64,000 nucleotides of DNA from Iphione sp. A-MEVVRFRX5 (GCA_976226885.1 OZ320321.1:64728001-64792000); one strand, 5' to 3'; shown: positions 1 through 64,000, numbered from the stretch's first letter. The notes: generated by a model from the sequence alone, not told the origin. A program made the numbers and translations.

Positions 1-1803
1 TTACTGGGTGATTTGCTCACTCGTGCTCGTGTTTACCACGCCCTCTGTGGGCGGCTTGGTGAAAACTGTTAATGAAAAGTGATACTTTCTTCGGCTTGAT
101 TGATAATGCAAACGCGTACTTATGTACATCATCTCGGAAAAATAAATGACAAAATATGATTTCATGACCTCAGGGCGAGCATAGATGGCTTGCGCTGATT
201 TATGGGAAAAAAGGACATCATAATAACAATCTTGGCGTGTGTAATGAGATAAAAAACATATATGAGGAAAGCCTTAATATGTAGCTTCAGATGGAGAAAC
301 ACCAAGGCTGCATATAAGAGCAAGACGACCATTAGGGCGGTATGTACATGTATATACAGTGTAGGAGAAGGAGAGGAAAATGAGAAACCTTGAAAACAAG
401 AGAGGAGACACTGAATGAGATATAGAGGAGAATATAAAATGTACATGTATGCGAATTAGTAAGAAAAATGCTTGCTGGAGGTGGTGAAGTGAAAGGCCTA
501 ACAAAAAGGATAAAGACACGTTAAAAGCAGTACATTAATTACAGACACACAATCAAAGACGGTAAATATTAGAATAAGCTCAATATGATTAATAGATCTG
601 GAGAATTCCATGCATGGAAGATAACAATCAGTTCTGAACGAATCTGAGAAGGCGGAGGAAGGGACTTTTTCCACATGTTTCACTCGCATTACGACCAAAG
701 CAGTGCATTAAACCGAATCATTTAATTTAATAGACAGCATGGGTAATATAGCGGAGAGGGGCTGTCCTTACACATGTATCAGATACTTTCTATAGACATA
801 ATCACACGTATTTTTAAGAGACTTTCACAACCACCAATAAGGAAAAAAAAAGAGTGAGAAAATACAAGATGTACATTTGTCCAGCTCAGCCTACACATAC
901 TGTGGTTAGGTGGGTGTGATTATTTTGAGGTGTACACAGCTCAATCTTAGACTGTGCATGGTGTAGACAGGTGCATGGGTATAGTCATGCAGAAATAGAG
1001 GTTTGCTTTAAGTCACGCATGCTGTGGCCAGGTGGGCGTGATGATTTAGAAGTGTATAGAGGTCCATGACACTCTATGAAAAGGTGGGCTTAGACAATTG
1101 GTTAGATGGCAAGGCATTGTGCATTTTGTAAGGGTAATTTGCTAAAAGGTATAAGGAAGAAAATTGACAACCGTAATGGATGTTAAAATCCTGTGTATTT
1201 TGTTTCAGAGCATATCCTTCCAATTATTTTCGTTATTCTGTTTAGAATATTAATCAAAGTGACAACAAAGTTTAGTTCTGTCTGGTTGAGGTTATGTAGT
1301 AATACTTGAGGGGTTGATTCTGTCCTACGTTAGGCATTTAGACAACAGGTTACTTTTGTGTTTGTGTTTCTCAGGTTCCCTTTGTATGTGTATGTCAGAC
1401 ATTAAGTTACTGTGATATTTGTATCTGACACACTACATAACGTTTGTGTGTGTATGTGTATCAGGCATTATATCACATGTACTTTTGTATGTGTATGTTG
1501 TGCATTATGTATTAGTTAAAGTACGAGGACCACCGATTACACGAGATAATGTACGAGTTTACGAGTACATTATTGAGTGTGAGGTGGTCCGAGGACTTTA
1601 ACTGATTTAAAGCACCCCCCTCCCAACTGATCGATTTGCCGACCCAGTCAAGAAGATTAGGTCCACCGAGTCGATAGACGAGGTGGCTGTCATGTTCACA
1701 CACACATGCATGCACACATGCACACACACAGAGTCAAGAAATTGAAAAAGAAAAGAAAGGGGGGGTGTGGGGGGTCTCCCCCCACATAAATATAAGAAAA
1801 AGG

Positions 1804-2019
1804 AATATTCCTGGAGGTCATGCTAAAGATGTATTTAATTCATGAAAAAGTGCCCAATATTCCCGGAGGTAGTGCTAAAGGTGCGTTTAATTCATGAAAA
1901 GCAGCAAATATTACTGGAGGTTCTGCTAAAGGTGCGTTGAATTCATGAAACAGTGGCAAATATTTCCAGAGGTCATGCTGTATTTAATTCATGAAAAGAT
2001 GTATTTAATTCATGAAAAT
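1804..2019. repeat. ~52-bp minisatellite, ~4 copies, inside the TTAA-flanked element
   Basis: Unit aatattc..ggaggt..tgctaaag.tg..tttaattcatgaaa starts at about 1804, 1856, 1907 and 1959. Confidence 0.85.
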
Positions 2020-2096
2020 ATTAGAAACCTATCACCTAGTCTGTCACCACCCCTGTCACCCTAGGAATGAAACAATCATGGCCTAACCTTTGTGTG

Positions 2097-2180
2097 GCCT
2101 CTGTGGCGCAGTGGATAAGGGTGTTGGACATACAGAGACAAGGCATGGGACGACCTGTGTGGGTTCGAATCTCCACCAAG
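2097..2180 (+). mobile_element. tRNA-derived SINE head / tRNA pseudogene
   Basis: A box TGGCGCAGTGG (2104-2114) and B box GGTTCGAATCT (2162-2172). No acceptor-stem pairing that would complete a cloverleaf. Confidence 0.65.
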
Positions 2181-3099
2181 ACCTTGACACATTTCGTCGG
2201 GCCAATAAAAACACCAAACAACCACCAGAACAACATGACAGACTGTACAAATACGCAATATAATGGACTCGGGGGGATGGTAGGAACATAGAGAGAAACG
2301 GGATGTAGGGGTGCTTTAAGTTACTTTTGTATGCATATGTCAGGTACTTTGTTAATTTGTAAGAGTATGTCTGGCATCATGTAACTTTTGTAAGTGTATG
2401 TAAGCATTAATTACATGACTTGTGTAACAAAGCATGAATCATGAAGTTTATCCATTTAATCTATAATTGTGTGAGTGATTCTAAGTGAGACATTATTGAC
2501 AGCCAGTTCCCTTGTCATTAAGGGAAACTTTAAGGATTCTGGCAAGTACTTTTGCTTTACAAATGAAAGTCTCTACAGAAATACTCTTGGTGTTCTCTCA
2601 TAATATCCCTATATATATGTCCCTATGAGAGCATTTTTCATAGAAAACAGATAGAGTCTGTCTTTCTCCCTATTTAGAGGTATATCACTACTTGAGATAT
2701 CCCTTCAGTATAATGTTATTAAATATCCGAGAATGTCAAATAAGATCAGAACATTTTCATTCAAATTAACATACACCTAGTGGGCAGAAATGTACACTGG
2801 AAAGACACTCATCATGGCACATGGCCACATGGCATGAGAAGTAGCATATTTTCACAAAACAAAGAAAATATCTCAGAGAGTTCAAAATACTAAAGGAAAG
2901 AAAAATAAAAAATAAAAACAAAAAAAGCAAAAACAAAAAACAACCACACAGAAAAAAATAAACCAATTGAAGTAGCTTTCCGATGTATATTGGAGTAGAA
3001 ACCCTCGAATATGACCATATGAGGGAGCAGCTACTTCTGTCCTCAATGGAGAATTGTCCTCAATAGAGGTTGTTTTCATTATATATATATTATGAAGTA

Positions 3100-3279
3100 C
3101 AGTGGAAACCCTATTTGCGACCATCACTTGGGACCAAGCTGAAGTGGTCACATATTGGTAAATGTGGTCTCAGATAGGGAATCACGCCTTTAGATATTAA
3201 AATTTTGGTTCCAACCTGAAGTGGTCACAAAATCAATAGAGAATAATCGCAAATGTGGTCACATATAGGGTTTCCACTG
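3100..3279. mobile_element. Tc1/mariner-type (pogo/Tigger-like) MITE, 180 bp
   Basis: Perfect 15-bp TIR CAGTGGAAACCCTAT / ATAGGGTTTCCACTG flanked by TA on both sides; internal repeated GTGGTCAC motifs. Confidence 0.9.
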
Positions 3280-3599
3280 TATCGGGAATGAAAAATTGAC
3301 TCTAGTTCTGAGACATCCTCCTAGTTGAGGCGCACACAGGGGGAGTTGCTAATGTTTTCCCTAAAGCTATGGTTATTTCATCCAACATTAGTTGAAGTAG
3401 CTCTAGCGATTCAAATGCCACAAAATGGACTGACTACCAGGTGGACATTACCAGCATTAAGGACAGCTCAGACAGTATATAATCTTGTTTTGTTTAATGT
3501 CATCAAATGGAAATGACGAGGAATCCGGTCAGTTTTAGACGGAATCAAGGACTGTCCGTATTGTAGCCTGTTTCTGTAAAACTTCTGACTAATTCGAGC

Positions 3600-3760
3600 A
3601 GGTTTACGTATCCCTGGTCTCCATGCCGACGCACTGACCACGTGACCCTATAAACGACCAATCACGATCTATCACCAGGGAGATCACGTGCCTAGGCGGA
3701 CTTGGCGTCCAGTCACAAGTAACGAAGGCAATGGACAATCGAAAATGGCGCTGTTCGAGA
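3600..3760. promoter_or_regulatory. CpG-rich cluster of promoter-type motifs
   Basis: E-boxes CACGTG (about 3634 and 3685), CCAAT (gaccaatca about 3656) and YY1-like AAAATGGCG (about 3742). Could equally be internal to a transposon. Confidence 0.3.
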
Positions 3761-4000
3761 AGATGGGCCCACTCCCCAAGTCCCATAGGTCTTTTAAACA
3801 TCCTTCTTCTTCACGCGATTATAAGCGGCGGCAGGCCTAATAAAATCCATGGCCGGAACTTCATTCTGGACACTATACTTATATAATGGACCTGTCGCCA
3901 AACTGACAAGCACACCGTTACTATACGTATATATGTTTACCTTTTTTTCAGACAATGGAGAGAAGCTGATTGGTGGAGTCTCCATTATGACATCACAAAT

Positions 4001-4273
4001 CAGGCCCGTAGCCAGGACTTTTTGTGGGGCGGGGGGGGGGGTATCTTAAATTAGAGAAGTGGAACTCCTAGCAAGCAATCAACATGTTTCCTCACTTTTC
4101 CTCACATTTTTTTTTTAACTTTTCCTCACTTCTTATGGGCATTTCTGGGGTATTTCCTCGCATCTTTTTATTTTTCTTCACTTTTTATGGAATATTTATT
4201 CTCTGGGTGGACCTCCTGGCCTTTGTAGGGGGTATCAGCCAACACCTCCAATACCCCCTTGGCTACAGGCTTG
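4001..4273. mobile_element. CAGGCCCGTAGCC-ended MITE with 5-bp TSD, copy 1
   Basis: CAGGCCCGTAGCC ... GGCTACAGGCTTG; flanks caaat/taaat. Confidence 0.8.
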
Positions 4274-5039
4274 TAAATGATACAAAACATGTCCGTAGCA
4301 CCGGTTTATTCAACCGTCGGCGATTGGTCTCTTGTAACACTGAGGTAATGAAATGTCGCAGAAGTCAAGGTGGCGGAGAAGGCTCAGAAGAAATTTACTT
4401 CTAAATACTCACGAAGTCTGACTACTGCAAAAAATAAAACGAAAACGCATCGGTGGTGAAAGTATAAGCGTAGGTCACGTGATCACAGACCGCGGAAATT
4501 GGTTGGGTGTAAATGAAGAGTGACTATCTCATTCAGTAGCCTGTTTGTGTACACCAGCCGTAGAAAAATGATCACCTGATACATGTGGTGGTGCGCAAAA
4601 GGGGCCAAAGGGTATATAGCTCATGATTTAGCAGTTCTAGGTTGATATCATATTATCAGAATCATCAAACTCTATGTGTGTGGGTCTGCTAAAATGCAAT
4701 AACTGTGCTGTTCTGTCTGAGGTGTAGTGTAGAGACTGCATAGACACTGACTCAAGCACAACTCCTGTACAATCCTAACTTCAGACACTACTCGCACAAC
4801 AACTCAAACTCAATTAACGTCAATTAAACTATGGAAAATATACAAGAAACTGATCGGTATAACATCCATTTAGCATGGTATACATGTATGCTAAAGAACT
4901 TTTCATTTCATCTTGTTTGTAAAGAGATCTGAAGATGCTTGTACAAATAAAATTTATGCTATCAGCCTTCAGAAATGAAAAATGAAAAATACAAATACTA
5001 TCCTATCTTTATACCCTATTCAAACAGCAAGTCAAATAC

Positions 5040-5410
5040 AACTACTGTACTGTCCTACCTCTACAACCTGCTCATAAATTGCCTCCAACACAATCACTGT
5101 ACACTGTACTATCCTACCTGTACAACCTGCTCATGCATTGACTCCAAAACAACTATTGTACACTGTACTGTATCTTATCAGGACAACCTGCTCATAGATT
5201 TACTCAAATACAACCTGCTCATGCATTGACTCCAAAACAACTATTGTACACTGTACTGTATCTTATCAGGACAACCTGCTCGTAGATTTACTCAAATTCA
5301 ACCTGCTCATGCATTGACTCCAAAACAACTATTGTACACTGTACTGTATTTTATCAATACAACCTGCTCGTAGATTTACTCAAATACAACCTGCTCATGC
5401 ATTGACTCAA
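5040..5410. repeat. 88-bp tandem repeat (about 3.2 near-identical copies plus degenerate upstream units)
   Basis: acaacctgctcatgcattgactc recurs at 5122, 5210, 5298 and 5386; the unit is built from shorter acaacctgctc sub-repeats. Confidence 0.9.
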
Positions 5411-5827
5411 ACACACCCACTGCACTATCCTATCTGTAGAGCCTGCTCATACATAGATGTAAACACGATCACGATTACTATCGAACTTGAGACAAAGTGT
5501 CGCTTTTCATATTTTCTTACCATAAGAACATCTGGTAATAACTCCCCATACTCTCAGGACTTCATGTCGGAATGACTGTCGTTGAGTGATAAAATTTTCC
5601 TAAAGGCATTTTCTGCTAGATATTGAGTGTTATTTCTGCGAGGAAAAAAAACAGTTTGAATCAGAGCAAATATAGATGGAAAAAGATTGTTTTCAGATAT
5701 TGAATGTTTAGAATTCGAGTCCAGAGAGTACGCATATTGTCGACGAATGTTTCATCACTGTAGTCCTTCCTGGGGATGCATTGTTGCTGTGTAGTATAAG
5801 CCTTTCAAATTTCATCCAATTCACCTA

Positions 5828-5861
<34 letters not shown>

Positions 5862-6446
5862 GTTATTATTGTTATCATAATAGGCTTTATTTACGCTGGT
5901 AATTTTACATACACATATGTTTTTTTAACCAGCTGAACAATCAATATCCATTCTACAACTTTTGTTATGAAAATCTGTTCGTAAACTGTTCATTGTAGCT
6001 GCAGATTGGGAATAACTGGCTAGGCCATACCTTGACCTTGTCTTCCTCATTTATAGCAGTGCCAGTCATTTGAAAAGTATTTTCACCATGGCTGTTTTTG
6101 GTAGTGTTTATGTGTGAGTATACGTATATATATATGTATATGTGTGTAGTTACGTCGCCGGACCTATGGTTAGAATATCAAAGATAATCTCTATATATCA
6201 ATATTTACATGTAAGAATGTGCATTTAACTGATGGAAAGTTTCCTTGGCTCTTACGATGCATTTAAGTCACTTATCAGTACTACAGATGGATGGGTGAGT
6301 CTGACACATTATACTCTGAATCAAAGTACAAAGCAGAGGTAAAATATATGAATGTCAAATTGTATACGTAGACTCAGAGCCGGGCCAATACCACTAAATA
6401 TAACTAGTTCTCAGATACAGATGAAAATTACATGCAGAGTAGATAA

Positions 6447-6806
6447 GGCTGCCATGGAGCCCCCAAAATAGGTGTGCTTCTGGAAATGACCAGCCCAAAA
6501 CCTAGGTAGGGAGGGGAGTATGTTTTCTTTCATATTTTCCCTCCACTTTCTTCTTCTAGTTGTCAATAATAATAAAGATGAAAAATGAATTTCAACCAAT
6601 TTGCATGAGTTTTATAGTTGCTGAATTTCCATGGATTTTGTTATTTTTCTACTGAATTTACCCCCAAAAAACATGTGCTGTGAAAATACATATCTAAGGA
6701 AATTCAGCTTTGGAAACTCTTTGGGGCCGCAAAATATTTATGTAGGGTGAGGTTTTACTAGGTAGGGGTTGGCGACCAGAAACACACCCTGTTTTCGTTT
6801 TTGGCC
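6447..6806. mobile_element. TWA-flanked GG...CC MITE family (PIF/Harbinger- or Zator-like), copy in opposite orientation to 17916-18233
   Basis: Sub-terminal ccccaaaataggtgtg.ttctgg / ccagaaacacacc...ggcc. Internal sequence is the reverse complement of the 17916-18233 copy. TAA/TTA flanks. Confidence 0.8.
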
Positions 6807-7499
6807 TTATGATAAACCTTCATGAACATATAGGAGGCCAACTTTGTGAATGGTAGCAGTGTGATTAGAGTTTGTAGTCTGAACTGATGAGATGTAAATT
6901 CTTCCATTGAAGTCCATTGAAAAAAAAAACGATGCGCATCCTATAGTTTCAAATCAAAGTAAAGAGGTAATACGTTTCATGCATATATGGCGTCTTCTTT
7001 CCTCCATCCTCCATCGCTGGGATTTTTGATATGACAAAATCTGGTCCCGGAGTTTCAAACACGGCCGCTTGTTGTTCACGTGGTTGTTTCCGGTACCCAC
7101 GCCCCTCTTAATGAGGACACATGGAATCCCCCCCCCCCCCCATTATAAAGAGACGTCTACCGGGAAACAACTGTAAGCTTAAAACTGACTCTCTGTGTGT
7201 ACGGATGATTTTCTTACGGGGGACAAACCTGTTTGCAAATCTATACGTGATCCGCACGATACGGAGAGACTGTATGTACATCGATTCTGTGTTTCCAATG
7301 CGAAAAAGAAAACGTAACAAGAGAATGAATCCGTCGAGCTGCAGGAGGCCTAGACACTGTCCGTCCGCATTTGTCTTTGGCTAGTAAATATATTTTTAAC
7401 GACTTCCAAGCCAAAGACTCCGGTACAATGGTGAAATAACTGCATACATCTCGGAAATGTGAGAGTGTTATAAGAGAATATAGAGGGGGACTCCTTAAC

Positions 7500-7580
7500 G
7501 TCCCCCTCCCCCTCCTCCTCCCCCACCCCCTCCTCCTCCCCCTCCCCCTCCTCCTCCTCCTCCTCCTCCTCCTCCTCCTT
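7500..7580. repeat. (CCT)n / C-rich microsatellite
   Basis: Direct inspection. Confidence 0.9.
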
Positions 7581-8719
7581 AGATATCTTATTATACTGCC
7601 GTATTTATAACATGCAGAGGAAGTCGAATTGAAAGTCGTTCTGTTAACTGATTTTTTCCTCCCAGCGTTCTCACACTGATGTGATTGAGTAAAGCTGCTT
7701 TTTATGTGATTCTTTCATATGATGCATGAAAGTGGTTTTGAGTAATACTACTATTTACTTTTTTTTATATTAGCAGATGCTTTTTTGCTTGTCCAAAGAG
7801 AGATTATTCATTAAAATAGTGATATGTCTTGCACTACTTCTTGGTGTAGTAATATCGCTATGCGTAGTTAGGTAGCTGCAGGTGGTACTCATATGCATCT
7901 GAAAGAATTTACACCCACAGAACCGTATGCGTATATTTTTCAGCTGATTCTCTGTAATCCTAGTTCACCATTCAGATGTATCTATCCTGTATATATATAT
8001 ATATATATGTCTATGCACAGGCTCGTTACCTACATGGATACATATTCCGTAGGAAGCAATACTACGGGAAATATGATGAACATATGCAAGCTGTTGATAC
8101 GTAGCATTAGCCGGAAGGTTGCTATGCACGTGAAGATTATATATGTGCGTATTTGTCGTATGGGGAACATGTGAACCCCGCTTTACTGAAGGGGTTTAAT
8201 AGTGATCATGACCTCAAAGGCCGAAAGCACTGGTGGAAAATAAGTATGGATTGCTCAAACTATGGTAAATCTAGATGAACCCTGTTGAGACTGGTGTTCC
8301 ATCCTCTCTGGCCCAGCTAGCTGTCGTCAACCCTAAATAGCATACAATTGACCAATGTTTACATACCTTATATAAAAAAGTATCGTTTCGGAACATCCGG
8401 TTCGGTTTCAGTGAATTCTGGGTAGCATTTGCATCATGGGAGGTTGTTTTTTTTGCCATTTCACTTATCGGGATGCTCTAATTTTGATTAGAGTAGGTTC
8501 AAATAAATGTCAAAGTATGAAAAATCAAAAATCGTGCAAAGCACACTGGTTGCTTATATAAAGCTTGCCTGCAGTGAAATCAAGCAGGGTTCACCAACCA
8601 AGCGATCAATGGTTGGCTAGGTGTAGGTCAACAGTTTGGGCCTGAGTCACGATGAGTTTTGCCCCTGGTGGTTAATAACATGTTTGTATTTTCTATGTAA
8701 TCCAACTCTTTCTGTTTGA

Positions 8720-9012
8720 CCGAAACTGGGTGTGGGTTGAAACTGTTGTGGGTTGAAACTATTGTGGATTAAAACTATTGTGGGTTGAAACTGGTGTGGG
8801 TGAAAACTGCTGTGGGTGGAAACTGGGTGTGGGTTGAAACTGTTGTGGGTTGAAACTATTGTGGGTGGAAACTGTCGTGGGTGGAAACTGGTGTGGGTGG
8901 AAACTGCTGTGGGTTGAAACTGGGTGTGGGTTGAAACTATTGTGGGTGGAAACTGTCGTGGGTGGAAACTGGTGTGGGTGGAAACTGCTGTGAGTGGAAA
9001 CTGGGTGTGGGT
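8720..9012. repeat. 18-20-bp GT-rich minisatellite (gtgggt[t/g]gaaact...), ~15 copies
   Basis: Direct inspection; it accounts for ORFs 8647-9117 and 8924-9109. Confidence 0.95.
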
Positions 9013-9573
9013 TGGAATCATTGATACAAGAGGGGGTGGGTTGGGAAGGGCGGGTGGGATTGACATGCGGCGCTTAAACCCACACACGAAGTACAGGGCC
9101 TCCTTATAGTAATTCATATTTGTTTGGGTAATACAGGTATACCAGTCTTAATGAATCTTCCTGGACTGAAACCCTTCATGAGAAGAATTTTTAGCCCGAG
9201 GCCACTTTCCAATAAAACCATTGAAAAAAATTAACGTAAATGTGCAAAAACACAAGTGAAGTTCTTCGAAGGCAAATGATTCATTAAGGGCAAAATTTGA
9301 TGATTATGAAGATTGATGCAAGATAAGTGTATCCCTGATAAAGGAAGTGGTACCATAGAACACATAGGCCTCCGCTTTGTTAAGATACACCTGTATCTGT
9401 TTGCGTCTCTAATTGGCTGATCAGTGATTTAGGCCGCAATGACGTATCCTAGCCCACTGCAATGTTGACAATGCAGAATTACATCATGCTGACGTAGCCC
9501 AGCCTACGTGAGTGTTCACATTTCACACGAAAGAAAGGAATGTGTGTGTGTGTGTGTGTATGTGGGTGCTTGT

Positions 9574-9726
9574 CAGGCCCGTAGCCAAGAAGATTTACTG
9601 GGGGGGGGGTGTTATCGGATGATACCCCCAGAGCCCTAGAAATGGAACTGGTAACTATCTATATGTAAAACTATAGACCATAATTCTTTGGGGAGGGTAT
9701 ACCAATACCCCCTGGCTATCGGCCTG
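9574..9726. mobile_element. CAGGCCCGTAGCC-ended MITE with 5-bp TSD, copy 2
   Basis: CAGGCCCGTAGCC ... GGCTATCGGCCTG; exact 5-bp duplication cttgt/cttgt. Confidence 0.85.
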
Positions 9727-9810
9727 CTTGTGGGTTGTTTTGTGTATTATGGCACTTTTACTTACCGGTTTACCTATTTGAACGAAGTAGATGTGTTCTA
9801 AAAAACTACG

Positions 9811-9995
9811 GCCCCAACCCAGAGTGGTCCACACCTCGTAAAACAGTGGCTGTGGGTGTATAGGATTCTGTCCCCTGTGCATAAAAAGACCCCAGAAACC
9901 TATTTGAATAAAGAGTAGGGGACAACCCTGGGTATTCTGGTCTGTCAATTCTCAATAATAGATGGAAGTATGCTACCCAAGGAGGATATAGAAGA
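9811..9995 (+). mobile_element. Truncated copy of the Meta-domain-like tRNA-SINE
   Basis: Closely matches 45383-45560 (gccccaacccagagtggtccaca...ggattctgtcccct.tgca.aaaaagacccc...). Confidence 0.85.
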
Positions 9996-10514
9996 ATATA
10001 GAAGAATGAATGACAGAAAACACTTCATTATCAGAAGCATTATATTCAATCATCGGACACCTTTATGATTGATCTTGAACGAATTCCTTTTTCTAATCCC
10101 GACTTCATGATAAAAACCAATCGTCAAGAGAGGTGTACCTCTACTTATAGTGATAATCCATTTATTGAGATGTATATCTTAATCTGTTGATTAGAGTAAT
10201 TCCATTCCTTTATTTTCTTCTATTTTGAATAATTCCCCATTAATGTTTTAGATTCGCAACTTATTTTCTTTCCGAGCGATAACATCTTTACCCTCAGAGC
10301 CGCGCTTGTCAACTCGGATAGACTTAATGATGAAATAGGACCAGTAACATCATTATTTTCATGGACTTTTGAAGCTACAGACGATGAATAATGGACTAAC
10401 GTAAGATCTAATTAACTCGAACTCAACTCGAGACACGTACAGAGTGTCACGTAAACTAATTATTCGCCGGTAATTAGGGATTGAACTTGTGGTTATGATG
10501 AAGAGATGCGTGTT

Positions 10515-10617
10515 TTACTTACGTAGACTCGCGACCAGCGCGCGGCGTCTCGCGGCAGTCTGCTTATGGGACGCCGCGTCCATCATCACCAGGAAACTCC
10601 TGTACACATCCGCCATT

Positions 10618-10654
<37 letters not shown>

Positions 10655-11339
10655 ATGACGTCGTTCCAGCAGCCACTTCCGCCGCCCGCCGGTCGACCCT
10701 TACGACGTGGGCGTCTCTGCCTGCGTCTCCTAGCCTCAATTTTGAACTTCCGGTCCGAGCGTGCCCTGAGACGGGAGATGAGGGGCGAACGAAGCGACCC
10801 GAGGCTGCCACTTTCCACGGTCTGGGTACCAGTCCTGCTAGGCGTTCCACAAGTTCTTCCCCCAGCTGCTGCTGCCGCTGACCCCTCTCGTCCTCCTCGT
10901 TCTTGTCCTCGGCGCTCCACAGGCCTCCAGGGGGGTTGAAGGCTGCGTTCGGTGGGTAGGGACGCCCGAAGAACGCGGCGGATCGTTTCCTTCCGAATCG
11001 ACTCACTCGGCTCCGGTAGAGGGAGCGACACATGGTGTCTACGCATGTCCAGGGGTCATGACCTCCCACAGCCATAGAGGCGCAGTACGCGCGACAGCGC
11101 GACACCTGATCGTCGGTAGAACCGGAGGCGGAAGTGGCGCCGACGATCACTGATCCTCTTCCGACGCCAGTGCCGTGGCCACTGAGTGCCACAGCGACGA
11201 CGATGGCGACAAACAGCATCCGGCGACTGACCGCCCCGACCGCGCGACCCCCGCTAACGCCGCCGCTGCCGCCCACAACACCGATTACCCGCCCGGTAGG
11301 GGGCACCACTAGCGAACTGACCTTGAGTAGAGGCCACAT
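10515..11339 (-). CDS. CCRFamide-type neuropeptide precursor (single coding exon, 274 aa from ATG 11339; alternative ATG 11219)
   Basis: GC-rich open frame. Signal-peptide-like RRMLFVAIVVAVALSG, then CRAYC-x12-C-x4-C-RSLYRSRVSRF followed by G-RKR (amidation plus cleavage, 10983-11096), an acidic spacer, poly-Ser/poly-Ala and a basic C-terminus. The ORF-track start at 11444 is GTG. Confidence 0.8.
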
Positions 11340-11796
11340 GATGAGGCTCGGGTCGCTAGTAGAGTGACCAAGCTGTTCCTGGAGGGATTTCGACCGGGTG
11401 GTACTGTTCGTAAGTGGCGAAAGAACTACCCTCTTAACCACCACCGAGTGTCAATAATTTCTAAATAATATCAGCCGAAAGCGTTGCTAAGTGTCACTTC
11501 TTGGGCACACAATGCGAAGTATAATTCTGCTCCCTGGAAACTTGAGCAAATTGTAGAAATTCCTTTTTAGTTTTTAAATATAACGCGACCACGACTGTCC
11601 CGTTCAGGCACCTACCTCCAGATGAGAGGCCTAGGGAGACACGGTGTTCATGATAATCCACACGCCCCTGAGAGGGTTTAGGCAGAAGATGCGCCTTAGT
11701 TAGGAGCTGTGGATGTCTCTGAGTTTGTATGTGTGTGCGCGCGTGTCTGTCGGTGTGTGTTTAGTCCAAGCCTGAGCCTTAGCACCACTTTATGGT

Positions 11797-11852
11797 ACTA
11801 CTACCACTACTATTGCTACTACTACTACTGCTGCTACTACTACTGCTGCTTG
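11797..11852. repeat. (TAC/TGC)n trinucleotide microsatellite
   Basis: Direct inspection. Confidence 0.85.
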
Positions 11853-11959
11853 TTGTAGTATTGCTCCAGGCACTGCACGCCGACCCGCTCCGGGACAGAC
11901 TGTCGACCGTGGCGGGCCTGACGGGTCCTTTAGTATAGGGAGGGGTCCCACGCATCACT

Positions 11960-12022
11960 GGAGGAGGAGGAGGAGGAGGAGGAGGAGGAGGAGGAGGAGG
12001 AGGAGGAGGAGGAGGGGAGGGA
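11960..12022. repeat. (GGA)n microsatellite, ~18 copies
   Basis: Direct inspection. Confidence 0.95.
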
Positions 12023-12409
12023 GGTTAGTAAGGAGGGTGGGTGAATAGGTGAGAGTGTCTGTAGAGTGAAGTGTCTGTACGGAGATGTAGGTGTAGGTGT
12101 GGTGGAGGCCAATAGGCGGAGGTGGTGGGGAGTGATTGTGTGGGTGGGAGGGCGTGTGTGTGTGTGTCTGTACGTGTGGGTGTGTGGGATACAGTATGTG
12201 CAGTATGGGTGTTAGTGTTAGTACATGTATGTCTCTCTGTGTGTGAGGGTGTGGGGTGGGGATGGATGGTTGTGTAGGAGGAAGCGTGTATGTGAATTAT
12301 GTGAACATGTCGTTTACTTACGTTAAAACCAGCCTATATTTCACGAGGATCTCTTCAGGCAATTGAACCTGTCATACCTCCCCCCTCCCCCGCCGGGCAA
12401 ACTCATTCG

Positions 12410-12437
12410 TGCACATACATGTATGTCTACACATACA

Positions 12438-12468
<31 letters not shown>

Positions 12469-12492
12469 GTATACATGTATATATGTATATGT
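12410..12492. repeat. (TACA)n microsatellite
   Basis: Direct inspection. Confidence 0.95.
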
Positions 12493-12920
12493 GCGTGTGT
12501 TGGGCTGTCAATGAGCGCGTTCGGGATCGAGAGCATGCGCAGAGGCACGTGCGTCCACAGGCGCATTCTTGGGTCTTTGTGCGTCTATGTGTGCGCGCGC
12601 AGTTAGGTAGAACCTACATCCTACGTTCCCACGGGACCCCCTGAAAGTCACTCGCCTCCCCTTCCTCCGCCCCCCCCCCCCACCTCCAGCTCTTCCTCTC
12701 CCTCCCCCACCAGCATGCCTACCTTGGCGGAGTTACGCTAGCCTCGTGTTATACTCTTTGCTACGTGTACTTTTGCGTAGGAAAGAAACGCTATGGAGAG
12801 AGGCGTCCACGTAACGTGACTTGGAACAAAGATGATTGAGGCTGGTGAGTGGAAGACGTTGGTGATGCCACTTGAAGTCCGGCTCTTTTCAAAGGAGGAA
12901 GAAAAAGGGCACTCTTCCTA

Positions 12921-12928
12921 TATTTATA
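12921..12928 (-). promoter_or_regulatory. Candidate TATA box (TATAAATA) for the neuropeptide gene
   Basis: Plus-strand tatttata = minus-strand TATAAATA, at the upstream edge of a CpG-rich block (12500-12900), about 600 bp upstream of the candidate donor. Confidence 0.35.
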
Positions 12929-13139
12929 CGTACCGGACAGACCCACAAACAAACGCACTGCTCAGTGAGACAACCTACATCATGATTAGCCAGAGTCCAT
13001 CGGTCGTCCTATATCCCTCGTCGATTAAGGGTCTTCTGCAAACAACCGAATTGCTAGTTAAGGCTGGATAGTGTGAAAAGTCACATCTTTTAACGGGTGA
13101 AAAAATGCATGAAAAAAAGGTTTAATTTATCTACATGTA

Positions 13140-13450
13140 CAGTGGAATCACGCCTTTGAATCAGGATATCTCACATTCCGTATACAGGCAAGAGACAGAA
13201 GCAAATCAGTACATCCGTGGTTAAATAACCCCGCCACTCCGGATATCCCTCTTCACCTCTTCAATTAACAATTAAGACCACTAATGGGACCAGACAAAAC
13301 TGCCCTTGTCTGCAAGGTGCCCTCCTACTTGAGTTATATTATAGAATATTTAGAATTGGGACCAACCAAGCTTGTCCTTAATGCTGAGTTGCCCTCCTAG
13401 CCGAGTTGCCCTCAAGGCGAGTTGCTCTTGTTATACAGGTGAGAGAATGG
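13140..13450. mobile_element. Degenerate TA|CAGTGGAA-type MITE
   Basis: Left end TA|CAGTGGAATCACGCC and internal ttgggacc / gagttgccct repeats as in 3100-3279. Right TIR is eroded. Confidence 0.5.
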
Positions 13451-13863
13451 GATCTCAACACCTGGCCTCTGAGCACGTGCGTACTTGAAGGACCCCCCGC
13501 AGAGTGGGTGGAAACACTCTCTCGGACTGCCACGCCCAATCTCCAACAACAAAAGAAGAAAAGAAAAGAAACATCAGCTCCAATTAAGCGCGCAGAAGTT
13601 CCGGTCTGCCAGGCCCCACCGGCAGAGTAACCACTAACAGACACACACACACATACACAGACGTAGGTGGTGAAAACCAACACACCCATAGACACAGACT
13701 GACAGTAACGCAGAGACAGACACCTGTACAGGACACAGTGACTCCGGGCGCATGAAGAAAGACACAAGAGGTCACACTGATATTACATGTATAATCCATA
13801 TTATACACATGTCAATAGACATCATTCACAGTTCCATCATTTCACTTTACTATTGTTTTGTGA

Positions 13864-13999
13864 TAGATACAGAATGGATGTGTGGCTGTATGCGATGTAT
13901 TGGCATGGTTTGGATTAGATGCACGAGGCGCAGCTGAGTGTAGCTAATCCAAACCATGCCAATATGTCACATACAGACCACACACAAGTTCTGTATCTA
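13864..13999. repeat. 136-bp foldback (inverted repeat) with perfect 21-bp inner stem
   Basis: tattggcatggtttggattag (13898-13918) pairs perfectly with ctaatccaaaccatgccaata (13944-13964); outer arms tagatacagaa / ttctgtatcta. Confidence 0.9.
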
Positions 14000-14322
14000 A
14001 CTTAAAGCACGGCCCCCTCTCTCTCCCTCTCTTTCCCTCTCTCTCCCTCCGTCTCTAAAAAAGGTTACAGGGGACACACAACAGATAACAGACACCTCTA
14101 CAGAAGGTTACAGTAGGCACACAATAGGTTACAGTCAACTCTTCAGAATTTTCATTTTTCATTTTCATTCACAGTTCCATCATTTCACTGTACTATGATA
14201 ATCAAATATAACTATAACGATTCACTAGCCAGACGTAGTCATATAACCCGCTAAAATATATGCTAAGACTCTATGCATCAGAGGAGGGATACACAAACAC
14301 ATAGAATAAAAACACACTGACA

Positions 14323-14490
14323 CAGGCCCGTAGCCAAGGGGGTATCGGGGGTATCGTCCGATACCCCCACAGCCATCAATACCTATTTGCCGTTATAGGG
14401 ATGGAAAAAAAACTAGTTCCACCTCTGTGGAATTGATGGTATCATCCGACACCCCCGCCCCCCCAAGAAAACCTCCTGGCTACGGGCCTG
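14323..14490. mobile_element. CAGGCCCGTAGCC-ended MITE with 5-bp TSD, copy 3
   Basis: Perfect TIR CAGGCCCGTAGCCA / TGGCTACGGGCCTG; exact 5-bp duplication tgaca/tgaca. Confidence 0.9.
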
Positions 14491-14511
14491 TGACATTACA
14501 AACGTTCAGTT

Positions 14512-15020
14512 CAGCCGAACCTCTATTTGCGACCACCTTCCCGGTATGAGCTCCCTCGATCGGATTAGCGAGAATGGTCCGAAATCGATTTGGGAGGGGT
14601 CCACGCATTGGGTCGGCCTGGGTCGCACTCCGGTCGTTATTTCTTTGAAATTAACATAAAGATACAATAGATGTGACCGCTTCTTGAGTTGGCTTGGGTC
14701 GCAGTTCAAACGGTCAGAAATTAACACTAAAATACAGTAGATATGACCCTTGGATTGCCTTGGATTGCACTTCTGCCATTATCCCTTTGAGGAGGACTTC
14801 AAATGGTTGGAAATCGACGATAAAATATGATAGATACAACCCATAGTTCAGTGGTTATAGACTGAAATTGGCCGTAAATTGATTTGGGCGGAAATCAACA
14901 TTTTGCATTTTCATTATCTATAGGAAAATGTTTCTGTCCAAAGCATTGTCTCTAATAACAATGGGTCACATTAGCAAATATGGTCAGAAATCGATGCGGT
15001 CACAAACAGGGTTTTGATTG
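14512..15020. mobile_element. Longer member of the CAGT...ACTG Tc1/mariner-type MITE family
   Basis: cagccgaacctctatttgcgacc ... ggtcacaaacagggttttgattg|ta resembles both ends of 3100-3279. Confidence 0.65.
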
Positions 15021-15041
15021 TATAGTGTGTCCTCTCCCTAA

Positions 15042-15173
15042 GGCCCCCCAAAATACTCTCCTTCTAAAACTCTTCTGGTAACCCACCCCTACCTAGTAAA
15101 ACCTCACCCTTCCTAAAATATTTTTGGCCCCAAAGAGTTTCCAAGGCTGAATTTCCTTAGATATGTGTTTTCA
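15042..15173 (+). mobile_element. Partial (left-end) copy of the TWA-flanked MITE
   Basis: TAA|GGCCCCCCAAAA...ttctggtaacccacccctacctagt...ccaaagagtttccaaggctgaatt matches 17916-18030. Confidence 0.85.
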
Positions 15174-15960
15174 ATATATGTACAATAATGTAATAATATG
15201 TGTACAATAAAATAGAAAAATAATTCGACATACAATTTCATACCTTAATAATAAGTAAAATCATTGGTGGATTATTCATCTTTTAGAAAAATTGTTGGGT
15301 ACCCCCGGTTTGGATATGTGCATTGGTGTCCGGGTGCATATATTTTAAGAGCATGGTAATTTCATTGAGGGGTGTTCCATATGCCTGGGAACTGTCGAGG
15401 TACCTGAGCATGCATGAGCGTCCGTTGCAAATTACATGCACACACGCATGGTCATGGTTAGTCTGACACCCATTTACGCACTTAGCCCCCTACCCCCATT
15501 ACATCTGCACATATCTACGCATATTCACAAAATTCGTTTTTGTTTCTTTTTAGCACTATTCCAGTTAAATTCACCAGTTTATGTACACTTTACAGGCAAC
15601 GTCGCTGCTTAAGCACTTTTACCTATCAAATTCACTGTTTTTATACATCTGTCTTTGACCTATTATAGATTACGTGCATATAAATGCAATCTTTCCCACT
15701 CTTCGAAAGACAGTCCTGTCCGGGAAGGTCTGGGAAGGTCTGGGACGCACATGGACTGCCCCTCTAGACTCTCACAGGCTCCAGCACATATGGAAACTGG
15801 GCTATATAGAGCATATCCCGGTGATGTTTAACTGTACTTACATTTAGAGGGATTGCTATTATTCTGAATGGTTTTTGTCGTTAGAAAGAAAATAACTTAC
15901 TTCCTACTAAGTGTGCTTCAATCTGAATCTTTGTAGATTGAATTAATGAACAGAGGTATA

Positions 15961-15998
15961 TTCCTGGTTAAAGATACAATGAAATGAAATGAAAAAAA
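15961..15998 (+). mobile_element. Isolated 3' tail of the Meta-like SINE
   Basis: ttcctggttaaagatacaatgaaatgaaatgaaaaaaa is identical to 45593-45630. Confidence 0.85.
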
Positions 15999-17479
15999 GA
16001 ATCCTGTTATCTATCAACCCACATGAGAGAAAATGGTCAGAAAAAGCGAGGAAAAATGAGGAAATATGTTCCACTACTCTATTTCAGATACCCACACGAC
16101 AATTCCTGGCTGTGGGCCTGCACACATGACTGTCACCACCATTGTATTCTGTATAGAATAGCACAGAGCTATCAGGACTCGGCAACGTGTTGCATTTCAC
16201 AAAAAATGGGTGACAAGGACATAAAAAAATGCAATAACTTTCTACTGTCATACACATATCTACAAAACACCTATATAATTATATAATACATCACATTACA
16301 TCATGAGAATGAAAATTAAATAATCTGTAACAGGTTTGTTGGTCCCCAAGACTCCTCTGGACGTATCTCACATTTGCAGGTCTTATCCACCCTTCCCTGT
16401 AAAAGAAGAAACTGTCTAGGCAGCCATAAGATAGCATGCTCGGTCCAACTGATAAGGCTGTGGAATGATCAACACAACTTACAAGATAAGCACCTTGCGG
16501 ACGCTCTGAGGTAGTACACCCTTGAACGAGAAATCGGCCATTAATCTCATGCTTTCTTTTCTTTTTTTGCCTTTTATGATAGAAAACAGAACATAAGAGA
16601 AGCAGAACAAAACTTTATTTCATCTGGGTGTAGTAATACACAAACAACCTTGAGCTTCAAATACTTACTATCAGGTCCACACTCCTCCTGTGACATCACT
16701 GTGTAGATCCTTCTCCCCGAATCACGCCTCCCGCCCCCACCCCCCGCCCTTTCAGTCAGCTTACACAGCCGGGGCAGTCTACCTTCACCCCCAATTTAAT
16801 AACCAGGTCTGAAATCGCAATAAACCGTTGAATACTATCCCTCCACCTGTGCAAAAATATATGTATGTGTGTGTGTGTGCATGCACATATATGAACACAT
16901 GCGCATGCATGTCCCCCTCCAGTCAGATGACAGTTCCAGGCTCAGTCAGCTCAGAAGGAAAGAGGGCGTGTGTCAGGGAAGGCACAGAAGGCGCCTGTCT
17001 CTAATAACCTGTATATATATACATCTACACGTATGTCTCTCAACATACACGCAGAAATTGATGTGCAGACAGATATGCAATATCTATAGGTATATACTCC
17101 TTCACACCGTGTCGTGTCTATACATAACAAAACTATTCATAGTCTGTTCTATAGAAATACACTGTAAGGTGACTCCAGGCATAGCTTGTATTTATCTTCC
17201 CTTCGTCTTTGAAGTTGGTTCGTAGGTAAAAACGAAGGAAAGGATGATTCCCCAAGAACATACTGAAGCCTCGCCCCCGCATCAGTCTAGAATCAATAAG
17301 GAGATTGCTGTTAAAGTATTTCATCTCGGGATGGACTGGGCAAAGGAATAGTTTTCATTGAGGTTGAAATGATTAACCAGAATCAGCACTTCATACTTCA
17401 GCATAAGCACTTCATCCAGAGTATACAGTAGTGAGTTAATGTTCCAGATGTGGCTCTCTAGCTGTGTGATATTTTGCAT

Positions 17480-17875
17480 AGAAGAATGACCTTCACTAGA
17501 CAGAAACTATGTGAATAACAGGCGAATGACCCCTACTGGTCAGTATCTATGTAATGTGTTGAAAAATAACTTTTGCTGTTTAACATTTAATTGATAGGGA
17601 AAAGATTGGCCTACACTGGTCAGTATCAGTCTAAGCATGCGCAGAATGACCCAAACCTGGTACGTATCCCTGTGATAGTAGGTAGCCGAATGAATCATTC
17701 TGGTAAGTATCTATGTGATATATGGCAGAATAATTCTACTGTGATATATGCATCTATGTGATATATGAGGAGAGAGAAACCCTCCCGGTCAGTGTTTATG
17801 TGGTATATTAGGAAAATGGTGTCCTCTGGTCAGTATGTATGTGAACTGTAAGACTGAACTCTACTGGTCAGAGGA
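17480..17875. repeat. Degenerate ~45-bp tandem repeat
   Basis: Recurrent gaatgacc...ctggtcagtatctatgtgatat motif, about 8 eroded copies. Confidence 0.65.
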
Positions 17876-17915
17876 AAAGGCAGGAGAGCTGGATGAGAAG
17901 ATCGAGTGTTGATAA

Positions 17916-18233
17916 GGTCCCCCAAAAATAGGTGTGATTCTGGTAACCCACCCCTACTTAGTGAAACCCCACCCTAAAAATATTTTGGCCTCAAAGAGTT
18001 TCCAAGGCTGAATTTTCTTAGATACATGTTTTCACAGCACATGTTTTGGTAAATTCAGTAGAAAAACAGTAAAATCCATGGAAATTCAGCAAAAAACTAT
18101 AAATTGGTCAAAATTCGTCATATTATCATTATTATTATTGAAAACCAGAGGAAGAAAGTAGAAAGAAAAGATACCCCCCTCCCTACCTAGGTTTTTGGGT
18201 GGTTATCACCAGAAACACACCTATTTTTTTGCC
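17916..18233 (+). mobile_element. Full-length TWA-flanked GG...CC MITE (PIF/Harbinger- or Zator-like)
   Basis: TAA|GG...CC|TAA; ~40-bp imperfect TIR aaaaataggtgtg.ttctggt...ccaccc / gggtgg...accagaaacacacctatttt. Confidence 0.85.
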
Positions 18234-18501
18234 TAAGTAAAAATCAGTAGTGAGAAAGGAGAGGGGAAAAAAGGGAGTGCAAGAGAGAATGGAGGAAAAG
18301 AGAAAAGAGGAGTCACAAAGAGGAAGAGCAACCGAGAGAATGGAGATAGAATGCAAGAGTCAGCAAGAAGGAAACGAATGCTTCATTCATGGTGAGAGAG
18401 GAAGAGACAGGAAAGAGAAATCAAGGAAAAGGAGGAGAAAGGAAGAGAAAGGAAAGAGAAATCAAGGAAAAGGAGAAGAACGAACCGACGGTTGCTTTAG
18501 C

Positions 18502-18514
18502 CCACCAGGGGGCG
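18502..18514 (+). promoter_or_regulatory. CTCF-type binding motif
   Basis: CCACCAGGGGGCG matches the core bilaterian CTCF consensus. Sequence match only. Confidence 0.45.
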
Positions 18515-19924
18515 ACACAGGTTACGTTACCTGCGACTCCGGTTTGTACGCTTCTTCCAGGTTTTTATAACTACTAATTGCTACGCGAGAGTCCTTTTAT
18601 GATTGGAAAAGTGAACTGTTTCTTTTAACAAGTGAGACAGTGAACGGGTCCTAACAAGTCCCAGTGTGGTTAGGTGAAGGACCACCTCAGAGCGCTGCCA
18701 TTGTTTGCTTATTTGCAGCACTATTGCAGGTCATAATAGCAAGAAAAAAGCTTACGTCAATCTATTGATTCAGAAACTTTGCTGGCCTCACGAGGGGGAG
18801 TTGGTGGGGGCGGTTGTTTTATATAAAAAAAAGAGCTGGTTTCGTAAACCTTATGAAATCTGAGTTTTCTGATTGATCTCCTGCGAAAAAATTCTCAATT
18901 GCTAACCATCAAATATCGTAGGAAAATATAATTCGAAATAAGAATAAAAATCTTCGACATAAGAGTATGGATTTAAAACATTGTTTATCACTTGCAGGGA
19001 GATGTAGAAAAAAGAGCTAATTCAATCTGCTCCACCCTGCTCTGTACGCGCTAATGAGACAATGTGCACCGCCAAAAATAATTAGCTCAGACCAAACTGT
19101 TTTGTAACCAATAGGAAATAATTTCTGTATCTAGAAAGAACATATCCGTTAGGGTTTATTGGCTTGCTACTTAAAAAAACATTAGTCAAAATGGTTTTTA
19201 TTTTAACAAGGAAATCATTTATTCCCAGATGACAAATCTCATAATTTCTCATTTGAAGATAAAGACCAAACAGGTTTTTTTTACTTTAAGGTTATCTTCG
19301 GCCATTTAGCCAAAAAATTGTTATTGTTTCATTGACAAAATCTCTACTTAATATGAGAATAAAATACTTAAAAAAGAAAAAAAAATATAATACTTGTCCC
19401 CCATACAAAAATGTTCTTGTCTGTTTTTGGCTGTGGTACACGGGCGTATCCCTTTTGATGAAGCAGATATGTCCTGGAGTAGCAGTTGGTTGTCAGAAAT
19501 GTCGCTAGGAGAGGGAAACCATCCAAGTATTCATTTTCATGACCTTTCGACTTAGATTTAGAGACAAAAACTGTTTTCTAGCAGATAGTGCATGTTTATT
19601 GATATTTCCCATTTTCAGTTATACTTTAACAAACTAAAGATCGGTGGGGAGTGGTCTGAGGTAACAAAGTCTCTGGTCCTTCATTCATGTTTCTCAATTT
19701 TAGTCAAATCTTTAACAAACAATAAGTCGGTCGGAAGCGGTCCTAGATATAGACATATTCCGTAGAAAAAGGTTCTTAGGTAGACCTTACGTTAAGAGAG
19801 ATATACGGTACCTGTAACTCGGTTCACGAAACGCATGTGTTTCCTGAAATCATTCGACGGAATGGCACATCTCGTAGGATTGTTCTGATATGATCGTCCG
19901 TGACTCTCGGCATACATGTATCAA

Positions 19925-20147
19925 CAGGGGGGACAGCCATTTTGGTGAAGCGTTATCAGAAGTTTTAATTTCCTGGTGAATCGTTATTGGGCTTTGAAAT
20001 TAAGCGTTATTCGTTATAAAGCACCTTCTGGTGACACGTTATCAGAAGAAATATTCTTGGTGAAGCGTTATCAGGTCATTTCTAAAGCGTTATCAATGTT
20101 TTTTTATTCTTGGTGAAGCGTTATTGTGTACCCCCTGACTCCCCCTG
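19925..20147. mobile_element. hAT-type MITE with 8-bp TSD
   Basis: TIR CAGGGGGGACAG / CTGACTCCCCCTG; flanks tgtatcaa / tgtatcac; six internal direct copies of (ggtg)aagcgttat. Confidence 0.85.
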
Positions 20148-20249
20148 TGTATCACCACGTCGGGGATTAGAACGAGGTGTAGGGGTGAAGGTGACGGCTC
20201 GGGCTGCCACGCGTTAAAGGTCTATTGTCTCTGGGGGTGGTGGTGGGAT

Positions 20250-20354
20250 TCCTCGGTGGCTTAGTGGGTTAGAGCGCTGGGTTTAGAGGGCTGGCATACA
20301 AGCTGGCATGAAAGACAATTAACAGACAATGGGTTCGAATCCCGCAGGCAGCCA
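20250..20354 (+). mobile_element. tRNA-Leu-derived SINE head / pseudo-tRNA
   Basis: A box TGGCTTAGTGG; GCGCTGGGTTTAG resembles the Leu(UAG) anticodon arm; TGGGTTCGAATCCC..GCAGCCA resembles the Leu T-arm and 3' end. About 30 extra nt in the variable region; acceptor stem does not pair. Confidence 0.65.
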
Positions 20355-21205
20355 TGAAGACCCTCGCACCCTTCGTCCCTGCAGTCCACAGCCGGGCCAG
20401 CCTGGGACTGAACAAGCACTTTTCGGTTAAGATTGTTTTTTCCCGACTAAACTTGGTCTCTCCCCAGGGGTGGTCTCCCCTGCGTCTCTACTGTGCTTGC
20501 AAAGTCCCAGTAACCATTCTTAAAATCTAAACCCATTACGGCGCTAGCCTACATGTATTATCATAGGATCTGCAGAAGTCATTGTTCTCTATTCGATTTT
20601 GGGCAATACAAAATGGCAGACATGTTGTCACCTCGAAATTTTAAACAAAAGAATATTATGAAAATAGATAGTCTGTAGTAAACCATGGACCGTGCTTAAA
20701 CCTAAAGGCACACTCAGGCATGATACACGATGGTTCGGGTATAGTAGTTGGTGGAAGTGCTTGTAGTGACACCGCATCCTGGGAAGGCGTGCTAGCCAGG
20801 CTAGGTGAGCCAGCAGCATCTCCCAAATTGGTGGTAAAATATGGGAAGACCCTTGTGATGCAATATCATTTGACTGAGAAGGTCTCCATTGGTACCTATG
20901 TAGTGCAAATCTACTCCACCGCCCGTTACTACAGAAGCAACAGTAACAACACATATACAAGGTTAGTGCTGAACTAAAACCAACTATCACCCACATAATG
21001 GTGGACATTGACGAAGCTCCGGGTATTGGTAATACTGTAGAGGCACAGTAGTGTGGTACCCTGCAAACCCACCAGAGGGCCCCCAGCGATATAAAGAGCT
21101 GTCCCTGGCCTACGAGATCACAGTCCACAGTCTGCTGTGCCTCCCTCAACGTGCTTAAAAACCCACCCATCCACACCAAAGGAGAGAGAGGGGCATACTG
21201 ATGTA

Positions 21206-21360
21206 TGTGACAAATACTATTGTTTATTACATTTGGTTGCTTGTAAAAAAAAGTCTACTTTATTGTAGGGGTGTACCACGAAATCATAGTGCCACTGTCT
21301 GCCGGCTAACATTGTATGTATAAGATCCGCAGGCTTATGATTTGTGAGGTGTAGCGTACA
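21206..21360 (-). mobile_element. 3' LTR (155 bp) of the Gypsy element; polypurine tract at 21361-21369
   Basis: Minus strand: GAGGGGAGG immediately followed by TGTACG...AATAAA...AATAAA...TGTCACA (TG...CA ends), directly downstream of env. Confidence 0.7.
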
Positions 21361-21429
21361 CCTCCCCTCGGATGAAAGATATTTCATTATATGCCAAAAC
21401 TATTTGTGTATTAAACCTATTTTCTGTTA

Positions 21430-23047
21430 TTGTTTACTTTGTGTGGTGTGTTGCTGTTTTAAAAGGGATAATAGACTATTCTTTGTGACCTTATCATGAA
21501 GTATGTCGATGCATTGTACAATTCACTCAATGTGAGTTTTGGCAAAATCTGGTAGTGGTCGTAGAGCACCAATGTGGTTTGGAGCAGGAGATAACTCCAG
21601 GGTCCACACTAACAATTCAGTAACCAACAACTTGGAGGGTAGGATGAGTTGGTCCCGTTCTACTTCATACTCGCTCCATTGGAGGTAGTAGGTAGGGAGT
21701 GACATCTCATAACCCACTGCACCACACGCATTTGGCAGCTTCACCAATGTGAATGGAGGGGACACACTATGGTGAAAGACTCCCATTGATGCACTGGATT
21801 TGCATATTTAATGCCACAGGGGTGGTAACTACCCACTTACCTCTGTCTAGATATCTGGCTTGAGGCATGGTCACTTCATTCAGCACAATTCATTTACACA
21901 AGTCACGAACTTGTTTGACCTCCTGGCAGAAAATAGCCAGAAAACAATACAGATGCAAATTGAGTTAAAAAACTGGGGACAACACCAAACATGATCCATC
22001 TTGCATAGGATAGGCACCTAGGATAGGTACAGGAATGTTAATATCCTCATAGATGGTATAGAATGTGACTGAATCAATCAGTGGCACTATGATTAATGTT
22101 ATAATGGGTCCTTCAAAAATAACAGTAGTTGCCTTCAAAGCATTATAATAGCTCCAGATATCCTTGGGTGGACATGGCAGTCACAGCTGAGGTGGTAATT
22201 GGATTTTGATAGCAGACAATAGCTCCTGTAACTCCGTGGTGGGTATCACTTTGGGCATCAGGTGTCCTCCCAACAAGTGGTCAATGCAGGCTTCCAGATG
22301 CATGATAGACCTTTCCCAGGCATCCAGACCATACTCAAAGTGAGAAAAGCATCATTCTGCATTCAAAATCCCCTGAATGTGGCAGATCTCCTGGTTAGTG
22401 ACATTACTGATGGTATACAAAGCCATCCATAAATCATGTTCCAAGGCCTTAACAGAAACTACTAGATCATTAATATGAACTTGATTTTGTCTAGCATCAG
22501 CACATGTTTGGTTGATAACAGTCATCATGTCCCGCATTATAGTGCCCATTGCAGTCCCAGCAACAAGAACAAAGCCTTCAATAGCAGCAATAACTATTGC
22601 AGGAGTCTGTCGTCAACAAGTGTGGTTTCCTATCCTAAACAGGTCTACTCAATCCATCTGGTCAGCTTGGAATTGTCGAGCACATTCCTTAATACCTACT
22701 CTTGAAATGTTCTCTACATGGATGATACCCCGTCATATTCTGGCTTGTAAAGTCTCCACTCGGTTTAACTGTGACCCAGGCTACTGGCTCAGTATTAGGT
22801 TGGTTCCCTGTAATCTGATGAGCTGGAATAAGTTACATCGTCTGTAGAATCCCAAAACATGTGTCATTCAGCTGATGTGACAAACCATTCCTCACTTGCT
22901 TAAATCGGTCGTATTCTGACACAAGATCCAATCACCATGGGGAAAGCATAGACCCCACATCCAGATGTTTCTTGAAGATCATATTTTCGAGAGGGCCAAC
23001 TAGGGTCATCTGCAGGAGGTACAAGGCCACAGGTATGCCGACAAGTT
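21430..23047 (-). pseudogene. env: Envelope (baculovirus-F/errantivirus-like env) pseudogene of a Gypsy LTR retrotransposon
   Basis: Manual translation across stops and two frameshifts: LVGIPVALYLLQMTLVGPLENMIFKKH...; C*RQ-TPAIVIAAIEGFVLVAGTAMGT (cleavage site plus fusion peptide); heptad-like helix; LLGGHLMPKVIPTTELQELL..IKIQLP..LP...IWSYY...IIVPL...IPVP; YLDRGKWVVTT; PPFTLVKLPNAC...LPTYY. These motifs are typical of Gypsy env/F proteins. Confidence 0.8.
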
Positions 23048-23450
23048 CTGAAATAGAGAAAGACTGACATATTACTTAATATGCACTCTTCTCCATTGAA
23101 TCTTGCATAAAGTTCCAATTAAGATAAGGTCCCATAGTCCACTCTTAACATGACCTTTTCTGCATGGGATGCAGTTTCATAACTCAAGTTTGCTCCCTCT
23201 TTGCTATGGCCCAAGTTCTATAAGGTGGAGCCGGTGGGCCCACTGAGGCTCTGGGCTGCCTGCTATCTCATGTGGCGGCCTGAGACCTACTCCTTGTAGT
23301 AGGCCCATGAGGTGGAGATGTCAGCCTCCCACTCCTAGGAGCATCACGCTCACTTGGAAAAAGCTGTGAGGGCTCCCCACTACTTCTTGCCTCCATCAGC
23401 TGATCAGTCAGTGGGTTGACTGGAGCAACGGTCTCTCCTCCAGCCTTGCG

Positions 23451-24100
23451 TCACTGGTCCACACAGATAACTGGCTGGTTACGTGACACACCTAACCCTT
23501 TTTCCTGATCCCTGGCCACTGGATCAGGTCCTCTAATATCCTCAGGCCCATGCACCTGAACAGGTGGATTAATGTCCAAGACAGGGCCCTCCACCTCAAC
23601 CCATCCTTCTCCCTGCAGATCGGAGTTGTTCTCCTGCAGATCATGAAACTTGTGCTGCCATTCTCTCTCAAACAATTGGGCAAGGGGCATCTTATCTGAG
23701 GAAGAGAACTCATCAGAATCACCCGACAAACCCGACTCATCTTTGTCCAAATCGGAAAAAATACCATCTCTGGCTAAAGCAACATGCTGGCGTAGTTGTC
23801 CTTTGTCCTCCCTTGGCAACCTCCAGTCAAGGTTGGCTACACATAAACAATCTCTGTGGACTTTCATCAACTTCCTCAGCACCTGATCTTCTATGACAAA
23901 ATTAACCAGTGTCAATTGTTCCACAATCCAGCCATTAGGTTTGCCACCTTATATCTACCTTATGACTTTGTAGGGGATTCTGAACATACACAGGATCTCC
24001 CACAGCAATTTGCCGCAGCCTCCCTGGCAGGAGCCAAAGTGAGTGTGCAATTTGTGGTGACCCCTTAGCTTATATGAAGCGTAACTGCAGTAGTTGTTGG
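23451..24100 (-). pseudogene. Gypsy pol C-terminus (integrase tail, SH3-like) remnant
   Basis: IAVGDPVYVQNPLQSHKVDIRWQT*W/IVEQLTLVNFVIEDQVLRKLMKVHRDCLCVANLDW resembles the GDPVY...KW.PY.RI.EQ..PV.F integrase tail, followed by an acidic low-complexity tail. Confidence 0.7.
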
Positions 24101-24199
24101 CAGCTTCTGCAACTTCACGGTTGTGAACTTGATGCACACAATCGTTTGCATGAAGAGTTTGTTGTGGCTGATCCTGGTTATGGCACAAAAGGTTTAGAT

Positions 24200-25900
24200 G
24201 GTATGTAGCACCACACCAGTAGATTCGATTATTAGCCTTTACTCTTCACAGCTTAACTCTTTCATTCCACATAATCTAATAGGAGTAAATGGGCATTCAT
24301 TAATAAGGCAAAATAGAACAACTACATGCAGAATCAATAATATGACAAAGTCAGGTGGTGGTTTGGCTAATAATTTAAATCACTATTTTGATTATGATGA
24401 AGAGAAATATACCAGCATCTTAATTGTTGTGATGAGAATATTGAATTGCATTGTGTAGAAGTTAAGCGCGGTAACTTTAAGACTACTTTGATTAATATTT
24501 ATAGACCACCAAATGGATCAGCGACGTATTTTATTAACAAAATTGCTGATGCATTATCTAAGCTGAGACTAAGTCTCAATTAGCTACATCATCTGGTTAT
24601 TCAGTGTTTAATAAACGGCTGATCCCCAGTCGCTGGGAAGCTGGTCAAGGTAGAACCACTCCACAAAGGCGGTAATAAGTTGCCAGCTAACAACTAACGA
24701 CCAATATCACTATTACCCTTAATGTCAAAAATAGTGGAGAGAAAAGTATTTAATCAGCTGTAGTCACATCTAGAGAAGAACGCTCTACTTAGCAAGAGCT
24801 AGTTTGGTTTTAGACAGGGGGAAATACGCAAAATGCTGTCCACAAAGTTTTAAACTACCTTTACACAGAACTCAATCGCAGTCACTACAACTCTATACAC
24901 TATGCAAAGCATTTGACACCATCAATATTAACCTACTGTTATTTAAACTTGAGGATTACTACAACTTCTCTAAGTCCAGCATCCGGTGGTTTCGGTCATT
25001 TTTATTAAACAGACAGCAATATTGTAGTGTCAATGGAGTCTCCTCTCAAACGGCAGCTATCTCTTTTGATGTGCACCAAGGCTCAACCCTGAGTCCTCTC
25101 CTGTTTCCCATGTATAAAAATGATTTACCTGAAACCGTGCAATGTAAATACCACATTATTTGCAGACGATGCAATATTTAGTTGCAAAGACAAAATGAAC
25201 ATACTCTGTATAATCAAATGAAAAAGTGTTCTGAAGCCCTAGAAGATTGGTGTAAGGTAAATTGGCTAATTGTCAATACGAGTAAAACAAAAAGCATGTT
25301 GATTACTCCTACCAACAAAGATATAGATACCACCCAATTTCCATCATAATCATAAATGGTGGAGTTATCAGATATGTTCAAGGATATCCTGGAATCATAC
25401 TGGACAGTGACTTGACAATGAAAACATATGTTAATGGGGTGATAAAACAAATACTATCTCAGCTATATATATTAGCCAAGGTAAAATTTCAACTGACTGA
25501 GTTTGCATTTATTACAATATATAAGACATTAATGATGCCAAAAGTGGATTACTGTCTGGCCTTTACCACCTGCCCGTCCTTTGCAACTTTAGCAATACAT
25601 TTTACTAAATGTATAAAAGAAATCATAAAAATTCTGTCATTAAAAGTCTTCATATTTACTAAAATATACCAACAACTGTGACAAAAAATAGCTGTATTGC
25701 ATTTGCAGTTGCTAAAATAAGCAATAATAAGAAATTCTATTGCATTCTAAGGACCAAAAATATGGAATGGCCTGGATGCACTAATCAGAAGTATAACTGA
25801 CAGGGAGCAACTGCTGTCTACATGTAGAATGATCATTACTTCAATCGCTTTTAATCTTTTATCTCAATTATCCTACTGTTCAACCAGTGATGTAAATAAA
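24200..25900 (+). mobile_element. Degenerate, internally deleted CR1/L2-type LINE (APE + RT)
   Basis: APE motifs GHSLIRQNR...KSGGGLA and NIYRPPNG; RT motifs V.PLHKGG...N*RPISLLP.MSKI.ER, KAFDTIN, VHQGSTLSPLLF, FADD, YKTLMMPKVDYC; many stops and frameshifts. Confidence 0.9.
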
Positions 25901-26094
25901 GTAGACATTTGCTTGTTAAAATTCATATATGTTCATCACTAGCACATCTCTTCTGTCATGTGTAAATCTATACCATTGTAAACATATTATTAATCACCTT
26001 GCCTATAAATATAATTGTCATTATAGGCAATTGTAATCATCACTGCGTAAACCGATTCTTCGTATTGACGAGTAGAAAATAACTGGTGGCAAAT

Positions 26095-26137
26095 TCAAAC
26101 TTCGAGTGAGAGTAAAAAAGGGTAAGGGAATGAATAA

Positions 26138-26190
<53 letters not shown>

Positions 26191-26680
26191 AGAGAGAGAG
26201 AGAAGGAGGTAGGCGGGGCAGGGGGACAGAGAAAGAGAGGGGTGGAGAGAGAAAGACAGGAGAGAGAAGGATAGGAAGAGGGAGGGCAAAGAGAGATTGG
26301 TACAGGGAAGACAGAGATACAGAGAGGGAAAGAGAGGGAGAGAGGGAGAAAGAATCAAAGTAAGATGATGAAAGAGGGAGAGTAAGACAGAGGGACAGAG
26401 AGTGGAGAGGAGAAGAAGGCAGACAGGCCAGCAAGCAGTAAGAGAAAGAAGGGAGAGACGAAAATCAAGCAAGGCCCAGTGGAGGGAGAGGATGAGAGAG
26501 CAAAAAAGAAAAAAAAAACGGGAAAGACGGAGGGAGAGAAAGGAAGCGAAAGGGAGAGAAAGATGAAGAGCTAGGAAAGGCATGGAAGAGAAAAATAAAG
26601 ACAAAAGGAGAAAAAAAAGATAGAGAGAAAGAGGGACAGAACGGGGGAGAGACAGGGCATGAGGTAAAGGGGTCCACTCC
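26095..26680. repeat. (GA)n microsatellite and purine-rich low-complexity tract
   Basis: Direct inspection; it accounts for the S/L-rich and R/E-rich ORFs. Confidence 0.95.
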
Positions 26681-28339
26681 AGTACAAAACGTTATGCCGA
26701 GCTCCTCACTGAAAAACAGGGTGTATGCCTGAGAAGCTCATTACTATCGACTTAACAGTGTTATGTACATTCATTAGACACAGTTAACAAGTCCTCGTTG
26801 GTAAGGATCTCATCTTCTATGCTAATTTAATACTCGACTGATTTGCCCGTAAATGTAATATTTTCGCTGGACCGATCTGTTTAATCCTTTGTGACAACTG
26901 CGTTTTTTTACAAAGGGAAAAGTGATTGGATGCGGCTTCACTGAACATAAGATGCGAAAGTCGCGAGGTGGCCGTGCTGTATCAGGCTGACATAGAGGCA
27001 ACAACAACGAGAGAACGGTTGAAGGAGGGAGGATCGGAAAGTGAACAAGGAGGTAGAGAAATAGTAGCAGTAGTTGAGCAAAGAGACAGCAAGAAAGGCC
27101 AAAGAGAGAGGTGAAGAGAGAGAACAAAAGCGAGGGAGAGGAGCGAGAATACCAGAGATGAAAAGAGAGGGGAGGAGAGAGAATGTCTGTCTCAATGGCG
27201 GTGTTGTACAGGGACGTACATCACACCTGAGCGTGTAATGAACTTCGCGGTTAACGATTGTTCATTTGTCCGCCGCACTTCTGGTGGTTTTCATATGGTC
27301 ACACCTGTGTATTCTCTAATTGTCCAGAATCAAATGGCTACAGGTGATTCGCACATTCTCAATCCTCCATTCCCCCATTAAATGCTGCTTTAGATATTTC
27401 TTAATTATATATCATATTGGTGCATAAACATGCTACAATCCCTACACATTCCTGCTATGGAATCATGGGAATGTAATAAAGGGAGAACGGGTGCCCTTCA
27501 GACTCCGCATTTTATTGGTTGATCATTGTCAGCTGATCATTGTAGACCTTGAGGTTATATGCTAGCTTTACTATCTCGTATATGGCACGTAACATAACCC
27601 TTTATATTTGATGTATCGTAAAATGTTTCCTATCATGAATCTAATCTAAAACAAAATTCTATGCATTAATAATAAACAATATATGATAAAGAATATTGAT
27701 TTCCCCCTATCGTTCCTAGTAAAGACAGTTTCCATAGAGTGGATTTGATAGTCTCTTCTTTCCTGACATATTATGGGATAGGTAGTATGAGAACATCCTA
27801 CGGCAGAGTTTGCATGAAACCGAGGTTCTACGTCATTTTCTTCATCCTAACAGAGTACCAGTACACTGCAACAAGCAGGGTCTCGTTCAGCTTCAGCGTA
27901 GCTAGAAGATATACACCAAGTATTCGTCCGGCCTCTCATAGATCGACGGGGAGGGGGGGTCTAAGATGAGAATATTTTTTGAGTCAGTGTATCCGACTGC
28001 TTGGGTTGGTTTGTCCATGGTCGTATATGCCCAACAATAATTGACGGATCGCTGAACGTCGAAGTCATAATTGCGACAGTCACAATTTTAAGTGATTTGA
28101 TTGGTTAGTTCTCATGACGATGTCACAGTTTGTAAAAGAGACGTTGACAGTACCTGTTACCTTAGCCGCTGGCGATCGGCTCATTGGATTCACGGACAAA
28201 TTAACTCCAAACCACAGCAATGGCAACAGTCTGGCGAGCCCCATCATCAGTTGTAAACAATTATACAACATTGACCTTGAAGGTCATTTGTTTTTAACGC
28301 TTGGTGTCACCCTAGGTATTCTAACCGAACATTTCCATG

Positions 28340-28859
28340 AGGCCTAAAAAGAAATCTGTGTTTCCGGTAACCAGACTGACCCTACAATGTATCTTTAACC
28401 AGGAACTAGATATTCCCAATCACATGGTAGGGCTCTTCCATATCCTCCTGGGGTAGCATACCACCATCTATTGTTGAGAATTGAGAGACCAGAATACCCG
28501 GGGTTGCCCCCTACTCTTATTTCCCATAAGGCCTAAAAAGAAATCTGTGTTTCTGGTAACCAGACTGACCCTACAATGAGGCCAGTTGTAAAATGTTACT
28601 TCTTCCTTGTTTCGTCAATATCTTGAGATTGAATGAAGGTATTCACACTATACATTAATGTATTTCTTACATTATTAACTTTCATTTGATATAAGTTTGA
28701 TTAATATCTCAGCAGTAAAAGTGACATTACCATAAATAATTGTTATCTGTGGGATACATTAACATTGAAAGAAAAAATAAAAACAAAAAAAAACCCACCT
28801 ACCAACCCACCCTCTGTTTTCTTTCCACATTATCATAAATACAGATATTTTTTAGGCCT
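28340..28859. mobile_element. AGGCCTAAAAA-ended MITE (related to the TWA family) with duplicated left end
   Basis: Left TIR aggcctaaaaagaaatctgtg at both 28340 and 28529; right TIR tacagatattttttaggcct ending at 28859. Confidence 0.7.
28390..28522 (-). mobile_element. 5'-truncated Meta-like SINE
   Basis: Reverse complement of 45477-45612 (aataagagtagggggcaacccc...cctggttaaagataca). Confidence 0.9.
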
Positions 28860-29765
28860 ACTCAAAATGGACTAGTACAATAGTCATAGATGCAACTTAT
28901 ACGGAACATGCTCCTACTAGTCTTCAGATCATATCAGGTCCCTTTGTGTATTAAGCATGAGCTGGTCATAATGGAACACAGATACACCGCATATGCTTCG
29001 AGGACTTATGAGCAGTATTCCAAAAAGTATTATACAGCTCCATTTTGCCCATAGAAGCTTTACATTAACAACTTGTAGCTATACACTACCAATCTTTTAA
29101 ACATTCTATCTCCAGCGTTGTAATGACGCATTATTGATGACTTCCTCCGACAGCTTAATCATCTGTTTCCACAAATGGTTACAGGTGTGTCATCTCTACA
29201 TGTTTATTCATTTGTCACCACGTGTTATGCGATTGGTTAATTACGATGACTGTGTTACGTCATGCATATTCATGATGTGACTATTTTCAGCACTGCCTCT
29301 AATTAATGCTCTTGCATGAAGTCAAAAGCTACAAAGGGCACAGCATGACCTTGAAGACCGGACAATGGTGAATCGGCGTGTAAACCGGCCCCCAAAATGT
29401 CATATGATATTTGGCATAAAAGGATTTTCTAACCATTGACGTTTGGGAAAGATTCAGACGGCATGCATACGTAAGCAGCTCACATCTCACTGCGATGTGC
29501 AATGTGTGGCTGGGTATCTTTAATCAACAGAACTTCTGCAATCGCATTCGCTCGTGATTTAGCCGACCGGCCCAGGACGGGTTGCTGTTTACAATCAGAT
29601 TCGATTTCCTTTGACTTCTATAGTGAACGGACATCTGCTGTTATGCAGAAAATTGGGCTCTACAGGTAGTCTTCTCGCGTTCGGATGTAATTAAGAAAAA
29701 TCCGACTCTGTACATGTGAATGGCGCCTTACACTTTGTCACTGTATACAGTAGACAATGCTACCT

Positions 29766-30440
29766 GTTTGTTTTGGTGTTGGTGTGTCTCGTGCGTGGCA
29801 ACAGCATTTATAAGATGATCAGGCCTTGTGTACACAGGTCTAGTATTCACCTTATGAATGAAGAATTATAGAAGAAATGTAACATATAAAGGTCCTACAC
29901 ACAGGGAATGTCACATAGGCCTGGAGGTAGCTCCGTGATCAGAAGGAATGAGTGTTTATATGCAGGCATTCCTCACGTAGGACACCACCGGTTTGGTTTG
30001 GTGTTGGTGTGTCTCATGCGTGGCAACAGCATTTATAAGATGATCAGGCCTTGTGTACACAGGTCTAGTATTCACCTTATGAATGAAGAATTATAGAAGA
30101 AATGTAACATATAAAGGTCCTACACACAGGGAATGTCACATAGGCCTGGAGGTAGCTCCGTGATCAGAAGGAATGAGTGTTTATATGCAGGCATTCCTCA
30201 CGTAGGACACCACCGGTTTGGTTTGGTGTTGGTGTGTCTCATGCGTGGCAACAGCATTTATAAGATGATCAGGCCTTGTGTACACAGGTCTAGTATTCAC
30301 CTTATGAATGAAGAATTATAGAAGAAATGTAACATATACAGGTCCTACACACAGGGAAGGTCACGTAGGCCTGGAGGTAGCTCCGTGATCAGAAGGAATG
30401 AGTGTTTATATGCAGGCATTCCTCACGTAGGAGACCACCG
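29766..30440. repeat. 225-bp tandem triplication
   Basis: Units start at 29766, 29991 and 30216, with about 6 differences in total; identical ORFs at 29908 and 30133. Confidence 0.95.
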
Positions 30441-31238
30441 ATGGTCCTTGAGAAATATATGGTCTCTGTTTAGGTCTGGTCTCCTCTGTGGGATCTTCAC
30501 ATTTCGACATATCTTCACATTTTGACATGTCTTCCTTTGGTTTGGATCAAACCTGGCCACTCCCCATTGTCTTGTTTCCTCTGTGATTTGGTCCTTGCAT
30601 GAGAACTAAGTGTATTTATTATCTCAGTGTAGGTTTTCATCATGATGGAAGGGAAGAGGGTGCATGGTTTTAGCCTATGTTAGCAAAGTACATGATTTCC
30701 AGTACGTCCATCTCTTGTGGGAAGTTAATTAGAAATGATTCTTTTATAGCTTTTGACAAGATAATTATTTAAGGATAATTCATTCATTCCCATAGAAACA
30801 CATCCCATCATTTTATTTCATCTCCTTTTTTAGTGATTGTTTTATAAAACAAGGTTGGGTGACAATGGCCTCAAGCCACAAAGGAGTGAAGCAGATTTCT
30901 CTGTGTGGACATTGTTTATTGCCTACAATCTCTGAACCTTTGTACATTAGTCCTCAGACCATGGTCACTTTACAATATACATACATAGCGTATTACCTGC
31001 TTCAGCTCCTATTCCATCTTGTATTTAATTCCTCTTTCATATTTTCTTGAAATAGATATATTCGCCTGAACTACAAGTAACTTAAGCTCCTCTGGCGTTC
31101 CATCGTTTCGCCCCCGATCCGTCCTGTCTCATAAGTATACGGAAATGAAACAAATATATTCGGATTTACCTGTGGCCTTGCGCGTAGGGCGTGAAAAGAA
31201 ATCGCCGAATCACGTGACTCACGACCAGTTGCTAATAA

Positions 31239-31252
31239 CTGCCACCTGGCGG
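31239..31252 (-). promoter_or_regulatory. CTCF-type motif within a CpG-rich, E-box-containing patch (31090-31260)
   Basis: Minus strand CCGCCAGGTGGCAG; TCACGTGA at 31210-31217. Confidence 0.4.
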
Positions 31253-31703
31253 GACTTTATGTCAATTGCTACTTGTGGTGGGAAGCATTTGTGTTTTTAG
31301 TCCTTGGTAGCATATGAAATGTTAAAAATAGCTAGATATTCGTTTAGTAAGGGACAAGGAAATGGTGGTGATGTTAGCGTATGTATTTGTCTGTGTATCT
31401 CAGCAAGAGAAGAGAGAGAGATGACTGAAGACTAGATAAATAGACATAAAAGGCAGGTGCGGGAAGGACAGAAGATCGAGACAAGATAGACGAACAAAAA
31501 AGGCAGGGATAGAGACAGAGGAAGGATAGACAGATGAGAGAATGGAATCAGAGAGAGACAGAGACAGACAGACAGTCGCAGTCAATCGGATCAAGAATAC
31601 AGGGGAGAGATAAAACTGCCCCAAGAGAGGGACAGGCAGATAAACAAACGTAAAAATGACCAGGATGGAGATAAACGAGAGAGATAGACAGAAGAGACAG
31701 AAA

Positions 31704-31899
31704 NNNNNNNNNNNNNNNNNNNNNNNNNNNNNNNNNNNNNNNNNNNNNNNNNNNNNNNNNNNNNNNNNNNNNNNNNNNNNNNNNNNNNNNNNNNNNNNNN
31801 NNNNNNNNNNNNNNNNNNNNNNNNNNNNNNNNNNNNNNNNNNNNNNNNNNNNNNNNNNNNNNNNNNNNNNNNNNNNNNNNNNNNNNNNNNNNNNNNNNN
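31704..31899. other. Assembly gap (196 N), preceded by GA-rich low-complexity DNA
   Basis: Run of N. Confidence 1.
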
Positions 31900-32503
31900 C
31901 AGATTATCTGACGGATACAAAACAACGCAGAGAGAGGCAGAATGTCCATATTGCTTCAAGCCTCCTATAGCCTCGTGTTTTACATAAAGGCACGATTGCT
32001 TCTATTGTGAACTCCCTTCATCTGGATTCTGTTAGTCTCACTTCATAATGGATTCTTGTTTTATAGGCTCAATTAGCCCTATATCATATTGTTAATATTC
32101 TCACGGTTTGATTCGAAGGTAGGCATTTAAAATCAGTGGCTTTTAAATTTTATGCTGGATAGCTGAAACTAAACAACTCCAGGACAAATTAGATATTTGA
32201 TCTGAAACAGTCACCTATTTTTCATTAAAATGATATTGGGCTTCCAGATATATTGTATCGTGAATTGTCGTACTTTGGATGAGGAACATGCTAGATAGAG
32301 GACAAGAGGATCCAAGATCATGTAGATGTACGGAAGACTGAAAAAATATAAGATATCAGCCACGATTTATATCTCTGATTTCACTGTAAAGAATTCGTTT
32401 CTATACTGAGATTGAAAAACTCTCTCCCCCTGAAGCATGGTGTCTGAAAGGTTATGTTGGCCTCGGAGATGTCAGACAGGGCCAGTTTGGCCTACACAAG
32501 TAA

Positions 32504-32829
32504 GGCCCCCCCCCAAAAAAATAGGTGGGTTTCTGGTAACGGCCAGCAAAAAACCTAGGTAGGGAAGGGGGTATTTAAAAAAAAAAATTTCCCACTTTCT
32601 TCCACTGGTTTTCAATAATAATAAAGACAATATGAATAATTTTGACCAATTTACATGAGTTTAACAGTTTTTTTGCTGAATTTCCATGGATTTTATTGAT
32701 TTTCTACTGAATTTAGCAAAAATATGCACCATGAAAACACATATCTAAGGAAATTCAGTCTTGGAAGCTCTTTAGGTTTTACTAGGTAGGGGTGGGTTAC
32801 CAGAAACACACCTATATTTTTTTTGGGCC
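32504..32829. mobile_element. TWA-flanked MITE copy (same orientation as 6447-6806)
   Basis: TAA|GGCCCCCC...aaaataggtgggtttctggtaac ... gttaccagaaacacacctatattttttttgggCC|TTA. Confidence 0.85.
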
Positions 32830-33252
32830 TTAAAGACCACCTGCCGTCCAACTCGCATGAGTGTAGTTTCACTTGGCAAGGTACAATGCTGAATTTAGCA
32901 AAAATATGCACCATGAAAACACATATCTAAGGAAATTCAGTCTTGGAAACTCTTTAGGTTTTACTAGGTAGGGGTGGGTTACCAGAAACACACCTATATT
33001 TCTTTTGGGCCTTAAAGACCACCTGCCGTCCAACTCGCATGAGTGTAGTTTCACTTGGCAAGGTACAATGCTGAATTTAGCAAAAATATGCACCATGAAA
33101 ACACATATCTAAGGAAATTCAGTCTTGGAAACTCTTTAGGTTTTACTAGGTAGGGGTGGGTTACCAGAAACACACCTATATTTTTTTTGGGCCTTAAAGA
33201 CCACCTGCCGTCCAACTCGCATGAGTGTAGTTTCACTTGGCAAGGTACAATG
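32707..33252. repeat. 182-bp tandem triplication spanning the MITE right end and flanking DNA
   Basis: Units start at 32707, 32889 and 33071; each contains the MITE right TIR plus ~60 bp of flank. Confidence 0.95.
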
Positions 33253-34149
33253 CTTTCGCGTCTACAGGAGATGCGCGGGACAAATGTGTCGAGATCATGA
33301 ACCCCCCAAAGCCCCCTTTGCAAATTAAGGCTGTGTTTTGGGGGGCCTTGATCCTTGACTCAGAGAGAGTAAAGGGAGAGACACACATATCAAAATAATG
33401 ATGGAACTTCGGAACGGCGAGGTGTAACCCAAACCGGCACCTGCATTCAAAACTGTTGCAAACAGGCAGTCTGAGACTCGCTGTTCACAAAAGCGACTTT
33501 GAGTAAAATAAAATTTATTTCTTAGAAATTTTAAAAGACACGATGACAATACTACGTGTGATAACTAAGAAGGCATAAAACATGAAAATAGCTGTAGTTG
33601 TCTACGTAAATATTATGCTGAGAATCATTGATATAAAGCTGGGTGGGCGGGTGGGTGGTAACGTATATGCTGCACCCATCTGTCCTGTCAGCGAGCAGAC
33701 TGGCCCGCCGCAGGGTCTCCTCTGCCGTTTGATCAATGAAGCCCCAAGAGGGCGCCACTCGTCATGCGGCGAGATTGAAGTTAGTGCGGTTCCATATTGG
33801 GGAGCCGGGGAACAACTGAGGTCACCGGGGTATACGCCGGACAAATCTCCTGCTGGAAAGAGTCGCCCTGAGTAGCTTTTAATGGAAGTCTGTGATGAGC
33901 TGCTGAGTGTAACCACTGTCTGAATAGAGAGGCGGTAAAGATCAGTGATCATTCATAGAACCGTGGCAAATTACCCACAAATGAACTTTTCAATGGAAAT
34001 CTCTTGGTTCTTTGACTACCATAGATATCATCTGCAGTATGACTCAGGGAAGTCTGGCTATTAAGTCGAAGCCCATTCATTCTCTGGATGTTGCGGGTGT
34101 CAGTTGGCCTGAGAAGGAGAGAAGCAGGGCATTTTACCCACACATTAAT

Positions 34150-35900
34150 TTTCAAATGGAAATGCATTCTATCGCTGACTGCCACCCAGACGTCATCTGA
34201 AGGAGGATTTAAGAAAGTTTGGCTACATTTTCAAATATCCCTAATACATAGAGATTTTATGAGCAATGAGGCCCTGGAATGCCACAGACATGAATCGAAT
34301 GTCAACTGGAAAGAAGTTTATAATTCACAATGTGATCTCTTTACAGACGTATTGCATAGTATCTGGCCATTCAAGCAGACCAAACATAAAATTTACTCCA
34401 TCCCGTGATGTCCCGTGAGAAATGCAAAACGCTATGAATAGGAAACACAAGTATTACCGACAATAATAGCAGACAAGGAAACAAGCTGACCTGGCCTTAT
34501 CCCAAAGAAATTTCAAGCCTTACCATATCAGTAATACGATCAGGGAAGATACAGTACTTCAGGGAGGAGATGAATAGAATTATATTTCCTAGGAATATAT
34601 GTATTGGGAATGAGTAAACTCGAAGACTTTGATAGTATTGAACATGATATTATGTTAAAGAAACTAAAACAACATGAACTACAGAACTACAGATCAGGGC
34701 TGGGCACCCAAGGAAAGTTTGTCGCATTTTGTAATATCCTTGTCGCAAAAAAGTCCCCAACATTCAGCACTAAATCAGTGGTAAAGAATGAAGTTGTCGC
34801 ATTTTTTCATGCCTATATCGCACGTTTTTTTGTTAAATGCTACCGGTTGCCCAGCCCTGTAGACTATACACCCTGTTCATGTAGTAAATGGAAATGAGGC
34901 CATCTGCAATAGTAGCAGTAAATCAGCAGCGAAAATACCCCATTATCGCCCCTCATGTTGATAAACTATTTCCTTGACTCTGAGGCTAGTGTTTCTTATA
35001 TTCATAGGATTATACATTCCTTTGGAAAATACAATGATTTTTAGCTCTTTTCTATTTCTCTGGTCTTGCCGAGCCAAGCCATGGCTCCCCTGTGTTGCTA
35101 CAGATGTTTGGGTGCTGATGCAGTTGGCCTCATTTTGATTTCGATATGGGGATACTGCAATATGGCTGTATTGCTCCAAAGCTCCTTAGGAAATGGAACA
35201 CAAAGATCGATAGTAAACAATAGAATTTCAGAAGCATCAGAGATTACAGTAGGAATACCCCAGGGAGGCATCCCTGCTTTTGCTACTCTACATTAACGAC
35301 TCTTTCAGCTGTTCTCTATGCAGATGATACCCTATTGTAAGCACGTGAAAAAGGACGTATTGCGCTACAATGGAAACTATAAACAGACCTAACTAGCCGT
35401 AGCAGCTCGTGCTGAATAAATACATTTTAAATATAAATCCAATAAATTAAAAGCAATCAGGTGTTACGAATGCGATGAACTGAAAAAGTACCCAGCGCAA
35501 CCTCAAAATTGATACATCTGTCGTGAAAAATGCAGACTCTGCAAAATATGTATGGTTTGATTTAGGCAAGAAGCATGAAACAAATAAGGCAAATATATGG
35601 AATAATCAACAATGTAAAGCGAATTGTTGTTTAAAAATAGTAGACAAATAATGTTCACAGAAACTGCACTTGGAATATTTAAGCATTAATACTACCATAT
35701 GCTGAACATGGAGGTATACTTCTGAATAGAAGAAATGTAACTAGTTTCCAGAGGTTGTCAACGCATAGAAGACAGGGTGATATGGTTATGCCTACTAAAC
35801 AAGACATCTAATATAACTGACTGATGTAAGATTACCTCAGCTTGAGCTCAGCCTTGGATTACCTCAGCTGAGCCTACGTCATTACTATCACCTGTCTTTG
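34150..35900 (+). mobile_element. Highly degenerate CR1/L2-type LINE remnant
   Basis: Linker (..VLHSIWPFKQTK..SIP*), SKLEDFDSIEHDIMLKKL, VGIPQG, YIND, LYADDT, ILPYAE motifs with frameshifts. Confidence 0.8.
34695..34859. mobile_element. CAGGGCTGGGCA-ended (hAT-like) MITE nested in the LINE RT
   Basis: TIR CAGGGCTGGGCAcc / ggTTGCCCAGCCCTG; TSD not cleanly resolvable (cagat/tagac). Confidence 0.75.
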
Positions 35901-35934
35901 TTTCGCAGTAAAAGCAGACCTTGGACATAACCAG

Positions 35935-36024
35935 CAAGATCTGGTACTAAAAAGGACAAGATCTGGTACTAAAAAGGACAAGATCTGGTACTAAAAAGAA
36001 CAAGATCTGGTACTAAAAAACAAG
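35935..36024. repeat. 22-bp tandem repeat x4
   Basis: caagatctggtactaaaaagga at 35935, 35957, 35979 and 36001. Confidence 0.95.
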
Positions 36025-38189
36025 AAATTCAGTAAAGTTCAAAGTTTCTTTCAAGAGAGAAATTTACAGACAGGCATGACGATATGATATGTAGATGGTG
36101 TGGGACTCACTACCCCATCATCTGAAAGTGAGGCCATTACCTAAGGACGAAATAAATAAATAAACAATAAAAATACTTTCTTGTCAAAGATAAACAAGGA
36201 AAATTGGAGGGTACTCGAATAGATCAATCATAAGACTCTATAACACTTACTCGGACTACGAAATGACCATCCCTTCCCTGCCAATCATCCCTGAATATAT
36301 AGACCAAAGGGTTCAGTGCAGTAGAAATTAGAACTTACCCATTAAATTGTGTATCAAACGTTGTATACTTTTGGATAGGACCTGCACACAATGAACTAGT
36401 TACTTTCTAGAACTTTATAAATATATGAAATACATGGATATAACATATTATCTGTAATTATTGGTGTATATATCTATCAATGTGCATAAAAGTGAACTAC
36501 TGTGGCCTACATCATGATCACACACGTTATTGTCATACTGGATGTATGAACAAGATATGTGATGTTTATGAGAAACACTAGATGATATTATGGATTGCCC
36601 CCTCCCCTGGTGTCCATCATAAGAACTACACACATCACCAGACCAAACGAAGAGGTCGATTTGAATTGGTTTGATGGGAGGTGAGGCAATTACTTTATTA
36701 TTTTATCTATTCATTTTCACAAGGGGTTAAATATTGAAATTGAAACTGAAATCATATCTGTGAGAGAATATACATGTATTGAATTAATGAATGACATAAA
36801 TATTGACTGGTCTGATGCTATAAAGTATGATTAACAATTTAATGATAACGGATCAGATAGCATATGTGACATAAAAATATAGTGCATTTGATATGATTAA
36901 GTATTTATATGCATGATGATGGGAATTGTGAATAAAAAATTATGTAATTGCTGGAGAAAGTTTGAAATTGTGCCTGACTTTGCAGATATGTTTTTACATC
37001 ATGTGCATGTATGTAAGGATATCTCATAAATAAAAAAATAACTTTAGAATGAAAGTGTTAACTCTGAAATGTAGCGGAAGAGTAATGCTTTAAATTGACA
37101 TACAACATGAATTGCTCAGACTAGACTGAGTACATCCATCATATGGGTGATTTGGGTATGTCCACTAACTTCAAACAGTAGATTTTCTATTGAGCTGTGC
37201 ATAGAAGATCCACAACGCCACCTGAATGTCATGTTTTAACAGAAACCTAATATATGAGTATCTTTTACCATAAGAACATTTGGAACATTTCTCTTTTGAA
37301 AAAAAATGAAGCATGCATATGGATATTTGAAGAAATTGTACCAGAACATGCAATTTGTTTGCATAAGCATCAACGGCATAAATACCGCTTTCAATCAAGG
37401 TGAAGGTCTTCAAGGAAATGTATCAAATGTCATTTCATGGAAATGAGCATGGAATCAAATAAAGAGACCTTCAGAGTACTGTGGTACATGGTTAACATAA
37501 TTTAAAAAGGGAACACTGAATCATTTGTGTCTATATTTATCAATCCATATGTACCACGCGTGAGTCGGCGGCGCGCTGCAGTCCCGATCCATTCTTCCTC
37601 TACATTGTAGTTGCTCCAACAGCGCCAATCCGTTGTAATATAAGTTAGATAAGGGTGAAGGACATTATATTTCTTATTAATTTGGGGGGAAATATATACT
37701 CATACCGTATACCTATATTTGCCAAGGTATGATGTGCCTATTGGCATTGCGTCATTGGTCCGGGGTGGTAAGGACAAGAACAGCATCTTCAGACCACCGC
37801 GGGCTGCAGTTCGTGGGTGTATCTCATTTCTCCCATTACAGAATAATTGTTTGTGTATATGGAGGTGATATGTGCGTATGAAAATACCATCATCAGTCAC
37901 TTGTGCATGATGTTACATAATAAATACCTTCATAATTACGGTTTGGAGGACGCATAGGACTGCAAGGTAAAACATACACACGTACATTTCCTGTTAAAGT
38001 TTGTGGCACGGTGAGAGAGTGCTTCCCAGGGTCTGCTATGAATCTCAGTATGAATTCAATGAAGGGGTAAGATGAGAAACAGGGTTTGTAGGGTCACCAT
38101 ATTGCTGTGTTCGGAGAAAGGGTCACTTACAATTCTGGAGCCAGGCCAAGCTTTGCTATATTGTAGAAGGGATGAGATATGTGTGGACA

Positions 38190-38555
38190 GTGGTGTAATA
38201 TTAGTGGACATTGGTGTGGTGCTAATGGACAATGATGTGATATTAGTGGACAATAGTGTGATACTAGAGGAAAATGGTGTGATATTAGAGGAAATTACTG
38301 TGATATTAGTGGACAATGGTGCGATATTAGTGGACAATGATGTGATATTGGCATACAGTGATGTGATATTAGTGGACAATGGTGTGAAGGTAGAGGACAA
38401 TAGTGAGATACTAGTGGAAAATGGTGTGACATTAGTAGAAGATGCTGTGATATTAGCAGATAATATTGTGATATTAGTAGACAATGGTGTGATATTAGTG
38501 GACAATGGTGTGATATTAGTGGGCAAGATGTGATACTAGTAGATAATGGTGTGAA
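38190..38555. repeat. 21-bp minisatellite (gtgatattagtggacaatggt), ~17 copies
   Basis: Direct inspection; the 7-residue periodic ORFs here are a by-product. Confidence 0.95.
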
Positions 38556-38704
38556 TACATCTGTTGCAAGAGCAGTGCAACTAAGGCTTTGGGTACCCCG
38601 ATAGGATGCCATTAGAATATAGAAAGAAATCCTTGAAGCCTATGGCTTTTCTTTGACCTAAGTCACAGTTCAAACCTTAGATTCATTGATGTAGGCTGAC
38701 ATAC

Positions 38705-38925
38705 AGAGTGCTGGATTATGAAAAGCCTTGATAGTAAATAGAGCATCGGTCTGTTCCCTTTGTTGAACCTGTCGAACTTTGGCAGTATTGTCTCTGCTCT
38801 TCTAAAAGCAATAAATCGCATGATCCTAAAGCCTGTGTCGAGCAGGCTCCCGTGATTTAGTTTGCTAAACAGGGACCTCGAGAGCTCGTAATATCCCTTC
38901 GCTACATTAACTGGCAGAGGTACTG
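38705..38925 (-). CDS. Possible isolated coding exon, product unknown
   Basis: Only one of three minus frames is open (AVPLPVNVAKGYYELSRSLFSKLNHGSLLDTGFRIMRFIAFRRAETILPKFDRFNKG...), bounded by ttttgcaag| and tct|GTATGT. No family recognised. Confidence 0.2.
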
Positions 38926-39419
38926 CTTGCAAAATACATAACCCTTATCCATTATAGAAAAACCATTCTATGTAATGTATAATCCTTATCAGTAATATGA
39001 AATAGCTGTATGGAGTGTGTAATCTTTATCCTTTTGACCTTATCCCTTTCTTTCATCAGCTATGGTCAGTTTCAAAGAGAACCGGCTAATAGTATGGGGT
39101 TGAGGTTCGAGCCCTGTGGGACCAGTACCAACTCTCGGCTGGCAGGAATCGGCCCATGCCACTGCGTGCTTGCCATTAACCCAGTCGTGACTTATAGATG
39201 AGGCAGGGGCGTTTTGATGGTCGGAAAGCGATGTTTCTTTCCATGATTTACAGATAGCAGCACCATATGATACACTAACCAAGGATCTAGAAAGATCACG
39301 ACGGCTCCTCAGGAACGTTTAGTATGTATATACGGGGGAGGAAATATAAGAAGCTAGTAACGAAAGTAGAAGTCAGAGGAAGGACGAGAGAATCAAGATA
39401 GAAAGAAGGCATTATTTAT

Positions 39420-39510
39420 GTGGGCAGGAGAGAGTGGATGTGGAGAGTAGGACAGAGAGAATAAGATTCAGAGAAGAAGAGAGATGGATAATGGATAAGT
39501 AGGGCAGACA

Positions 39511-39556
<46 letters not shown>

Positions 39557-39960
39557 AGAGGGACGGAGAGGAAGAGGGAAAGAGAGAAAGAGGGAGACAG
39601 AGAGGGAGGAAAAGGGAGCGAGAGGGAGTGGGGGAGTGAGAGAGGGATAGGTAGGGAGAAGGAGGGAGGGGAAGAGAGTTGAGAGAGAGGGAGAGAGACT
39701 GGCGGAGAGAGGACGACAGAGACTGAGAGAGATTGACAAAGAGAGGGGGAGAGGGAAAGAGAGGAGAGGGAAAAAGGGGAGAGGGAACAGGGCAAGAGGG
39801 AGAGAGGGAGACAGGGATAGAGACAAACGTGCAGACTGACACATCAGCGCATAGAGATGGAAATGACGAAATGATTATAAAAAAAGAACAGCGACACCAA
39901 CATACAGACAGACAGACAGAAGGACAGAAATAGAGACCAAGAGATATCTCGGGAAGAGAG
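39420..39960. repeat. (GA)n microsatellite and purine-rich tract
   Basis: Direct inspection. Confidence 0.95.
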
Positions 39961-40640
39961 GGACATGGGTAGAAATAAGGAGGCAGCAGCATTTATTTTT
40001 CAAATAGAAAACAGGACTGACTGACTTATAAGATGTACACAGAAGTTTACAGATTACCCTAACTATATCTTAACATGGGAGACTGCTATACAACTACAGT
40101 AGAACATTGTTAACCTCTCTACAACTACAAAAAAACTTGATAAACTCTCTACAACTACAGTAGAAACTCATTAATCTCGTAACAACTACAGTACAACCTC
40201 ACTACCCTCTGAACCACTATACTAGAGCGTCCCTAACCTCTCTACAACTACAGCATAACCTTACTATTGCAACACTACTTAGTACCAAGCGGTCATTCCT
40301 GCAAGAGGGTACTGGAGGAGCGAAGGATTTTTACATTGCTTTGTCTCGTTCTGTACAAGAAAATTTCTTGTAAAAGTGAGAGTACTGGAATAGCAAGGTG
40401 TTCGTATAGCAAAGTTGGCCGCATATTCACAATCTTATACCTTTTATTCTACACAAAAGCTGCTATCGGCTACAGGGGAGGCTCTGTTCACGACCACCTC
40501 TCTATAGCGGCCACACCATGTGAAAAACCAGGACAAAACGGGGTACAAATTTAATAAGGCAAAGGAGCCTCTTTGCAAAGTTCACTATAGGCTGTATTCT
40601 TCTCTGTTTTAAAATGGCTCTGCAGCGTATTCGTCACCTA

Positions 40641-40820
40641 CAGTAGAAAGCCTCTAAAGTGGGGCACCCTTGGTTCTTTCTCAAACTGTCCCTAGTTCAG
40701 ATATGTCACCATTGGAGATTGCTTTTTGATAAAGGGAAAGTATAGTCTGTTAGTCTGAAAGTTGTCCGTACTAGAGGCATGTCCCTATTGGAGACGTGCG
40801 CCTGAGGTAGCTTTCTAATG
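40641..40820. mobile_element. CAGT...-type Tc1/mariner MITE
   Basis: TA|CAGTAGAAAGC ... GCTTTCTAATG|TG (one TIR mismatch); 180 bp, the same length as 3100-3279. Confidence 0.65.
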
Positions 40821-43568
40821 TGTAAATGACTGGAGCATATCAAGACCTAAGAGCATATCAAGACCTATCAAGAATTTTAACTCTGATTTGGAGTTCTCAC
40901 ACTCCTGTCGTGATAATCGGTGCACTGCCCCTAGAAATGGTTGTTCTCCGCTAGTTTTGAATTCTTGGACCATTTAAGGTTAGAGATTTATAAGATAATG
41001 TGTCATTTGTTTAACAAAAATCAAAATGGTGGTTCCTTAGCAACTCGGATTCATAAGTTTGGAAGGATAATTCGATTAACATACAGACAGAAATGATTCA
41101 TTAATGCTACATAAATATAGGAAAATAGTAATAAACATAATTTGGGCATCTTATACATACAAATCTTTTCCAAAATTCATTATAGCATCTATATGTTTTC
41201 GTGTCAACAAAAATAAGAGCTCAAAACTAAACTGGTGCCCTTTCCTCAGTTTTATTTGAATAATTATACATAGTCAGAGAGTGGATACCAGTCTAACTCT
41301 TGCACCAACATGAATTGGGGAGAGGATTTTTTTGGCCAATGAAATTCAAGGTATGATAAGTAAACATCCAAAATGGCAGAGGAAGACAGCTTTTTCATTT
41401 AAAACCGAAAAGGATGCAGCTTAAATTGGTAAAATTTCTTCATATTTCATCCATTTCATTAAATTATCATTGTCAAAACAGTGTTGAAGTTTAGACTCCA
41501 CACTTTTTGTTTTTGAGTCTAGACTTAAACCCTTTGGTGAAAACCAATTTTTTTTATGACCAATTATCATCATGTGAAGATCAGGCCATTTCAGTTCCAA
41601 GAATCTTTTTATAGTAACCTGTCGTTGTAACAAGTATTCTTCAGGTGATATTTTAAGTCGGCGGTGAACATCACATAGTCACATGGTTACATGTCATTCC
41701 TCCATGCATGATACAGTACAATCACACAAACATACACAGAAACCCCACTGGTGCAAATAGCCGGAAGTGTACACAAAATACAAACACAAAATAGTACTTA
41801 GACACTGGACATGACCAGACATGAGTGACAAACGCATACACTGACATGTTTCGCTTTTGCTGACTTATAATATTGATGTACGTGGTATGTACTAAACATG
41901 AATAGTAAAAAAAACACATATTAATGTATGTGATATGTACTATGCATGAATTACAAACACACTCACCAGATAGCAGACTTGACCTGTTCTATACATTCAC
42001 TGACAAATTTGGAATGCACTATGCATAAATTACAAGCATACCTGTTTGTTGAAGGCATATGCTATGAAGCATGCATAAACAAACACAAAGACACACACTG
42101 ACACGCAGAGCAATTACTATACATGAATTATAAATACACCTACTGGCACACATTATATGTACTAGATATTAATTACAAAAAGACGCAGACACACTTACAC
42201 AAATAGCATTTACTATGCATCAATTACAAAACCTTGATGATACTTACATAGGTTGAATATATTCTGAATACATATAGTTTTGCAATTTATTCATGTGAGA
42301 GACTTAGAGACGGACTTAGAACAGAACCTCTATTATGGTGGCTACTGAAGCTTTGGCAATGCAGCATAATATTTGACCTTGGGCACCAAGTAAAAAAAGT
42401 ATTATAAACTTCTGTGCATGATGCAAGTTGTATTCTGACAGCTCCTTCCTTCTTGAAGGCTGAGGGAGCAGGGCTCTTGCATCAATACTGAAATGTTAGA
42501 ATATGTTATTCATACTTTAAAAACAGACGAACCTATTAACATAGATTTTAAGGAGGAAATGTACGCATGGAATGGGACGCTTAATTATACGTCGTCTGCT
42601 TTCCTACTTGTTTTGCGTATACTGAACCATAAAGTTAGGAGAGAAGTAATTTCATTGGCTTTTGCCTATCAAGTGACTGACTATTGGATTCGTTGATTTT
42701 TGCATTGTAAATTTGATCTTTCTGTTTCATTGTGAAAGGTACACCGAACTATCATCGTGTGGTCGGAATTTAATACTCTGTGGCTCACATGATTATTCTA
42801 TTATGAAGTATTAATTGTAAACTTTTGAGCCCAGCTGTCATCTCGGAGAGTATTATTTCAGTTTACACATGTAACATATAGCCAGGTAACCTAAGGGGAT
42901 GGTTTAAATGTCAATTAACAGATTTGCAGGGGTTACCGTGCAGATTCCTCTCTTCTTCCAGGCCCGTAGGCAGGAATGTTTGTCGGGTATCTGGTTTTTG
43001 AGATATCACGATTGCAACAAACAAGGATGAAGACAGAGCTGTCTGAAACAGATTCTAGGAGCACGTTTTGGGATATCTCAGTGAAAATTGTAACACAGTA
43101 ATTGTAATGGCAATGCTAAAAGGCTGAAAAACCTGCCGAATGTAATATAGGATAACATTAGAAAATGGCAAAGGAAACTGTGTATGTATAGTGAAAAGTT
43201 ATAAGGATGAAGTTTAAGCCTTAGAGTGGAGTAAAAGTGCCCATTCCAAAATTTTTCCGGTAATTGTCTCTACACAGTTAGTGTATGTGACGATGCTCTT
43301 CTGCGTGTGTGGTATTACATTATTTGTGTAACTCCTATCTTATATGTACCCAATAATGAATGCGTGCTAGATTTTAAGTCTAAACGACATTGTTTCAGAA
43401 TAGTTATCTACTAGCTCTTGTCTCGCTGACACCTGATGAATTGCACAATGAGTTTCAAATATTTTGATAAACGTGTTTACGTCAAAGAGGACAGGGGTAC
43501 ACATGACTAGAAAGAAAAGGTGATACAGGACAGGAGGAAAATAATGAGAAAAAATGCTCAAAGGGAAC

Positions 43569-43960
43569 GGAGGAGAAATGATGATGATTATAATAAAAAT
43601 GATAAAATATTAATTTTTATTCCTACCAATCATCCTGTTGGGACGTTTCGAATAGCTTGGAATACATTCCATAATAGTTTCCTGAAATCATTTTTTTCAT
43701 TTATATTCCTACATATGGGATCAAAGGAGTTGCACGTGTCAGTGTTGGTTGTTTCTCTGGCGAATGGAGGAGAAATGATGATGATAATAATAAAAATGAT
43801 AAAATATTAATTTTTATTCCTACCAATCATCCTGTTGGGACGTTTCAAATAGCTTGGAATACATTCCATAATAGTTTCCTGAAATCATTTTTTTCGTTTA
43901 TATTCCTACATATGGGATCAAAGGAGTTGCACATGTCAGTGTTGGTCGTTTCTCTGGCGA
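43569..43960. repeat. 197-bp tandem duplication
   Basis: Units start at 43569 and 43766, with only a few substitutions. Confidence 0.95.
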
Positions 43961-44049
43961 TTGGTAAGTGAATACTGGCCATAAGTGACACCGGCCATTC
44001 TGACTGGCACCCGGTGAATACTGAGGCCATCGCCTTGTCTGCTGAACTA

Positions 44050-45260
44050 GTGGTGATAAGTATCTAGTTGCCTTCGTCTGAATGTGTTGAATTTTAGTTT
44101 AGTTTTGCATTGAATTTTAGTTGCTTTGTGTTTGGGGGATCTTGGCTTCGCTTGTGTAGTCTATGTATTCGTATTAGAGTTCTATTCTGAGTTTGCTTTG
44201 GTGTTTGTATTTTCTTTCTGGTGTTAGTAGTTAAGGACACAGTCAAGTAATCAATATGTGGCAAAATAACTGATTCGTATAATGTTAAAAGTTCTTGATA
44301 TGTTAATTTATTTTCAAGAAGAGGTTCAGCTCTCACAAACATGACATTACATACAAACTTACAACAACTGTATCTGCACACCTAAGCAGGTGCCCTCCCA
44401 AGCATCCACTAGGCTGGGAAGGAGTCGATGTCTCCGTCCTGGAATTTTTCCATATGGCTCTGACTGCTGACAATCGGTTAGCACGAGAAAAGTTGGAACG
44501 GAGATGGATTCACAGACTACACACTGTGATCCCAGATAGCTTGAACAGTCTAGACTAAACCACCAGTACTGCCAGTCTCCCCCTCCACCGTTCACCATTA
44601 TTTTCAATGTTAGAAATCATACCTAGTTTTGAAACAATTTCATTCATCGCCCCACTGCACTCTAAATAGAACTTTAATTTGTAATCTGTTCTGACACGTA
44701 AATATCAAAACGTATTCGGTTACACTAGGTCCTATTTTGCTAACTTCATTACTATGATTAGGAGTTCTATATGGAATATTGTTTTTCCTTTTTGTTCTAA
44801 TCATATTAGTATTAGTCTCCTCAACATCCATTGTTTCTTCTCATAATCTCCAATATTTGTTCGATTCACCTTTGTAACTCTTGAGCTTCTCATTCTATTA
44901 TATTTTCTTGTCAAACTAAACTTTACTGTTAAATAATTTGCTGTAATACATGGCAATCCTGATGGTGTCAATGACTTTTCGCTTCACAGCTATTTTCAGT
45001 CTTATACCAGCGAGCAGTTCTCTGGTCATCCATAGAGACTTATTAATCCCTGGTACAGTTTTTTATGAGTTTTGGAGAAACTGTGTTAAACTCCGCTAAT
45101 ATATCCATATAAAAAAATTTCCATGCATTATTAATATTGTGTCATTATAAAAGATTCTCCAATTTTTAATTCTGATTTAATCCCTAAATTCCTCCTTGAT
45201 ACTTGGATTGTACTTCCTATGTAATATAAATATTGTCATAATATCTAAGTACCATTAGGA
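44050..45260 (-). mobile_element. Degenerate CR1/L2-type LINE remnant (linker and C-terminal parts), interrupted
   Basis: SLWMTRELLAGIR (PW-T linker motif, about 45040) and LYESVILPHIDY...QNRTLIRI (about 44270-44190). The RT core is absent. Confidence 0.7.
44403..44558 (+). mobile_element. Penelope-like element 3' terminus (end of the GIY-YIG domain)
   Basis: HPLGWEGVDVSVLEFF...AREKLERRWIHRLHTVIPDSLNSLD* matches the PLE C-terminal RE..WI..L.T..P.GLN motif. Confidence 0.8.
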
Positions 45261-45280
45261 TGAAACAGAATATTGTAGTT

Positions 45281-45630
45281 GGGAAGTTAGCTCAGTGGTA
45301 GAGCACTGGTCCACTGATTGAGAGGTTGCAGGTTCAATCCCGGCCTTGGGACTCTTGATCACGACCAGACAGATTTACTGTAGCCCCAACCCAGAGTGGT
45401 CCACAACTCGTTAAAAGGCCGTGGATGTTTAGGATTCTGTCCCCTATGCACAAAAAGACCCCAAAAGCTTATTCGAAATAAAAGTAGGGGGCAACCCCGG
45501 ATATTCTGGTCTCTCAATTCTCAACAATAGATGGTAGTATGTTACCCCAGAAGGATATGGAAGAGCTTTGTCATGTGATAGAGAATATCTAGTTCCTGGT
45601 TAAAGATACAATGAAATGAAATGAAAAAAA
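45281..45630 (+). mobile_element. Full-length (350 bp) tRNA-derived SINE with Meta-like central domain
   Basis: A box TAGCTCAGTGG (45288), B box GGTTCAATCCC (45331); core tgcacaaaaagaccc...ttcgaaataaaagtagg resembles the MetaSINE domain; (AAATG)n-A tail; three partial copies elsewhere in the window. Confidence 0.85.
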
Positions 45631-46387
45631 TTAATAATGTTTCTGGAGTGTAGTTTGGTTACAATGGACAATGAAGGTAAGGGATTTTCAACAATAAAAC
45701 GTCAAAATAGCTCAATAATTTAGTTGTTTGACTTTAGATTAGAGATAGGGGGTTAAAATCCTACAGTGGGACATGTAAAACTTAAGTTTTATCATAGTGT
45801 CAAGAAAGTTTTTTTTTACAAATGTTTCACTGCAATATTGTAGACATTTTTTTTTCTGAGTTTAGAAGTATTTTTGTCTTTGTTGTATAAAATATATGTC
45901 TAAGATATGTTCCCTGCTATGTATATCTCTCATTGCATATCAAGAATCTCCAATGCGTTTTTTATGGCAGAAATAAAATAATTAATTGGACCAATTGGTG
46001 GGCTGTAAATACCAATAAAAATATGTTTCTTCCTATTCACAAGTGCTAGACCCTATAGTTTGATACCTGTAGACATAAATTGTAATATATTATAGTCTAA
46101 CTCTATTAATCTATGATAACCCTTGGTCTTATCAACAGTGAAGGCATGTCACCCACTATAGCAATTGCCCCTTGTTATTTTTAACCTAGGATAGCCCTGA
46201 GTCTAATCTATGGTTATAGGAATGTCACCTGTAATAACAATAGCTCCACATTATTCTTAACCTATGATACCCCTGGGTCTTATCTACAGTGAAAACATGT
46301 TGCCTGTAACAGCAATAGCTGCATGTTATTTTGTAGAGTAGAAGCTCGATATATGAGAGTTTATTTTAGAGACCAGATATTTAACTG

Positions 46388-46860
46388 TCATACCTTAGTC
46401 CCATGCCAATGTTGTTCAAACCAAGTGTGCCATAGACATATTTCATATCTTTTGTTCAATAGATCAGATCCCTTCAACAATTCATAGTGACATGTCCTGC
46501 TAAGGATAACTGCCGATGGTTCTCGTACCCACAATACGGAACACGCCTGATAAGCAGTTATGCTTTCTGTTACAACCCAGCACTTGATGCCTAACTTTGC
46601 AGGCTTCTTTTTGCATGTACTGTTTGAATCCAAGATGATCTTAATTAAAAACAACAGCTGAAAATCAATCCGCCTTGTGGTGTTGAGTGTGTCCACCATT
46701 TTACAAGGTGTCCTTTATGTTTAATCCTTGCTTCATCAACTCTAAGCGCATTTGTGCGGTTATAGAATTTCTTGGTGCAATCATTGAAAAATGAAAACAA
46801 CCAGTTCACTTCTTTGTGTCAGATGTGGTCTGTCTTTGCTTCCCGTAGCTTTTTTGTTGT
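46388..46860 (-). pseudogene. piggyBac (PGBD-type) transposase relic
   Basis: FNDCTKKFYNRTNALRVDEARIKHKG (cf. ...LSIDEAMIPFKGR), KKKPAKLGIKCWVVTESITAY (cf. KP.KWGIK.W.L.DS.TGY), ELLKGSDLLNKRY. Weaker N-terminal similarity may extend to about 47300. Confidence 0.8.
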
Positions 46861-49800
46861 CCGATGTACAGTATTTAGATGTCTGAAAGACTCAATAAAT
46901 ACATAAATCATCTAACATAAACATGAATATAAATTGTTACCTTCAAAAGAATAAATTTTACTGAGTAGACAGTCATTTTTATAGTCATAATCATAAATAT
47001 AAGATACCACATACCTCATGAACATAGTGAATCAGTCTCGGGTCAACAATCATTGGAAAGCAGCTGTTGATATGTACTCAAGAATACTCCAACAATCATG
47101 AAACCTTGGCTTGTGGATTACACCCATCAATATCTACAATCTGATAAAAATCTATAGATAATTCAGTAAAAGGTTTGTTCAGGTAGCTCTGTTGTAATGT
47201 TTGGTTCACTTGATTGAACTAGTCAGTAGTATTTATAGTAGACTGCTGATTAACATTGCTCAGATCTATCTGCATGTGAGGATTATCTTGGTTCCATCCA
47301 TGATTCTTTGTTATTGTTGAAACAATCTGTTAAATTCCTAAAGGCAGTGCCTATGTCATGAAAAGATTTACCAGATTGTACATTGTTTAGTGTACAATGC
47401 TTTTCATTTTGCACTGACTTTACACCTATTTGTTGCCCTTGAGTATCAGTCAGCCACATGCTGGATGTTGAACCCTTTTGCAGAATTCTTCCCCATTTTG
47501 ACTTGTAAAAACAGAACTATAGCTGTAGCCTTTATCCAGGTAGCCCTGTCACTAGATAGGTTGGGTTGCTTTCAAGTAAACTGTAAGCTGTCACTGAATT
47601 GGCCCATCGCCGTACTGTCACTTAGCCATCCCTACCCATCACAATGTGACAGTTATACTTTCACTACGGCCCATACAATGTTCAAAATTTGAAAAAAGGG
47701 TTCCAGTCACAGCATTAGTGTACTGTACTTTCTTACATACCCTGAATATAAATATAGGTACATCACCATGTTCTAAATGGATATATGTCCATGAATTTAT
47801 ACAACTACATAATGGCATGTGATGGTCAAAATTCTAATATGGTCACATGTGCGCAACAGTGTCACTCAAATATTGTCCATGAAGATTGGTAACATGGGTC
47901 ACATGAGAAAATAGCATAATATCATTGGCAATGGAATGCTTTGATTGACAGATATGATGATCGTAAAACATGCCATCTTGTCCTGAGGTGATGCATCAAT
48001 TTACCAAGATCACTTTCTGAATCCACTCAAACATGCTTTCAACTCAATTCCATTGTAATGAGAGCGATCATAGTAAATGATGTAAAAGACAGTGAAGGAA
48101 GGAGTACGTAGTGGGGGGGTGATAAGTAAATATGCAATAAGTGCAATAAGTAAATATGGAGTAGATGGAGAGGAGAACTAAATGAGAAGAGTGAAAAAGA
48201 GAGAAGAGGAAGAAAATTCAGGGAGAGTATGCATGTGTTAGAGAATTTGGAATATTGAATGGGTATGGGATTGCGTTCGAGGTTGGTAGAGACAGACATC
48301 CCTCTTAATGGATAGTTTCTGGTCAAACCTCTGTTATGTGTATTAGAGAAATTCCACTATTAATTATAAATGTGCGCTACGACATATTTTGTCCCTACCT
48401 ACCTTCGCTGGCCTGCAATTACTGGGAATTTGCAATATTGAATACCACGACTGTTTTACATATATACATGTATATATATACAGTGGCTGTCCAAGGTAAA
48501 AGTCATATTAAAACAACTGATTGAACTTCACCAACAGAACCTTTTTTTTACGAATAATCTCCCTGCCTCTTTACTGTCTTGTCAGTGCGTCTGTTTGTAT
48601 CACACGCGTAGGTTTCGCACTGATGAAAAGCACGTATACTTACTGCTGTACGGTTACTTTTCACTGCATGGACACATGTCCAATCATAAAACCGTCGCCC
48701 CAATGACAAAAAAGGTAATATTTGTTTCTAACCGGGAGGCATTTTCCTATCGTAATCGCACAGTTTCATAAACTCCATAAAACAGCGACCATGAGTCTTC
48801 TATAGTGAAAGGTTCCCAACACCCAGCGAATGCTTAAAAAAGAAAACCTTTATATCTGTGATATCAAACATGAAGTAGAGTATGTAAAGATGCGTTATGT
48901 AAAGCTTCTGTGTGGGTGAAATCTTTTTTTTTTTTTGTCTTTGAATGTAGTGAGTCGATTGCATTCTAATACCGTGTTGTTCCTGAACTATTACCAGAGC
49001 AATGAATGTAAAGACTTAACCTAAGCCGGAGAATCATTAACATCCGCATGATTCCCATCGTGCGGAAAGCTCACCACTCTTCATAATAGGCAGAAATCTG
49101 AAAAAAGACACACGTTTATCTCGCCCGGGAGGACACAACGACTAGCGCCATGCACCACCCGGTAGAGTCAGAGTTTCTCTTTTCATCTCTCTTTTTCCCA
49201 TCTCCCGCCCATTCTCATGGTCTTTTTTCCGTGGATCTCGCGCTATCTCGTGAGATCGCCTAACCTCACTTTGAGCAAATGTTCAGGAGGGGAATAGAAA
49301 GCTGCCCCCCCGCCTCCTCGCCGACTTTTATTATGCAGGAGGCTTTGGACGAAAGAGAAAGTGACAATATCAATGTATGTGAAGCTATGGACCTGGACTT
49401 TCGGGATGAAGAAGGATATATGATGTCAGCTTTGATTTACATACGTGTAAACATATATGTTCACACGTATGGAAATCGATATACATATGTGAAAATAATT
49501 TCCTCCATGCACTGTGCGAATGTCATCGACTGACTGCAGTTTTACATAAACAACATCAAAATAACGCTACAACAATGGGTGAAACAATTAGTGATGACCT
49601 ATTTTTCTTTTACAGATTTTCCAATGACAGTCCTTTATGTTGTATTGGTAAAGCATAAAATAATATGTCCTCGCTATCTGTGATGCTTATTCAAATGTGT
49701 GACTATATGTCTATAGTCATAAAATGTTTCTGTCACTACTTAACAGATGCACGCAAGTTATATAAAATATCATTTCGCAGTTTAGTCGGATTGCAAGGTC

Positions 49801-50924
49801 AGAGGTTGTATAGCAGATATTCACCAAGATAATCGGCAGGTTCCTATGTCACTCTTACAGTTAATAAGTATCCTCATTACCACGATGCTTTCACCGAATT
49901 TGATGCACTGCAAGTTTCAAGTTGTGTTGTCGTTCCTCTGCTACTCTTTTATTTGCTAAGTGTTTCTTTCACCTCAATATTCTCACTGGCTTTGATGCCT
50001 TACAAGTGGGGTTGGCTCCAGTGCTTATAGACCAATAGCTGAATTATGTCATTAAGATGCAAAAACACATTGACATTTGCCCACGGGTCTTTCGTGAGTC
50101 AGCAGTAATTTCATGACAAAGCTCTATAAGTTTGTCACTTCCTTTTAAATTAAGCTAGAAAGACTGCACATCTTCCTCCTTAGGTCCTTAGCTTTCAATT
50201 GATATGTATTTATAATGATGATATTGGTGGGGTTTCACTGTATGACAGGTATAATTATGATCTTGGACATGTACTATTGTATGTCATGGTTGTAATGATG
50301 ATCTTTGGCAGATATTGCTAATTACAAAAGGGTATTTTGGGAGCTGAGAAGGCAAACTCCTTTTTCCACTGGTCTCATAAGAGAGTTTTCTAATTAGATA
50401 TAATGTACATATCTGTTATGGCATCTGAATATATAGATATATACATATACGAGCGGGTGACTTTAACGCATGGCCGCCATCTTGAATTCTATTTGTCTCT
50501 TTGTGGGAAAACTGCGTAATAATATTGTGTACAGTACTTTCATACCACTCTAGTCAGCTAGGACTATCACTCCTACCACACTGTGGACCTCTCGGGGGGG
50601 GAGGGAGGGAACGCCAGATGCTCGGATCGCCCCCAATGCCTTCAATGGTCTCTCTCTACAGTAAAACTGCAGTATAGTCATATCTACATAACCGACCACC
50701 ACATAACCGACATGTACTCACTTACCGACTGATGTCTGAGGAACAATATGCTTCGAATACCGGCTATTGACCTATACCCATGACTGACGTTGGCCGCACG
50801 ACTGACAAAATTTCCTGGAAAAGAAAATGTCGGTTATGGAGCGACTACTGTATTCGGCCGAGCCTACTGGGCTCACCTGTCAATGCAGGCCGATAACCAG
50901 GTAAATGTTTTGGAAGAATTAGAC

Positions 50925-50958
50925 GATACCCCCCAATGCCCCCTTGGCTATGGGCCTG
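50925..50958. mobile_element. Solo right end of the 5-bp-TSD MITE family
   Basis: gatacccccc...cccttggctatgggcctg. A solo left end caggcccgtaggcagg is at 42959. Confidence 0.7.
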
Positions 50959-51702
50959 CAATAGGCACAGAGTTTACCAGAACCAAGATTCCCGTCTGTA
51001 GTTTATAAGCTCCCCACTGCTGGGGACATCACCTGTATTGGGGACACTTTCACTTTAAACCAGGGGTGTCCGGTTAAGCGGAGTTTCACAGAATGTATCA
51101 CATAACGTCCCCGCCGAATCGACCCATTCGTGAGGTAAAGATTGGAATATGTGCAATTTACCCGCACCTATTACCATGCTGAACATGTTTTGTCTGAACG
51201 TGTTGCATTTCCTATGGTTATTTATTAAAGTTTCTATGTTTCTTAATGCCAAAACGGATGTTGGTTTCTGTTTTCTATTGCTGGCCTACATAGAGTGACA
51301 ATGGGAATTAATGGATCGGCTGAAATTAATACTGGTTATATCACCGAAGTAAACTTTCAATTAAAACGTGCTTCCTGTAACATTATAGACGGCAATTAAA
51401 AGAACATTCTGGAGTTTGTTCGTCTCTCGGTAAGAAGTATCGTTTTTGAGATTCACTTTCCAACACACTTGGTTAAGTTGCAGGGGCATTAACCTTTCCG
51501 GGAGTGAAACTTTCATTCGTTTCCTTTTCCTTTAGGCTATCTGGTATAGCGTATGATTCATTAGCAATGTACAAGAAGAAGTGAGAATCTTATTGTTCGA
51601 GGAAATCAGAATAACTTTGTCTAATAAAGCATTGATAATTCCCAGGAGTGAAGGTGTCCGGTGATAGATTTTTAAAAGCCTCTGTTAATGAAGTTTCTGA
51701 TC

Positions 51703-51959
51703 AGGCCCATATCTGTGTTTCCGGTCACCTGACCGGAAATAAATTTTAGACTTTTAAATTGTGACTTTTTATGTATTTGTATTGTTTGTGTATGTCTACA
51801 GAATGAATAATTTTAGAGATTTATCCTATACATCAGTGTTTTCTTTACATCATTGACTTTCATATGCTACTCATTCCCATGAAAAAGGTAAAATAAACCG
51901 ATCTACCTATATTTTTTGCCATGTTACCAGAAGCACAGGCATGCTATTTTTTAAAACCT
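51703..51959. mobile_element. Diverged AGGCC-ended MITE
   Basis: aggcccatatctgtgtttccggtcacc ... gttaccagaagcacag...tattttttaaaacct resembles the ends of 28340-28859. Confidence 0.55.
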
Positions 51960-53229
51960 AATGAAGTGTTCTCCTGGAAATACATGTACCCTACAAGTTG
52001 CCGAAGTAAACTACAATTGGGTGATCTGGATCCCTTATAATTGTGTTGGTAAAGGAATTTGGTCATATTGCGCTTGGTTGGTCGCAGGGGATTATGTGCA
52101 GGTCCCTTACAGAGGCCCATGATAACTGGTAAAGGAGCAGGACGTTCAGTATGGAGAGAGTAGATGGTAGAGGTGCATGAAGCAGATACCCAACTATATG
52201 TGCTCCCTTCGTCGTGGGAAACTTCCTCATGAAGACACCGTTCCCTCCATCATTTTGTTATAGTTTTTATTTGACATTTTTACATGAATCATTAGACCAC
52301 TAAACTTAAGCGTCTGCCAATATTATTGTGGTCCAGTTGTTTTACTAGTTGCTGAAAATGCCAAGGGAAGGTGATAATAGATACTGGAGCAAGGTTTACT
52401 TAGAGGGGGAAATACCACTTGAAGGACACTCACAAGTAGTAAACAAATATCAGACAACAGGACAGGCCATTAACAGGTGGTACTGATAAAAACAATTGAC
52501 AAGAGGTTACAGATAAGAAGAGGACAACAGAAAGGTATGAAAGGATAAGCGTTTAAGGAGAAGGATAACTAGTAACATCTAAGGCCTAAGTAAGGCCTAA
52601 CTTGTAAGGCCTTACGCAATCTGTCCTGCCACTAACTCAAACGGCCATGATTGTTTTCTCCATATGGGTCATTTTATAAAATTGTTTTGCCAATATCCTG
52701 GGAATGTCGAACGTTAGAGGCTAATATTATACACCATTTTCTTTCTTATATCTTTGGCTGTTGTATGATTTTAATTTCATAAAGATCCAAGCAGCAGACG
52801 TGATAGTTTCAGGCTTTGAAGATACTGTCTAGCATTTTAAGGTTCAGTGAACAATTTATGAAAACAACAAAAATAACCAAGCCTACGCCCAACTACATAT
52901 ATTTTTCTATATTAACTGTATATTTTCTCAGCCTGTTACTGGAACCATAAGTTTTTAATTGTAAACAGTACTTGCCAGAAAGAACATTGAGGAATGGTCT
53001 TGTGAGATACTGGGCAACTGAATAAATGCATAGGATGTTGACATTAAAGACGTTTTGCGGGGAAGGTCGCCTTGATTGAAAACCATCTGATTAAATATAG
53101 AAACTTTGATAATAAAACCATCGTTTTTTTTGCCACCTCATCATCACATGTTTGAATTTCATCGTAAACGGGCAGGACTCTTCTGAAGGCACTCTCTTTC
53201 CTTTCCTGAACTGTCCGTTAACGTATGAA

Positions 53230-54385
53230 CATCCTTTATACAAATGACTTAATTATTCAAGCACGATCATTATACAATCATCTTTATTTTATATCCATCA
53301 TTATATGATATCCTCTTCTACAAATATCCTTTTTAAATACAGATATCCTTTATGCACAGATGCTCTCATTATAGGAACATCCTCTTTATTCAAGTAGCCT
53401 CATTATGTACCCACATGATATCAAATTCCTCAATGAATTAGTATCCTTTTCATACAAACAACTTTATCATATAGACATCCTCATTGTACATACTCCATCA
53501 TCAGCCAAATACCCTTATCATGCAAATGCACTCACTTTACAAACATCCTCATTTATTCATTACCTCATTATACCAACCCAATTATAGAAATATTATCTTT
53601 CCACAAACATCGTCACTATACAAAGATTGTAGTAATACAAACATCCTCACTATACAAGGACCTCCATTATATAAATATCCTCAGTAAAAATAACATTATT
53701 ATACAAACCCCTTTTTTATCCAAACATCTTTGTCAGAGAAATATAAGCTTTCAACAGGCATCTTTATTTTACAAACACTTATATTATACAAACATAATCT
53801 TTATATAACCATCCTTTTAAACAAAATCCTTTTAAACAAAACCTTTGATACACATATCCTCATGTTACTGTAGCAGTTTTGTCTGAATCTGCATAATGGG
53901 CTTTCATTGGTTGGAATCCTAGACTGGGCTTGATCTGAGTCAAAGAGCGAGAAGTTGGGTTTTGATGCAATATCTGCAGATCCTCTGAGCCTATGCTTAA
54001 AAGGTAGTTAAGAGGTGTAAATTGCTGTTTCTAATGTTGTAGACACTTATGTAACCATGTCTAAAATAAGAACTGGACTTGTTTATAAGGACACAATTTC
54101 TCCTGATAAAACCGACATTCTGTCACTGCACTCGGAGTGAGTGAGGCTTTGCATTCATTCTGTGTGGACAGTTTTTTATTTGCAAGCGAATATTCACCTG
54201 AGACCAGGGACATTAATTACATGCATACTAATTATACAAATATCCTCACTATTCAAACACATTTATTAGAAGAGCTACACTTATTGTACCAACACCTTCA
54301 TCATAAAAATACCCACATTACACAAACATCTTTATTAGACAAAACCATCATAATAAAAATAATATCACAAATATTCTACACTTCC
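53230..54385. repeat. Degenerate ~20-bp AC-rich minisatellite (acaaacatcctcattata), interrupted at ~53865-54220
   Basis: Recurrent tacaaacatcct/ttat motif on both sides of a compositionally different insert. Confidence 0.7.
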
Positions 54386-56710
54386 CTGTGAGCACATGTG
54401 GGTAGGATAATTGCACAAAGCTGTGCAAGCAAGAGTCAGCTTACGAAGGAGAGAGGGTTCTTTCATGTATCAAGGATGGATAACCATGATGAGGCTTCAG
54501 GGCAATGAACCAATCATGAAAATGCAGGAGAATGTTAGGATAAAGTCATATTGATATGAACACTGTAAGAATAATGTCATATTGTCATTACACTAGTGTT
54601 ACACATTCTGCTAGCTAGCCTGAATGAAGTATCTGAGCAGAGTATCATGTTACGTTACCATTTGATCAGAAAATTCTCAAGTACAGTTACAGTAGATACT
54701 GTATTTTATTGACAATGTTCAGGGACCTTGCTTCTCCAACAGGAACGCAGCTTAAAAGCTCCATGTACGTATACCTTCTAAATTGTAAGGTACTCGGATA
54801 ATAAAAATGTACTTCTGATATGTCGACCTCACTACTGATGAGATATATGTGATATTTTGCATGAATGACAGATGCCTCCCACCAGATACATATTCGTGCT
54901 GTTCTCATAAATACAAATATGTATTTATGAGAACAGTGCTGTTTTCTTATATAGATATGTATATGACAGCAGCACTGGCTCTGGTTTCTGTTGATTGCTG
55001 ACAGAAGGGGGAAAATTATTGTCCAACATTGTGTATTTGATTGCATCCACCAGCTGGGAGCACCAATGGTCGTATTCTGTACAGATAGTCTGTTAATGCA
55101 TGGCCCGAGTGTCATAAGAAAATTGAAATAATATTTCTACTTCACACTTCTATACAAAGAATACCTTTTCAACTTAGACGAAGACATGTTTCCCACTCAA
55201 CATTTCCGCTCGTTCCGTTCGCTTTGTTCATGTTGCTTAGTTGCAGGATGCTTTGATGGCAGACTGTATACCGCGAAGAAGAACTTCTACTAATAATAAT
55301 TCCTTAAGGGTATTCATTACGGTACAGAGATCAAACAAAAGGCCACCTCTATATCATACATCAATTGCACTGGAACTCATGGCACGGATGCCATTATAAA
55401 CCTGTGAGACAAACAGTTCTTACAAGGTTTACAATATTTTGTCTGAAAGCTCAGATGCAACCTAACTCAACTTGGGGCAGCTCAACGAGGACGGCAATGT
55501 AGAAATTTACAAATAAAATTGATCAAATTAACTTTGATATCATCACAGAGCAATATTTGTCGGTAACAATGCTAACTACTAGTACACGATATACACGTCT
55601 GATTTAAATCAACCTTAGATAGCAAGGGAATCCTCTGTGTATTAATGCACGACATATGGCTTTGCCATATAGAGGAGGCTTTGTGGAGTTGTGTGGAGCT
55701 AAATTTCAAAACTACTTTTTTAAAGGAAAGCTGACAATATTGTGGGTTATAGTGACCAGTGTTTCCTTGTTTGTGTGGGCTCAGAGTTCTTTATTTCCAG
55801 TAACCGGACCTACCATGCATTAAGTTAATTGTAAGTTTATATTTTTTCCTGTTTTTTTTAATAACCTTCAGATGATTAATGATAGAAACATACTAGCTTT
55901 CATTTGACAAAAGTTTTAAAATCTAACCAGTATAAGTAACTGTTGTAGCTCAAAATGCAAACACCAGGAGTCAGGTTTGAGTCAGCTTTTATTCTTCAGC
56001 GAAAGTCAGTATACAGCAACCATCATCTCAGTAGCAACCGGGATGAGTCCGACTGTTCACCGCGGACCGCCAACCTTATATACCAGAGTGACCGGATTTG
56101 GTCATTTGTCAGATGTCAAACATACAATGGGTCGTTAAGCTTTTACATTCTTGACATCACTAACACCCCGCATCCAGGGTCACGCCTGAGCATTGTTTAT
56201 GCCTTATCTTGTTTGTCACGCCTCTGCGCCGTGTGAAACAAGTACTACAATACTGTGTGAACCAAGGAGACTTTTAATGTTCATGGATTCAATTACCATT
56301 ATCGCTGATACCATGAAGAATTGCGAAGTACGCAAAAGAATACTTCCTGCATGTAACAAACAAAATTTTTGTCCGCATCGTTACCTTACTCCGCAAGCGG
56401 CCTTACTAACAATTCTTATAACTATACACTTTACAGTTGCATTATTTCATTAGCCCTTGATGCACAATCATTATGAACTGTTTTTAATACAATGTTAGAT
56501 CCCTTTATTTTGTTTATTTCGTCAGACAATCGAGATGTTCCAACACATTATCATCATCATATTCGTAACTGTGTTACACTGTACAATACACACCTGCTGC
56601 TTTCAGGATCCTTTAACATTGAAGAAAAGAAAAATAAAAGAAGTGAATTACCACCCAACCTTTTATTTTATCTGCTTGTTACCTGAAACACAGAACTATT
56701 TTTTAGGCCT

Positions 56711-58760
56711 AACTACATCCTGAACAACAATAGCTTTTGCACTTTTGCCAGCATTGGCAGAATTCTGTGCTGCTTCTGCTCTGTTTTTGCTCTCACCAAG
56801 AAATTGCTTAGATTCTGTGGTCTCCTTAGTCCCGTCAGGAAATAATTAGAGTGTAATTTCTTTGTCTGCCTGGCTGTGGATAGAATATCCCATTTGCCGG
56901 CAGCTATCCATTTCAGTGCATTGTAAGTGGGATGATATGTGGTGACCAGAATTGGTCAGTCATCCTTTAAGGGAATTTGATTAGTGGTTGTAGTTATGTT
57001 GTCACTAACCTCTGATTTGCCAGCTTTAAGTAAACTCTCCACTACCAGGTCATGTGGGTAGCCTCTTAGGTAGAGGAGCTTGGCAATGATTAGAGCATGT
57101 CTCACATAGTCTTCTTGTCTCTGGCATATCCAATGAAGTCTCAGGAACTGACCATGTGGTATCCCTCTCTTGCAATGAGGGGGATGTGCGGAGTCATAGT
57201 GCAGATAATTATGCGAGTCTGTCGTTTGCAGTAAAGGTCGCTATATAATTTTCCTGTGTTGTCCTTCCTAATTCTGGTGTCTAGGAAGGTGGTTTCATCA
57301 AAAGAGCTTTCCACGGTGAATTTTATCGTGGGGTGGACTCCATTCAAGTGAGTTATGAAAGTGTTCAATTCTTCCTGGGAGTGTGTCCAAATTGTTAACA
57401 CATCGTCTATGAAGCATAGCCATACTAACGGCTGTTTATGGTAAGTGTACACATGTGTTTCTTCAAAGTCTGCCATGAAAATGTTGGCCAGAGTTGGTGC
57501 GACCCTAGTCCCCATGGCAGTGCCTTTGATTTGTAAATAATGATTCCCGTTGAAATCGAAGTTGTTGTATTCCAACACCATCTTTAATAGGTTTAGGACA
57601 CTGGTGTTGCTGGGTTCACCTCGTCCCACAGTTCTTGAAGGGCGGTAACATTGTAACCACTTGGCTACCACTCGTCTGCCCTCTTTGTGTGGTATGTTGG
57701 TGTATAACGAAGTTACATTCAATGAGACCAGGAAGGCATTACCAACATTCGATGTCGGTAAATTCCTTATCCTCTGTAGGAAGTGGTCGGTGTCTTTCAC
57801 ATATGACCGCATTTGAGGCACAAGGGATTTTAATATCAGGTCAATCAGAGCTGATATTTTCTCTGTGGCACATCCGTTTGCAGACACAATGGGTCTGCTG
57901 GGTGGTGGATACACATTCTTGTGTATCTTCGGTAGCAGGTAAAATTTGGGTGTTCTTGGTTTGTTTGTGACAGTCAATCTGTGCATTTTGCCAGTGAGTT
58001 CACCATTCGATAATAATTTGTTAAGCAGGTGGTTGACTCTGTGGGTGTGTTCAGTGGTTAAATCTGTGTTGACCCTGTGGTAGTAATAGGTGTCTGAGAG
58101 TTGTCTCGTGGCCTCTTTTATATAGTCAGTGGTATTCATTATAACAATGCTGCCACCTTTATCCGCCTTTTTAATGGTTATATCCTTATTCCTGCTCAAA
58201 GCTGTTAAGGCTAGTTTTTCTTCCTGGGTTATATTATAGATCATGTTCTCCCAGATTGGGACTTACGGATCTCTAATTCATTGAGAAAGTTCAAGGTTTC
58301 TAGGCTCCCATTTGCTACTGGGGCCTTCTTTACCCTCTCTGATTTAAAAGGGGCATTTCTGCTCATTGTATTCTCAAGACTGCTAGATTGTGTTTTGTCA
58401 TCTGAAAAGAAATGTTTCCATCTAAGGTGATTATGGAAGTCCTCCATATCACTGTGAGCTAATGACACATCTGCCTCGTTAGGTGTCAGGCAGAAGTTTA
58501 GGCCCTTGTCTAATAGCGATTTCTCTGCTGTAGTTAAAATGTGATTTGAAAGGTTCACCACAGTGTCTTTGGCGGCTATCTCCACACCATCTATCACTGC
58601 CATAACATTTTGTAATTGGGTTTCAGTGTAACCACAATCTAAGCAACCTTCACTGATAGATACATCACTGAGATTATTATTCGCATTAACATTTCTGATA
58701 CCATTTAAGGTTGTAGTCAATGAGTGGGAAAAGGACTGCTTATACAGTTTATACAAAATT
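56711..58760 (-). mobile_element. Penelope-like element RT ORF with few frameshifts, 3'-truncated
   Basis: VVNLSNHILT..EKSLLDKGLNFC, ITIKKADKGGSIVIMNTTDY, PKFYLLPKIHK, RPIVS, GTAMGTRVAPTLANIFM, FIDD, thumb HCKRGIPHGQFLR...RGYP, LVTTYHP, NFLVRAK. Ends at a MITE TIR before any GIY-YIG motif. Confidence 0.95.
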
Positions 58761-59739
58761 TACTCTCAAAATGTGAAACAACATTGGCAATGATGTCATC
58801 ATGTGCAACTCTAGAAGAAACGCAAACATTTAGTGGTATAGCAGGGTCAGAGTCAAAATCAAAATCAAAGTTAACATCAAATTTTTGATGTTAAAAAAAA
58901 GTGTTTGAAATGTTCTTAGAAATCATGAAATCTACTATTAAAGAGAGTGAGAGCGAGACAAAGAAAACCACAAAGAGCCAAAGGAAAAAGGGAGGGAGGA
59001 CAAACATTCTGCCTTTTGCCTTGAACCTGAGACTTTGCCCGCTACACTCTCCCTCCCTACCGGTCAATACGTACAACGCTAGAGAAACATTAAATTATTC
59101 CTACCATAATGCTAGAACAAAGCATCCTTTTTTTGGGTTACGTGAGTCAGATGGAGGAGCAAAGTGCCCTCACCCTTTATAACAGACAGAATATTTCATG
59201 GGACAAATGGTGTCGTTAAAAAAAGTTACTTTGGGCTTTATCCAGAAATACGTTAAATACATTTATAGACCATATATCGATAGAACACATCAGGAAAATT
59301 AATCATTTAATTCCGTGGTTGGTTGCCATGGATCCTCGGTTGGGCTAAAAGTTAAGAATTTACATCGTATTGCAGGTCCTGAAGAATGTAACACAGCTAT
59401 AGGTAAAACAGACCTTGGGAGAGAATCATTGCACATTGTATTGATGAAAGTAGTAAACGGGCCATTCCAACTGGCACCCGTAAACGGGAAAGTGATACAT
59501 AAAGCTTCATAAACTGCATTGTATAAAGTGCTTGATGCCAGTATAAAGTTTAATGGTTTTCTTATTATTCATAAAAAAAAGTTTGGCTACTAACGGAGAC
59601 AAAGGACTAACATGTCTTAATTGTGCATAAGCCTGAGTCAGCAAGAAGTGATGAGGGTAACTTGTAATCCAACGGTGTAAAGTTTACATACCAGTCTAGA
59701 TACTTTATGATCCCATCTATTCCATTCAGAAGGACATAA

Positions 59740-60414
59740 ACAATCTTGGGGGATTCAACCACTGGCTTCATTGCTATGATAGCCTCAAACTGATGCTACA
59801 ACAGTGTTTACATTCCACTGAATAGTATCAGGAATCATGATTGTGAGCAGAGATAAGGCAGTTCTTCATATATACTTGACTGATATTTAGAACCTTAAAA
59901 TGACATATATACCTACAATTGGTGGTTTGAAAGTTTTAGTGATTTCACTGAAAACTACGAGAGGAGTTTTGTTTTCAAAATTCTTGGCAAACATGATCCA
60001 ACCGATTTGTCTTAGTACATGAAAAATGGACCAATCATCGACAGTCAAAGAAACGGGTAATGTGTATGTATTATCTACAGTTTGTGACGTCATTATGAGA
60101 TTGGACCAATCAAATTGCATAAAACTGTGACAATTTCACAATTTGGTGACAATAGTAACCACACTATCTGTTACTTCAACGTTCAGCAATCGCCTCATTG
60201 GGTGAATGAGCCACATATGACATATACAGGTCTACAATAGGTGGTTTGAAAGTTTCAGTGATTTCACTGAAAGCAATGAGAGGAGCTTTGTTTTCAAAAT
60301 TCTTGACAAACTTATGATCCAACCCATTTGTCTTAGGCCAATAACAATCTTGGGGGAATGAGCCACTTGCCTTATTGCATAACAGTCTTAAACTGATGCC
60401 ACAACAGTGTTTAC
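59740..60414. repeat. Interleaved diverged duplications (blocks ~70 and ~105 bp); third partial copy at 63430-63530
   Basis: Block A at 59913-60015 and 60232-60336; block B at 59740-59811 and 60344-60414. Confidence 0.8.
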
Positions 60415-60749
60415 TGTCTAGGAGCTACGACAAGTCATTTTGACATTATTACTGTATCGGTCAATACTAGCAGTGTGTCTGTTGACTGATGTGTGTGCCT
60501 GTATGAGATGCATCCAGTATAGGCACAATACATGGTGGGCCCTACTTATGTGTTCAGTATTTAATGAGAGTTGTGTCCAGTGGTTGATGAGTCCTGTCAG
60601 GTATATGTCTTGTGTAGCTTGTGTCATGTCTCAGTCACATAATCAACTATGCGTTGCTTGCCTGCCTGCCTGCCTGCCTGCCTCCCTCCCTCCCTCCATC
60701 CATCCCTCCCTCCCTTCCTCATCCCTCCCTTGTAGTGTACATAATCGAT

Positions 60750-62600
60750 TTAATGATAATAATAATAATAATAGATTTTTATTCATTCCGACTATAATCC
60801 TAGCGGACGGTTTACATTGTGAGGAATGCATTTACAGGGCAATACATGACCATTAAATTATATTGCCGGGTGATGATATATTTACATATGAAGATTGGGA
60901 AGTATGAGTCATTGTATGCAGATATCGTTTCTGTTCATTCAAAGCATTCAGTATAGTGCTCCAGCTAAGGTATAGAATGCTTGTTTTGTTACTATGTTAA
61001 AGTTAACTGAGTCAGTTATGTTTCTGAAAAGAGGATCAAGTTGATTCCACAGTTGTGCTCCTTTATATATGATGCCCTCCCTAAAGGTTTCTGTCCTTGG
61101 GATAATCTGATATAGCAATGGTCCATCAGCTTCTCTGGTAGTTGTGGCTGGTTTTAACGGTAGTATTCCTATTTTAATTGCTCTGAACATCATTTTGATG
61201 GTAATGTGAGTACGTCTTACATATGTGCTCTCTACTCCAAGCTCCAAATGTAAGTCTCTGTTGTGAATTTCATATGCTCATAGCTTTCTTTTCTTTCCCA
61301 TATTGTAAATGAGTCTTAGAGATCTGTTTTGCATTGCTTGTATTTTGCTCAGTTTCTTTTTAGTACATGATGTTAGATATAGTGTACTGTAGTCTATCAA
61401 TGGTTGTATAGTGGACTTATAGAGCATCAATGCAGTTCCAGATGTGACATTGTTTTTGACTTTATGAATTGGTAGATTTTCATGGATAGCCGTTTCAGTA
61501 GTATGTCCGCCTCTATGTTAAAGCTCAGGTTGTTATCAATAGTTACTCCTAAGTATTTGTAATTGTCCACAGTTTCCAGCACTTCATTGTAGAGTTTCAC
61601 CCTCGGCTCGAAGGTGTCCGAGTTTTGTTTTCCTATTATCATCATTTTGGATTTGTTAGCATTAATTGATAATTTGTGTGAGTTGCACCACTGTTCCAAC
61701 TCATGGCAAGCTCCTGATAGCTTGATAGCTACATCCTCGCAAGATTTAGCTTGAGTGCAGATCACGGTGTCGTCAGCAAATAGAATTACAGGTTCACTGA
61801 TGAACCTTGTAATGCTATTAATATACAGTGAGAACAGTAGTGGTCCCAAAGTAGACCCTTGAGGTACGCCACATTTGATGGTACAACTTGTTGATATGAT
61901 ATTGTTACAGTACACTCGTTGAAGTCTGTTATCCAGGTAATCTCTGAACCAAGCATGAGTTCTTTTTTCAAAGTTAAATTCGTTTTGTAATTCATCAAGT
62001 AGGAGATTGTGGTTTACAGTGTCAAAGGCCTTTTTTAGGTCAATGAAAAGCAGCCCTGATACATTTTTTTTGTTTAATGATGTGTACTGATCGTTGAGCA
62101 GTTTTATTATTGCAGAATGAGTGCTTTGGTGTTGCCTGAATCCGAATTGCGCTGGAGATAGGAGAGAATGCTCCTCCAGGTGGGAATATAGCTGACCATA
62201 AACTAGTTTCTCCAGAATTTTAGCAAAAATAGATAATTGAGATATTGGTCTGTAGTTGGTGGGATCATCTCGTGGGCCGGACTTGTACAGTGGAATTACT
62301 GTTGCAGTCTTCCAGTCTTGAGGTAGTCGATTCAGTTGGATGGACTTGTTAAGCAGATGTTTTAATTGATTGATTGATTGACCTAGGATGATCTTCACAA
62401 TTTTTGTACTTAGTCCAGGGATGTTTGAAGACTTATTTGTCTTTAGGAGTTTTACTACCAATGCGATTTCACTGCTCGTGAAGTCTCGGAGAGAGAATGT
62501 TTCTCGTGGTTGGATGTTCACCTCCTCAGAGGAGTTATATATTGGAGGAACACTGTTCATTATTTCATATCCACAGATACCTCTCAACTGGGTTGACTTG
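60750..62600 (-). mobile_element. 5'-truncated CR1/L2-type LINE with near-intact RT
   Basis: ORF 61427-62695: WKTATVIPLYKSG..DDPTNYRPISQLSIFAKILEK, QFGFR, DLKKAFDTVNH, GVPQGSTLGPLLF, FADDT, YKYLGVTID. Continues after a frameshift to 60948; AATAAA plus (ATT)n tail at about 60785-60751. Confidence 0.95.
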
Positions 62601-63147
62601 ATGGAGTGATGTGACCTGATATGCAGGATGTATATGTACATGCACCCAATAAAACAAGCCCTCTTCAGTCCAGTGTACTGCCGGTGGGTCTGCATTATCT
62701 GTGTGATGGTAGTATGGTAGTATTTGTCCGGTCTTTCATTGACGGACGATGAGTGGGTCTAAGATGAGGATGGTTTTGGGGGTCAGTTCGTCTGACAGCT
62801 TGGGTTGGTTTGTCCCTAGTTGTATTTGTCAGACCTTCCATTTGACTGGCAGACAAACTGACCCCTGTAGTCAGACAAATCAACCCAGACAATTGGAGCG
62901 ACGGACATTTGGACTCCTAACCAATGTGTTGCATCCGAGTCAGACAATGGCCCATCGTCAACTGCTGGAAATTAACAGGCTGAGCTTGCTGTAGATGATC
63001 AGCATGCTGGAGGGAACCTGATCTCATGATATTTTCATAGACGACAGAGAATTGAAAACTTCAATTCATTATAGAAGTAGACAAAATTCCTGATAAAGCA
63101 AGAATTTGGGTAATTCTGAAAGTATCAGCAGATTGTGTTGGAAGCTG

Positions 63148-63317
63148 CAATGTCCACCCTCTAATACGACCACTTTGGGTTCTCACCTCAAATGGTCGTT
63201 ATACAGAGTGGTCTTCTCAGAGAAGCTTATATATGTGCATGTGTGCAAATCTGGAAAACTGGTCGTACTGGGGAGGTTGTCTGATTAGAGCGGTGTTCGT
63301 AGTAAGAGGGGACATTG
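63148..63317. mobile_element. Diverged Tc1/mariner-type MITE
   Basis: TIR caatgtccaccct / aggggacattg|TA, with the internal cgaccac / gtggtc motifs shared by the family. Confidence 0.65.
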
Positions 63318-64000
63318 TATACTATCCAGTTGAAACAGTAGATGAACTGGGACAATAGCATCTGATTCTTGTGTGAGTTTGTAATGCCCCACTGTCAGGC
63401 ATCAAAATTGTGAGTAGGGAAAACATCTGCATATACATGACTGATATTTAAAATGTAAAATTACCTATATATATGATTGGTGGTTTGGAAGTTTCAGTGA
63501 AAGCATAAGAGCAGTTTTGGTTCCTAATTCCGTTGAGAACATATGTCAAAATATCACAGTATTTCACTAAATTTCGCTAAATTATCAATTTTCGCTAAAT
63601 AGATTATTTTCTCTTACTATTCTCAGGATTCAATCATAACATCATCTACATTACAAATTTTACCACATTATAAAATTTTTAGAAATAGCTGCTGGAAATC
63701 ACAACATGCAAGTAATAGAGAGATACGTTTAACTTAAAGCAGAATGTAGAAGCCGATTATAAGATTTGAAGCATTTCATTGAGCAAAGAAATAGCCCCTG
63801 GGGAACATAACGTGCTAGTAATGAAGAGATTGGTTAAATTATAGAGTTTTTTTCTGATCAGAAAGCACAAGCAGTTTAAAGGGGAAGATTCTTTGGAGTC
63901 ATTAACAGTGCAGGTCATATAGACTTTGGTGTTATTGCATGTGTAGTTTAGATTCTCCGTTTTTACTCCCTATGAGGCCATGCCGTCTCCAGGAGGCAAT

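Follow-up and report, generated by a model that had tools for sequence, protein, structure and literature searches.

A decayed copy of a Ty3/gypsy family with an F-type envelope gene, a predicted mini-exon splice and an orphan reading frame upstream of gag in a probable annelid

The window, meaning the whole stretch of DNA that was analysed, comprises 64,000 nucleotides from Iphione sp. A-MEVVRFRX5 (GCA_976226885.1 OZ320321.1:64728001-64792000). Positions 24257 to 20686 of its minus strand hold the remains of a retroelement, which are very probably those of an old, dead copy with a large internal deletion, derived from an abundant Ty3/gypsy family whose env is of the F type; this degree of confidence applies jointly to the Ty3/gypsy relic, the F-type and likely spliced env, the reading frame upstream of gag (in the following simply ORF0) and the nested insertion. 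The features are collected in Table 1.

Table 1. Features of the element and of its nested insertion in the window
Feature	Position	Strand	Basis
5' LTR, 3' end (R/U5), terminus ...TGCTACA; upstream side cut by a LINE fragment	24204..24257	-	blastn against paralogue LTR ends and leaders
Degenerate primer-binding site; 15/18 nt identical to the family tRNA-His(GTG) PBS	24171..24188	-	
ORF0, 5' remnant, ~48 codons	24006..24151	-	blastn against leaders, 5/20 loci
Junction of the ~5-kb internal deletion, microhomology on both sides	24003..24006	-	
Integrase C-terminal tail and acidic low-complexity Pol extension; one frame change, 4 stops	23120..24003	-	tblastn against paralogues
env splice acceptor (predicted; polypyrimidine tract + CAG), phase 1	23048..23063	-	
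env 5' part: signal h-region, F2, fusion peptide (~22612-22550), heptad repeat, Cys-rich domains	21476..23047	-	
Nested insertion, solo A+B terminal-repeat unit assigned to a Ngaro-like tyrosine-recombinase retrotransposon; foreign to the gypsy element	21021..21475	+	
env 3' part: transmembrane helix and Cys cluster (21002-20931), cytoplasmic tail; ends at ~20686	20686..21020	-	

An initial annotation had described an integrase tail followed by an acidic tail, and both were recovered with paralogues at the place given in the table. It had also listed gag, RT and the 5' LTR as absent. The first two are indeed missing from this copy (tblastn with the family proteins), but the last ~50 bp of the 5' LTR, the primer-binding site (PBS) and the leader are present; a ~5-kb deletion has brought them up against the integrase tail. 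Within this leader, residues 12-38 of ORF0 were matched at 24116-24036 (tblastn on the window, E 0.001). The deletion removed the rest of ORF0, a mini-exon described below, gag, protease, RT, RNase H and the integrase core. A reading of the 24006/24003 junction as a splice was ruled out by the microhomology and the absent GT-AG. Another ~140 bp were lost at 23115-23098, after the Pol extension.

In the case of env, the window aligns with residues 5-709 of a natural 738-aa paralogue at 23060-20686 (tblastn). This alignment is interrupted by 10 in-frame stops, changes frame near 22760, 21778 and 20836, and shows two gaps, one of 26 and one of 31 codons. Its 5' part carries 10 stops, two frame changes and two gaps of in-frame size, and the furin site is degenerate. 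The frame is broken, as had been claimed with slightly different figures (~12 stops, two frameshifts), but it is not a frame of ~540 codons that ends at 21430; the transmembrane helix and the Cys cluster lie outside the coordinates proposed at that time. Homology to the family stops at ~20686-20687, and next to this point no family 3' UTR, polypurine tract (PPT) or 3' LTR was found. On the other side, a LINE fragment adjoins the 5' LTR remnant, and a LINE-type RT lies on the plus strand at 24774-25178 (PF00078, E 3.9e-6), in agreement with the LINE noted before. Six pieces of the broken frames, read with X at the interruptions, gave no Pfam match (0/6). The identity of the family was therefore taken from paralogues.

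The region is multicopy in the host genome, with 69 DNA matches at 66-84% identity. Protein searches of the same genome yielded 116 scored matches among 6376 candidates for the env part and 150 among 1499 for ORF0; a stop-free env frame of at least 700 aa was seen in 11 of the 116, one further split match being left out. The layout of the family is LTR - tRNA-His PBS - ORF0 - mini-exon - gag - pol (PR-RT-RH-IN) - env - ~1.2-kb 3' region - PPT - LTR. In paralogues, the Pfam order of pol is RVP, RVT_1, RT_RNaseH, Integrase_H2C2 and rve, and gag shows zf-CCHC plus a weak Retrotrans_gag match. Among solved structures the RT is nearest to that of Ty3 (E 9e-92, versus 3e-57 for the caulimoviral type and 5e-34 for the retroviral one). 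The LTRs measure ~550 bp (543-557 bp), have TG...CA ends and are 95.8-99.5% identical within pairs in 8/9 copies with both flanks; all seven copies examined have a 4-bp target duplication, and a purine tract directly precedes the 3' LTR. For the PBS, a search for complementary host tRNAs gave 13 pattern matches, compared with 0 in the control, and the four cases checked were all tRNA-His(GTG). The ~1.2-kb region 3' of env holds no consistent ORF in the seven copies compared. By its pol order, Ty3-type RT, paired LTRs, target duplication, PBS and PPT, this is a Ty3/gypsy (Metaviridae) family; these features were scored on paralogues, and the window copy, which we assign to it, keeps only the integrase tail, the 5' LTR end and the PBS. 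In copies near to that of the window, LTR pairs were 79-93% identical where a pair was found (3 copies), which places the window copy in an old wave. It lost the ~5-kb interior and its 3' end, decayed, and received a solo repeat inside env.

This last step deserves particular attention, as the inserted segment had been annotated as the end of the element: env would end near 21430 and be followed by a polypurine tract and a 155-bp TG...CA 3' LTR. The letters are there, namely a purine run followed by TG...CA, and the 155-bp segment is repeated in the host genome, often as close pairs (45 matches). However, env residue 597 stops at 21469 and the protein resumes at 21026 (tblastn), continuing past the inserted 455 bp into its transmembrane anchor. 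The insertion is absent from 5/20 older loci (L038, L041, L043, L045, L046) and from 2/11 young ones, where the sequence aligned on both sides is contiguous; these paralogues refute the LTR reading. Furthermore, homology among the repeats begins ~100 bp upstream of the supposed PPT, whose purine run is not conserved in the relatives of the insert, and the family's own LTR of ~550 bp gives no match to the 155-bp segment. None of the copies examined has this segment on both sides of the env element as an LTR pair, the outcome that the initial annotation had itself named as speaking against its LTR. We therefore give the LTR reading practically no credence.

Instead, the relatives of the insert show close-paired repeats without TG..CA ends or target duplications; the other half of the insert recurs ~4.1 kb away. 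In 4/4 loci fetched the order is A1 - ORFs - B1 - A2 - B2 with repeats 98-99.5% identical, which accounts for the observed pairs. Between the split repeats lie gag-like ORFs as well as ORFs with matches to RVT_1 (E 5.5e-14) and RT_RNaseH (2.6e-4); a Phage_integrase (tyrosine recombinase) match in the relatives reached E 4.6e-6 and 27.0 bits against a cut-off of 27.1. Split direct repeats define Ngaro- and PAT-like elements, as the accessible text of PMC9210276 describes. By this arrangement, together with the RT, RNase H and tyrosine-recombinase (YR) ORFs, the 455-bp insertion is identified as a solo A+B unit, in plus orientation, of a Ngaro/PAT-like retrotransposon. Two other candidates were discarded: a TRIM (the segment has neither TG..CA ends nor a target duplication and is part of 4.5-kb YR elements) and a ribozyme (0 Rfam matches on 6 loci; fold z -0.86). 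As a general caution, a purine run with TG..CA should not be called an LTR until paralogues are compared.

The envelope protein was characterised on natural paralogues. The 738-aa paralogue matched Baculo_F (PF12259) with E 1.1e-5 and 24.7 bits, marginally over the cut-off of 24.1, and a second copy fell just below it with 23.9; PF07253 (Gypsy env) was unmatched by the natural env paralogues in the Pfam search. Thus, of the two profiles proposed in the initial annotation, one was matched, and by natural paralogues rather than by the window pieces. An index-free search among 1.84 billion representatives detected 1197 relatives of the env paralogue at E 0.001, where a word-indexed search with the same protein gave none at this threshold; Baculo_F was passed by 11 of the 18 top env relatives scanned. 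A 132-row env profile matched the PDB 'fusion protein' entries 9w4c and 9w4d (E 5e-28 and 7e-27), for which no describing paper was found in the literature, whereas a single-protein search of the PDB with a 354-aa env part alone gave 0 matches. The model of the ectodomain reached pLDDT 78 and pTM 0.62 (a single-sequence fold, at pLDDT 35, was discarded). In Foldseek it matched the F proteins of RSV, NDV and hPIV3 (E 7.5e-9 to 6e-8) as well as baculovirus F (2e-19), chuvirus-type glycoproteins and an abalone herpesvirus protein, the TM-scores being low in both groups (0.3-0.5). Overall, env is a class I, F-type glycoprotein according to sequence and model, an assignment made via paralogues and with a marginal Baculo_F score. 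The earlier proposal of an env-bearing Ty3/gypsy relic with an F-type env is in this way supported by Pfam, profile and structure-model matches of the paralogues.

At the residue level, motif and hydropathy scans of the env paralogue revealed an N-terminal hydrophobic stretch, RARR at residue 157 and behind it a hydrophobic fusion peptide, with hydrophobic peaks at residues 1-30, 161 and 609. Six sequons are present, and the transmembrane helix at 609 is followed by a Cys cluster. Env would be cleaved by furin at R-x-R-R, N-terminal to the fusion peptide, and held in the membrane by its C-terminal helix. Regarding selection, third codon positions mismatch at 4-51% and second positions at 0.3-0.9% (28 pairs), and the window env compared with older copies gave a dN/dS of 0.16 (8 pairs); the 8 copies used for env selection were the top env hits, picked by protein similarity, which biases dN downward. 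The large excess at third positions indicates strong purifying selection on env in spreading lineages. The family env likely lets the element pass between cells as enveloped particles. A use of env inside the cell, or in the fusion of neighbouring cells, rather than in free infectious particles would agree with the statement, in the accessible part of PMC13524379, that transmission by env is unproven outside Drosophila. Against this, lineages that inserted recently have kept all four parts (signal, furin site, fusion peptide and anchor) under strong purifying selection, and we consider such a role unlikely, although it keeps some weight beside that of particle transmission.

A second aspect of env concerns its expression. 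The acceptor TCTTTCTCTATTTCAG| with its AG at 23049-23048 opens into a hydrophobic stretch on the minus strand, just as had been noticed initially; the splice itself is predicted. The start of env could be anchored in 21/32 loci, and 16 of these 21 keep the pyrimidine tract and the CAG. In 14 the acceptor sits exactly at the position it has in the window and is in phase 1, closely preceded by in-frame stops; the AG is lost in five copies and shifted by indels in two more. Behind the acceptor, the hydrophobic stretch shows free variation, and no Met is fixed there: none follows the acceptor in 5/14 in-phase copies, and in 9/14 some Met lies within the first 14 codons.

A matching donor was found upstream of gag. 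About 25 nt past the ORF0 stop, 45/50 copies have a mini-exon (four are without it, and one was matched elsewhere), which consists of an ATG and 3-5 further, mostly basic codons (4-6 codons altogether) and ends in a phase-1 donor (A/G)AG|GT(G/A)AG. The donor AAG|GTGAGC lies about 720 nt past the ORF0 ATG. The mini-exon's length variants differ by whole codons. Env is therefore likely expressed from a spliced message in which this mini-exon is joined in phase 1 to the env acceptor; env would then take its start codon and the charged first residues of its signal peptide from the mini-exon. Another possible donor, immediately 5' of gag, which would give a split AT|G start, was rejected, as its phase is wrong for env and several acceptors begin with A.

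Alternatively, an unspliced message from an internal promoter could yield env, with a Met of the hydrophobic stretch as its start; acceptor and mini-exon would then have another purpose. An inter-ORF gap does exist upstream of env, and young copies have a Met 5 codons past the acceptor, so that an internal start is possible for these copies. Nevertheless, in the in-phase copies this Met is either missing or wanders, and such a start would leave a very short signal. Moreover, position and phase of the acceptor are fixed across subfamilies that are ~50% identical in protein, the mini-exon with its ATG and a donor of matching phase persists in 45/50 copies, and the mini-exon scheme is proven for the ZAM and Beagle subclades according to the accessible text of PMC12992720. 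Unspliced expression is for these reasons very unlikely, and the mini-exon splice is preferred. A ZAM-like mini-exon in so distant a lineage would suggest either a great age or repeated origins for this kind of env start.

The third element of interest is ORF0, which has ~225 codons and starts with an ATG ~50 nt after the LTR, upstream of gag. Pairwise dN/dS over 50 copies was 0.41 for the closest pairs and 0.24-0.31 in the divergent bins, compared with 0.26 and 0.03-0.11 in gag; the copies were 30 top hits and 20 hand-picked divergent hits with few stops, a choice that lowers dN and favours a result of selection. A frame-blind alignment of 17 open copies displayed mismatches of 0.17/0.16/0.32 by codon position, and per 200 codons the ORF0 frame has 2.4 stops, compared with 3.5-8.3 for the five remaining frames. 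At the same time, it is open over at least 200 aa in only 19/47 copies. The first ~60 residues, which include an Arg-rich stretch, are best conserved. At residue 88, PLDLS (33/50) or PLNLS (9/50) is found, which we take to be a putative CtBP-binding kind of motif; this part of the protein ranks only 42 among 221 windows in conservation. No Pfam family was found for ORF0, no homologue outside the host genome was detected with either the single protein or the alignment (among proteins of near length), and the PDB gave no match under E 0.2. Judged by these substitution patterns, ORF0 is an orphan ORF under purifying selection (dN/dS ~0.25-0.3).

Packaging signals lie just past the PBS, and this is where ORF0 begins. 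It could accordingly be a structured leader with a packaging or translation signal, or else an N-terminal, matrix-like part of Gag that is joined by recoding or splicing. This would fit the orphan status of ORF0, its dN/dS of 3-8 times that of gag, and the position of gag behind eight or more upstream ATGs. On the other hand, the codon periodicity appears in an alignment blind to frame, stops are fewest in the frame of ORF0, the positions of its ATG and stop are conserved across copies 49-100% identical, and between ORF0 and gag lie that stop and ~350 nt with further stops. A leader or a Gag part is therefore rather unlikely compared with a separate protein. ORF0 would then encode an accessory protein, for which the Arg-rich stretch, PLDLS/PLNLS and the analogy with sORF1 of the MDG1 group make a regulatory role in the nucleus most likely.

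Taken together, a selected orphan ORF0 and env would make a four-gene element that resembles complex retroviruses. In its most far-reaching form, this would be a 'complex' invertebrate endogenous retrovirus of a recently active annelid lineage with gag, pol, a spliced F-type env and an orphan Arg-rich nuclear regulator, the latter possibly binding CtBP via PLDLS/PLNLS, in the manner of oncoproteins of animal DNA viruses, so as to control its own expression or dampen silencing by the host. We put this forward as a speculation that is distinctly improbable as a whole. In the accessible literature, no report was found of an accessory ORF that precedes gag in an animal gypsy element with env, or of PLDLS/CtBP in retrotransposons.

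As to the host, eleven mitochondrial protein genes were identified, all on one strand (table 5), in the order cytb-atp6-nad5-nad4L-nad4-nad1-nad3-nad2-cox1-cox2-cox3, which presumably fits the common annelid pattern. A single coding strand is usual for annelids according to the accessible text of PMC7682095. The host is thus probably an annelid by its mitochondrial layout, in line with the non-insect invertebrate that had been proposed.

Env-bearing elements outside insects had been called poorly characterised, a view that is not supported: PMC13524379 (Chary and Hayashi, eLife 2026) reports, in its accessible text, 1512 intact elements with env-F or env-gB across metazoans, F-type clades of annelids included. 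Env-F gypsy elements of annelids are therefore a published and known class, and the finding itself, a relic locus, belongs to this group. The 'ancient errantiviruses' of annelid clades A5-A7, as presented there, are alike in Ty3/gypsy pol, in gag-pol-env order, in an F-type env with furin site, fusion peptide and anchor, and in being multicopy with recent insertions in an annelid-like host. In the family studied here, the third ORF after pol encodes an F-type glycoprotein, and the natural paralogue has the signal, furin site, fusion peptide and transmembrane segment by which errantiviruses are recognised in the usage of that paper. It departs from the insect errantiviruses (ZAM/gypsy/Idefix) in host and PBS, with a His PBS and an annelid-like mitochondrial layout; the PBS of insect errantiviruses is mostly Ser/Lys/Leu, again according to the accessible part of PMC13524379.

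Among other known systems, the Ngaro/PAT-like elements of PMC9210276, as far as its accessible text describes them, share with the family of the insertion the A1...B1-A2-B2 repeats around gag-like, RT/RH and YR ORFs and the lack of TG..CA ends and of a clear target duplication; the window holds a solo A+B unit only, and no methyltransferase-like match was seen in the relatives' ORFs scanned. An extra ORF of unknown function, also called ORF0, occurs in the rice LTR retrotransposon Retrosat2 (PMC3485330), but this is a plant element with 3-kb LTRs, env goes unmentioned in the accessible text, and the relation is one of name and description. The nearest precedent for ORF0 may be, by analogy, the nuclear sORF1 of Drosophila MDG1-group elements, which lies upstream of gag, has ~110 aa and is made from its own short message (bioRxiv 10.1101/2025.03.14.642691, accessible part). 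Those elements have no env and use a FAST-like sORF2, whereas ORF0 has ~225 aa and sits in an env-bearing element.

Regarding expression, mini-exon-type env splicing was shown for the ZAM and Beagle subclades of Drosophila iERVs (PMC12992720, accessible text). There, the host is an insect and junctions and infectivity are proven; here, the host is not an insect, the junction is predicted from sequence, the PBS is that of tRNA-His, and an extra ORF of 225 aa precedes the mini-exon. Since this family has many copies and was active not long ago, with LTR pairs of up to 99.5% identity, splicing and particles of a non-insect errantivirus can be tested in one animal. Compared with the annelid elements already described, for which the accessible main text of PMC13524379 does not contain 'splic', 'upstream of gag' or 'accessory', the present family would add a mini-exon/acceptor pair, that is, a predicted ZAM-like mini-exon, and an apparently selected orphan ORF upstream of gag.

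Among young lineages of the Ty3/gypsy family with an F-type env, the synonymous divergence of env reached up to about 50% at third positions (family copies L072-L082 compared to L083-L092), whereas pol in the same kind of young-lineage pair retained 88% overall identity. At synonymous sites, env seems to have diverged more than pol between these lineages, which may reflect an exchange of env among them.

In the case of the gag start, the ATG lies about 1060-1075 nt past the 5' LTR in copies L083-L092 and is preceded by at least 8 upstream ATGs. Immediately before it, an ATG-TAA overlaps a strong donor-like motif, TAT|GTAAGT, in 6 out of 8 of these copies.

The window carries a further LTR piece of this family (see table). 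Its end reads ...GCTACA and no PBS was found behind it; therefore, it is probably an old solo LTR. Several dispersed MITE-like repeats are also present in the window besides the tandem arrays, and elsewhere in the host genome (G000:C4:89642397-89642808) mitochondrial cox1 has a small nuclear copy that is decayed.

Further repeat features of the window
Feature	Window position	Strand	Identity to family LTR
Decayed LINE-type RT fragment, adjoining the cut-short 5' LTR	24260-25900	+	
Tandem array, 225 bp	29762-30436		
Tandem array, 182 bp	32707-33254		
Tandem array, 21 bp	38129-38569		
Tandem array, 197 bp	43565-43958		
Second, separate LTR piece of the Ty3/gypsy env family	55943-56446	-	66-77%

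The Ngaro/PAT-like YR retrotransposon family (loci L173-L176, 4.5 kb) is young, with repeats that are 98-99.5% identical, and also leaves solo units of the types A+B and B-A-B, A and B being the halves of its split direct repeat. The A repeat and the spacer form a long stem, in which a compensatory change between copies was detected.

Regarding the proteins of the gypsy family, the Env paralogues possess a Ser/Pro-rich cytoplasmic tail of about 110 aa (aa ~630-738), and the Pol C-terminus extends about 200 aa past the integrase as an acidic, low-complexity segment. Both elements are retained in young and old copies. An uncharacterised abalone herpesvirus protein (A0A145VUZ2) was among the best structural matches to the predicted Env ectodomain (E 3e-17). 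This match hints that lophotrochozoan herpesviruses and these env-bearing gypsy elements have F-like genes in common.
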